A stretch of 64,000 nt of DNA from Vitrella brassicaformis CCMP3155 (taxonomy: Eukaryota > Protista > Chromerida). How positions within the stretch are numbered: position 1 is the first letter of the stretch; each line of letters opens with the position of its first letter. This document shows, one piece after another, positions 1 to 64,000 of this stretch. The notes beneath the pieces were generated by a model that saw only the letters and a program-made list of their open reading frames with translations, ran no database searches and was not told the DNA's origin. The stretch lies in contig CDMY01000989.1 in assembly GCA_001179505.1 (NCBI GenBank), forward strand, positions 62,001 to 126,000. The letters are read 5' to 3'. Made by a program: the position numbers and the translations under genes.

Positions 1-408
1 CAGACCGGCAGACAGCCGGCCACACCCGCAAGCACCCCACCCCACCCTTGTGACGAGCCCGTGTGTGGTTGTCTCTCTGTGTGTGTCTGGCTGCTCACCA
101 CTGCTGCTCGCACCAAACGCTGTAAAACCACGCACAGGAGCCGACCAAACACACTCCCAGCGGAAAAAAAGGCGTTTTCAAGCTAAGCTCGCATGCTAAG
201 CCCGCAGACTCAGAAGGCTGGAGTTCTCGCCAAGGGCCCAGCGAGCAGTCCGCAATTGATGCCCCTGTGCCTGCCTCTGTTGCTCATCCTGATTCTGTGT
301 CATCGGTGCTTCACTCTGTCATCTTGCTTCATCACGTGCACTATCACTGCTCGTCATCGACAGCACCTCCCATCTCATCGCGAGCGGCAAAGGAGCGCAA
401 GAGCATTC

Positions 409-2614
409 ATGACGGATCCAGCCGACAGCCACACCTGCACCCACACAAGCAGAACTGGCGAATGCGGAGCCGGGCCACCACTGGCCAAGCACGACGCCGA
501 GGCGCCCAGTGCACCAGATGGGCCGGGGGATGGGAGCGCTTCGCGTGGGCAGCCCCCGTTGGTGCGGCTGACCAAGTCTCAGAAGAAGGTGGAGGCGCGC
601 AAGAGGTACCGGATGAAGAAGCGTGCGAGGCAGAAGGAGACCAGGAGGGAGAAGCGCATCGAGCAGAGGGAGCAGAGGAAACAACTGCTCGAGGGCATGA
701 CCGAAGGTGAGTCATAAATGGGCACATGGGCAGCGGGGCAGCATGCAGACGTCAGATGGACACTGAAGGAATGACTGTCTTGTGTGTGCTGTGATGGTGC
801 CTGACATTGGTGTGTGTTATCGTGTGTCAGAGGAGCGGGCTGCCTTTCTGGAGGACGAGAAGCGCCAGAAAGAGGCACTCGAAAAGTCCTACGAGGTAGG
901 TAGGCCGCTCACCGACCGCCTAAGCAGATCCCTCAGCCGATGCAAGTGTGCCCGGTATTGTGTGATCAGGGTCACTTGGCCGCGGCGTACGAGAGCGGGA
1001 CGAAGGTGGTCTTCAACTGCAGCTTCATGGACCAAATGTCAGACAAGGTGGACTGATAGAGCATCACCGACGGCCGCACCGCCTGGAGCGGTTTCTCTGT
1101 GTCGCTGTCTGCCACGATCGATGGATGGTTCAGGAGAAGTCGAGTTTGGCCAAGCAGCTGTCGTACGCCTACAACGCCATGAAGACCAGCGACCCCCCTG
1201 TCAGGCTGCAGATGCATGTCACGTCTTTCGACAAGGGAGGGGAGCTCTGGCAACGGTCGGTAGGCAGGAGCAACACACGAAGCACTGACACAGCAGCCTG
1301 AAACATGGTGGTGACCGAATCCCCCTCTCTCGTTGCTTTGTCAGGATGCTGCACTTCGGTGCTGAAAAGTGGAAGGTGGGCAAACATGTCAGTCAACCGA
1401 TCGGTCGGTCGCACTGTGTGTGTGTGTCATATAGATGCACTATCACGAGGGTTCAGCGTGGGACGTCTTCTCCCTCGATGACATCGTTGTGCTCTCACCT
1501 GACGCTCAGGAGGTGAGGCGAGGCCGACACACCCACACCCACACCCACACACAACCAGCTACCCATCTGTCAAATCCATCCCTCCGTCTGTCTGTCTGTC
1601 TGTCAGGAGCTCGAGTGCGTGGACGAGTCCAAGGTGTACGTCATCGGCGGCCTCGTCGACCGAAGCATTGCAAAGGTGGGCGGCCCAGACACACCCATTT
1701 TCCTCACCCGCCTTTTGTGTAAGCTTTGTGTGGTTGGCTGGCTGGTCGTGCGTCTGCAGTATGAGTCGTGGAGTCAGGCGCAGCAGTACGGCCTCCCCTG
1801 CAGAAAACTGCCATTCACCGTACGTACGGACGGATGCACACACCGACTGACTGACTGACTAAGTGACGTGCACACACACTCATGACTCAATCGGTGCTGT
1901 TGTTGTGTGCCTGTCTGACTGGGTGCGGTGCGGTGCAGCGTTACATCAAGGAGAACCTGGGCACGGTCCTCAATGTTAACACCGTCGTGGAGGTCAGTCA
2001 GTCGACAACAAACATGCTACAGACAAGAACAATAGTCTCTCTCACTCCTTTCTCTCCCTCGATCGATGTGTGGTGCTGCTGCCACGCTCCAGGTGTTGAT
2101 ACGGTATCTGCAGACCAAGGATTGGGAACACGCTCTCACCGCATCCGTCCCACAGGTGCCTGCCTACGGCACACAGAGACCCACTCGCTCACTCACGGGG
2201 TCTGACCTGTCGTTTGTCTGTCTGTGTGTGGTGTGTGGTTGCAGCGCAAGCAGACCAACATCGGCAAGAAGGCCGTCAAGCTTCAAACCAAGAGGGAGAG
2301 GAAGTACGGGAGCGAAGCCTCACACATGCACACGCAGACCGACCAACGACACATAAGCCGATGTGTCGTTATGTCGGTGTGCCCGTCTGTATGTCAGAGA
2401 GTACTACGAGTCGCTGAGGCGTGCAGGCGTCGATGTGGATGACCCCCCAGGGAAGCGACCGCGCCTCCAACCCACAGGTGGCGACCTTGAAGACGATCAT
2501 CGCGAAGGGGACAGGACTGACTCGGATGAAGACGAAGACGACGAGCTGGACGAGGATGGCGACGAAGATATTCATGTCGATAACGGCGGCCAGAAAGGAT
2601 GCGAGTGTGGGTAA
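409..2614 (+). CDS. TRM10: tRNA (guanine(9)-N1)-methyltransferase, multi-exon
   Basis: Spliced exons give a basic K/R/E-rich N-terminus, then KVVFNCSFMDQMSDK, SSLAKQLSYAYNAM, DIVVLSPDAQE, ESKVYVIGGLVDRS, RKLP and VLNVNTVVE, matching the Trm10 SPOUT motifs (YxIGGLVD, VLxVN). The C-terminus is acidic. ATG 409, stop 2614. Confidence 0.92.
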
Positions 2615-3051
2615 GACAGGCTGTGGCTGGCCACCTGGGTCCGCGGCTGACTGGGTGGGTTTCCCTTTGGTGCTGCATGGGTGTACATATGTGAGTGTGT
2701 GTCGTGTCTGTGAGGACCTATTGTATGTTCTCGCTGCAAGACTTCATTTGGTGGCATAAATTCATCGATGAGAGGTCACAGGACTTATTTGTCAAAGGAG
2801 TGCCCCTAAAGCACCTTACACATACATACATACATACATACGAGGACGGAGAAGGGCAAAGTGGCGTCATACTGCGGAAGAGAGGAGGGGGAAGAAAAGA
2901 CAAGTTTACGGCCAGAATCTGCCTTTTTGCCCAATTGTTTCTGCCACCACCAAAGCCCCGAATTTTCGCGAGTTCTGGCAAAATCTCTCTCCCGAGAAGG
3001 AGACCTCTTAGTCGCCGATTGAGCACATCGTCTGCGATTTGCTGAGCCGCG

Positions 3052-6000
3052 ATGATGATGACGCCTTGTTTCGGCATCATCATGGTGGTCGGCCTGGCCG
3101 CCATTGTGGCAGCCCAGCGCAACTCTGACCGACGTAAGTAGAGGGGGGACACACAGGCGCCGAACCGCCATCCATATGCGTGAGTTTGGTCCTCTTTTGT
3201 GCATATGGATGGCCGCATGACTGATGTGTGCCCACAGAGATGTCGGTGGGCGAGGGGAGCTATGGCCCCGACTGCGAGGAGGGGAAGGACTGCAGCGCTG
3301 ACGTGAATGGTCCATGGGGTGGTGAGATCTATCACGAATGGAAATGATCCATGCATGGCATGTTTCTCTGACTTCCTCTGTATGTGCAGGTGCGTCGTTT
3401 CTCGGCACTCAGGAGATCCAGGCCAGAAACAACACCAAGAAGCACGGTGCGGCCATCTGTGCGGGCAGGAGGAAGGGGCGGTGCCAAAAAATGTGAAAAC
3501 ATCCAGATCTATCCCTGTTTGTGTGTGCAGGTGTGATGTTGAGTGCTGGTGAGCTGTCGATGCTGCAGCAGAAGATTCAGACCGGCAAGGCCATGTTGCA
3601 TTCGGCCATGAAACTCAAGGCCGAAGCCAACAGACTTGCCGGTTCCGCGATCGAGGCCATCGACAACGTCGTAGCGCATCCCATCACCAGCACGGGTGCG
3701 TATGAGTGGACGTCGACCGATCCATCCATCCATCTATCCCTTTTGTTTGGGTGGATGTACATATCTGACAGGTGCAGCGTACAGCGGCACATACGCAACA
3801 GCTGTCAGGGCCAGCCAGCCAGAGAAGGGTACGTGTCGCAGATGGGTGAAATGTTCCCCTCCCTCATGGTTGGTATTCCTTCTTTCCTTCGTATTTGCTG
3901 CAGATGAGTGTGAGGAGGACAAGGACTGCGGTGAGAACAAGTACTGCTTTGAGCCTATTCAACGAGCCGAAGGAGACTCGTCATACAAACGTCGCTGCAA
4001 GGCAAGCGGCAACCACCCTCCTCTCCGTTCATCCCTCCACTCACGCACACAGTTCTGTCTGTCATCGGATGTCTGTGCTTTGCTGCAGAGGGCAGGCGAC
4101 GAGGATGACCGCTGCTATGCCGGCTTCTTCAAGGACCCCAAGAAGTGCAAGTTTGGACTGTATTGCGCTGAGTATGTCTTCGACAAAGACCGTTGCACGT
4201 AGGTGAAGAGCACAACCAATGGCGGCCACCCTCTGTGCACTTATACATACACGAATGGACAGGAAGATCAAGGGATTCATCAGGTTAGAGAGGCTTTGCT
4301 GAGCCGCAGGGGTAATCTTGGACATCCACCCACCGCTTGTGTTGCACTTGTCTTGAATCCCGGGGCAGACTCGAGGGGCCGAGGGTCAAAGCCGTCGATA
4401 GCAGCCATCCTGCTTACAACAGTCAGCCAAAACACGCGACACTGACCCGTACGTATCTGTGCGCGCGTCCGCCGTGCAGGCGAATGCTGGAGGGCGTATG
4501 GCGGCAGAACCCTGGAGAAGCTGTGTCCGGAGGGCATGATGTGCGCCATCACCCGCGACAGAGGCTTCAACGATATGAAGCTGAAGCGGGCAGGCATCTT
4601 CTGGGCGCTGGAAGGCAACTGCGTCCCCTTCGCCGAGCGGGCCGAGCACTGCGAGCACGTCAAGTGCACGGACCTGCTGAACTCGAACTACCAAGTGGAC
4701 GGTGAGTGCGTGTGACGTCGTGAGCTGGGAGGTGGAGATGGCTCGTGTGTCTCTACAGATTACACCTGCACCAACTGGGATGCGGGAGAGAGCCCCTTCC
4801 ATCACTGCAAGAGCAACAAGCCATACACAGAGTCGGGTACGCATGAGATCCCTCCCTTCATCCCTCCCTCGCTCCATCATGTCGAAGGGGCTTATGGACA
4901 TGTTTGTTCCCTGCCTTGCTCGAATTTCCGATCGAATGGATGCTCTGATGCGGCTGATGCAGTTTGCCCTGCTCCTACGACGCGTCTCACCCCCAAGAAC
5001 CAGGCCGGCAAGAGCCAGGGTCCGTGACTGAGCACATGCGTGGGCTCAGTAGATGCATACATATGCATGGCGTCTGTGTGTCTGTCTGTCTGTGTGTCGA
5101 AACATTTCTTTGTCTGCAGGCCAATGTCAGGTGAAGGTCGAGTTTGGTAGTAGATACTACGTCGAGTGCGCTGCTGGCCTGGTGTGCGTCATCAACCAAG
5201 AACAAGACAGCCGCTTCGCCGACTACAGCATTGGCCAGTGCTTCGACCCGGCCGACGTCGCGTCGCAGTGCCGCAAGAGGGAGGACTACGACCCCAAGAA
5301 GGAGGGTCAGCCGGCCGCCGTAGCAGGTGTGTACGCGGACAACAGATTCAGTCATGCGACTGACGCGTGTCTTTTGCTGCTGTTATCCACTAACAGAGTA
5401 TCGGACCTTTCAGACAAAGAAGTGCGAGTATCTCTGGGTGCACCAGAGTGGTCGTCACCTCAAAAAGCCATTCACCTTTTGCGCCGGTTCGCCTGCAATG
5501 TGCCCCCTAGTCGAATGACACACACACACACACACACACGCGCGCGTGGCGTGCCTTTCTCCGTTGTGCAGGCAAGGAAATCTCAAAGACACGCCAGGCC
5601 TACAGACGTATGCATGTTGCGTCTCCGCCTATACATACAAAACACGCATGCACGACATTTCTGCCTGCCTGCCTGCCTGGTGGATTCATTGACACCTTTG
5701 CATACGCAGCTTCCAGCTGTGATAGCTTTGACAAGAAGGCCTTCAAGTTCGCTCCGGACGACCTCAAGGACCGGTAGGCGTCAAGACGAGCTGCACGATG
5801 GAAGCTTCATTCACAGCCAGCGCCTTCCTTGGTTGTAATGCATGGATGCAGCTACTGCACGGGAGCAGACGACGACGAGAATAAGCCGTGCGGCCCGAAG
5901 CGCTCTGGCTGCAAATGCAACTCCTATGGAACAGACTGTTCGGTAGGTGGCGCGCTTCCGTGTGTATATATGGGGGTGTCACGGTGCATATATTGTGGCC

Positions 6001-6141
6001 TGTCCGTCTGTGTGTGTGGATGACTGCATTCAATGAGTGCAGAGCAGCCACGGCCGCAGCCGGTACGACGGGGGAGACAGTGGCGACGAATCCGGTCCCT
6101 GGGGCGACCCCAACGACCCCTCCAACATCTACTGGGACTGA
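3052..6141 (+). CDS. Secreted cysteine-rich protein of unknown function, multi-exon
   Basis: Signal-peptide-like start MMMTPCFGIIMVVGLAAIVAAQ. Later exons carry repeated Cys modules: DCEEGKDC, ECEEDKDCGENKYC, RCYAG..KCKFGLYC, ECW..LCPEGMMC, QCQ..ECAAGLVC, PCGPKRSGCKC. It ends PSNIYWD* at 6141. Not every exon junction was resolved. Confidence 0.7.
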
Positions 6142-6919
6142 TGAGGTTCCATCCACCAGACACACACAGACACACACACACACACACTAATTCTAATTGG
6201 TAGCCCCTAGCCAACACACGCGCACCTGACTCGCTGCATGTTAAGCAACCAATCACACACACGCGGGGATACATACGACCTATGCCTAGACTTGCCTTGT
6301 GAATGGTCTGCTTACATATGATTTGCTCTATGTGGCGCCTGCCGGTGTATGTATGTGTGAGTGTGTGTGTGTGTCTGGCTGCTGGCATTGGGGCCTGTCT
6401 CGCGTGTGTTTTGCCGTCCTGTTAGCCAATCAGTGGCGTGCATGGGCGTGGCTGCATATTTCGTTGACAAGAGAGGGACACGGCACGACACCCACCCACT
6501 CGCCCACACCAGGACACTCTCTGCCTCTCTCCCATGCCCACGTCTGCCCGCTCGTTTGTCTGTCTGTCTGCCTGTGTGATTGATTGAGTTTAATACGTGA
6601 GGGACACACACCTACGGACGAACAGACGGACGAATGGCTCTCAACTTACTGATCGATATGTCTGTGTGTATGTCCCCACACACATATCCACCCATCCACA
6701 CGTGTGTATCGATCGAAAACCACCGAATCCATGGGGAGCTCTGATGAATGAGTGCACTGGGCTTCATGGACCGAAAGGACATGGGCATGACCGTAGGTAG
6801 GATTCTTCATGGACATCTCGGTCCATGAAGAATCCTACGTTCATGCCCATGTCCTTTCGGACCCAGATGTCCCGCACACCATGGCAGGCAGGCCACAGAC
6901 AGACAGCCTCATCAATCAA

Positions 6920-9211
6920 TCACGAAGCGTCGACACGGCGGACTCTCGTCACCGAGGCCTCCATCGCGGCACACTTGATCCTTCCCACACACACCATACA
7001 CAACACACTCAGTTCGGTTCATCCATCTATCCAATTTGCACTCACTTGTAGGTGACTTCGAATGCGTCGATGACTGTGCAGTAACTCTCAGAGTCGATCT
7101 GTAGAAAAGGCACGCCAGACGGGGGAGGCACCGTGCATGTCAAGAATGCATGACCAAAAGTGCATGCGGCTGACCGTTTCCCTCTGCTGCATGGCGTTCC
7201 GAGGGTCATTGCCCAACGACTCGATGACCGTCGACACGAACTCATCGACACTTGAGAAGTAGATAAACGGCGCACGGCCACCTGACGCACACACATACAT
7301 ACACACAGATGAGCACACCTGTGTGTGTGTGTGTGTGTGTGTGCGCGTGTGTGCAGTCCTCTCTCTCTCTCCCTTCGTGTCAATCTGACCTAGTGTCGAT
7401 GTGGGTTGCGCCATGAAGGCGCCCTCCACTCGCTGGCGGATGGCCTCGAGCGGCTCACTTTCATCATCGAGTGTGTGGTCTCGTGCCGCACCGGCACAGG
7501 CCGCCACAGCCCACCACAGCTGACGCAGCGCATCGGTTGTGAAGGACACCTAACCAATGGACAGAATAGATGGCATTGAGTATTTATTGGTCTGGCGTTT
7601 GCAGTGGTTGTCTTGGTCACCTTAAGGTGTGCGTGCGATTGCATGGGCGTCATGAGCCACTGTGGACAGCCGACGGATACGCCGGGCAGGGCGTCGAGCG
7701 GATGATACGGCTGCAATGGGTGTCAACACACAAACATGGCACGGCACACGTGTGTGTGAGTGCATGTGTTTGTCTGTGAGTGTGAGACCTTGATGTCGAT
7801 GACGGGCGTCTTGTCGACTAAGTCAATGCCGCTCACATACACACACCGACCCTACACAGTCACACACACACAACACGCAAAAACACTTGGTGCAGCCATG
7901 CCTGGCCTTCTGTTGCGTACCGCCACTCGCTCAATCTTAGCGGCAGACAAACCGATGGGCGACGGCCTGGCACAATCACACACACACACACACACAGACG
8001 CACACACAAATGCAGAGAGATCGACCGACACATGAGGTCTATCTGCCTGCCTGCGTGCCTGCCTGTGCGGCGATCTCGTGGCGAAGACGCCCACTTTGGT
8101 GCCGAGCAGCTTTGGCGGCCGCACCTTTGGCTTCATGACGGCATTGCCGTCGGCATCAAGGGCCATGTGGAAGAGGAAAATGATCCACAGGTGGGAGAAG
8201 CTGTCGAGGCCATCCAAATACGCCTGACGGCAAAGTGGACCACAGATGGATGGATGAGTCTATCCTCGGCGTGTGTGTGCATGTGTTGACCTCAGTGTAT
8301 TGTTGGTCGAATACGATGACCCCGTGAGACGCCGGACAGAGGATGCCCTGCCGAGGCGCGCCGTACTTCTCGCCGTAACAACTCCGACACACACCTATCA
8401 CCTGCACACATGGCACACACACACATCACACAATCACGCATCCATCTGCTGTTGGTCTCTCCGGTCACCTTCAGGTTGACTGTGTGTGCGTCGTTCTCAC
8501 TCCAGCACCTTGACGATGAGGGCGCTTCCACCACTGCAGTGTCATCGCCACCATGTGCCTCCTGCCCCCTGTCGTCACCGGTCGGCGCCTCTTGCAGGCC
8601 TGCCGGCAGCGAGAAGTTGATGTGGCCCTTCGGACGTGCATCGGCCGTGATATGGCAGCCACCGTACTCGAGATGCCACTCATTCAATCGCTCAGCCACG
8701 GCCTGAAGGCGTGCAGACAGCCAAGACGATCAATGACGTGTATGCCGTTTGAAATGGGTTCCGTTGCTGCTTCCTCTCCTCTCACCTTGGCCCATGACTC
8801 AGCGTCAATGTCCGTGTCAACGCCATCAATAGTGGATGACGGCTCCTGGTCACTCTCAAGATCGCCGTCATCATCACACTGCTGCTGCTGTTGTCTGACA
8901 GCTCGGCGTCGTAATATGCACGACCTGGCTGCCTGAAGAACAACATCATCACAAGACGCACACATGGAAGTTGTTCTGCTGTGACGGCATCCCTCTCTCT
9001 GCTGATGAATGACCTGAGCTATGGCGCCGGTGCAGAGGCTGCCATACCGGGGCTGCGAAGTGAAGGAAGATCCACACAGAGATCTGTTCATCATCTGTGT
9101 GAATGCCATTTGTGTGTGAGTGCTCGTGCCTACGTTCTTGGGCGGAGCGATGATGAAAGTCGGCAGCTCGGCATCCGCCGGAATGGTCGCACCCGGTCCC
9201 TGCGTGATCAT
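6920..9211 (-). CDS. TRMO: tRNA (adenine(37)-N6)-methyltransferase TrmO/TsaA(YaeB) family, multi-exon
   Basis: Exons encode IGVCRSCYGEKYGAPRQGILCP, GLDSFSHLWIIFLFH, KPKVRPPKLLGTKVGVFATRSPHRPSPIGLS, GIDLVDKTPVIDIK and PYHPLD, plus a C-terminal LGNDPR. These are the TsaA-like domain motifs. The 5' start is approximate. Confidence 0.88.
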
Positions 9212-9631
9212 CAGTCACATCAGTTGTTCCGCATAGTCAATGAGTCATTCTTTGCTATCTCTCTCTCTCTCTTGCCTGCTGTGCGTCCGCGAATGCAGCC
9301 CCAGCCAGGCGCGAGAGGTAGGCCTGCAGGCTCTCACACGCTGACGCCGATGGCCGCTCACACTCCGCCATGGTGATCTGATCTTCGCTGCAGATGAATG
9401 GAGGCTGCTAGAATGGGGATGAGGTAATGAAGCCTTCCCAAATCCTGCTTTGAAAGGTGTATTCCTGTTGGATCCCACGGTGTTCCTGCGGCGAGATCTG
9501 CAGTCGATCCCTTCCCTCTTCAGAGATCTGCCGCTTCTCATTCATCAGGGAGGGCTGCAGGGCGCTGGGAAGGCAAGAGCGTTCGTGGGACGGTATTTGG
9601 CTGACAGATCCTTGCATAGCAACACCACCTC

Positions 9632-10788
9632 ATGAGCGGACAGGTGGGCAGCGTGGGAGGGAATGACAAGGCCTCCCGTGTCGTTATTGCGCTGCATTCC
9701 TTCCACTGCTGCTTGTCCATGCATCAGGGTGAAGAGCTGTATATGGTGCTCGGCGTCGGAAAGGACGCGACGACGGCGAGCATCAAGAAGGCCTACAATG
9801 AGCAGGCACTCGTCTGGCATCCCGACAAGCACACGCACCCGGCCATGAAGCAGAAGGTGCGTGAGAGTGGCTTTGTCGTGGATACGGGTCGATAGCTGCG
9901 CCACGTCTGTATGCATTCCATCTGTGGGTGTGTTTGTTCGTCAGGCCACCGAGATGTTCAAGCTGGTCCAGGAGGCCTATGAGGTGCTGACCAACCCGAT
10001 TAAGCGACGCATGTACGACAACGGAGGGTACACACCCCAACGCGGTGACAGTGCGGCTGGCGGTGATAGCGGTCGTGCTGACGGATGGAGCGAGCAGACC
10101 AGTCGAGCCCTTCAGGAAATCAGAGAGCTGAGCAAGGCCAACATGAGAACGAGGAACACGGTCGCTGAGCTGTACAAACGGAGTGTGGTGGTGGGTCAGA
10201 CAGTGGCGATTGGGTACGGCGCATCGCCGCTGGACCCGCCAATTCTCAAGCTCGTCGAAAAGCTGGTGCCGGCGAAGACGATCTTCGACCAGGTGTGTCT
10301 CTTGCGTGAATATCCATGTCATGAGCGCACACACGATCTGTTCTGCTATGTCTGTTTGAATGCGTGTGTGCAGCACAAGGTGTTGGACAACATGATTCGC
10401 ATCGAAGGTCCCCCCCTGCTCATGAACAATCTCAACTTCAGCGTCAACAATTACAATGACCTCGAGCGGCTCAATGACGAAATGCCGAAAACAGCAGAGG
10501 TGACTGGCTGAAGGACTTCTGCAGACGAACTCTGTGTGTGCATGCATGCAGAACTTCAAGTTCATGCCTTCTGCCCCAACGGTCGCCATTCTCGAGCAGT
10601 TCAAGGAGAACCTTGTGCGCATCGGGCAGCAGATGAAGCAGGTCGAGACCACGCTCTACAGCAAAAACATCAGCGGAGACAGGAAAGTGGTCATGGACAA
10701 GTACACCGAGCTGCAGAAGGTGCAGAAGCAGCTGATATCCATGCTCAAGGTGAAAGACATTGAGATCGAGGTCGCCAATACCTCGTAG
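9632..10788 (+). CDS. DnaJ (J-domain) protein with coiled-coil C-terminus
   Basis: LYMVLGVGKDATTASIKKAYNEQALVWHPDKH...ATEMFKLVQEAYEVLTNPIKRRMYD is a J domain with the HPD motif. The start codon is uncertain and may lie further upstream. Confidence 0.82.
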
Positions 10789-11240
10789 TAACACCTCGTA
10801 GTCATCAATGCAAACGTGCATTTGCCTGCCAGCCACTCACTTTTGCGCCATTTTTATCTGAGTGCGTCACCGTCCGTCCTCGTGTTTGTCTGTTTGTCGG
10901 CTGGTTGGTTTTTCTCTCTCTTCTTTTTCCTCGTCAGAGTGCCTTTGAGAGAAAAACGAGAGAGAGAGAAATGGCGCGACGCCTTAGTCTAGCCGCCTAA
11001 GTCAGGTCCTCCAGATATTCTCTGCGTCATGTTCACTGATGGCGTGCGTGTGACGTACGTGTGTGAGGGACAGTGTGCTGCCTTTTTGCAGGCACGAAAG
11101 ATGCAATGGAATGAACCTTTATGCAGCCCCCCTCAGTCGAGCTGTCTCTTCCCACCACACGATGCATCCGTCCACATCACCCAGCCACCCCATCCCACAC
11201 CAACCACAAAGCCCACTCAATCAGTCGGTCAGCCGTGCCG

Positions 11241-12681
11241 TCATGGTCCCATCCCCACCGGCACCACGGGCCTGATGGCTCTCGACACGTAAGGCAGGCT
11301 CCACAGCGGCTCAGGCAGGGCGTCATCCAGCACAAAGCCGCCCGCCTCCGTGCGCTGCAGCTCGGTCAGGTGCGCCTCAGTGCCGCATGACCTCGCTATG
11401 TCCTCACACAAGGTGCGGATGTAGGTGCCGCCGGAACACGTCACCTCAAACTCGAAATACGGCAGCTGACGGGCAAAAAAACGCCACACATGGATGGATG
11501 GATGGATGGATGAGAGGGTCGTGGCGATCGGTTACCTGCGACGTGTCTGTGAGTTGGAGGTGTTTAATGGTGACTTGGACGGGATCTCGGTAGACGGCCT
11601 CGCCACGCCGGGCCAACTCATACATCCGAGTGCCATTCACCTTCTTGGCTGCTCACCCAACACACCACACAGATCCATGTGTTGACCACTTGATTGCGTC
11701 GTGTGTGTCGTGCGTGTTGTGTGGATGTACCTACCGGAGAACATGGGCGGTGTCTGGAGTTGGGGACCTTCGAATCGTTTCATGGCCGCCCGGAGGTCAT
11801 CGGCAGTGACGCTCTCCCAATCAGACCGGCTCACCACCTCACCCTGCAGGCCACGCAGCCATAAGTGGGCAAGTGTGGGTGTGTTGGTGATGTGTCGGTG
11901 GGTACGTCTGAGTCGAGAGTGTCGGTGGCTATGCCCAGCAACCCAACAGCACGGTACGACTTGTCGCCTGCACACCACAACACATGACACACATGAATGC
12001 ATCCACCCACACATATACATATGTCTGGCTGACAGCTGGTGTGGCTGGATACCTTGTAGGAATGTTTGCATGTGTTTGGTGGCCTCGCCCACCCCCAGCA
12101 CCACCACCCCAGTGGCAAACGGATCCAACGTGCCCCCGTGACCAACCTTCACATCATAGCGATCGGGAGACCTGACACACACACACACACACACACAGCA
12201 CATGGCTCACACTCACGGCATAGACGGCCGTCCGCCCCTCACCTACCTACCGCGTCTTTCTTCGTTCAGCCCTGAGGTCGTTAGGGTGTATTCGGATGCG
12301 CGCCTCCCCCTCCCTGTCGGCCTCCTTCAGCCCCCGGCTGATCGACCCACGGACCTTGTTGACCACATCCATACACGTGAACCCCCGCGGCTTGTCCGCA
12401 GCCAGCACTCCACACACACGCCTGTACGATGACGAAGACGGCGCCGGTTGAGACCGCCGGCCTCTCTCCCTCCCCCTCTCCCTCTCCCTTGTGCGTCGGT
12501 AGGGCAGCCGTGAGTCACTGTCGTCATCACGGTAGTAGTGGTTGGCAGACGGAACGGATGTTTCGAGTGGGGGCAGTGCGATGGCTGACGGGGAAGACTG
12601 CATCATCGGTGAGATCGTTGACTGGCTGGAAGGGCGGTGGAAGGAAGAGCGCCGGATGAGAGGCTTTGTGGGGAAAAGCAT
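11241..12681 (-). CDS. truB: tRNA pseudouridine(55) synthase TruB family, possibly organelle-targeted
   Basis: GVLAADKPRGFTCMDVV, KVGHGGTLDPFATGVVVLGVGEAT (catalytic Asp motif), KSYRAVGLLGIATDTLD, QTPPMFS, YELARRG and FEVTCSGGTYIRTLCEDI..AHLTELQRT. There is a Ser/Arg-rich N-terminal extension. Confidence 0.94.
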
Positions 12682-12967
12682 GGCTGCGTGACAGACACAC
12701 ATACACAGGCATGCAGGGAGACAAAGCAGAGTCTGATTCATGCATGCACCGTGCCTATGCTGTCGTGTGTGTACCTCCTGTGAGTCCCTCGGCATCTCCT
12801 CTGTGCACAGATCTCCCCGTAGGCGAATTCCCCCGATGAGCAGATGAGTGCGAGGCGACAAACATCCATCGCAGTGCTCGCTGGCAGTTCACCATTGTGC
12901 AGATGCGACCGAGGAATACACAGAGCACAAAACGCCGAAACGAACGATCCGACAAATGCGAGCTTAG

Positions 12968-13591
12968 ATGCGAAGATCTGTCGGGATCAGACCCGACCAA
13001 ACGGGCGTCTTGAGCGTGTCATCAAAGGTTGTGTGGGTCGACAAGGAGCGCATCGCCTCGCCAAGGGAGTACAGGACTCTCATCTCTGCCTCCCGGCAGC
13101 CAGCAGCCTGTCAGAGAAGAGCAGCACCTTTCTGGTGGGACGTCTACAGACGTGATTGGCCTGGGCAGTGTTACCGTCAGTTCGACGAAGCCCCTGATGG
13201 CGCCAAGCTCACGCTTCAATACCCGACTGGTGAGGAGGAAAAGTGGGGAGGACCGGAGGAGTCAGTCGAGGCAGGGGGGAAGGAATGAGTGCCGCTTCTT
13301 TCTTTCTTGTATGCCATCCCTTTGTCATCAGACATGATCCAGAAGACCCTCATCACACAGGAGAACCCAGGTGTGGACACATTGGTGTTCGGCGTTGGTG
13401 TTGGGACTTTTCTAGCGGGCATGTCAATCATGGCGTATACCGTGTGTGCGGGTGTCGCGGCGCTGACACGCAGACAACCGCATCACACTCAGGTGAATGA
13501 ATGAAGGAATGAATGGGCGGGGGTACACACACGAGGCCCACGCGTCACTGTCTGTGTCGGTGCTTTGCTGTCTGTGTAGGCCCCGCAGTGA
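12968..13591 (+). CDS. Small hypothetical protein with one C-terminal transmembrane segment
   Basis: Three phase-consistent exons (..KLTLQYPT / DMIQKT..PHHTQ / APQ*). Hydrophobic stretch TLVFGVGVGTFLAGMSIMAYTVCAGVAAL. Head-to-head with truB. Confidence 0.5.
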
Positions 13592-14176
13592 TGCAGCAGC
13601 GTGCAGCCGGGCATGTACCCCATCCTTTATGTGTGTGTAAGTCTCTTTGTTTAGTTATTTGTCTGTCTGTCTGTCTGTTTACTTGGTTCTGATCTGGGTG
13701 ACAAGAGTGACAGCTGCAGATCTAGACATGGGTGCCGTGCGGACGTATGTTAACAGAATGCTGATGTCGAAGTCGACACGCACACACATAAGCAAGGCAG
13801 CCATACAATTTGTCCATCACAATTCGTTTTGGTAGCTGCCAGAGAGAGAGAGAGACAGAGAGAGATGTCGCTTGCAAAACTCATTAGCGACAAACAGCAC
13901 ATCAACCATCAAGACGACAACAAGATTCTGTCGGCACCCCCCTGACACACACATACATACAGGTGAAACCACTGCTGCTGTTGCTGATGTAGAATAGACG
14001 TCATATTATATATCTGTGCACGCACAGACGTAGAGAGACCTATTTCACTGTCATTATGCACACGCACACACACAAAGAAAGCGCCGCCCACCTCCCTGCC
14101 TGCCTACAGTCAGTCACGCCCTCGAGGGCACCCCTGCTACTCACACTTGCGCACGCTCTCTACAGCCCCCTCTCAG

Positions 14177-14635
14177 TCACTGTAAGAAGAGCCCCTTGGC
14201 CATCTTCTTCTCCAGACGCTGCTGTGCTCACCGGCTGGCCCGACTGACCCCAGACGACGCAGCCGCAGCGGGGAGTGAGGAGGACGCCTTGGACGCGACG
14301 GCTTTGACTAACCCCATCACCTGCATGCATTCAGTGCATTGATGCATCGGCCACAGACACACACATGCAGTGCAGACTTACGAGCTCGTGGTCGTCTTGG
14401 TCCGTCGTGTAGTGCGAGAGGCGGCCTCCATCGATCAGATCTTTCAGCTGGCGGAAACAGTCCAGCTGTTGCGGGTGGGTCAATCAGTCACGTAGACAGA
14501 CACAAGGAGGGAGGGAATGGGTGTCGATGGATGACGCACGCGCCCGTGTGTGCGCGCACCTGTGCTATGTGGTCGGCCATGAGGTTGCTGTGGGTCTTGC
14601 CATTGGCAACTTGTTCGTCGCCATACCTGCGAACA

Positions 14636-14673
<38 letters not shown>

Positions 14674-16468
14674 TGGGATACACATGCACGTCTCTACTTG
14701 TTGCCTTCATGCGCTGACTTGAACTTGACGATTTCCATGAGGATGTCGGCAGCCATGTGGCGGTAGCCGGCCTCGCCCATCGGCGGAGTGCGAGTCAGGA
14801 AACCCACCAGCGTCTGGCACACGGCGGCGGGGAGGGCCTCATACTTGACCAACTGCTCACACACACAAACACGCACGCATACACACACCATATCGTGGCA
14901 CGTAGGCAGGTGTGTGGGGTTCAGTCTTGCCTTGTCGGTGTGCTTTTGGGCTATGTGCCAGATGGTCTCGATGCATCGGTCGCGTCCCAGCTCCCCGTCC
15001 GTGTCGCACATCCGGCCCAGCAGCATGGGCACAGCACCAGAATCGAGGAGCACCGACAGATGCCCTCTGCCTGCAGCTCACTCACACACAGACATACACA
15101 TACATACATACAAACTCACGGCCACGTGTCGTGTGTGTGTTGTGGTGTGGGTGGGCGCCTGGATGGCTCCCCGCTGCATGCGTACGTGCGAGAGCTCGCG
15201 GGACGTTGAGGGCATGGGCCATGCTCAATAACCCCCAGCCGATACGCTCGGAGCCCATGGCCGACACCAGACCCTTCATGGCTTCGGCCCTCGGCAGATA
15301 CTCAAACAACGGACCAAACACTGCACACACGCATATATCCACACGTGTACACACAGCTGCCTGCCTGTTTTGTCTGTGGCCCTGGTCTTCTCCTCTCCCT
15401 GCTCACTGGCGGGGTCGCCCCAACGGGAGGGCGAGGAGTTGAGCATGACGCCCAGCACACACGCCGCTGACCCCTTAGCAACGAGACTGCTGTCAGAGGA
15501 CGCCAGCACCGACACCAACGGCTTGATGTGCGGCGTGGCGTGCTTCTTGAAGGCCTCCACGTGGTCCTCTTCGATCCACGCCCACCGGTCGATGAATCAA
15601 TCAACGAGAGAAGGCACCCACGGCACACCACAACAAACACCGATGACAGATGGGTGAATCGGTTCCTTTGCCATCTTGCTTGCTCACCGGCTGAGAGGCC
15701 AGCCTTTTCCGAGTAGTAGCCTACAGTTTTCGGTACGAGGAGGAAGACCCTGTCGGCTCTCTTCTTCTCCGCCACTCGCTCCATCTGCTTGTCGCTCAGA
15801 ATCATGTCCGTCGCCTCGCCGAATCCCCGATACCGCTCGTCCCACGGGGTCATCGACCTGCTGCACGTCAGGAAGTCGATGGCAGCGTCAGCCAGGTCGT
15901 CGGGCTCTAGCGTCTTGGCAGCGACCGCCGCACGCTCCAGGAGGTCACGATGGCCGCCGATGATGGCGTCACGGATGGTGTTGTTTTCCTCATCTTGCAT
16001 CGCCAGGGTGAGCATCGTGAAAAGGCTGATCTCGACGAAGAGGCGGTCCGCGCTCGGCACTGCAGCCACGGCCTCCTTGAGGCGGCCCACCTCGGCCAGC
16101 AGCTGCTGGGAGTCACCGCCGAAGTCCCAGCTGAGCGTCACCATCAACGCCACGACCATCGCTGACCGACAAGCCAGCAATCGCGGCTCGGGGTCCGCCG
16201 TCGTGTCGCACATGGCGTGCATGAGGCAGCTGCGCAGGCCCTGGCCGACGGGGTCTGCCTGCATGGCCTTCATGGTGTCTTGCACGACGTTGTTCTCGGA
16301 CCCGCCAGCCTCCTGCAGGTTGATCAACATCTGATACAGCTCGCGGAGACGCTGAAGCCGCTCGCTTGCCGTCCCGTGTGATGACTGAAAGCCCGAAGCT
16401 GCCGAAAGGAGGTCGGAGAGGGACACCCCGTGGGGTACGTCGGCGCGATGCTCATCAACCGCGAACAT
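14177..16468 (-). CDS. Alpha-helical (ARM/HEAT-like) repeat protein
   Basis: Long first exon (15302..16468 ORF) plus spliced exons with ARM-like segments: IKPLVSVLASSDSSLVAKGSAACVLG, LLDSGAVPMLLGRM, RCIETIWHIAQ, RHMAADILMEIVK. The 3' end is approximate. Confidence 0.65.
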
Positions 16469-16574
16469 CGTGGCTGCTCAAAACGGGAAGGCCAGATCTG
16501 CGCTGGCAGGGATGCCGTGCTGCAGCCAGAATCAGCGTCACACGCCCGGGGTCCAAGGCTCGAACTCGGGGTCC

Positions 16575-16595
16575 AGGGTTCAGGGTTTAGGGTTT
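16575..16595 (+). repeat. Short interstitial telomere-like repeat (AGGGTTC AGGGTTT AGGGTTT)
   Basis: About three GGGTT(T/C)A units read directly from the sequence, between two divergent genes. Confidence 0.55.
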
Positions 16596-16621
16596 CGGCG
16601 GCTGCCGAAACCTGGGCCGTC

Positions 16622-17970
16622 ATGGAGCGTGAGCGGGACCGCCAACAGCACATTCGGAAGTTTCGAGTCAGCCCCGGCCTTTCTGTGGAGCGCCCGGCTG
16701 CCTCTCGCGTTCAGGCCCGTGTGGCCGTGGTGGGGGAGAGCGGGGTGGGCAAGAGCGCCCTCCTGGAGGCCTACCTGTTCGGCGCACCCAGTGGGTCCAG
16801 CTCTGGCGGCCGGGAGGGACACGAGGGGACCGCCACGCTGCAGCCCAGATACGCTGCCAGGAGATTCCCCTGCGGCACAGTGGAGTTCTTCGGTGAGCCA
16901 ATCAGCCCACTCACGACACTCCCATGCATCACTGTGTGTGTCTGTCTGTCTGCCTGTCTGTCTGTCTGTCTGTCTGTGCACCTGTGTGTCATCAGATTTG
17001 CCTGGTCTGTCTGTTCCCTCTCTGCGTGACGGCTGCCTGCCTCTCCTGGAGCGGTGTGACGTCATCATTCTCGTCTATGACATCACACGGTACCCCACCT
17101 ACGAACGGCTGACCACCCACTGGTGCAACGTCATCCAGTCACTCAGCCACCGCCCCTCCCGCACTCCGCCATTCGTAGTGGTGTTCGCCAACCAAATCGA
17201 CCGGTGCATGGCGCCACCAGGCCGCAGCGAGGCCACCCACCCCCTCCCCCTCCCCCACTCTGCTGTGGTCATGTCGGTTGCCAGCACAACAGAGGACTGC
17301 AGGTCGACAAGCGGCGAAGGGCCGGTGAGCAGCAACACGTCCCCCTCGCCCTTCTCGGCTGCACGGCCGGTGAGGGTGCGTGAAGCCGACCACCCACACA
17401 GTCTGGTGGAGGCGTCCAGGGACGGGCTGAGGTATCTGTATGAGCGGCTGAGCAGCTACGAGATGCCCACACTGGCAGCAGCCAAGGCGACACTTGCCGG
17501 CCAGGGTGAGGGTGCCAGTGAGGGCAGGGGTGGGGCGGTGGATGGTGCGTCGGGCAGTGGGCGGCAGGTGTCGACCTCACAGGCACTCAAGTGGACCAGA
17601 CAGAAGGTGAGAAGGAGAACAGCTCTCAGACAGACAGACAGACAGACAGCAAGCTATGTGTGTTCTGCAGGGTTACCCCTATTTTGAGACGAGTGCCTTC
17701 AATGTGGCGTCCGTCCGTCTGGCCGTCAACGACTCCCTCCTGACCTACTTCAGACAGCAAGAACAAGCCCAAACTTACCGCCATGGTCCCTCGTTTGCCG
17801 AGTGGCTGTCGGTGCTGGACAGCCCCGAAGACCGGCAGTGCATCGGGGGTGCGGTGCCACAGATGTTTGCAGGCGACGAGCAGCCGATGGACGAGCTCAA
17901 GGGAGGAGGGCTCTTCGGGGCGGGGAGGGCGTGTTGCGACGTCACGCAGATGCCATGTGTGACGCAGTGA
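16622..17970 (+). CDS. Atypical Ras-superfamily (Rab/Miro-like) small GTPase
   Basis: G1 VAVVGESGVGKS, G3 DLPGL, CDVIILVYDIT..TYERL..W, G4-like VVFANQID, G5 YFETSA. The C-terminus ACCDVTQMPCVTQ* is CC/CaaX-like. Confidence 0.8.
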
Positions 17971-19082
17971 GCGACGTTGAGAGAGAGGGGTACGTACGGT
18001 TATTGGTGTGAGCGGATGGGTGTTGGTGATATTAGTTTTCCGCCACGCCATGCCATGAGTGTCGATCGACCATGTCAGTCAGTCAGCTGTGTTGTGTATT
18101 TGTCTGTCTCACTTTTTTCGTCTTGCTCGGTTGTGGGTGGTGGGTGGCAGTGTGCAGATGGATGGATGGATGGAGGGATGGATAACGGACGTGTGTGTAG
18201 ATGGCTGTGGGTATAGCGGTGGACAGAGAGGCGGGATGGAGGCTGACGTGGTGTGGTGTGGTGTGATGTGCAGGTCGGTTGCTGTCCGGCTGGCCGACGG
18301 CTGGCCTGGCTGTGCGTGTATATCTTTGCATTAGCTCGTCTCGGTCACTGAGATGACTGACTCGTCGAATGGTGAGTATGTGTAATTCATGTTCATGCCT
18401 TCGCGACGAAAGACTGAGTGCGGATGGCTGGTGCTCTCTCAATGCTTCTTTTGCAAAGCTTCACATCAAGTACCACTGTCCGTTCAATCAGTCAGTCCGA
18501 TGCCCACACCAATCCACACACACACACACACACGTGCGTCAGATAGAGAGAGAGAGATGTGTGTGGCTGCTGGATGGCCGTGGTATGCCATCCGTCAGAC
18601 ATAGCCGGCCACACACATGACCCCCTCCTCGGATGGGTGTCTGTCTGTCTATCACACACTTACACACACGACAGCGAATTAGCTGGAGGGATGGAGACAT
18701 GCACACACGCGATTGCGGCCTTTCGGGCCACACACGTGAGTCAGTGAGTGAGCCGGCCCATCCCTTGACCAAAAATGAGACCACAGCGGATGAGTATACC
18801 CAGCCCCACCACACATACACACACGCCAAGAGTAGAATGGCTGCAATGGCCGTGGTAGGCCATCCTCACGCACGCACAATGGCGAGTTGGAAAAGGGGCA
18901 GAGGTAGGCAGACGTGCGCGCGGGAGACGTGAAGACACGGAGCACGGGAACATGCGATTAATGTGTCCATTGCATGGATGTGGCAGTGAGTGAGTGAGTG
19001 AATGGTCGGCCCATCGGCCGCCCGCAAGCCATACATGCTATCCTCCGTCTGCATCTATCTCCCTCCCTCCCCCTCTCCTCAC

Positions 19083-21980
19083 TCACTTGGCCTTGTTGCT
19101 TTTTTTCTTGCCCCCCTTGCCCCCCTTGTCTCCCTCGCCCCCCTGCTTCAGCACTAGCTCCATGCGCAGCATGTTGATGAAGCTGTCTTTCCACCCGTCC
19201 CCGTCCACATCACACACAGACGATACCACACTGTACACCGACCCCACCTTCCTCTCTGCCTCCCGCAGCAAAGCCGTCAGGCCCTTCGAGTGGCTCGGTT
19301 CGAAGTCGCCGTCTTCGTCCCAGCCCCACTCGCCCTCATAGTCAGAATTGGCGGCCCGGCGTCGCGCCTTGGCTGTCATGAGCGACTCTGTTGTGAGCTT
19401 CAGGTCGATGCTGGCTGTGGCTGGCTTGATGGACATGAGCAGAGACAGCACAGACCGAACACACCCCTTGCTGATCTCATACGCATTCGACACGCGCAAC
19501 GACTTGACGGCAGGGTAGGCTAGCTTAGGCACCGGCGTGTGAGATGAGTCGGGCAGCGCACTTGACATCAGCCACAGGCTGATGTGCAGCTCATCTAACT
19601 CACGGGCATGCAGATACGACACACACTGCGACACGGTGCGGAGGCTCAGTGCCCCGAGCCACACCTCACGCACCTCCGCCAGGCTGCCCAGCAGCTGCTC
19701 CAGCCTGGCAGCCTCAGCACCGGTCGGCAGGGCGTTGTTGCGGGCACCGTCGGTTCCAGACCCGCCGCTCGATGCGTTGATGTAGAGGTGCTGGATGTTG
19801 GGAAGGTGAGTGTTGCTGCCGCTCTGGTCCTTGGCCACCAGCCACTCGGGGATGCTGGTGATGAGCTGACGGACAGGGGTGCTGCCGTCGTTGTGGTGTT
19901 GGGGATGGATGGAGAGCTTGGTGGCCGCTGGAAATGTCAGCAGCTGCCCCCACGTGTCGTGCAAAGGGGCGCCGCCGTACACAAACTTGACCTGGAGAGA
20001 ACACGGGACACAGGGCAGACACGTGGGCAGACGTGAGCCGTGTTCCCAGCCGTGTGCTGCGTGTCTCTCTCTCCCCCTCCCCCTCTCCCTCCCTCCCTCC
20101 CTCCCTGCCTGCCTCTTCCCTCCATCCCTCCCTGCCTCCAATTGCCTGCCTGCCTCCCTCCCTCTCTCCCTCCCTCACCGCGTCGCATTCGGTCGTCAGG
20201 TCGGTGATGAGTTGGGCTACAGGTCCGTGCGGGGCCGGAGGTGTATCGGGTCCCTCCTTGCCGCAGTCGATGACGATGTCGTCATACTGCGGCGGGCTGT
20301 CCGTGTCGTAGATGCTACGCTCGAAATGGTCGTCGTAACTGCACAAGACACACACAGACACAAACAGAGTGTGTCCGTGTCTGTCTGCGATTCGTTTGTT
20401 GCTGCATGTCTCAGTCACCGTGGCATCCACACGATTTGGCATTTGGTCTCCTCGGCCCAGGTGAGGAGGTCCTGCAGGGCGAAGTGGTTGGGGCCGCTGC
20501 GGTCGGTCAGCTGGCGGCTGAAGTCGGGGCCAAAGGCGAACCGATGGTGAATGGTGATGGTCTTGTCCACGTCTGCACACCACAGATGACACATGCAGCA
20601 AAGAGCGCCTCCCTGTGTGCTACTAAGCTGCCCAACCCCCCTCCCACCTTTCATGTGTTCGGTGCGCCAGTTGGTGTCGAGTGCCGCACTGAGGCGGCCC
20701 AGCGGGTCGTAGATGTACTCAACGCGGCTGACACACACGACAGCAGAAAAAGGGAAACATGACTTGACGCCCTCCCATCTATCTTCTCGCCCAGCTCACT
20801 TAGGTTCTCTGTAGTCTGTCTCGGGCGGAACGAGATGGAGGCCGCTGATGCTCGTGAGCTTGGGGCAACCACTCAACGAACTGACATCCACACACACAGA
20901 CACACACACACATCAAGAGGGAAGAAAACATTTGTGTGTGTGATGAGATTGTCTTGTCGTCCACTTGTGTCTACCTGGTGAATGCCTGCCACTCGTCCCC
21001 CTCGGTGACATCGATGACATCGGCCTTGATGGACGTGATCTCGGCCGATGAGGTCGACACGATGTGGGTGACGGCCGGCAGGTGTGAGATGCGCTTGCTG
21101 CAGCTGAGTGACTCGTCACACACCTTGCCCACACTCAGCACCTCCAAACTCGGAAACACCCACTTGCGATCCCTGACACGACACACAACACACAACAGAC
21201 AACACACAACGCCACACACAACACACGTTTGCGTCTCTGCCGCCACCGCTCCCCGCCCCTTTTGTCCTTACTTGACTAGGTCTAGGTGGCGTGTGTCGGT
21301 GATGTGTAGCTGCCGGGGCTTCTCAAACACCACTGGCTCCTTACCCTCTCCCTCCCCCGGCCCCTCCCTATTGCCGTGTCTGTTGGGGCCATAGCATACA
21401 CGCCTCGGGTCGTCGACACCAATGTGGATGAGCGTGGCCTTGGACGCCTCGATGCACTCCACTGCAGACGGCAGCACATCATTGTGGCAGTCGGTCTCGA
21501 TGAACGCCGTCTTGATCTTACTCTGACCCACACAGACACACGCGAGATACACATCCATCTGCCCACCATGCCCACCCCACCCCCTCACCGACCCACCAGT
21601 CGTGTTTTGAGTGTGTCGGTGGGTTTGATCTTCTTCCAGTAGTCGTACTCCTTTTTTGAGATGGTGAGGTCACGGTAGAGGACGCCGTAGGTGGCGTCGG
21701 TGGTCTTCTTGTGCAGCTGCTGGCACACGAGCGAGAGCGGCTTGCGCTCGATGGTGGTGAGGAAGTCGCCGACTTCATAGACGGTCTCGGCCTCGAGGTG
21801 AGCCAAACCAACGCCAGCAACCTTATCCTGGCACAAGAACGAGAACTCATCTCCACGGAGGGCAGATGGACGGCTGTTGTTTGGTGGATCATGTTCGCTC
21901 ACCGATTTGTTTGCCATGTCGACATCCTCCTCTCCCACCCGCGGCTGCTTGGCCTTTGCGTTGGCCTCAACACGCGACAT
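19083..21980 (-). CDS. F-box-like / LRR-like lineage-specific protein, copy A
   Basis: Spliced ORF starts MSRVEANAK. It contains F-box-like LAHLEAETVYEVGDFLTTIERKPLSLVCQQL, then FPSLEVLSVGKVC and LPNIQHLYI (LRR-like). Close paralog at 25680-28396. Confidence 0.7.
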
Positions 21981-22379
21981 CTGATCTGCATATGCACACA
22001 CAGAGAGGCCATCGATGGGACCGGACCGTGCCACCAAATGGATGGATGGATGGATGGATGGACCGGATGGATGTGATGAGGTATCGCTCTCACCGTACCT
22101 ACCTTACAAATGCACAGACACACGAGATTTTGAGGATCGTGACCCCCGTGAAACGGGATACGAGTTCAAGACTAAATTGGCCGAAATCAGCCCCCATTTC
22201 CAGTGATACTATTCTTTGTTCAAAGTCTTTAGAAAAACAGTTCTCCTTCGGTCAACAAGGAGCCGTTCCTTCACGCGGTCACTCTCTTGTCCGCTGCAGT
22301 GCAGTGTGCATTCTCGAGGGCCTCTGCAGCACAAAACGTTGCTTATTGGAGGGACAGCAGTTCACTCGTCGCTGACAGG

Positions 22380-24493
22380 ATGCTGACCCGCGCGCAGGTG
22401 AGGAGACAGAGGGGAAACGACCGCACGGACGGTGGGGGCGCCGTCTCATCCTTTGTCACCGCATGAGGAGCCCATCCACGGCCCAAAAATGCCTGCCTGT
22501 AGCCATATCGAGGCTGCCTGCATGGCCTCATTGTCGCGTTCGTTTTCTTCTGTGTGTGTGTGCCGACTTACGGTGCAGGCTGCCGCCAAAAAGGAGTTGG
22601 AGCGAGAGACCCAGGAAGCAGCTCAGCTCGCTGCAGTGGCCGCCGCCACCGGGGGCATCCGCCTCTATGACTTCAACCCCTTCGTCGATGCCGAAGACGA
22701 CGAGCCCCTCGACAAGGCCGCCCAGAGGCGACACAAGAAGAAGATATCCGCCCCCGAGAAAGACCATCAAAGGGATGTAAGGACGGGCACCAACCACAAC
22801 AAATCCAGAGGGGCAGCCGCACGGCAGCCCGCTGCGAGGAGGGGCCGGGTGAAGGGGAAGGGGAGTCGGGAGATGGGGGATGTCCATATGGGCGAAGGAG
22901 AGGGCGAGGATGTCGAGATGATGGATCAGGGAGATAGCAATATGTTGGCGAGGGAGGCCAAGAAGCCCCCCCATCATGCCGCCGCCCAGCAGCGTCGGGC
23001 TGCCAAGGAAGATATGGAGAAGGATGACATCCACAAGGCAGCCCTCATCGAGGGAGAAAAGGAAGAGGAGCCCCTCCGCAAGAAGAAGAGGAAGAGGAAC
23101 AAGAAATCCGTCGCCCGCGCCGCCAGCCATGATGCGCACGGAGACATGGAGATGGACGTCGTGGAGGCGATGGGTGGAGGGATGGCCCTCAAGACGGCTG
23201 TGGAGAGGGGCATGTGTGACGCTGTCGATGCTCTGCTAAAGCAACGACAGCAGCTGGCCGGCCAAGGCCTGCTCCACGCCCTCGCCGAGGCCAAGAGCGT
23301 CCCCGACGAAGACAAGGTGCGCATCGCTGAGGCACTGCTGTCCGCTGACCCCTCCCTGGCCACCGAGACCGACTGCAACCTCCAGACGGCCCTCCATCGT
23401 TTCTGTGAGCTGCCCCTGAAGGACCCCAAGCGGCAGGAGCAGCTGCTCGATCTGCTGCACGCCAAGGGAGGAGCCGCCATCATCCACACTCAGGACGCCG
23501 AGGGCTGGCGCCCCCTGCACGTCGCAGCAGCGTCCCACCGCGGCCATCATGCGAGCGGCACTGCGACCGTCAAATGGCTGTGCGGCCATGGGGGCAAGGC
23601 GCACGTCAACGAGGCGGTAAATGTGGACGGAGACGCCTTCGTGACGCCCCTGTCCATCGCGGCTATGCATCCGGCCATTCCGCTGACTCGTCTGCGCGTG
23701 TTGATTGAGGAGGGCGGCGTGGGCAGCAGGCTGCCAGCGGAGGGTGAGAGTGATGGCCAACAGCCGGCTGCAGGGAAAAAGAGGAAGCGCCTGTCGCCGG
23801 CAGAGGCGGCCATGGAGACAGCGGGGAAAAGAATCGAGAAGGTGCACAAGGAGGGAGGGAGGGAACATGCTCTCATGGTGCTTACTTTTGTGGCTGTCTG
23901 GGTGGTTGTCAGGTGATTCGGGCATCCAGGAGCAAGGAGGAGGCAGCGAGGCCCCGGGAGGGGAGGAAGAACAAACAGGAGGCCGAGGCCGAGGCAGCTC
24001 GGATGCGTCGGAGCCGGTTGGGCCGTGAGTTGGAAAAGATAGTCAACGACGCCCTCGGGCCGGTCCGCTGGCTGAAGGGCAAGGACGCCCCCCTCCTCAA
24101 GCACCTCGAGGCGGCCCACGGCGTCCCGGCTCATGTGCTGGCTCAAGGCGTGAGCAAAGTCGCTGAGCCTCACATGCAGGACAGCTATGACATCCCTGGT
24201 CTCAACGTGGACGGGGACACCAAGCACAAAATCGCTGCCGACATCCGACAGCATATCTTCTACGCAGCCTGGATCATCAAGGTGGGTCAGGCAAGAGGGA
24301 GCCACTAAGCCTTTTCCATGTCTACATGCTCTCTCGTATGTGTGTGTGTGTACAGACCAAGGGCAACGAGCGTTTGGTGGGCAGCCCGGCCCGCGGCATC
24401 GCACCGAACCCCATGAAGATGTGGACGGACAGCACGACGGGCGAGCGGCTGGACCTCTTGCAGCGAATCGAGAGACGCCTTGGATGGGCGTGA
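22380..24493 (+). CDS. Ankyrin-repeat protein with low-complexity charged N-terminus
   Basis: Exon 1 MLTRAQ splices in phase to AAAKKELERE. Ankyrin motifs: TDCNLQTALHRFC, QDAEGWRPLHVAA, VTPLSIAAMHP. The 3' end is approximate. Confidence 0.8.
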
Positions 24494-25679
24494 GTGAGTG
24501 AGTGAGGGAGGGAGGGAGGGAGGGAGGGGACGGACTGTGCATGTGATGTGATGCGATGTGTGTGCATCGATCGATCGAGGGGCTGGTGAGTGAATGAGTG
24601 AGTGAGTGTTGTTTGTCGACTCATACAGACAGACAGACAGCCAGACAGACAGACAGACCTGTATGTGTGCAGCATTGGATGGACCGGCATCCTTGCTGTG
24701 CTGCATTCAGTCATGTGCTGTCGGGCGTTTGTGTATTGTCATGAAGGCGCCCATGTACGTGTCGCCGCGTATTCCGTCTCCGAGGGTAGAACGACGCGAC
24801 ACTTCTCTTGAGATGCATATATTACCTGACCCATACACCACCAACGGCCAACACCCAGGTGGTCTCCCAAATGCGACAACCAAGCAAGGTCATCTACCTC
24901 AGCCAGCGAACACACTCAGCGGCCGCCGATCGATGTTCTCGCCAGTGGCCAACGCAACCATCCATCACATCAATGGCAAGCCACGGCATGCAGCGAACTC
25001 ATTGGGTACACATGCCATTCAGTGACACGCACACAGCCGTCTGTCCATCCAGTAACGGAGGAGCAATGAGTGCGTGCTGGCGTGGGTGGAGAGGTGTGTG
25101 TGTGAGTGGGAGACACAGAGAGAGACATGCACGTGCTTGTGTAAGCACATTTGTGGATCGGTGGATGCCGAATTACTCACACAACACAGCACTGGTGCAC
25201 TTGGGACGAAGGCATTATGCAATGGTGTGCCGAGTGGGGTGCATGGCAAAGGCAGCCAGCCAGAGTTTGTTGGTGGTGACAGGTAGACGATTAACTTTGT
25301 ATGTTAGGGAACCGAGAGATTCAATCCAATGACATCGACTACCGGGTATTGTCCATCCATGTTGCCTGCCTGCGCATGCAGTCAGTCCGATGCCACACCC
25401 AACACCAAAACACACACATACACACACATGCACGTCAAGAGTAGAATGGCGGCGTGCTAATGGCTGTGGTAGGCCATTCTCACGCACGCGCGATGGTGGA
25501 TTAGAAGAGGGGCAGGGGCACGCACACACGCACACAGACTGGCATGGAGGCACGAAACATGGAACACGAGCATGCGAGCAGTGAGTGAGTGATTGATTGA
25601 GACAGTCGGTTCCTCCCCCGCCCGCAAGCCATGCTACCTACCTGCCTACCATCTGCACCAACCGACCACGTCGCCTCAC

Positions 25680-28396
25680 TCACTTGGCCTTGTTGCCTCC
25701 CTCCTTGCGACCCTTGCCCCCCTTGCCCCCCTTGCCATTCTCTCCCTTGCCCTTCTTGTCTCCCTTGCCCCCCTCCTTCAGCACTAGCTCCATGTGCATC
25801 CAGCTCATGAAGCTGTCATCCACCCCGTTCCCATCCACACCACACCAAGACGACACCACACTGTACACCGACCCCACTCTCCTCTCTGCCTCCCGCAGCA
25901 AAGCCCTGAGGGCGTCGCCAGGGTACGGCTCGACATAGTCGTCGCAGTCGTTGTATTGGCCCTGGCCTGGTGCGAGCGACTCTGTGGTGAGTGTCAGGTC
26001 AACGCTGGCTTTGGCTGGCTTGATGGACGTGAGCAGAGACACCACAGACCGAGCGCACCCCTTGCTGATCTGATCCTCATTCGACACGCGCAGCGATTTG
26101 ACGGCAGGGTAGGCTAGCTTAGGCACGGGCACGTGGAGAAATCGGGCAGCTCCCCCTCGTCCAGCCGGATGTGCAACTCGTCTAGCTCTCGGGCATGCAG
26201 ATACGACACACACTGCGACACGGTGCGAGGGCTCCGTGCCTCCAACCACACCCACCGCACCCCCGCCAGGCTGCCCAGCAGCTGGTCCAGCCTGGCAGCC
26301 TCAGCACCGGTCGGCAAGGAGTTGTTGTGGGCATCGTAGCTTGATGCGTTGATGTAGAGGTGCTGGATGGCCGGCAGGTGTGTGTTGTTGCCGTTCTGGT
26401 CCTTGGCCACCAGCCACTCCGGGATGCTCGTGGTGAGCTGGTGGACGGGGGTGGTGTAGTGTTGGGGGTGGATGGAGAGCTTGGTGGCCGCGGGAAACGT
26501 CAGCAGCGGACCCCATGTGTCGTGCAGGGGAGCACCGCCGTACACAAACTTGACCTGCGAGAAGGAACAGAAAAAGGAAGAGGGCAGATATGAGCCATTC
26601 TCAAGCGTGCGCTGCGTGTCTCCCTCCCCCTGCACCCCTCACTCACTGCGTCGCATTCGTTCGTCAGGTTGGTGATGAGTTGGCCTACGGGGCGGCCGTG
26701 CGGGGCCGGGGGTGTTGTCGCCGGGCCCTCCTTGCCGCAGTCGATGATGATGTCGTCACACTTGTCGAGAATGCTACGCTCGATATGGTCATCCTCACTG
26801 CACAACACACACACACACGCACACACAACAGACTGTGCCCGTCTCTGCCTGCGGTTTGTTTGGTGCTGCATGTCTCACTTACCGTGGCATCCACACGATC
26901 TGGCATTTGGTCTCCTCGGCCCACGTGAGCAGGTCCTGCAGGGCGAAGTGGTTGGAGCCGCTGCGGTCGGTCAGCTGGCGGCTGAAGTCGGCGCCAAACG
27001 AGAAGCGATGGTGAATGGTGATGGTCTTGTCCACACCTGCACACCACAGATGACACATTCAGCAAGGAGTGCCTCCGTGTGTGCTACTAAGCTGCCCACC
27101 CCCCTCCCACCTTTCATGTGTTGGGTGCGCCAGTTGGTGTCGAGTGCCGTGGTGAGGCGGCCCAGCGGATCGTAGATGTACTCAACGCGACTGACACGGA
27201 GCACCACAGACGTATACACACATGGTGTGTTTATGCCGCCATTCCATCTATCTTTCAGCCCTGCTCACTCAGGTACTCTGTAGTCCTTTTTGGGTGGGAC
27301 GAGGTGGAGACCGCTGATGCTCGTGAGCTTGGGGCAGCCGCTCAGCGAACTGACATCCACACGCATATGACATCCACACGCATACAGACACACATCCACA
27401 CACACATGAGTATGTATGCTGTTCAATCATATACCTGGTGAACGCCTCCCACTCATCCCCCTCGGTGACATCGATGACATCGGCCTTGATGGAGGTGATC
27501 TTCGGCGAAGCTGACACGATGTGGGTGGCGCCCGGCAGGTGGGAGATGCGGTTGCCGGACAGCCCGCCACACACCTTGCCCATACTCAGCACCTCCAAAC
27601 TCGGAAACATCGACTTGCGATCCCTGACACGACACCCCAACACGTACGACATGAACCACATTTGTATCTCTGCAGCCAACCCATGCCCTCTTGTCCTTAC
27701 TTGACTAGGTCTAGGTAGCGCGTGTGGGTGATGTGTAGCTGCTGGGTCTTCTCAAACACCACCGGCTCCCTATCCGTCCCCTTCCCCACCCCCGCCCTCT
27801 CAGTATTGCCGACTCTGCCGAAGTAGTGTCTGTTGGGCTCATGACACACGCGCCTCGGGTCGTCCACACAGATGCGCACGAGTGTGGCGTTGGACGCCTC
27901 GATGCACTCCACTGCAGCCGGCAGCACATCCTCGTCGCCGTCGGTCTCGATGAACGCCGTCTTGAGCTTGCTCTGACCCACACACATACATACAGAAAAG
28001 CCTCCATCCATGCCTATCCTCCTCCCACCCACCCACCCACCAGTCGTGTTTTGAGTGTGTCTGTGAGTTTGATCTTCTTCCAGTAGTCGTACTCCTTGTT
28101 TGAGATGGTGAGGTCACGGTAGAGGATGCCGTATGTGGCTTCGGTGGTCTTCTTGTGCAGCTTCTGGCACACGAGCGAGAGCGGCTTGCGCTGGATGGTG
28201 GTGAGGAAGCCGCCGACCTCATACACACACTCAGCCTCGAGGTGAGCCAAACCAACTCTACCAACCTTATCCTGACACAACGACGAGAAATCATGTCCAC
28301 AGATGGCAGGTGCCCGGCTGTTGTTTGTTATTCGCTTACCGATTCCTTTGCCACCTGCGGCTGCTTCGCCTTCACCTTCACCCCAGCACGCGACAT
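25680..28396 (-). pseudogene. F-box-like / LRR-like paralog, copy B, with a frameshift
   Basis: Exon-by-exon homolog of copy A. A 1-nt deletion near 26135-26140 (CTG CCC GAT TTC TC- CAC GTG vs CTG CCC GAC TCA TCT CAC ACG in A) shifts the frame before PVPKLAYPAVKSL. Confidence 0.65.
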
Positions 28397-28628
28397 CTAC
28401 AGAGAGAGAGGGGGAGGAACAGACCGAATGGATGGATGGATGGATGGTTGGATGGATGGATGGATGGATGGATGTGTGTGTGTGTTGTGTGTGTCACCTG
28501 TTCGTTCTTCCTCGAAATTGTGGAGAAGCACGGCCAAAAGCTCTACGATCCATGCGAGCTCAAACTCGAAGTTGTCAGGTCAGGCGTCCCACAGCGTGTG
28601 GTTCTCTGCTTGTCTGCTTTTTTCATCG

Positions 28629-30929
28629 ATGCGGCTCCGGCTGCCCTCGTCGCTCTCCGCTGCTATTACCCGTCGCTCCAATCACCGTCCAATAGCCCCT
28701 CTGCCATGGCCACTCATCATCGGCAGGCAGCACAGGCGGTTCCACACGATGGACACCCACGTGCTGCCGCTGGACAGCAGCGATGGGAGCGTGCTGATAA
28801 GGGGCGGCGTCAGCCAGAGGAATGTGTGCGGCGTGAGCTTCACGCTGGAAGACAGTAAGGGCAGCCTGCTTCACGCACTGGTCAGCAAGCACAACAGAGA
28901 CTCACACACAGACAGACGATGATTGAGTGATTGATTGCTTTGACTGTCCGTCTGTCTGTCTGTCTGTGTTTATTGTCGCACCAATTGTTGATCCAGCGTA
29001 TTTTCGGTGAGTCGCTGATGGGGGGTGCTCACCTGACACAGGGGGAGGGAGGGAGGGATAATTCACTCATTGCTTGTCTGTCAGATAAGCACAATGTGAA
29101 CCTCACTCGCATCGAAAACCGGCCCTCGCCACTCAACACACATGAACAGTCAGTCAAGGCACACACGAACACTCAACACACATACACCGCGTTCCGTACC
29201 TGGCTGCAGGATGTTCTACGTGCACTTTGAGGGCCAATGGGACGACGGGACCGTGCAGAGTGTGGTGCGCGAGCTGGAGAACTCGCCCGAGTTCATCAAG
29301 GGCCACGTGCACCGACTGCGGAGCAGCGAGGTGCCGTGGTTCCCAAGGCGGCTCGCGGACATCGACCAGTTCTCAAAATCGACTCTCGACGCCGGCACAG
29401 GTACCCACATGCGTGCCTCTGTGCGTGTCTGTGTGTCCATTCAGATATGTGTGTGTGTGTGTCAGATTTGGACAGTGACCACCCTGGTTTCTCTGATCCT
29501 GAGTACCGCAAGAGGAGGGAGCAGATTGTCGAGCAGGCGGCACAGTATAGATCAGGCACGCCCATATACAAGACACACACACACACACACGCAGAGACAG
29601 GGACAGAGAGAGCGAGAGAGAGATGTGGCCTGTTCGTCTATTCATTCGTGCGTGCAGGGCAGGCGATTCCACGCATAGACTACTCCGAGTCAGGTGAGTG
29701 CACCCACACACAAGAACACACGTGCCACATCTACCACGCGTATCGTCTGTCCATCTGTCTATCTATCAGAGGTTGGGACGTGGGCGTGTGTGTACGACAA
29801 GCTCAAGACGCTCTTCCCCGACATGGCCTGCAACGAATTCAACGACGCACTCAGGGAGCTCGAGGCCGCCAGCATCTACTCGTCGTCCGCCATCCCGCAG
29901 CTGCAAGACGTGTCCGACTACCTGCAGAGGCGAACGGGTAGTTAATGATTCTGTACTATGAAAATGCGGATGGATGGATGGAGAAGATGGACACAGAGAA
30001 TGGCCCCCTCTGTGTGTTGTGATGCATTGCAGGTTTCACGCTGCGGCCCGTCACGGGTTTGCTGAGCGGCCGGGACTTCCTCAACGCTCTCGCCTTCAGG
30101 GTCTTCTTCTCCACACAGGTAAGTACCCGACTCACGTGAGTGCATCGTCTGTGTGTCCACCACATGTGTCTGTGTCTGTGTCTTTTTTCAGTACATCCGG
30201 CACCACAGCCAGCCCTTATACACGCCCGAGCCCGACGTCTGCCATGAGCTCATGGGACACGCACCAATGCTGCTCAACAAAGTCAGTTGCACCAACTCAC
30301 CACTCACTCTACACATGTACATGTGCCTGTGTGTGCAGGATTTTGCGGATTTCTCGCAAATCATCGGCTTGGCGTCTTTGGGTGCGACTGATGAGGACAT
30401 CCGGCGGCTGGCGACGTGCTACTGGTTCAGTGTAGAGTTCGGGGTCTTGTATCAGGACGGCGGCATCAAGGCCTATGGGGCTGGCCTGCTCTCGTCCTTC
30501 GGCGAGCTGCAGCACGCCACCTCACCCACCAACACAAAGGTAGACTGGCAGAGGGGCAGACACGCAGAAATGAATGTGTGGTCACGTGTGTGTGTGTGTG
30601 TGGATGTAGGTTGAGATCCGAGCGTGGGACCCGTGGGTGGCGTGCAGGCAGGAGTACCCCATCACCACATACCAGCCCATCTACTTCGCCGCCACGTCGC
30701 TCGCCGAAGTGAGTCAGTCACTCGAACACACAGTCACCCACAAATGGAACGTTGGGCAATGATTGTAATGTTGCGTCGTGTGCGTGGTGTGCTCCTGCAG
30801 GCGAAGGAGAAGATGCTGTCCTTCTGCGAGTCGATCAAGAAGCCCTTTTGCATCCGATACGACAGCGAGGCGCGGTGCGTCGTCACCGACACAGCCATCA
30901 CACCGAAACCCGTATCAATCAAATTCTGA
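28629..30929 (+). CDS. PAH: Phenylalanine-4-hydroxylase (biopterin-dependent aromatic amino acid hydroxylase) with ACT domain
   Basis: ACT domain: [27 protein letters not shown]. Catalytic domain: [122 protein letters not shown]. Confidence 0.97.
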
Positions 30930-31379
30930 CTATCTGGGAGATGGAAGACAGACAGGCAGGCAGACAGACAGACAGAGGCTGGTGTGTCCCCTGTAGACAT
31001 ACATACACTAGAGATTAGTAGTTGTCGTCACGTCGCCGTCTCTTTTTCCGTGTGCGAGTGCGTGCGTGTGTGTATTTATTTATTGGTGGCACGCTGTGTG
31101 CATTTGTGGTGGACGGACCGACAGATGGACGGACACGTGTGGAAAGCAGAAAGACAGACGAAGAGAAGTCGACGTCCGGACGTTTGTGTGTTGTGTGTGC
31201 AGCGAGCTGATGTGTGTAAGTCCCCCAGCCTCCATCCCTGCATCTGCTCTGGCCAACGGCCACTGCCTCTCACACGGGCACACCGTACACACGCACCAAA
31301 TGTCCCCACGCAGTCGATCCCCGCCCCCAGTTAGCAAACAAAAAAGCGGAAAGAACCCCCCGGCTATCTTGTCATTCGA

Positions 31380-32980
31380 TCACGACGCCCTTCTGTCCTT
31401 GAAGTGGTCCTTGAGGTTGGGGCTGGTGCCCATGCCGATGTAGTCGCGCACCCCACCCATAAGCTCCGCCTGCATTACGCAGACAGACAGACAGACATCA
31501 CACAAGAGACACGGACGGACGGACCTCCCTCGTCAGTCTCACCTGGAGTCGTTCCTGCTCCTGCTGTTCCCTCAGCATCTGCTCCCTCCTCTGCCTTCGC
31601 GCCTCCACATCCAGAGGGGCACTCCCCTCACGACCATAATACGGCTTCCTACCCCTCGCCCCCTCCCCCTCCCCGTCTGTGGCCAGCGTGCCCCTCATAT
31701 CATTCACCAAATCAGCAAACGGGTCCGTCGCTCTCTCAGATGCGCCCCCCTCCGCCTTGCTGAAGCTGCGGCCGGGCGGCGATTGCGACCGGCTGATGCG
31801 CTGGAATGGCACCACTGGCTGCTGCAGCAGAAGGCGGAACTGCTGTGCGCCGCCCTGCTGCATTGAGGGAAACGGTCCGTACGGGACGACCATCTGCATG
31901 TGTGCGGGAGGGGGGAGGGGCGGGGCGGGCTGGGGCCGGATAGTGGGCTGCAGAGAGAAGTAGGGCATGACGGTTGGTGCAGGCTGGGATTCACAGCGGG
32001 ACCCGACGCTGGTCTTCTCTGGCTGTGCCGTCAGCTGTGTCTCCTGCTGTGTTGTGATGGCCCGCAGGCCAGCGGGGCTGGACGGGGCGCTCGCCACTCC
32101 CCACCCCTGGGCAGGCTGGCCAGGCGACGCCTCAGCACCACCAGCAGCACCAGCAGCAGCAGGGGCAGTCGTGTATATGGCCGGAACAACTGGTACATGC
32201 TCATGACTGGTGATGGTGTCTTCCATCTTGATGAGGTCCTCGTCGATGCCGCGACACGGCCCAGCAGGCGCACTCACGTCGATCAGGGGAGCTGACTCAA
32301 CAACCACCGCCGCCACTGCTGCTGCTGGTTTCGTGTCTTGTCTCTGCTCCTTCTCTCTTTTTGCTATCTCTGCTGCTGATGCTGCTGCTGGTGGTTTTGC
32401 GGCTCTGGCCTGACGAGGGTGAGGGACGAGGGGGGGCCGGCCGGATGCAGCACCAGCTGCTGCAGCGGGGTTCATGACGTACATGTCCACCAGGAGCTCA
32501 CCGGCAAATCTGTCCTTGTGCTCCAGCATGATAGCCTGCATGCGCACAGCATACACAAGTCACACGGGGCCTGCCTCTGTATCCGTATCTATGACCCCTC
32601 GGTAGCGGCCCTTGAGCGTGTTGTCGACCAGCAGATTGGCCAGACCAAAATGGGCTTCGGCAGCACGCTTGTCGACCACCTGATATACCAACAATCGCGC
32701 ACCCACGAGCAACGCCATCTTCCCGTGTTGCATTCCATACCAGGGCCCTCTTGTGGAAGATGGTGAATCGGACGAATGTGTCCTTTGTGAAGCGCTTGAA
32801 CTTGATCATCTTGTTGAAGGTGGGCTCCTCATCCCCACCGATGTAGTCGGTGCGGATGCAGTGGCCATCGACCTCCACTTCCACAGCATGCAGCCCCGCG
32901 TGTTTCAGCCGCCTGGCTTGCAGCAGGTTGACAACCAGTGTCGGGTGCTCACCAATCGACGAGAGAGAAAACGCAGCCAT
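31380..32980 (-). CDS. C2-domain protein with Pro/Ala/Gln-rich low-complexity tail
   Basis: LVVNLLQARRL..VEVEVDGHCIRTDYIGGDEEPTFNKMIKF..VRFTIFHK..GELLVDM is a C2-like beta sandwich. The last exon ends KDRRAS* at 31380. Confidence 0.75.
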
Positions 32981-33320
32981 GAGTCGGTGGGAAGAAGCCT
33001 ATTGGAAGAAGGCGGCGATGAGAGGCCGACAGACTGGTGACAGACTCTGCCTGCCGTTGCGCTATGTGTTAATGCGTCTTCCCCCGAAGGCTTAAGCAGG
33101 GGAAGAAGCAGGGGACGCGAGAAGCAGGGAAAGAAAAAGACGCCAGCCAAACAAGAGGAGGGAGGACCGGCTGGGGAATCGTCGAGATGCGAGCTAAAAA
33201 TTGCTGTGCGTGTCTTCCCAGCGCTTCCCCAAGCAGGAGCCTGAAGCAGCAGGGACGGGATTCCCATCCTTTATCTGTCAACAAGATCTGTCGAGCAAAT
33301 CGCGGCGGCGTGCAAGATTC

Positions 33321-34814
33321 ATGGAGATCTTTGGGCTTCTAGCCTTCGTCGCATTGGATGCGGCAGATGCCTTCGCCTTCCCCTCCCCTGCCGCCCTCGC
33401 CCCCTCACTGAGGCCATTGTCATTAGCGGCCGGTCCGCCATTCAGGAGTCGACTCAGACGGGATGGCAACGCCAGGCTGTCTATGGGAGCAGCAGCACCT
33501 GCAGCCTCAAGCGTGGCAGGTGCGCTGCGGCCCTGTGCTTGACACGTCATGATGCTATGCAATGCATCTGTAGGTGTGTATGTGTGTTGGTTTCCACAGG
33601 TGCCTTATCATCGACTGCTGACGGTCCGTATCGCCTGACGTGGCTGGAGGGCAACTCGTGGCTGTGGGAGGTGGGTGGCGTGCGGCTGCTGGTAGATCCA
33701 GTGCTCGAAGGTGCGCTGAACTTCAACATACCCAGCCTCTACTCGGGCGAGAAACGGGTGAGTGACGGAGAGAGGAGCGCCACCCATGGCCGTCTTCCAT
33801 GCGCTTGCTGGATGTGAGTCATCGGTGCAGAGTTTGCCGCGGACATTGGACGGCGTGTCGTCGTCTCTCGGGGTGACTGACTCGCTGGACGCCATACTTA
33901 TCACACAGGGACTCGAGGACCACTGCCACGCACGGTACACACATACAGACACAGACACAGACACAGAGAAAGATGCGTCATAGGCATCCGTCTGTCCATT
34001 CGTCTATTTCTGTGTCTGTCAGGACACTAAACAAGCTCAAGTCAGTGCTGTCATCCCGGCCCCCGCGCCCCTCCCCACTGCCCATCGTCACCGCCCCATC
34101 AGCCCTGCCCACACTGGAGTCCATATTCTCCGACTCGACTGATCTCGTGTCCATAGTGCCGCTGCGGCCGGGCGAGTCGGTGCCTGTGTATGGTGACAAG
34201 GGGGTGCGGGTGGATGTGACGGCCACCAGCGGCGCGTTGGTGGGACCGCCGTGGCAGGACAGAGAGAATGGCTATCTCGTGACAATGCCGCAGGTAGGCG
34301 TGGACAGAGAGGGAGGGAGGGGGTGTGAGTGGAGATCTGGGGGTGCGTCTCTCGGTTGTGTGTGCAGGGGCTGAAGCTCTATTACGAGCCTCACTGTGAT
34401 TACATTCCTGAGCTGATCAAGGGTAGGGACCAATGCAGCACTCACACGCATCCATCCATCCATCCATGCGTGTTTGCCTACGTCTGTGCAGGTGTGTCAG
34501 CCGATGTGGTCATCACGCCCGTCACCTACCAGCGTATCTTCGGCTATGCCTTCGTCAAGGGCGGGCAGAACGCCGTGTCGTTGATCAAGCAGCTGGGGGC
34601 TCGTGTGGTGGCGCCCATGAACAACGGAGAGCTCGAGGCCAAAGGCATCTTGACGTCGCTCATCAAGAGTGAGGGCGGGGTGGAGCCCTTCAAGGCCCTC
34701 CTAGCTGCCGACCACCCCAACCGATACATCGTCATGGACATACAGCCCGGCCAGCCGGCTGACATCCCCATCAAGGAGCTCTTACAAGACAGAGTGGCTG
34801 TTGAGACTGCGTGA
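33321..34814 (+). CDS. Metallo-beta-lactamase-fold hydrolase, probably plastid-targeted (plant/cyanobacterial type)
   Basis: Bipartite presequence: signal MEIFGLLAFVALDAADA|FAF then a Ser/Pro/Arg-rich transit-like part. Mature region: LTWLEGNSWLWEVGGVRLLVDPVL, DAILITQGLEDHCH, GALVGPPWQDRENGYL, LYYEPH, ADVVITPV, VAPMNNG. Confidence 0.85.
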
Positions 34815-35327
34815 CGTTATCTTCGTGACGTGGTTTTGTATGTGTGAAGAGAGACAGAAGGAGGTGGTGTGTGCAGAGCGGTTGTGTCTCTGTGTGTGGA
34901 TAAAGAGGCGGATATCGCTGGCTGGACGGTTTTTCATCGACGTGTGCAGGCATCCGACAGTCATCCATTCGTCAGTATGGGCGCTAAGCAGCGTAGAGAG
35001 TCGTGCAGCGCAGTGTCTCGAGCGTGTGCATGTCTTTATCAGTAGATCGGCCTACAGAGTAGTGAGTGCGGCCGCTGGATACTCATCGACGTCACAACAC
35101 ATAGCACGCCGATGGGTTTCGTACTTGCTGGGACAACGCCTGCTTGGCGAATAACAATATCCGGATGGGGGTTTGAAATAATATCCGCCTGTTGGTAACG
35201 CACTTTTGAATCGAGTTCTTCAAGCAGCTTTTCGCCGTCGCTTCGCTTTTTCCCCCGCTTTTTGTTCTTCTTCCCTCGGCGTTTTCCCTCCTTCCCCTCC
35301 CTCCGCTCCCTCTCAGCAGCAGCCACG

Positions 35328-36958
35328 ATGCGCGTGTGTGCCCTCATTGCCATCAGCCTGCTCCTCGCCACCTCAGGTGCGACTGCAGACACGACAGCGG
35401 CACAGTGGATCACTGCAGACGTGCCAGCACATCCGTTCTCTGCGACTCTGTCCCTCTGTATCTGCCTGTGGTCCCTCGCCCCCTCTGTCTGTCTGTCTGT
35501 CCGTGCGTGTCAGTGTCGGTGGTGGTGTGTGAAGCCCAGAAGCACCAGCAGCATCAGCAGGAGGTGGCCTCCCTCGTGCGGTCTCTTCGGGAGCTCTCAG
35601 AAGATCCTGGCCTGGAGGACACGCCACCTTCCCCAGAAGACGAGGCCACTGCTCCCGACGACGATGAAGACTCGTCAGAAGACAGTGAGCACTGAATCTC
35701 GTGGCTGGCTGCCAAGCATCCCCCAGATACCGCACCTCTCCCTCTCTCCCCCCTCCCTTCTCTCTCTGTGTGTGTGTGTGTGTTCTGTGTGCAGGTGCCA
35801 TATCGCCTGCTGATGATGCGGACTCAGCGTCGTGGGTGGCGCTGACCAAAGGGAAGTGGGGGATCGATGAGAAGGTGGAAAAGGCATTGAATGTGTTCAT
35901 CGCCAAGATGCTGGCGTACGCGTACAAGTTCAAGAACCTAGGCTACTTCTTCCACCACAGTGATGTCCAGTAAGCAGACGAGCACCACACAGAGATGGAG
36001 GGAGGTTAGATGTTGACACGTGTCTGTATCCGTCTGTGTGTCTGCATCTGTGTGTGTGTGTGTGTGGTGTGTGAGCAGTCTAAGGGCTTCGAGGCCTTTT
36101 GCAAGTACCTGTTTTTTATCATCGTAGTCAAAGTCGAGATCACCATCGAGTTCCTCCATGGGTACGTACGTCCCTGCGCACATGTGCACGCGTCAACCAC
36201 CACAACACACACACACACACACACACGGGCAGCCGTCGTAGTGGTTTCTCTCTCTTTCTGCCTCTGTGTGTCAGTTGTCACGGCGATTATTATCCCAAGT
36301 CCGTTGCGTACTACAACTACCCTAAGGACAAGTACAAGCCCATGCCGTCGATTCAGAACCTGTTCACGACGTACGCAGAATACTACGACTCGTACCTGAC
36401 GGTAAGGGGGAAGGGGAGAGGGACCGACACACACTCTTGACGGATACGATGCGTGTGTTCATTCAGGTGTATGACGGGTGCAAGGGGGATAACCAGTGCA
36501 TCCACTTCCTCGAGAAACACTTCCTCAGCAAACTGGTTCGTGTGACACACACACACACACACACACACATGCATCCTCTCACCTTGTGTGTCCCCCCCTC
36601 CCCCATTCTCTGTGTGTCTCGAAAAAGGTCGTCGTCATTAAGTTCATATATGGAATCATCATCAAGATCTACCATTACGGCAGTCTGAAACTCGGCATCG
36701 TGGCCATCGACCGTTACCTTTACAAGAAGTTTGGCTGTTACGGTACTGCACACACACAAAACGAGTGGGGGTTGCTTTCATTTGTGTGCCTTGGCGTGTG
36801 TAGGTAGCAACAAGGGCGGCAAATGGTGCAACACCGGCTACTGCCCGAAGGGCAATGAGATAGGCGAGCAGGGTATGGGCATCACGGGTACGCCTGCGAT
36901 AGCCATGGCTGTTGATGAGGCACCCGAGGACGCGCTTGATGGAGAAGAAGTCGACTAA
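35328..36958 (+). CDS. Secreted Tyr/aromatic-rich helical protein, tandem copy 1
   Basis: Signal MRVCALIAISLLLATS(VSVVVCEA) and an acidic linker. Helical segments are separated by GCxG turns (GCHG, GCKG, GCYG). One exon has 10 Tyr in 42 aa. One splice donor at ~35965 is ambiguous. Confidence 0.65.
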
Positions 36959-38059
36959 GTCGATGTGATATCTTCGGACGTCGAGCACTGAGTGACCTAC
37001 ATGCTTGTTGGCCGCCTTTTTCCTACTTTCTGGCCGCCGGGTGGTCGGTCTCCTTTAGTGCTGTGTCGTTTCTGCCTCATGACGGTGGGTGTAGTGTGGT
37101 GGGCAACGTCCTAGTCTTCCTAGTCAGCCTCTCGATGAATGGATGAATGGATGGATGGATGGTGTGTGTGGCGGCCAGCTGTCTGTGTGCGTAGTGAGTG
37201 TGCGTCCCCTGTGCCATGCAGACTTATGGCTTCGTCTTTGAGTGCTTCCTATGTTTGTGTGGGCATGCAGCAAGGCGAGACAGGCACTAGTGCCGATCAT
37301 GAGCGAGCCAATTCGTTAGTGTCTGCGTGTGCGCATGTGTGCCATCAGCACAGTGGATGGATGGCTCCATTTGCAAGACGGCCATGTGTGCGCTGGCTGA
37401 TGCGCTTGTGGGTCTTAGTCCCTTTGTGTCTTTTCCCTCCCCCTTACACACACATACTTACATGTGTACACTTATCTGTACATGTACGACGCTTACGTAT
37501 ATGTAATTGTGTCCTATATACATACCGCTGTGTGTCTGGGGGGCCTGTGTGTGATTGCTATTTGTATGTCAACAGCTCCGGCGAAGGGCATTTATGTCAG
37601 CCAGTGCGGACACAAGAGGAAGAGAAACGAAGAGAGGGCTTTTTGGCCGTGGACACGGGCGGGCAGACAGACCACAATGTGTACACATGCCGTATACCGC
37701 CTGTCTGTATTTATAGGTGGAGCCTTTTTCGACTGCCTGCAATGTCGGGACTTTCTTCCCCCTTTTCTGCCTTATCGCTCACTCAAGTGTCTTCATCATC
37801 ATGGTGCATGACAGGGTGCAGAGAGGGGTAATCATGCACATCGTTGACTTATCTACATGCCGAAAGTGTGTCGTTCAAATCACTCACATGCACAGTGGCC
37901 CGCAGTGGCAGTCGAAGCAGCGGGCAACATAAATATGAAGTGTAGGCAGCGATTGCTGGACCTTACCCAACAAATCAAGAGACATTCAAATCGGCATTGC
38001 CTGCTTGGTCACACAGATGCACGCACACACCATGTCATACGTGGCCGTGTGTCTCGGCT

Positions 38060-38330
38060 CGCTCACTGCTTGGCGGATGGCACGGTGGGCAGCACGAACT
38101 CTTGCACATACGTAAGTCACACGCACACGTGCATACAGGTAGATGTCTCTGCAGTTGTGTCTCTGTGTGGTTTTCATGGTGCCCAGCTTCCTCCGCCTCA
38201 CTTCTCTCGGCAGGACCTTCCGCACGGAGGGCAGCGCCAATAAGGAGAGATGATTGATGTGTAACGATGCGCCGGGGGCCACACACGCGTTGGTCCACGG
38301 CACGAACAAACACCAACAGTCGATCGTGAT
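38060..38330 (-). pseudogene. Degenerate remnant of the RPA70-like OB-fold gene family
   Basis: ..PRE|gtgagg and QEFVLPTV..AKQ|gtgagc correspond to the end of exon 3 and to exon 4 of the intact genes at 54563-55244 and 61159-61874. Confidence 0.45.
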
Positions 38331-38479
38331 GTAATGATAACGAGCAGCACACATGAATGCAATGGACAGACATGCAGACTGACAGACAGCCAACCAGCAC
38401 GGCGCATACATCCAGGCCAATCAACACACACTATCTCCAAACGCCTACTCACTGGGGGGCACCCTCAGAAAATGAGAGG

Positions 38480-39770
38480 CTCCCCAGGCACGAACATTCC
38501 AGCCCCATCACCCCAATGTCCTCTCTGATACAGCCAGTGCCACCGGCCCTTCCTCCTGGGCCGCCGCAGACACCGAACGAGGCAGGCACACTGACAGCCG
38601 AGCCCGAATCCATTGCTCGACTGGGCCAGACCTTTATCTGTCCCATCCGTCCCTCTTGTTGATGAGCTCGGCCAAGCGGCGAATGAAGCGATCGGCCTCC
38701 CTCCCGTAGACGCCGTCACACGTCACGATGAATGCCGTGAAGTCCATGCGGTTGAGCCGACACACGTCAAGATGGTGGTCCTTGTTCAGCTTCTTCCTCT
38801 CGCAGGTGATCGCGCCGGTGGTTTTGCCCTGGTTGCAGCGATCGACAGCTCGCGGCCGCCTGGCCAAAACCTCGACACGAACAGGTCCGTGCGGACGGAG
38901 GGGTTGTTGTGGACACCATCAGGCTCGTCGAGTGCAGTATGTGGGTCGGGCGGGTCGGGATGGTCAGGTGGGTCGGGAAGGGGAGGGGGATGAGGGTGGC
39001 TGGGACCGTCACAGGGAGTCACACCCAAAGGGGCGGCACGGGGGTCGCGAGCGGCGGCGGCGTGGGCGGTCTCCTTCCACACCGTGTGCTCGTACGCCAC
39101 CTTGAGGCCCGCCAGCTGACACAGACCGCCAACCTCGTGCTTGAGCCGGTCGTCTTTGGCATACACCAGCCCGCCCAGGGAGCAGCCAAGCGCGTGTTGG
39201 ACGGTGAAGTCGGCACCGCTTCTCGCCCCCTTTGGGAGCTCGCCGTCGCACTTGTCTGGCACGTCCTGGTGGGGCAGGCCGTACCGGTGGCACATGGCGT
39301 CACGGAGCTCGAGTGCGCTGAGGTCGGTGTCGTCCAGCTGGGACGGGCGGACGGTCATGAACTGCCCCGTGTCGTTGCAGCGAGCACGCTCTGCAGCCCT
39401 GGCCTGGTTGGGAGGGAGGCGGCCGATGATGGCTGTCGAGTCGTGGGCGAAGGTCTCGTGCATCTGGCTGCGATGCGCTGCGGCGGAAATGGGGGGCGGA
39501 GGTGGCGATGGCGGTGCCCGCCCGGGGGGCCTTGCGCGTGAGCCGACAGCGGTCAGTCTGCCCATCGAGTGGGGCCGGAAGGGGGGCGCGGAAGGACGGG
39601 TCGACAAGGCCGATGCCACCGTGGCACACAGGGTCAAGGAGCAGCCGCTTCATGTCGTAAGAGAGGGGCCGCGGCGTGCCGGCGAGTGCGGGCAGGAACG
39701 TGTCGGTGACGCAAAAGCGTAAAAGTCGATCGAGAGCGGCAGCTGAGGGACGTAGAGAGGTCTGCACGCA
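38480..39770 (-). mobile_element. 5'-truncated, inactivated CRE-like non-LTR retrotransposon fragment (RT C-terminus, Zn knuckle, REL endonuclease)
   Basis: FLPALAG..RLLLDPVCHGGIGLVDP (RT thumb), ELRDAMCHRYG..CDG..FTVQHALGC (CCHC-type knuckle), RTDLFVSRFW, FTAFIVTCDGVYGREADRFIRRLA, W..*..VEQWIRARLSV. It has frameshifts and an in-frame TAA at 38634-38636. Confidence 0.8.
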
Positions 39771-40067
39771 GTGCCTTTGCGTGTCTTTATTAGCGGCAGA
39801 CCGCTTGCGTAGTAGTGGGAGTGCCGGCCTCTGTTATTCTGTTGTTACACAGTGTCATGACCTTAAAACCGCAGAAACGGCTGCTTGGCGAGGAACAACG
39901 TGCTGATGAGGGCTTGGATTATAATTTCCGCCTGTAACGGACTTTTGACCCCGAGTTCTTTCGTAAGTCCTCACCATCACTTCGCTTTTTCCTCCTTGTC
40001 GCTCTTTGTTCTTCTTCCCTCGGCGTTTTCCCTCGCTCCCTCCGCTCCCTCATCAACAGCAGCCACG

Positions 40068-40574
40068 ATGCGCGTGTGTGCCCTCGCCATCAGCCTGCTC
40101 CTCGCCACCTCAGGTGCGACAGCAAGGACACGACAGCAACACAGCGGATCACTGCACACGCGCCGCACACACATTCTCTGTGACTCTGTCCCTCTGTATC
40201 TGCCTGTGTGTGTCTCCCTCGCCCCCCCCCCCCTCGCTGTGTGTGTGTGTGTGTGGTGTCAGTGTCTGTGGTGTGTGAAGCCCAGAAGCATCAGCAGGCT
40301 CAGCAGGAGGTGGCCTCACTCGTGCGGTCTCTTCAGGAGGTCTCAGAAGAAGATCCTGTCCCTGCCGAGGCTCCCGAAGACACGCCACCACAAGAAGTCG
40401 CAGCCCCAGAAGAAGACGAGGCCACTGCTCCCGACGACGAAGAGTCGTCAGAAGACGGTGAGCACTGAGTCTCGTGGCTGGCTGCCAAGCGTCCCCCACG
40501 TACCTTCCCTCTCCATCTCTCTCTCTCTCCCTCTCTCTCTCTCTCTGTGTGCGTGTGTGTGTGCTCTCTCTCTG

Positions 40575-40609
<35 letters not shown>

Positions 40610-41769
40610 CGTGTGCGTGTTGTGTGCAGGTGCCATATCCTCAACTGATGATGAGGACTCAGAGTCGTGGATGGCGTTGGCCAACTCGAGGTGGAAGATC
40701 TCTACGGCGGTGGAAAGGGTTTTGAATAAGTTCATCGTTAAGCTGCTGGCCTACGCGTGGAAGTTCAAGCAAATGGCCTACTTCTTCCTTCACAGTGATG
40801 TCAAGTAAGCAGACGAGCACCACACAGAGGGAGGGAGGGAGGGAGGAAGACAGATGTCAGCAGACGTGCCAACATCTGACATCTGCATCTGTGTGTGTGT
40901 GTGTGTATCTGAGCAGTCTGGTGGGCTTCGCGGCCTTCACCAATCGCCTGTTTGTTTTCTTCGTAGTCAAAGTCGATATCATCATCAAGTTCCTCCACAG
41001 GTGCGTCGCGTCAACGACCACACACACACGGGCAGCCGTCTTATTGGTTTCTCTCTCTCTGCCTCTGTGTTAGTCGTCACGGCAATTATTACCCCACCCA
41101 CCCCTCAAGACGGTCAAGCACCTCTTGGATAATACCTATGACATCTGGGGCTCGTACTCTTCAGTAAGGGAGAGGGGAAGATGGAGAGAGGGACTGACAG
41201 ACAGACAGACACACACACACACTTGGACGGATGCGATGCGTGTGTTCATTCAGGTATACAACTCATGCAAGGGGGACCACCAGTGCATCCACTTCCTCGA
41301 GAGACACTTCCTCACCAAACTGGTTCGTGTGACACACACACACACACACACACGCATCCGTCTCACCTTGCGTGTGCCCCCCTCCCCCATTCTCTGTGTC
41401 TCGAAAAAGGTCATCATCATCAAAATTATAAGGGTTATCATTAACAAGATCTACCAGCACAACAATTGGAAAGATGGCCTTGTGTACATCGACCATATCC
41501 TTTACATCAAATTTGGCTGTAACGGTAGGTGCACAAGCACAGCAACGAGTGGGGGTTGCTTGCATTTGTGTGCGTTGGCGTGTGCAGGCAGCAACTGCAA
41601 CAGTGAGCTCGGCGGTGGCGCGGCTGCGGGCGCGGCTGCGGGCGCGGCTGCAGGCAACCGCAATGAGATTGAGATATATAATACGTTGATGAATACCGCG
41701 ACGAGCACCGCGACGAGTGACGCGACGACTAGTTTCTTTGACGATCGCGATGTCGTAGATCTCGCTTAG
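40068..41769 (+). pseudogene. Secreted Tyr/aromatic-rich helical protein, tandem copy 2, probably frameshifted
   Basis: Same exon structure as copy 1. The Tyr-rich segment is deleted, leaving 11 nt between YY and LKTVKHLL (41093-41103), which is not a multiple of three. Confidence 0.55.
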
Positions 41770-42325
41770 ATATATAACAAACATGTTGATGAATTCCGCG
41801 ACGAGTGCCGCGATCTCTTTTGACGATCTCTTAGTGTAGTGTGTTGGGCAACCTCCTACCTAGTCTTCTAGTGTCGTAGATCTCGCTTAGATATATAACA
41901 AACATGTTGATGAATTCCGCGACGAGTGCCGCGATCTCTTTTGACGATCTCTTAGTGTAGTGTGTTGGGCAACCTCCTACCTAGTCTTCTAGTCAGCCTG
42001 GATGGATGGATGGTGATCTCTTAGTGTAGTGTGTTGGGCAACCTCCTACCTAGTCTTCTAGTGTCGTAGATCTCGCTTAGATATATAACAAACATGTTGA
42101 TGAATTCCGCGACGAGTGCCGCGATCTCTTTTGACGATCTCTTAGTGTAGTGTGTTGGGCAACCTCCTACCTAGTCTTCTAGTGTCGTAGATCTCGCTTA
42201 GATATATAACAAACATGTTGATGAATTCCGCGACGAGTGCCGCGATCTCTTTTGACGATCTCTTAGTGTAGTGTGTTGGGCAACCTCCTACCTAGTCTTC
42301 TAGTCAGCCTGGATGGATGGATGGT
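41751..42325. repeat. Higher-order tandem repeat: four 121-bp units in two blocks (311-bp period)
   Basis: Unit tgtcgtagatctcgcttag...cctacctagtcttctag starts at 41751, 41872, 42062 and 42183. A 22-bp spacer plus a 47-bp partial unit separates the two pairs. Confidence 0.92.
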
Positions 42326-42387
42326 GTGTGTGGCGGCCAGCTGTCTGTGTGCGTAGTGAGTGTGCGTCCCCTGCCATGCAGACTTAT

Positions 42388-42526
42388 GGCTTCCTCTTTG
42401 AGTGCTTCCTATGTTTGTGTGGGTGGGTGTGGCAAGGCGAGAGAGGCAGTAGTGCCGGCTTCCTCTTTGAGTGCTTCCTATGTTTGTGTGGGTGGGTGTG
42501 GCAAGGCGAGAGAGGCAGTAGTGCCG
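42388..42526. repeat. 69-bp perfect tandem duplication
   Basis: ggcttcctctttgagtg...gcagtagtgcc starts at 42388 and again at 42457. The paralogous segment at ~37230 has only one copy. Confidence 0.9.
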
Positions 42527-43259
42527 ATCATGAGCAAGCCAATTCGTTAGTGTGTGTGCGTGTGCGATCAGCACAGTGGATGCATGGCTCCATTTGCAAG
42601 ACGGCCATGTGTGCGCTGGCTGATGCGCTTGTGTGCGGTTTTCAGTCCTTGTGTCCCTCTCCCTCCCTCCCTCCCTCCCTGACACATACTTACATGTGTA
42701 CACTTATCTGTACATGTACGACGCATACGTGTATGTAATTGTGTCTTGCATACGTACATAAATACCGCAGTGTGTCTGGGGGGCCTGTGTGTGACTGCTA
42801 TTTGTATATGTCGACAGCTCTGGACGAAGGGCGTTTTATGTGCGTCAGTGTGTGAGCACACAAGAGAGAAGGAAATGGAAAGAGGGCTTTTTGGCCGGGG
42901 CGGGTCATGGATAGAGACCATGTGTACGCGTCGTCTGTCTGTATTTGTACGCGCTTTTTTCCGACTGCCTGCAATGTCGGGACTTTCTTCCCTTTTTCCG
43001 CCTTATGGCTCACTCAAGTGTCTTAATCATTCATGGAGCATGACGGGGTGCCTAGACGGATAAGTATGGACATCGGTGACTTACGTACATGCAGAGAGTG
43101 TATCGTTGAATCGGCATACGCACGCAAGCACAGTGGCCGGTGAAGCAAGAGTCGAATCAGCGGAAACCACAGATATATACACAAAACGATTGTATGCATT
43201 CACCCTAAACCAACACTGCCTGCTTGAGCACACACATGCACATGCACACATGCATGTGT

Positions 43260-43797
43260 GTCCGTTCGCTCACTGCCTGGCGACGGTGGGCAGCACCTTG
43301 ACTTGAAGTTGGTCAGCACAGACTCCTGCACATACGCACATCACACGCGTGCAAACAAGTAGATGTCTCTGTGTGGTTTTCATGCGGCCCAGCTCCCTCC
43401 GACTCACTTCGCTCGGCATGGGATGGTGAGCAAACTCGAGCACGTCGCTGGCCAAACAGGCCCACTTTGATGCTGGCCTGTTTGCACACAATAATGCACA
43501 GCACATGCTCTTCTTTTTGTCCTGTGATTATCGTGTGCTTACCTTTTCGTCGTCAGCAGCATGCTAAACACACGGCCCTGCGTGCCGACGTTCTTCCCGT
43601 AGGCCTTGACGGGGCTCCTGCGTGCACATCAAAAATGTCAAAAATGCACATAGCATCGCATTCAGTCTGCAATGAGAGGTCTGCGATTTGCACAGACGAT
43701 GCCGCTTACACACGGGTCACTATCCCCTTCATGGCCCTTCTCCCCACCCTCTGGCCCGGCCGCAAAGCGGAAATAGGCACCAGGACCACTGCACTCA
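43260..43797 (-). pseudogene. RPA70 DBD-A-like single OB-fold pseudogene
   Basis: (GTG)SAVVLVPISALRPGQRVGRRAMKGIVTRV / SPVKAYGKNVGTQGRVFSML.. / ..DVLEFAHHPMPSE / ESVLTNFK. The start ATG is changed to GTG, there are indels in exons 2-3, and a TCAAG duplication in exon 4. Confidence 0.75.
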
Positions 43798-44049
43798 CAG
43801 ATGAAGCATACATTACATACATATATCGACGCCAATGAAGGGCATGTCTCACATCAGATCAGGCTTGCTCTGATTGGTCAGTCGAGCTGCGTTGGCAGGT
43901 TGTGTCGCACATAAACTCACCGACGACAATGCCGATACGTAGCAAGGTACACGACCGACGAGGATGTAAGATGTAGGCAGCGGTTGCCCTGCACATATGC
44001 ACAGACACAAAGAGACGTCGCTGATTAGTGTGATTGGTTGCTGACTTGA

Positions 44050-46000
44050 GCATTAAATCATGTAGCCTCACCCAATCTGCTGCCAATCACACTCCTCGTC
44101 ACAATCCTCCTGCGTATACACAGACACAGACGTACACGCACAAAGAGAGATATCGCATCCATCCATCCATCCATTGACACAAGGCGGCAGCACCCATCCA
44201 TCCATGCAGATCCACGGCGTGGCGGGCGTGGCGGACGAGGGCGTCCATGTCCTTCTGCGGGCTGGGCACCGGCTTGGTCTTGCCCTTGGGCGGCCCAAAA
44301 CCCCCTCCTGCAGCAGTGCGAGGACGTATCACAGCCATCTTACGCCATGTGGATGAGTATGTTGATTCATCACCGAGGCCGAGGCATTGAGGAAAATGTC
44401 AACAGATATAAAATGTAGGCAGTGATGTGTAGACTGCACACACAAATCCAAGTCATGGAAACAAGAATGTGCCAACTCGTGTCTCCTCTCGATGCATTTG
44501 GGGTACGACGCCTCGATGGGTGGGTCACTCGGCTGGCTGGGGTCGCCCCCTCGCGTACGCGACTGTTGTGGAATGGGGGCCGCTGCCGTTGTGGTGTTGG
44601 TTGTGGGTGTGGGAGTGGTGGTTGTTGTGTTGCTGGCCGAGCTGCTGGGCGCGTCAGTGGTGGTCGGAGGTGCTTGTGTTGTGAAGGCCGTCTCGTTGTA
44701 GCACCCCTCGAATACCTCGTCCTGCGGACACAGTGAGGAGCACATATGGGCGGCCGGCAGTCTGCTTGCACTTATGTTCATTCTCACGTACCAGGTCCAC
44801 CTCGGTGTAAAGGCGAATCGATGTCGCAAGTGTCAACACGAAAATCAGCAGGGACAAGATGCCCAAGTACTTCTGAAAGCAGGCAGAGCACAGAAATCCT
44901 CATCAAAGCCGTCAACGTGGGTGTCGTGCCCTCCTGGTAGAGTTAAATTTGCGCCGACAGTCGCCCTGTGTTCCACTGACAGGAAAGCGCATGCAAAGGG
45001 TCCATGCAGGGATGTAAGTTCGTTCGTGTGAGTGGGTCTTGTGTTTATGACTCACAGTATTTGACGCCGTTCTCGAGTCTCTCGAGCCTCTCATCGAGGC
45101 TGGGACCCTCATGCTGCTCTGCACACACACACGCATAGACAACACTGCCTGCCTGCCTTTCTGCCTTTCTGCATCTGCATCTCTTCCAGCTTGCCTGGCA
45201 GCTGCTGCACTGCATGAGACACTGACACTGTCCCTCTTGTACTCGTGGCCTTGGCCAGTGACCCCCTCTCCACCATGCAGTGCAAAAGCACATACACGAC
45301 AGACTGAAAATGACCCCTCCCTCCCTATCCCATCAGCCAGCCACTCTCGCCCATCCCTGCCAGGTCCCTTGCTAGCCCAGACCCCACGATTGCTGGAATG
45401 ATGCACAGCTTGATGAGCACGACGAACAGGAAGAAATGAACGGCATCTGGCCGGAAGGGTCTCAATGTCGTCCGACATACAAACGCACGTGTGTGGTGTG
45501 AATCTGCCTATGTCAATCTATTGCGTGTGGCTGACCTGTGTGTATCGACGATCTGCGCAGAAGTAGCATTGCAAGAAAATGAAAAACCGACTCATGCACT
45601 CACGCGTCGCAGCCATCTTGCCCGTCATGTGGATGAGTGCTGATTTATCACCGAGGCCGAGGCGCCGAGAGGAACAGAGCACCAGATATAAAATGTAGGC
45701 AGTGATGGGTTGACTGCACACACAGAGAGAGTGATGTGGAGACACCAATATGGAACGCGCGTGTCTCCCACCAATTTCTCTCAGTGCATAGGAGCTGCAC
45801 GGCGTTGCCACGACGCGTCCTCCCACACCTCCTTCTGCACGCCCTTGGTGAAGGCCATGCAAATGTTCTTCTTCTCCTTCTCCTGGTCGTCATACTCGCT
45901 CAGCACAGGCAGCAGGAGCACCACCGTGGACACAATGAGCATGAGGATGGCGGCGATGGCGACGTTGGTTGTAGTCGCCCCAGCGAGTCCCTGCATCCAG
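44050..46000 (-). CDS. Putative multi-pass membrane protein(s) with mucin-like Thr-rich loop; gene model uncertain
   Basis: Hydrophobic exons NVAIAAILMLIVSTVVLLLPVL, HFFLFVVLIKLCIIPAIVG and GILSLLIFVLTLATSIRL, and a Thr-rich exon TTQAPPTTTDAPSSSASNTTTTTPTPTT. A ~100-bp internal duplication is present (44345-44450 vs 45625-45725). Confidence 0.4.
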
Positions 46001-46229
46001 GAACCGCAGACAAACGCCGACAAAAGGTCAACTGGTGCATCGCATTCGGTGTCTGTCACCGACGGGCAACTTCATGAGTGCCTGGCAGGCCAACACCACC
46101 AAACCTGCGCGCACAAAACAAAGATCATGAAAGCAGAACAGAACAACACGACCGCCGGACATAATGTGCATGAGAGCACGTGATTGATATGGATGGATGG
46201 ATGGATGGACGTTCACATGTGCATTGTGC

Positions 46230-47930
46230 TACGCACCTGCAGCATGGGAAGCACGCGGCAAACGCTCGGCCCAGCTGGTTGAATGGCTGCTCCTCCTGAA
46301 TGATCCTTTTCAGCGGGGAGGGGGGAGGGAGGGAGGGGGGATAGCCGCTATGCGGCGCTTGAGGGCTGTGAGGGACAGGTACCTACAGAAGCCATTCGCA
46401 GCAGCCACAGGACCAGCACACTCACACACATTCAAAGAACACTTGAGATGTGTGTGCGTCTGTGCATACTTTACGATGTCGTGCACGCCAATGAGGAGCG
46501 GCTCCCCGTCGGGACCAATCAGGAAGGGCCTTTCTCTTTTGCCTGATCAACACAAACGAGAAGACCGGATGAGTGAGTGAGTGAGTGAGTGTGTCCATCA
46601 CAGTCGTCACCGTGGACAAGGAAATAGTAGCCACTGGTATCAAAGGGCCACTCAGCCCCTGCAACCACACACGTGAATAGACACACGTAAGCGAAGAGGC
46701 GTGGCCTCCCACTGCCTTCCCAATGCGTACCTTCAGCGCTCTCTACGTCGATCCCCAGCTGCTGGGCAATCAGCCGACAGACAAGGGCCTTGGGGCAGCC
46801 CGGATCTGAAAGTCACCCACATTCGCATGGCGAGCAAGCAGGCATCCCCTGCATATCATCTCCCCATACCTGTAACCAACCACAGCGTCATTCTCATTCC
46901 CAGGCAGATCCTTGACCAGGGTCATCACCTGAGGGATCCAGCACACGGATGCGATCCCTCACACATGCACAGACGTACCTTTTCCAACAGGTCGATGAAG
47001 GTGTCATCGTCGACGCCGTCATCCAGCGGCACGCTGTCATGCACGGAGCGGTCCAACCCGGCGATACTGAATATAGACACGCACACACACAGAGTGAGAG
47101 GGAGAGAGCAAGCAGATGACCCTTTTGCAGATGAGTGCACTAGGCCTCGCACCTGAATAACAGCATCTGGCGGCCTCCGACTTCACAAAATCCATCCCAC
47201 CACTCCCTCAATTTGGCGGTCCTTGCCGCCAGCGCGTTGACGGTTGTCGTCCCTGGGACCCCTCGCAGAAGGCACCTCGCAAATTGGGAACCCTGGACAA
47301 GCGGGAAGTTGGGCGGGTTGTTGAAGTCGCGCTGCCCATGCAAGATGTGCCGTCTTTCTTTGACGATTGTGTCTCTGCAACAAATGACACGCACTCAGAC
47401 ATGCACACACGTCCATCTCAGAAGCACTCCCTGTGCAGGTCGTTCCTCGAGTGCTCACTGCATCCATCCACGCATCTGTGCGAATGTTACTTTGGGCAGA
47501 CGCGCCAGATGATGATGAGGGTGTCGATGAATACCTACAAAAAATACAAGCGCCGCTCGTGTGCCACTTCTCGAACGACCGCTTTCGCTTCTGCCCCTCC
47601 CCGGCCCCCTCACCGCCATCTCATTCGCCTTCGTCGTCGTCACTCTCGCCCTCGCCATCGGCATTCTCGTCCGTCTGTGGCTGGGCTAGCACACCCCAGA
47701 GGTTGACCTTTGCGATCGTGTCGTTTGGGGTCTGGGTGGGGCGGCAGATGGTGGCGGTGTCTCTATCGTAGGTGGCGAAACTGCGTGCACATGACGCTGG
47801 CGTCGTCTTCGTCTTCGTCTTCGGCAAGCAGCTTTAAAGCGCTGATTGCTGAAGATTGCTGTCCGTCGAGCCCGTATCTCTTGACCAGCTCATTCGCGAC
47901 CTTGATGCGCAGCGGTTGCACTCACGGTAT
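46230..47930 (-). pseudogene. Degenerate member of a lineage-specific family (paralog of 50991-52350)
   Basis: LYFL*VFIDTLIIIWRVCPK (TGG->TAG relative to the paralog), then DPGCPKALVCRLIAQQLGIDVE, RERPFLIGPD and KRIIQEEQPFNQLGRAFAACFPCC. Confidence 0.45.
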
Positions 47931-48399
47931 CGAAACTGTGCGACAAAACCCACACGACATCACTCATCCTCACCGCCGATGGCCATTCCAGAAAGATGCC
48001 GTCTCGGCCTCTCGCAGGGGCGGGGCCAGCGTCCCTTTTCCCCTGGTCTTCGGCGAAGAAGAAGAATCCCTGGGAGAGGCACCAGGCCCTGCGGTCGACA
48101 GGCCTGGTCTTCAGGGAAGAAGAAGAGGGCACGAAGCATCAGGTCCGTGTTAGAATCTCCAGTCGATGAATCCCTCAAATTTAATTCTGTCTCGTCTTTT
48201 GAGTATTTTCTCGACACTTGAGGCCGGAGGAGCTTCGAACCGTTTTTGTGCTTCAGGCGCTTTCCAACGGCAAACGGCCGGTTTTGCGAGCTTAGAAGTG
48301 TGAAAATGTCTCCTGGCAATGACGCTGTGGCTTGTGGCTGGTAAGTAAGAGCTCACATGAATCCGGGATGGATGCTCCTCGCCATATTCGAATGTGTGT

Positions 48400-48990
48400 G
48401 AGATTGACAGATCCGGGCTGCCCCAAGGGCGTCGTGTGTCGGCTGGTGGCCGAGCAGCTGCGAATCGATGTCGAGATCGCGCAAGGTACGGAGTGGGAGG
48501 GCAGCGGGAGGCCACCCACGCAGCCCTCGCTCACGTGCCTGTGTATCCATTTGTGTGGTTGCAGGCGATGAGTGGCCATTTGACACCAGCGGCTGTTACT
48601 TTCTCGTCCACGGTGACGGCTGTGATGGACATACTCACTCATCTGGTCTGAGTGATGCGTGCGTTAATGCAGGCAACAGGGAGAGGCCCTTGCTCATCGG
48701 GCCAGACGAGGATTCGCTGCTCGCCGGTGTGCATGACATCGTCAAGTAGGCACACACACACGTGTTCTTGAAGGGGGATGTGTGTGTGTGTGTGTGGTGC
48801 TCCTGTGGCTGCTATGACTGACGTGTGTCTGTAGGTATCTGTCCCTGACGGCCCTCCAGCGCCGCATGGCGGCCATCCCCCCACTCCCTCCCCCCTCCCC
48901 GCTCAAGAGGATCATGAGAGAGGAGCAGCCGCTGAACAAGCTGGGCCGAGCGTTGGCTGCGTGCATCCCGTGCTGCAGGTGCGTAAGGCA
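48400..48990 (+). repeat. Inverted partial copy of the 3' exons of the 46230-47930 gene
   Basis: DPGCPKGVVCRLVAEQLRIDVE, RERPLLIGPD and KRIMREEQPLNKLGRALAACIPCC on the + strand match 46230-46830 on the - strand. Confidence 0.8.
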
Positions 48991-49489
48991 CAACACGACT
49001 GGTGCACATCAGGTCGGTCGTCTTGTTCTGTTCGTTCTGTTTTGTGCGTGTAGATGAGAATTATCGCCGGCTGCAATTACCCTGGCTGCCAAAGACCTGG
49101 GTGAGTCACACCTATGACGCTCATGGCACCTTGACACACACATGTATGTATATTATGTATGGTGTGGATTGTATGTATATTATGTATGGTGTGGTATGCG
49201 TTTCTGTGTGATGCCGTCTGTTGGGTGCTTGCCAGCCAGTTCGCCACCAGATACAGCAGCATGGAATGACTTCTCCCCACCAGCAGCAGCAGCCACTGAA
49301 GTCGAGACGACGAGACGAAGGATGTCGCCCCTGCAGCCCGGCTGCTCCTTCTTCTCCTCTGGCTGCTGCTGAGCCAGAGCTGCGGTCTCCTCTTTCTTGG
49401 CCGTCTCCTCCACCACTGCTGCAGAGGGGGCCGAGGCCGCCTCTTTCTTGACCTCTTCCTTGCCGCCGCCGCCGAAGATGGATAGCGAC

Positions 49490-49790
49490 TCCCAGCAGCC
49501 GCACAGGTCAATCAAGTCCAGTCATCGGCTGTGACGTCGAGACCGTCGCCAAAGTGTCGAGCGGCAGAGGCGGCTGGCGCGTGCTGCAGGCGGTGTTCCA
49601 CGTGCCGCCAAAGCCCGTCGGGTGTGGACTGATGAGTACGGCAGGCGGAGAGCATTCTACTAGCCAGCCACATATGGGTGAGGGGGGGGATGGGCGAGGT
49701 ATGAGTGGGGCGGTAGAGAGAGACAGGGAGGTGACCAATGATCAGCAGCCTTGAAGGGGGCGGGGCAGCGTCGTAGGTGAGTGTTGGCAC
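49490..49790 (+). repeat. Dispersed repeat, inverted homolog of 60080-60390
   Basis: cgagaccgtcgccaaagtgtcgagcggcag...atcagcagccttgaag matches the reverse complement of 60080-60390. Confidence 0.85.
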
Positions 49791-50819
49791 GATGAGCTTG
49801 TAGTGGATGAGCGAGAGTATACAGACAGACAGACAGACAGGTGGCAGTACTTTCCACAGGAAGGGTGCTGCCTTGCCTTTCTGCCTTACTTGCCACCTTA
49901 GCTGAATCCATCCATTGGGGTGCTACACATTAGGTCGTCTGTCTGTCTGTCTGTCCCGCCCTTTAAGTGTACGATATCTCTGCACTCACTTTGGTATTTC
50001 CAATCGGCCACTTGCTCGTCTTTGCTTTTTGAATGAGTCAGGTGCATCGAATACATATGTATGGTGCGGCGGGTGAGGAGGTACCTCGGTATCATGGCAG
50101 TGCCTTTGTTGGCGAGGGCATATGCACCTGCCTGGTGTCGTCATTCCGTTTGAGCCGACATTGAGATCTATGCGGTGACCCTGACGGACGGATGCCTGCA
50201 TGATCGACACTGCATGACTTGCCGGTGCGTTCATGGAACAGTTGCCACTCCAGGCAGAAAGACACCCGTCCATGGCCTGAGAATGACCGGCCGCTCACTC
50301 GTTATCTGTGTCACCCTTTGTCGCTGTCGGTCAATTCCTTTTGGCTCGACACCAACCAAAACGCCACCAAATACGATATCAAATGTCGGTAGTGTTTCCA
50401 CTTGGGCACACTTACACAGACAGCCAGACCGACCGAAACGCACACCCAGCACTTGTGGTGAGTTGTGTGGTCTGATGGCCGAAAGTGCGTCTCAGCGTCT
50501 CATTTGGTAGCACACCTGCACACCCATGACAGGCAGAGGGACAGATGTGTTGTGTGTTGGCATCGCCCTGCATTCAGGGGTGGGGAGGTTCCTGTCAGAA
50601 AGGAGCTCTGTCGGCCAGGGGCCATGCACTGCAGTTGCCCCATCCGGCAATGCACGAGACACACGTGCGTGTGGCCTCCTGATTGAATGAGGCGATTCGA
50701 TGCTCAAAGTGAGTGGGGTATATGAGTGGTTACTTGGTGTACATCGACCGACGTGAAGTCAGTCAGTTAGAAAGAAGTCGAGATATCAGCATATGTACAC
50801 AGTCAGAAGGACCGACCAC

Positions 50820-50945
50820 AGGCATAAGCCAGACGACCAACCGACCCGCAGCCACGACGCACCCTACGCACTTGTGGGATTCCTATGGTTTAGCGAGATA
50901 TTCGGCTATGTTCTGCACTCCAGCGCCCGCAACCACCACACCATC
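50820..50945 (+). repeat. Inverted fragment of the 5' exon of the 50991-52350 gene
   Basis: ttgtgggattcctatggtttagcgagatatt is shared in opposite orientation with 52170-52300. Confidence 0.8.
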
Positions 50946-50990
50946 ACACCACCACACCACCACACCACTCTACACACCACTGCCCGCCGG

Positions 50991-52350
50991 TCAGTTGCTG
51001 CCGCCCCTCCGCGCCGCCGCCCGTGTGTTGGGCTTGGCCTCCACCTGCAACCTGCGGAAGGTATCCGACAGGCGCAGGTGGCCGAGCGTGTTGCGGTCCG
51101 TGCAGTAGCGGGCAGCATTGCGGAGGCGGCGCTCGACGAAGGACGTCTCGCCCTCGTTGCCGCGGGGGGGGCAGGGGCTCTCCTTCTCAAACCTGAAGAA
51201 CATACAGCCACAAGCACACACCCGTTGCCCATCGGTCCAGATCCATGTGTGCCTTTCATGATTCGCCTACGTTTCCAGCACGTGGTTGAGTTGGGCGTTG
51301 CTGAAGTCCCAGCCCTGCGGCACTTTGCCGTCGCTGCCAGCCACTCCGAAGAGCGCCGGCAGCAGGCCAAGGCCGCGGGAAGGGTCCGACAGCAACCACC
51401 CCACACTCAGCACCTCCTCACTCCACTGGCCCCTGACCACACAACAGACACACACACAGAAAGAGAGACGATGACTGATTGACTGCCCGATTGACTGGCT
51501 CCCGCGGCGCCCTCACACTTACGGGAGGAGGGGACCGTCGTCGAGGAGGCCGTTGATGAAGGGCGCATACGTGTCCTTGTCGATGTGGCTGTTAGCCACC
51601 TTGTCCCTCGCCCTCTGCACCCTCTCCTCCTCTCCTTCCTCCTCCTCCTGCCTCTTGGTGGCGTTATCGTCGTCGCGTGACGGGCGGTCCTCTCCCCGCA
51701 CTTCGGCCGTCTCTTGTTGGTCCAGGCCGAACAGCTCCTCGATGGTGCCGTATCGGCCCGGCAGCTTGATGTCAGGCTGGCCGTCGACGGTCCTAATCCA
51801 CCAGTGCCCACCCGCCTTGTACAAGACTACACACCCGTCGACGATGACAGGTTGTAGCCCTGACTCTTGAATGATTAGGCAGATGGGCACCACTACACAC
51901 CACCACCAAATAATGATGCACCATTCCCACCTGGGCCAAACACACACACAGAGCATACGAGAGAATCTTCCTCTTTTGCACTGCACCGTATCCATGCATG
52001 CATCTGTGCAAATGTTACTTCGGGCAGACGCGCCAGATTATAATGAGGGTATCGATGAATACCCACAAAAAGTAGAGGGGGCCTTTGTTGTGCGTCTGGC
52101 CGTCAGTCATCTCCAAGTAATCTAACACACGGGGTATGACGGCGTCGAGGCTGAGGGTGATGTGCTCATTCGTGCGGTGGTTGCGGTGGCTGAAGTGCAG
52201 AACATATCCAAATATCTCGCTAAACCATAGGAATCCCACAAACCCATGGGGTGCATCGTTGCTGCGGGTCGGTTTATCGTCCGGCTTCTCCTGGTGGTTT
52301 TTCTTTATCTTGTCTATCAGCTTAATGCATTTTTTGCCTTTAGGAGGCAT
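50991..52350 (-). CDS. Hypothetical lineage-specific protein; integrity uncertain
   Basis: MPPKGKKCIK..LYFLWVFIDTLIIIWRVCPK / RWEWCIIIWWW..GLLDDGPLLP exons with GT-AG borders. The 3' exons are not fully resolved. Confidence 0.45.
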
Positions 52351-53899
52351 GGCGGCGAGAGGAGGGCAGCAGCTGGCGGCGAAAGCAGCGGCACAGCAGC
52401 TGGGATGAATGCACAACTAGAGGTCGTGCACGCGGCCGGGTCGCGATGCAAGCTCGCCTGCATCGCACTCGCACAAGCAAAAACCAACGCAGCAGCCATT
52501 CTGATGACGGGAAGGTGCTCAGGCTGACCCGGCAGATGCGCCGCTCCATCACTGCAATGCGCCGAGGAGAGCCCATTCTCAAAGGTCGGCTGGCTGCCAC
52601 ACACTGCTGAGTGACACAGACACGACGATCATCCGGCAAGGTGACAGTCACAGCGGGTGAGGGTGGCGTCACGATGACGGGCAGCCAGTCAACAGGACGT
52701 TCTGATGTGTACGGGCTGTTCTCGTCACTCTCCGTCACTTGCATCGCTCTGCGTGGCCTGTTGACAGGCCAAGGAGCAAGCACACGAGCCGACACGGTCA
52801 CCTATACACAAGCAGAGAGTGCCTTGACACGAGGGAGTGGCGGCCGTGGCGCCTCGGCCATGAGTGGGAGTGCGTCAGACAAGCAGCGGTGAGAGGGCGG
52901 CGAAGCAACGCCAAGCAATGACTGATTTTGGCTGCAATGTGTTTGTACGTGTGTGCAGGTGACTGCTATGGCGACAGTGAGGCCAAAACCATGGAATCAA
53001 CCCAACGGAATGAAAGGAAACAGCGGGCGGCGTAAACAATTTGAAGGCGAGATCGGTTTTGTCGTGACCGTCACGTTTTGCTTGCTTTGCGTGTGTTTGG
53101 ATGTGTACAGGCCTTTCAGGGGTCGGCTGTGCGACGAGGAGAGGAGGCAAACGAGGTGCGTGTGCGTGGCATCTGTACAGGTGGGTGATCTCGCTGTGCT
53201 GGCTGCGCTTGGCGAATGGACGGGTGTGTGTGTACGCATATGTACAGCGCACAGTCTGTCTGTGCCTCATCGTCACCATTCTGTCCTTCTCTGTACGTCT
53301 GCAGGCTCACGATCGCGGGGAGCGGAGGGACTGATGCGTTGTGCTGCGTTCTGTTGTGTGTGTGCACACATTCTTATGGACGTCGGCATGTCTGCGTCAA
53401 CGTCGGCCGCATTGATTGGCTGCCCCATTCATTTGCTCACAGCCAGGTACGCAGCAAGGCACGCGAGGGCGTCGAGGGCATCCGTATGTGTGTGCATCTG
53501 TGACCGTTGTGTGGGGGGGTGCAGGCGTTTTCTCGTGTCGCCATGCAGCGGTCTCTGTGCGCAGAGAAGGGCTTCACACTCGAGTATGAAGGCCATGCGT
53601 CGTACTGTGGTGTGTGTGTGCGTATTTGTGTGTATACGCTGTGTTCAGGTGTGGCCGTGGCGGCGGGTCACCTCTGCGATGGGGCTGATCTGATGATCGG
53701 CCATCTCGCCCATCGATGGGTGGAGTGTGTCCGCTCATGCCGCCACATCGCTGCTCTGGGGGTGGGGGGCATCGCTGCGGCTGTGTGGGCGTGTGCGGAT
53801 TCTCGAGGGTGGTGACGGCACTGCGATCACATCGCTGCAATAGCTGCAACAGGTACGGGTTTGACGATGTGCGTGGACACGAGAGCTCGAAGTTGGGAA

Positions 53900-54220
53900 C
53901 TTTCACGTGTGTGGCCGATATGTGCGTGTCAGGTGTTGCGGAAAGGCGTCAGCTTCGTTGGTATCAATCACACACCACAGAGATCGGTGGCGCAGTGAGC
54001 TTCGTCAATCGATGTGGGTGTGTGTTGCCATTGATCAGGTCAGAGCTGTGTGTATGTGTTCATCGACGGCCATGAAGGTAAGTGACACGTGAGCAGGCGG
54101 TCGAGTCAGTTTAGTGCAGCCATATGTATGTGTGTGTGTTGGCGATTGATTGGTGCAGGTGAGTGGCGGCTGGACAGACGTGGTGTGTGTTGGTGATGTG
54201 CGAGATACCGAGCGCATCAT
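53900..54220 (+). repeat. Fragment of the partner-gene family, inverted homolog of ~59945-59980 and 60390-60580
   Basis: gtgttgccattgatcaggtcagagctg..gaaggtaagtgacacgtgagc matches the reverse complement of 60390-60580 and encodes GQSCVYVFIDGHEG/EWRLDRRGVC. Confidence 0.8.
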
Positions 54221-54562
54221 TTGTATCTTCACGTCCGGTTGCACCGAATGCATTGGAACGTCACGCCCGATCGCTGGCCGGCCATCGGCCTGTGTGTTTT
54301 TGTCAAGTGTCGCTCATTTGTGCATAGATACATGCAGATGTTGTTACGCTCTCTTTCACATCAATGAATGGCGCTGCGCTCACACAGTCCATCCAGCCAT
54401 CCATCGCGTACAATCACATCACACCCAGCAAAAGAGCAAGAGAGCAGCATATTGAAATGCATGTGTTGGCACTTGTGGATACACACACAAGAACATGCAC
54501 ACACGGCCACTGGTCGGACACACGAATGTCCCACGCATACACACAGCCGTGCATTCCACCCG

Positions 54563-55244
54563 TCAGTTGTCTTGGATGAGCGTTCGGCGAATCTTCGCCT
54601 CTTTGTCGACGTGTATTTCGAAAGCGTTGTTGGCCCAATTAAACTCTCTGCTCACACACATACACACGGACAGAATAGCAAGCATAAGTGTAATTTGGGT
54701 CTCTTGTTGTCTGCTCATGTGGATGCCCTAATCTCGTCGGTCATACGCTCACTCCTTCGCCCACTCGACTTTGAAGTTAGTCAGCACATACTCCTGCACA
54801 CACAAGGACACCGCACACGTGCACGTCTCGTCATATATTCATGCCCGCCAGCTGCCTGCCCTTCTGCTCACCTCATCGACGCGTGGGTGGCGGGCGAACT
54901 TATCGACACCCCTCCCAAACACGCACACCTTGATGTACCCCTGCTGCCCTACATGCACACAAGATATGGCCACAGCGGCTCATCCCCTGGGCACATTTTT
55001 ATTCTCCGTGTGTGGCTTACGCTGTCGTCGCTAAGCAGCATGCTAAACATGCGCCCCACCCGGCCGTCCCGCTTCATGTAGTCTTTGATGCCCCCCCTGC
55101 ACAATTGAGGCATATACATGAGGTCGTGTGATGTGTTGTCGCTTGCGCTTACACGCGCCTCACACGCCCTCGTATGGCCGTTCGTCGGCCGGTCCTTCTC
55201 CCCACCACCAGGTCCATGATCCGGACCTCAACCACTGCACTCAT
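54563..55244 (-). CDS. Stand-alone RPA70 DBD-A-like OB-fold protein (120 aa, 5 exons)
   Basis: Exons 55244-55153, 55096-55021, 54940-54872, 54793-54753 and 54647-54563 (92/76/69/41/85 nt) are all GT-AG and phase-consistent. Product: MSAVVEVRIMDLVVGRRTGRRTAIRGRVRRVGGIKDYMKRDGRVGRMFSMLLSDDSGYIKVCVFGRGVDKFARHPRVDEEYVLTNFKVEWAKEEFNWANNAFEIHVDKEAKIRRTLIQDN*. It resembles RPA70 [26 protein letters not shown]..NDYEM. Confidence 0.82.
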
Positions 55245-55429
55245 GTGCAAAAACATCCATCACACATTGCATGGTGCTTTGCTGATGCATTCCTCTTGCA
55301 ACGAGCTTACTGGCGGTACGGCGGGGGTTGGAGTTTCTTCGTGTTGCCTTGTTGGCCAAACAGATCACCAGCAGCAGCGACGCGAATTGTGGAACACACA
55401 CACTCCGCTCGGTTTTGACCCCAAGTGGG

Positions 55430-55830
55430 GCCTGAAAACCCTTACCCTTGAAGCGCAAACCCTACTCTGCCCACCACCAACACACTAACCAAACCAAACT
55501 CCTTCGCCTCCCTTCACGGGCAGATCTACCTTCGGTTGACTGTGCCTCTCGTCGGCGAGAGAGATCTGCCGCACTCGTCGGTCAGCCAGCCATGACGCCT
55601 CTCTCTCGACAACGGGATCTCCTGGACTTGCGGCTGCCGACACCGGAGCATCCCTCTCCGTGTGCTGCCATTGCCCTTCAGCAGCCGCACTCGACCAACG
55701 ACCTGCACGCCGGGGCTGCTGACACAAACCCGAGCAGTGAGCTCCAAACTCGCGCAATGCCACACGACGGGCGAATGACACCTGTGCATCTGTCTGCTGC
55801 AGACACACAAAGGGCTGTGTTTCGCTTGCT
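55430..55830 (+). repeat. Promoter and 5' part of partner gene, inverted homolog of 60600-60970
   Basis: agatctaccttcggttgact..gagagatctgccgcactcgtcggtcagcc..atgac is shared in opposite orientation. It includes AAACCCTA at 55457-55464 and TAGGGTTT at 60939-60946. Confidence 0.85.
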
Positions 55831-56039
55831 TCGTGAGCGGAGGGCTTGGCGCTGATTGCGGACATTCTGTGTGGCCGGGGCACGCACACGGCGGCGACTT
55901 GCCTGTGTCCATCTCTGTGTGTGTGGATGTGTGTATCAGGCGTCGAGGGCGGTTGGTATCGGCGCATCACTTCACATTCTCTGCAGATAAGTCGCGTCTA
56001 CTCATCGACGGCACGTCCGTCTCACACGAATTCTCCCGT

Positions 56040-58418
56040 CTATACATCACGATAATACAGCAGGTATTCTACATACGACTGGGCTACGTCGTAGACGGCC
56101 AGCTGCACACACAAAGAGAGGGAAATCACATCAATGACGTCCCTGCTTGCGTGTGTCCGTGTCAGTGCGGCTCAGCTCACCTCGTGGTGGTGCAGTCGGA
56201 TCGCCATACTTCCCTCCCTCGCCAGCACGCTGTCGAAGCCGTGCGGTGCCGCCCGAGCATCGTTGCGGGTACTCCCGCAAGCGTCGAAGAGGCGGCCGAG
56301 GGTCACGCGGCAGAGCAGCATGACCCTCAGACCGCCCCTGCCCGGCTGGCTGAAGGCATGCACTGCATCGACACACGCATATACACATCAAGGTGAGTGA
56401 CTGCAATGGTGGACACGACATAAATGAATGGGCTGATGGGTGTCACGTGTTTCTCTCACCCTTGCAGGCCTGTGTGGCAAAGTATGAGGCGTGTCCCAGC
56501 ATCCCGCTACTCACCGATGGGTCGAGGCCGCCCGCGAAAATCCCCTGCACGCACACGTACGGACACACACAAGTCGACGCATCACATGCATTGTCCATCC
56601 CCTTGTTGTCTGTTGTCTGTCCGTCTGTGTGCTTACCTCTACAGCATCCAGCTTCGTGCCGTGGAACATGTAGTACTCATTTATCGACGGGTCTACGCCC
56701 GTGCCGTCCACCGGCCCCTCGTCACCCTCTTCCCCCATCGCCCTGGCGAGCTGGTGGGTGGGCACACCCATGTCGGCCAAAGTGCGCATGCCGCCGCTGC
56801 CGGCCCGGCCCGCCCTGATGGCCTCCCTCGCCACGTAGGCGCTCGCGTGGTGTTGGTGCCACACACGCAGCACCCGCACCACGCCGGTGTTGAGGAGGGA
56901 GCCGATGTGGCGGCAGTGGCAGTGGCCATGGCGGCGGTGTCCATGGGACGTGCGGCGCAGCAGGTCGCTGAAAAGCGCCACCGTTGCGGCCGTGACGTCC
57001 TCCAGGACGTACCCTGGCCCCTGCAGGACGGGGAAGGGGGACGGGCTGGGGATGTGCTGGGCGGGAGCAACGGCAGCAACGCCGTGGATTGCCACAACGG
57101 CGACCATCTGATGAAATGAGCAAGGAGAAGACACTCACTTCGGCAAAGAGGCGTTTGAGGATTGAATCTACGTGGATGGGTCGGTGTCGTCGGGCGCCAG
57201 CAGCACCACCGCCAGCAGCGGGGGCTGGGGGAGCTTGAGCAGCAGCAGGTGGGGCGGGGGCAGCCGGGGGGAGCGCACCTGAAGAGTGAGACATCGAAGA
57301 GGAAGTTCTATCCGTGTGTATGCGTGCAACGGGGGCTTCATATCATGTGATGGATGCGTACACTCTCGTATGATGGTCTCGGTCTCGAGGTATATCTCGT
57401 AGCGATGGCCTGTCGTGTTGTATTGCCTGAGGAAGGAGAAACAGACAGTGTGTTGCATGACGCGTCCACGTCTCTGTCCATAATCGTGTTGACTTGTTTT
57501 TGTGTTTGACGGTGAAGTCGGCTAGGCAGTATTTCTGTCAACAGCACATAGACCAATAAATACATCGGCAGATTCTCAAGGCCTTCCTGTCTGTCCATGA
57601 ATGTCGCCCATCTTACTTTGTCCTTGGCCATCTTGTTGTAGTGTGCGGCGGCGGCCTGCCCGAAGGCGCACACCTTTATGTCCTCCTGACATCAACACAC
57701 AAGTCATGAATGCGACACACACATCGAATGGTCATTATCTTGCTCTGTGCTCACCTGCCCTTGTCTTAAGTGTAGAGAAAAACATGCTGCTGCCGTTGCT
57801 GCAGGTGCCCAGCTGCGATCTGGACAGTGAGACACATCAGATGATAGAGAAAGAATCAAATGGCGGCCGCAAGCCCTCGCTGCATCCCATCCTGTGCTTG
57901 CAGGCACTCACATTGACGTCACCGTGGCCTCGATGACCTGCATCGCCGACCGCCCGACCCGCAGGTCGGCAAGCAGCATGGGCTGCCGCTCAGCGGCGGT
58001 GGCGTGCAGGTGCCTGCCACGCCTGAGCGAACACATACACATCATATATGTGTGCGTGTTCAACCTTCATTGCAATGCAATCCCTACCCGTCGCCTCGGA
58101 CATGGACGTTTTTGATGACTATGCAGTCCCCCTTCTCTATGTCCCTGGCCGCCGGCAGGTCGATGGGTATGAGGGCCGTGCGACTCCCGTCATGAACTAT
58201 ACACCTACAGTTGCATGCATCATGCATGCCGTCATACATCGTCTGTCAGCTAGGCAAGGCACACATGCAGTAAAGCAGTCTTTATATATACTCTCGTGGA
58301 TTGCTTACTTGAGCTCAGCGGGGGTCTTGTTGATGATCTTTGCCACCCGCAGCTTCCTGGACTCCCTCCCTTGCCCCGTGAGCAACCCAACTATGTCCAA
58401 TGGCGTTGCCGCCGCCAT
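56040..58418 (-). CDS. RPA70-like OB-fold(s) fused to a tankyrase-like PARP (ADP-ribosyltransferase) catalytic domain; 12 exons, ~505 aa, one 1-nt phase anomaly in exon 4
   Basis: Exons 58418-58309, 58204-58088, 58022-57912, 57819-57755, 57685-57617, 57534-57494, 57426-57362, 57278-57139, 57107-56637, 56544-56460, 56362-56181 and 56102-56040 are all GT-AG. OB part: LLADLRVG..IEATVTSISQ..FSLHLRQGQEDIKVCAFG..KYCLADFTVKHKNKQYNTTGHRYEIYLETETIIREC. PARP part: NEYYMFHGT..GLDP..GMLGHASYFA..VMLLCRVTLG..APHGFDSV..HELAVYDVAQSYVEYLLYY*. Confidence 0.85.
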
Positions 58419-58759
58419 GGCTGTCTCCTCCTCTCCTGCGAAGCCTGTCGGCTCCTGTCGACGTCTCTGCTGTTGGGCGAAGCGCAGGCGATTGAACAGC
58501 TTTGAATGAGCAGCTGTTGTTGTGTGGGCGGCTGGCTTTTCTGGCCCCCCGTCTCATAGCTCGCGTGATTTACAAACCCGGAGGAAGGGGGCGAATTCGA
58601 AGGGCAAGAGGGTGTGTCGAGGCAGCACGGGGCAAGCTGTGAGGGCGCAATCACTTTTCCCCGCCTCTGGTCTGCACCCAGCTGGGTCTGCACACTTTGG
58701 ATCTGCCGCACCCGGCGGTCTCATTCATCCATCATCCATCAGGAAGAGCCAGATCTCTG

Positions 58760-59518
58760 ATGGGTAAGCAGCAGCGGCAGCGTCGTCGTGCCGGCAAGGG
58801 AGCCCATCAGCCGATGGTCACGAGTCAGGACCTGCGGGAGGCGGCCGAGCAGCACGCCATGCAGGAGATTATGACCAGATGACACGACTACTTTGACGAG
58901 ACCATCGTCACAAAGGCAAGGCCATACAGCAAGCACAAGAGGTGCATGAATGGCTGTCGATGGCTGTCTGTGTGGTTCCATCAGCTGAACAGCACCGACT
59001 GGCGGACGCGGGAGCTGTCGTGCATAGCTCTTAGCAACATCCTCTCAGACCCATCGTTCGTCTATTTCAGCGGTTTCTGTGGATTGTGTTGGAGTGTGCG
59101 GCCGACAGCAAGACGCCCACACTCGTCCTCGTGGAACTCCTCGATGCGCTCTTCGACGTCTTCGCCGGTCAGTGTGGTTGGGGCATCCACACACACACAC
59201 ACACACACACACACGAGCCACCATGCATCTGTGCGTGCGTGTGTGTATGTGTGGTCAGAGGATGACAGCAACGATCTGCTGCGTGACGCGGATGCAATCA
59301 AGACCCTCGGCAGACTCAAGGGGCCCCTCAAGAGAGCGGTCAGCACACACACACACACACACGGACTCACACACACATCAGCAGATCTGCATGGCCATTG
59401 ATGCGTGCAGGTGCGGGGCAGGTCAGTGGCATTTGACGAGTCGAGTGTGTGTCGTGTGGAGGAGGTGGCCGACAACCTTGAGGCCTTCATCGACTACAAG
59501 AGACAACACAACACATAG
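58760..59518 (+). pseudogene. HEATR3: HEATR3/Syo1-like pseudogene with premature stop and large internal deletion
   Basis: MGKQQRQRRR N-terminus, an in-frame TGA at 58880-58882, and KLNSTDWRTRELSCIALSNIL. This joins almost directly to the C-terminal ELLDALFDVFA..EEVADNLEAFIDYK typical of HEATR3/Syo1. The central HEAT repeats are absent. Confidence 0.7.
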
Positions 59519-60079
59519 ACAGATTATCGCTATGGCAATGCAGCCGCCGAGAGGGGGAGCTACGTGGCTTGTCGCCCGTCATCACATTCTACGCCATACA
59601 CACCCTCACAGGCTCTTTACGCATGCAGGTTTGCGCGTGTTTGTGTGTTGCATGCAGTTGCGAGGGAGGTGCCCTGCGTGCGACATGGGTGCTGTGTATG
59701 CCGAATCGCTGACTGACCCATCGGCAGATGATGGTCGCCAATTCGGTCGCCTGCGGTTTCTGCGTGTATGACTGTGTGTGAAGGCGTTTCTCACTGCTGG
59801 ATGCAGTTCACTATGCATTGCTGGGTCGATAGCGTCCACAATCGAAAGACACACCAGATGATCGTCAATGTTGTCTGGAAGCCCCAAATCTAGGGATGTC
59901 TTCACACACCTTCCACGCATAAAAAAAGTCATCCCGACCCTCCGCAACACCTGACACGCACGTATCGGCCACACACGGAAAAGACAAGTCAGCACCGCTC
60001 CTGTGGAAGACAATGCCAGCTGTCTGTCAGTCTACTCACCCATCACATTCACATCAGAAGCGACACACACACACGCACA

Positions 60080-60825
60080 CCACCCACCTACAAGGCACCG
60101 CCCCGCCTCCTTCAAGGCTGCTGATCATCGGTCACCTCCCTGTCTCTCTCTCTACCGCCCCACTCACACCTCGCCCATCCCCCCCCTCACCCATATGTGA
60201 TTGGCTAGTAGAATGCTCTTTGCCTGCCGTACTCATCCGTCCACACCCCGACGGGCTGTGGTGGCACGTAGAGCACCGCCTGCAGCACGCGCCAGCCGCC
60301 CCTGCCGCTCGACACTTTGGCGACGGTCTCGATCGACGTCATAGCCGGCCGATGACTGGACTTGATTGACCTGTGCGGCTGATGGGAGTCGGTATCTCGC
60401 ACATCACACACACCACGTCTGTCCAGCCGCCACTCACCTGCACCAATCAATCGCCAACACACAGACATACATATGGCTGCACTAAACTGACTCGACCGCC
60501 AGCTCACGTGTCACTTACCTTCGTGGCCGTCGATGAACACTTACACGCAGCTCTGACCTGATCAATGGCAACACACACCCACACACACACACACACACAG
60601 ATGTCTCGATTGCCTTCTGTGTGTCCGTCTGACTGTCCATCCAGGTATGAACAGACGCACACAGCAGGTCCCGAGGCCAGTCAGCGCCGATGGGTCGGTG
60701 TGCAGCTCCGTCATGCAGGTCGTTGGTCGAGTGCGGCTGCTGAAGGGCAATGGCAGCACACGGAGAGGGATGCCGCGGACCGGTAGCCGCAAGACCAGCA
60801 CATCCCGTTGTCGAGAGAAAGTCAT
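60080..60825 (-). pseudogene. Partner gene of unknown function, inactivated
   Basis: MTFSRQRD.. / GQSCV*VFIDGHEG (TAT->TAA versus the 54 kb copy) / EWRLDRRGVC..WRVLQAVLYVPPQPVGVWTDEYGRQRAFY*. Head-to-head with the 61159 OB gene. Confidence 0.5.
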
Positions 60826-61158
60826 GGCGGGCTGACCGACGAGTGCGGCAGATCTCTCTCGTCGACGAGAGGCAAAGTCAACCGAAGGTAGATCTCGCTG
60901 CCGGGAAAGGTGGCCCCAAACCCTTGCTGCGGGCCAAGTAGGGTTTGCGCTTCAAGGGTAAAGGTTTTCCAGCCCCCCGGGTGCGTCTCGGAATCAGATC
61001 GGTGGGCTCTTTCGAGGCCATCTCTGTTGCTGCTGCTGACGCTCTCTCTTTGCTGCTGCGGCGTCAAATCGTTTCAAACGAAACTCGTCTGCTGCCCGAC
61101 ACTGCCAAGAGTAAGGCCCAGTTCGAGGCCGAACTCCATGCGCAACGCTCTTTTGTGT

Positions 61159-61874
61159 ATGGCTGCAGTGGTCTGGGCGCCCATCACCGACCTGCGGCCG
61201 GGCCGGAGGGTGGGGAGAAGGGCCATGAAGGGGATCGTCACCCGTGTGTAAGCGACAAGCTCATCTGTGCCCAATCTGTGCAGATCGCCGACCTCTCGAT
61301 GCACTGATGCATGAGATGCTTTGGTGCATGCATGCATGCGCAGGAGCCCCGTCAAGGCCTACAGGAAGGGGGACGGCACACAGGGCCGTATGTTTAGTCT
61401 ACTCATGACGGACGAAAGCGTAAGCAAACGAATACGCACACATGATGAGGGCTCCACGTGCATTATCATGTGCATGCAGGGCAGCGTCAAGGTCTGTGTG
61501 TTCGGCAATGGGGTGCTCAAGTTCAGCCACCATCCGCTGCCGGGCGAGGTGAGCCGAAGGGAACGGGCACCATGAGTGATTCCGAGACGTGTACTTGTGT
61601 GTATGTCGTTGATGTGTGTGTGCCCTGCGTGTGCAGGAATTCATCCTGACCAACTTCAAAGTGCTCCCCGCAAAGCAGTGAGCAATTGGATGTCAACCAC
61701 AGAGACATACACACACACTCGTACACGGCCGGAGCAGGGCTGTTATGTATGTGTGTGATATGTGTGTGATATGTGTGTGTGTGACCATGCAGAGAATTCA
61801 ACTGGGCAGAGAACGCTTTCGAGGTGCACCTCGATGGCGCGCCGCGCCACATAAGTGTCCGAGTGTGCGTGTGA
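61159..61874 (+). CDS. Stand-alone RPA70 DBD-A-like OB-fold protein (118 aa, 5 exons)
   Basis: Exons 61159-61247, 61344-61419, 61480-61548, 61637-61677 and 61793-61874 (89/76/69/41/82 nt) are phase-consistent. Product: MAAVVWAPITDLRPGRRVGRRAMKGIVTRVSPVKAYRKGDGTQGRMFSLLMTDESGSVKVCVFGNGVLKFSHHPLPGEEFILTNFKVLPAKQEFNWAENAFEVHLDGAPRHISVRVCV*. Confidence 0.82.
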
Positions 61875-62099
61875 CTGTGGTGTGCGTGGGTGCACTGCTG
61901 GCTCATTGGTGTTGGTGCGTGTGCAAGTGCCAATTTCAAGCGGGGGTAATTTGCTCGATGTGACGACTGACAGTGGGAATGCACGTGGGGATGTGCGCAC
62001 GGACACTCTGACATCGATCAACCGATGCGAGAACCACAGTAACTGTTGTCTACGCCGCCTCTCATCCATCCCATCCACACATTCACAATACACCATAAA

Positions 62100-63965
62100 T
62101 CACAACGTCTCCGTCTCAGGCTCGACGTCCTTATCGAGCAGCAACGGAATCGGCCACACAAAGTACCCATGCTTAGCGAGACACACCAGCTGCTGCACAC
62201 TCTGGCTGGCCTTCCTGTCCACCGCCTCAGCTGTGTTGAACGAGTTGTGCGGCGTGAGGGTCACACGCGGGTCCGCCGCCAGCCTCATGACCGCCTCCAC
62301 TTCTTGCGCCTGCGGTGTGTCGGGCGGTGGGGCGATCTTGTCCCTCAGCATCTCGGCAAGGCTCCTCTCGTGACTGAAAACGTCCAGTGCGACGCCGCCC
62401 AGCCGGCCTTCGTCGAGGGCTTTGAGCAGCAGAGATGAAGCGCAGAACTCGCCTCTTGAGATGTTGACAAAGAGGGCGCCTTCCTTGAGCAGAGAGAGGC
62501 GGTGGGGCGTCATGTAGCCGATGTTGCATGAGGTCAGGTTCATGCAGACCACCTGATTTGATTGCACACGGACGGGACGCACCAGAGAATAAGTGAGTGC
62601 ACTCGATGCAGTTGCTCGCACTCGGATATCTCTCTCTCTCACCACGCAGTGGGCGCCTTTGAGGGCGACTTCAGGCTCCTGGTAGGGCACCAGATCGCTG
62701 TACTTGATGGCGATGTCGACACCAACGACATTCATGCCAAGAGCAAGACCCAGACGACACACCTGCATCAAAGCATGACGGAACACACAGACATTCCATT
62801 GGTGTGGTGGATTGGATGTATGTGTGCACTTCAGTCAGTCAGCGCCTCCATCTTTCTGCCTGCCTGACCTCTGAGCCGATGTTGCCCACACCAACCACCA
62901 CCATTTTCTTGCCCTTCAACTAATACACACACACATAAACACACACACACACATGAACACACCAACGCTGAGTGAGTGAGAGTCCCTCCCTCCCGCTGTG
63001 CTCACTCACCTCCATGCCTGTAAGCCCATCTCTGTGGAACTGGTGCCACTGACTCCTCTGTTGGGCCAGCTTGCGCGACAGACTCAGCAGCAGCATTATG
63101 GCCTGCTCGGCCACGGCACGCACGCAGTAGAGCGGCAGGTGGCCGAAGTGGATGTGCTGCGTCCGCTCGACGGTCGCCTGATGCCGGTACGCCAGCAGGT
63201 GGTCATACCCTGTGGAGCGGCTCAGAATCGCCTTCAGATCCTGATGGGATGGAGGACACCCACACATTGTCTGTCCACCATTCAGCGGCCAGCTGGTCAT
63301 TGATTCTGTTGACTGTGTGTTTCCCGCTCTCTGTGTGTGGCTTGCTTACGTCTGCCCATTCCAGCGGCAGCGTGCTCTGTGTGCGGATGCTGATGACGTC
63401 GCAAGGCGGCGGGCCGATGGACGGGCCGGAGGTCTTCGATTCGCCCCGCTGCGCAAGGAACTCCTGTATGGTGGCTGGGACGAGTTCACCCTCCACCCAT
63501 GGGGTTGCATCGAGGTACCGCCGGATGTGTGCAGCCTCCTCCTCAAACGCTGAGTGCCAACAGCGTACACACACACAGATGGAATACAGACATTCAATGA
63601 ATGAGTGGATCTGCGTTGCCGCCCTCTCTGCCGTGCTGTACACCTTCGAAGAAGAATGTTCTCATTTTTCGAACGAAGTGAGGATGCTGGGGAGCCCCTG
63701 ATCTTGAGGCGGCATGATATCGACGTGATGAGATCCGACAGCACGATCCGATGAGCTGAGTGCGGCACATCAGGCTGTGAAGCGTTGCGTGATCTTCCCT
63801 TGACAGGCACAGAATACTCTTCTTCCTCTCCCCTTCCCTCCCGTTCCCAAGCTCGCAAAATGGGGCAGACTTTTCCCTGGGGGCTTTGTGTTCTTCATTG
63901 GCGCCCTTCAGGATGTCAGCAGAGAACGTCGCGCTATGGATATCTCGCGAGAAGAAGCATCCCAT
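62100..63965 (-). CDS. D-isomer-specific 2-hydroxyacid dehydrogenase (D-lactate dehydrogenase-like), multi-exon
   Basis: ILSRSTGYDHL, LPLYCVRAVAEQAIMLLLSLSRKL, GKKMVVVGVGNIGSE (Rossmann GxGxxG), LFVNISRG, GGVALDVFSHE and VTLTPHNSFNT. The start is uncertain (63965 or 63983, or beyond the window). Confidence 0.92.
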
Positions 63966-64000
63966 TATCACTCGCTCAGACAAACCATCGGCTGTCGGCA

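Follow-up and report, generated by a model that had tools for sequence, protein, structure and literature searches.

A candidate Vitrella brassicaformis gene joining RPA-type OB folds to PARP catalysis: apparently silent in culture, possibly a relic of very recent date

Results

Gene structure and corrected reading frame

The window analysed here is a stretch of 64,000 nt from contig CDMY01000989.1 of V. brassicaformis CCMP3155. Its minus strand carries a candidate gene of twelve exons, predicted to encode two OB folds, a linker and a PARP catalytic domain (Table 1). Inspection of the sequence showed GT..AG borders at the predicted minus-strand places for all 12 exons. An earlier note on this DNA had spliced them into a protein of about 505 aa with one junction out of phase; the exons and the phase error stand, whereas the corrected length is 474 aa. 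The error lies at the junction of exons 4 and 5, the only one affected, and phase is restored when the start of exon 4 is moved from 57819 to 57812, using an acceptor AG located 7 nt downstream that is also the one chosen in GenBank CEM38570.1. This alternative acceptor replaces the first 9-10 residues encoded by exon 4, and the FSLHL motif then read resembles FSLLM of the OB-only paralogue P0002 and FSMLL of the left paralogue, which occupy the same place. The resulting coding sequence comprises 1425 nt, with every junction GT-AG and in phase and a single terminal stop, and the codons for the catalytic His, Tyr and Glu fall exactly where they had previously been placed. OB fold 2 and the PARP domain are connected by a linker of about 47 residues that is rich in Pro and Ala and has basic residues at its end.

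Table 1. Features of the OB-OB-PARP locus and its surroundings (positions in the window)
Feature	Position	Strand	Remarks
Exon 1	58309..58418	-	carries the ATG (58418); OB fold 1 begins; identical to first exon of CEM38570.1 (P0003)
Exon 2	58088..58204	-	remainder of OB fold 1 (residues about 20-85)
Exon 3	57912..58022	-	OB fold 2 (RPA70 DBD-A-like) begins
Exon 4	57755..57812	-	corrected acceptor; 65 nt long and +1 out of phase with earlier acceptor 57819
Exon 5	57617..57685	-	EDIKVCAF...; F140 at RPA70 F238 position
Exon 6	57494..57534	-	weak donor GTCAAC, identical in paralogue; skipped by GenBank model
Exon 7	57362..57426	-	QYNTTGHRYEIYLE...; Y171 at RPA70 F269 position; skipped by GenBank model
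Exon 8	57139..57278	-	Pro/Ala-rich linker, then basic tail; divergence from paralogue looks neutral
Exon 9	56637..57020	-	N-terminal half of PARP catalytic domain; His357 at 56663-56661
Exon 10	56460..56544	-	PARP; Tyr386 at 56484-56482
Exon 11	56181..56362	-	PARP (LLCRVTLG...); Glu454 at 56183-56181
Exon 12	56040..56102	-	final PARP strand; stop codon 56042-56040
Left OB-only paralogue	54563..55244	-	single RPA70 DBD-A-like OB fold
Right OB-only paralogue (P0002)	61138..61874	+	125 aa; other arm of inverted duplication
Antisense spliced RNA	55506..57534	+	RNA contigs; overlaps PARP exons; no convincing ORF
Antisense RNA introns	55737-55802, 55833-55939, 56064-56165, 56393-56467, 56557-56644	+	plus-strand GT-AG; 55833-55939 sometimes retained

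Two OB folds of different type

Exons 3-7 are homologous to DBD-A of RPA70 over the whole domain, in agreement with what had been proposed from the letters alone. In searches against the PDB, a family profile (A1) built from P0002, P0005:38-146, P0004:296-362 and P0003:77-156, and hence taking in pieces of the gene itself, matched RPA70 DBD-A of Ustilago, yeast and human with E-values of 7.7e-11, 4.2e-9 and 1.5e-7, respectively. The structures concerned were 4gnx_C, 1ynx, 1jmc, 1fgu and 8rk2 (residues 201-289), with E-values ranging from 7.7e-11 to 4.7e-7. P0002 alone matched DBD-A of Rfa1 at E = 6.5e-5, and the copy-B version of the gene alone had 1ynx as its sole match (E = 0.18). OB fold 2 gives a 42-bit alignment with P0002 that runs over 90 residues without gaps and has all four of its intron positions common to both genes. 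Sequence identity reaches only about 26% even with the local OB-only paralogues. The aromatic residues noted earlier in VCAF and KQY were found as F140 and Y171, with KVCAF pairing with RATAF, and NKQY with KPQF or KKQF; their positions are, in the usual RPA70 numbering, those of the base-stacking residues F238 and F269 of human RPA70. With DBD-A of RPA70 and Rfa1 (1jmc, 1fgu, 1ynx, 4gnx_C), OB fold 2 thus has in common whole-domain homology and both stacking aromatics, but it differs in being joined to an enzyme domain. Moreover, RPA70 possesses DBD-B, DBD-C with its zinc motif and RPA70N, whereas the Vitrella reading frame gave no match to DBD-B or DBD-C and contains no recognisable RPA70N. 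Since just two OB units precede the linker, the gene is not an RPA70 orthologue.

For exons 1-2, assigned earlier to the N-terminal OB fold of RPA70, the evidence is of a more general kind. Among the ESM Atlas clusters, residues 1-90 of P0003 lay nearest to the OB_Ssb-like, RPA and tRNA_anti-codon clusters (TM by query 0.72-0.80, a lead-level result), and Rep-A_N was absent from these nearest clusters. Pfam returned a weak match to POT1PC only (E = 0.16-0.26), and a single-sequence AF2 model of residues 1-113 was discarded at a pLDDT of 40. At this lead level, exons 1-2 resemble an SSB/RPA-type OB fold of a generic kind, with no feature particular to RPA70N.

The PARP catalytic domain

Exons 9-12, which are identical in P0004 and in the twelve-exon model, appear to encode a complete PARP catalytic domain with an H-Y-E triad and without a helical regulatory domain, the completeness of the fold having moderate support from predicted models. 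P0004 scored 47.2 bits against PF00644 (E = 2.4e-12), exceeding the curated gathering threshold of 26.7; Pfam found nothing on single exons because the pieces are too short. An alignment with tankyrase-1 pairs FHGT with FHGS, SYFA with IYFA and HELAVY with AEYVIY, placing the triad correctly. In the Atlas model of P0004 residues 28-266, 214-225 residues aligned to PARP clusters (TM 0.79-0.83), and BLASTP of P0004 against P0006 spans residues 49-236. For the N-terminal half of the domain, 1.84 billion representative proteins contained no relative with an E-value under 0.001. With exon 9 as query, phmmer found nothing in the PDB and, in the 1.84 billion proteins, P0001 alone, which is an ORF called on the transcript with antisense splicing. 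JGI metagenome contigs and viral contigs, scanned by back-translation, gave no relative.

The best matches of the domain among solved structures were PARP4 and tankyrase-1. Like these proteins and tankyrase-2, it has a complete ART fold with H-Y-E and no preceding helical regulatory domain, but the Vitrella reading frame lacks their ankyrin, SAM, vWA and BRCT parts and carries OB folds and a linker at its N-terminal side instead. At the zinc-binding Cys/His insert of tankyrase, the alignment shows a gap, indicating that the insert is absent. The former description as a tankyrase-type PARP does not extend to these subfamily traits; the likeness to tankyrase is limited to H-Y-E and the missing helical domain, and the H-Y-E triad alone does not reveal whether the product is a polymer or a single unit.

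Paralogues, duplications and selection

A second copy of the gene, paralogue B (P0005), is located 56 kb away, with every intron in common and a DNA identity of 88-100% in most exons; its GenBank model contains OB and PARP parts within one gene. Paralogue B has accumulated at least six disabling changes (frameshifts in exons 2 and 5, a lost donor of intron 8, and deletions or indels in exons 9 and 10), whereas the locus studied here (copy A) has none over about 1.4 kb and keeps all 22 splice dinucleotides. At 57769/57768, copy A reads TT where paralogue B has a single T. Strain alleles seen in DNA runs X2 and X3, including a 1-base deletion that restores the phase of exon 4, were considered and set aside: 17 of the 19 base differences are in the state of paralogue B, so that these contigs are mosaics of the two copies.

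Codon positions 1 and 2 of the OB exons differ between the copies at 8 sites, compared with 32.6 expected from the intron rate. In the PARP exons, 23 non-synonymous differences were observed against 26 expected, which is about the intron rate; the raw dN/dS of 0.29 in these exons is not clear purifying selection, since relative to the intron rate it reflects surplus changes at third positions. The linker exon 8 looks as if it evolves neutrally. The surroundings of copy A are rearranged, with inverted duplications and a TPR_SYO1 gene that is cut down to its two ends at 58732-59523.

Transcripts at the locus

From two RNA data sets, X1 and X7, contigs were obtained (transcript contigs L001 and L002) that match at 99.8-100% over the locus. 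The splicing pattern inferred earlier was not borne out by them: in the contigs of these two transcriptome assemblies, none of the predicted sense junctions occurs, introns 6-8 of the twelve-exon model are crossed unspliced, and the only introns are plus-strand GT..AG introns. Exons 1-5 had zero RNA depth in both assemblies, and a second run search returned no RNA run containing 57600-58430. Likewise, a scan of the 1.84 billion representative proteins and word-indexed searches of a set of 5.8 billion proteins yielded no protein derived from a sense-spliced transcript. For the time being, the public RNA from this locus is therefore antisense and spliced, with no transcript joining the OB to the PARP exons, an outcome that the earlier note had named as counting against its reading. 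Coverage was judged from assembled contigs, and since Logan contigs show presence and not absence, the silence of two transcriptomes from culture counts only weakly against expression. With this weight, the OB-OB-PARP gene appears to be silent in culture.

The known 5' end of the antisense RNA falls within the sequence upstream of the OB-only neighbour. A plus-strand protein-coding gene was rejected as its source, as the spliced plus-strand transcript lacks a protein-like ORF. Minus-strand CT-AC introns were also rejected; with the RNA junctions, exon borders move by 8-39 nt and the PARP frame is lost, P0001 ending in ...KLDGVRAGDF... and a stop.

Discussion

The reading of the locus that we favour is an OB-OB-PARP gene specific to this lineage and silent in culture, or else a very recent relic of one. 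The reading frame, the homologies of both domains and the catalytic residues are established from the sequence. We put a probability of roughly 0.45 on the first form of this reading, in which a Vitrella-specific gene with an intact twelve-exon, 474-codon reading frame, predicted from sequence, would provide ssDNA-type tethering and be conditionally expressed. Given its apparent silence in culture and the spliced antisense RNA overlapping its PARP half, the gene is taken to be conditionally rather than constitutively expressed. The OB pair would hold the enzyme on exposed single-stranded nucleic acid, and the flexible linker would allow the always-open catalytic domain to ADP-ribosylate itself, neighbouring proteins or nucleic acid.

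A literature search found no paper describing an RPA-OB-PARP enzyme, consistent with the previous statement that no PARP was known to work through RPA-type OB folds. To our knowledge, all well-studied DNA-dependent PARPs sense breaks via zinc fingers and WGR domains. In PARP1/2/3, a helical domain autoinhibits the enzyme, which is freed from this inhibition. The Vitrella protein would share with them the concept alone, that of PARP catalysis linked to a sensor of nucleic acid, but it has OB folds and neither a WGR nor a helical domain, so that, going by established family knowledge, allosteric activation of the PARP1/2/3 kind is not expected. Similarly, bacterial DarT-type enzymes are ADP-ribosyltransferases aimed at ssDNA within a toxin-antitoxin system; the concept is again all that is common, and we claim no homology, DarT belonging to a different ART clade without an OB fold. 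A more far-reaching version of our reading strikes us as distinctly unlikely. It posits a PARP family evolved in Vitrella that senses single-stranded nucleic acid via RPA-type OB folds, with copy A inducible, held in check by antisense RNA, switched on under replication stress, DNA damage or infection and then ADP-ribosylating proteins or nucleic acid at exposed ssDNA.

The most serious competitor, which we still hold to be unlikely, is a recently silenced relic: a once-working OB-OB-PARP gene would have been segmentally duplicated and would now be on its way out in both local copies, with copy B broken, copy A transcriptionally dead but still free of stops, and the antisense RNA a by-product of the neighbour's promoter. 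The lack of sense RNA in public RNA contigs, the PARP divergence at about the intron rate, the weak donor of exon 6 and the rearranged setting with its TPR_SYO1 remnants and inverted duplications all fit this account. The extra T in exon 4 also fits, as it breaks the frame homologous to the paralogue; however, the alternative acceptor restores the frame, and the FSLHL read there is paralogue-like. In addition, codon positions 1 and 2 of the OB exons are four-fold more conserved than introns, and copy A has kept its 474 open codons, 22 splice dinucleotides and H-Y-E over the same divergence that cost copy B its integrity.

GenBank divides the locus into two same-strand genes, P0003 (57168-58418) and P0004 (start 57107), which would correspond to a two-OB protein (CEM38570.1-like) ending near exon 7 or 8 and a stand-alone PARP initiated at an ATG inside intron 8. 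The stretch 57107-57021 is indeed open and reads into exon 9 in frame, the sole indel that separates it from copy B measures 33 nt, a multiple of 3, and neutral evolution of the linker exon agrees with such a division. However, P0003 omits exons 6 and 7, the paralogue-homologous exons for the last OB strands, and then reads exon 8 out of frame, whereas P0004 continues into the exons of the next gene, the final ones out of frame; sense RNA was found for neither. Both look like gene-predictor products rather than transcript-based models, and the left OB-only paralogue is fused to the PARP gene in CEM38568.1. Furthermore, the OB-only paralogues reach a stop shortly after their last strand, but the OB unit of copy A does not and shows an in-phase GT donor there instead. 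Two separate genes thus seem improbable to us. Least probable of all is that the same architecture reads poly(ADP-ribose) rather than ssDNA, binding its own product or that of another PARP in a feed-forward spread: according to a review (PMC6953017), PAR is read by OB folds of SSB1, BRCA2, CTC1 and MEIOB, which bind it about as tightly as ssDNA, and OB fold 1 lies nearest to OB_Ssb-like clusters, but the two base-stacking aromatics of RPA70 DBD-A are retained in OB fold 2, although nothing in the present data tells PAR binding from ssDNA binding.

At the level of annotation, the GenBank gene models at this locus need correction, and the locus illustrates that antisense spliced RNA and recent duplications can mislead annotation. 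Returning to the OB-OB-PARP gene itself, tethering to RPA-type OB folds would, if real, set this PARP apart from the break-sensing enzymes, in that it would read single-stranded nucleic acid directly, without an autoinhibitory helical domain. If active, it would offer a simple and testable view of the way in which eukaryotes can direct ADP-ribosylation to ssDNA and would be one more sign of the diversification of PARP architectures in chromerid algae.

Architecture and gene model

The predicted OB-OB-PARP architecture of the gene in the window (copy A, as distinct from copy B, a paralogue outside the window) is real at the level of the open reading frame. Rebuilding the proposed gene on the minus strand recovered GT..AG borders for 12 of 12 exons where the earlier note had placed them (coordinates on record CDMY01000989.1 of Vitrella brassicaformis CCMP3155, assembly GCA_001179505.1, equal window coordinates + 62000). 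L003 and the window are identical across all 12,863 overlapping bases. The single junction described as out of phase proved to be E4/E5, which is off by +1. In CEM38570.1, a GenBank model of the OB half, the AG acceptor for exon 4 sits 7 nt downstream, and moving the start of this exon to 57812 alone removes the phase error and leaves a stop-free frame. The resulting 1425-nt CDS comprises 474 codons, with the terminal stop as the sole one, so that the product shrinks from the suggested ~505 aa to 474 aa. The His, Tyr and Glu codons were located precisely as proposed, and the aromatics of the VCAF and KQY motifs are present as F140 and Y171. The donor following E6 (57494-57534 / 57493) reads GTCAAC in copies A and B alike, as opposed to GTGAGC in the same intron of the OB-only paralogues; an alternative GT, 27 nt downstream, also preserves the frame.

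Coordinates of the OB-PARP locus and associated features (window positions unless another record is named)
Feature	Coordinates	Strand	Basis or description
E1	58418-58309	-	GT..AG borders
E2	58204-58088	-	GT..AG borders
E3	58022-57912	-	GT..AG borders
E4 (acceptor as first proposed)	57819-57755	-	GT..AG borders
E5	57685-57617	-	GT..AG borders
E6	57534-57494	-	GT..AG borders
E7	57426-57362	-	GT..AG borders
E8	57278-57139	-	GT..AG borders
E9	57020-56637	-	GT..AG borders
E10	56544-56460	-	GT..AG borders
E11	56362-56181	-	GT..AG borders
E12	56102-56040	-	GT..AG borders
Sense intron 11	56103-56180	-	model as first proposed
Sense intron 10	56363-56459	-	model as first proposed
Sense intron 9	56545-56636	-	model as first proposed
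Antisense spliced RNA, five GT-AG introns	55506-57534	+	X1/X7 contigs and L001
CEM38570.1, 191 aa	57168-58418	-	GenBank model
CEM38568.1, 387 aa	54781-57107	-	GenBank model
Left OB-only gene	55244-54563	-	left arm
Right OB-only gene (P0002), 125 aa	61138-61874	+	UniRef name "OB domain-containing protein"
Copy B	L004 8001-10167 = record CDMY01000989.1 182184-184350		DNA alignment with copy A

The OB and PARP halves

The proposal that exons 3-7 encode an OB fold of the RPA70 DBD-A type with two aromatics is supported by the matches of P0002, a sequence profile and copy B. In the PDB, P0002 matches yeast Rfa1 DBD-A (E = 6.5e-5), Ustilago RPA70 (1.8e-4) and human DBD-A (0.008), and exons 3-7 align with it without gaps over 90 residues (26% identity, 42 bits), with all four intron positions coinciding. 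A profile (A1) combining P0002 with available pieces of the OB-PARP gene and its copies reaches RPA70 DBD-A of Ustilago at 7.7e-11, of yeast at 4.2e-9 and of human at 1.5e-7, its match in full-length human RPA70 comprising residues 201-289. Used as a single query against the PDB, the OB region of copy B returned one match only, Rfa1 DBD-A (E = 0.18), with KQY opposite PQF. At lead level, exons 1-2 encode a candidate OB fold: for residues 1-90, the nearest ESM Atlas clusters are OB_Ssb-like, tRNA_anti-codon and RPA (TM by query 0.72-0.80, feature score 0.92), and AF2 without an alignment gave a pLDDT of 40, too low for use, for this region. Of the suggested RPA70N identity, a candidate OB fold remains, with no RPA70N-specific feature found.

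Pfam searches with single exons of the PARP half returned nothing because the pieces are too short, and exon 11 alone retrieved only PARPs from the PDB (PARP4, E = 0.05; tankyrase-1, E = 0.2-0.7). CEM38568.1, reached through the cluster of P0001, an ORF call on the antisense-spliced transcript, splices exons 9-12 precisely as proposed and matches PF00644 at 47.2 bits (cutoff 26.7, E = 2.4e-12), bearing out the PARP domain. Its PDB matches include PARP4 (5.9e-5), tankyrase-1 (7.6e-5) and also PARP12, with the H, Y and E motifs all paired in the tankyrase-1 alignment, and in the ESM Atlas, 214-225 residues of the model for residues 28-266 can be superposed on PARP clusters (TM 0.79-0.83). The nearest outside relative comes from EukProt, a transcript protein that has two PARP domains and shares 31% identity across residues 49-236. 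The designation "tankyrase-type" fits only in that the catalytic domain lacks a helical regulatory domain in front of it; ankyrin repeats, SAM and zinc insert are all absent. Judged by sequence comparison, the half of the domain encoded by exon 9 is very divergent, since among 1.84 billion representative proteins none matched this exon below E = 0.001 except a call on the locus's own transcript.

Transcription and annotation of the locus

The Logan contigs used came from four runs, of which X1 and X7 are RNA-like and X2 and X3 DNA. Those of X1 and X7 match the locus at 99-100%, within a span limited to ~55800-57530. All three of their joints, which skip 56064-56165, 56393-56467 and 56557-56644, are GT..AG introns on the plus strand and largely overlap sense introns 11, 10 and 9; a fourth plus-strand intron (55833-55939) derives from a loose contig end and a fifth (55737-55802) from L001, an MMETSP transcript (JGI 3300017148). 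With sense introns 6, 7 and 8 retained and only plus-strand introns removed, these contigs fail to bear out the proposed 12-exon transcript. RNA depth over exons 1-5 was zero in the contigs of X1 and X7, a run search with 57600-58430 returned only DNA-like runs, and protein searches returned no transcript-derived protein with sense splicing. We found no protein-like ORF on the plus-strand RNA. P0001, called on the RNA contigs, ends in ...KLDGVRAGDFRGRPRPIGE*, a broken PARP frame caused by removal of a plus-strand intron. The most upstream known antisense sequence, 55506-55736, lies inside the upstream repeat of the left OB-only gene, which suggests that the antisense RNA arises by divergent transcription from the promoter of that gene.

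GenBank places two minus-strand genes at the locus, both of which look like mis-built predictor compromises. CEM38570.1 includes E1-E5 but lacks E6 and E7, homologous exons with the last strands of the OB fold, and translates E8, the linker exon, in the wrong frame until a TAG. CEM38568.1 starts at an ATG within intron 8, contains E9-E12 and then uses a GT at the stop codon as a donor to reach the left OB-only gene, whose 5' exon and coding exons it takes in, the last ones out of frame. Neither model is matched by the RNA junctions seen, and we consider it improbable that the locus comprises two separate genes, as annotated.

Copy B and the state of copy A

Copy B lies on the same contig, 56 kb past the window end, where one GenBank model (P0005, 353 aa) unites OB, linker and PARP exons; it is annotated 'PARP catalytic domain-containing protein' despite its decay. 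In the DNA alignment with copy A, E2 of copy B lacks 1 nt, E5 has 1 nt extra, E10 contains indels, and E9 bears several indels together with large deletions that removed its 3' end and donor. The intron 8 donor is AT in place of GT, and the His motif reads MSHGT and is excluded from P0005. The frameshifts, lost donor and exon 9 deletions mark copy B as a pseudogene. None of its disabling changes is present in copy A, whose sole blemish, TT at 57769/57768 against a single T in copy B, is bypassed by the downstream acceptor. Differences seen in the DNA runs X2 and X3 were rejected as alleles: 17 of 19 sites carry the copy-B state, and the contigs over 57310-58019 are mosaics of both copies, making them uninformative on strains. 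Logan contigs in recently duplicated regions can thus masquerade as alleles.

Raw dN/dS between the copies is 0.41 overall (OB exons 0.60, linker 0.90, PARP exons 0.29). With the intron rate, taken per base class, as the yardstick, codon positions 1+2 of the OB exons show strong conservation (8 changes observed, 32.6 expected) and the linker exon looks neutral. For the PARP exons, the 23 changes observed at positions 1+2 come close to the neutral expectation of 26.1, and position 3 has more changes than expected (22 observed, 12.3 expected), so that their low dN/dS is no solid sign of constraint. A better argument for copy A is how unevenly the disabling events are spread, with at most one in copy A and at least six in copy B.

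Copy A is flanked by the two arms of an inverted duplication (~53900-55720 and 59941-61834), each of which carries a small, outward-pointing gene for a single OB fold (RPA70 DBD-A-only, ~120 aa); the regions upstream of these two genes are 89-97% complementary. The TPR_SYO1 gene adjoining copy B is complete (768 aa, L004 3534-7240). Its counterpart beside copy A retains both ends only (95 aa, 58732-59523, plus strand) and, with ~2.9 kb of interior gone, is a remnant, which places copy A in the more rearranged segment. We favor reading copy A as one fused gene, silent under culture conditions, at a probability of about 0.45. That it is a fresh relic, as its rearranged surroundings and near-neutral PARP exons might indicate, appears less likely beside its open 474-codon frame.

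Implications for function

A literature search found no paper describing an RPA-OB-PARP enzyme; one 2026 preprint names OB folds among ART accessory modules, giving no detail. OB folds are on record as readers that can bind PAR (PMC6953017), and those of copy A may alternatively read PAR instead of ssDNA. Judging from its domains, the fused protein would use its OB pair to tether an always-open PARP domain to ssDNA.
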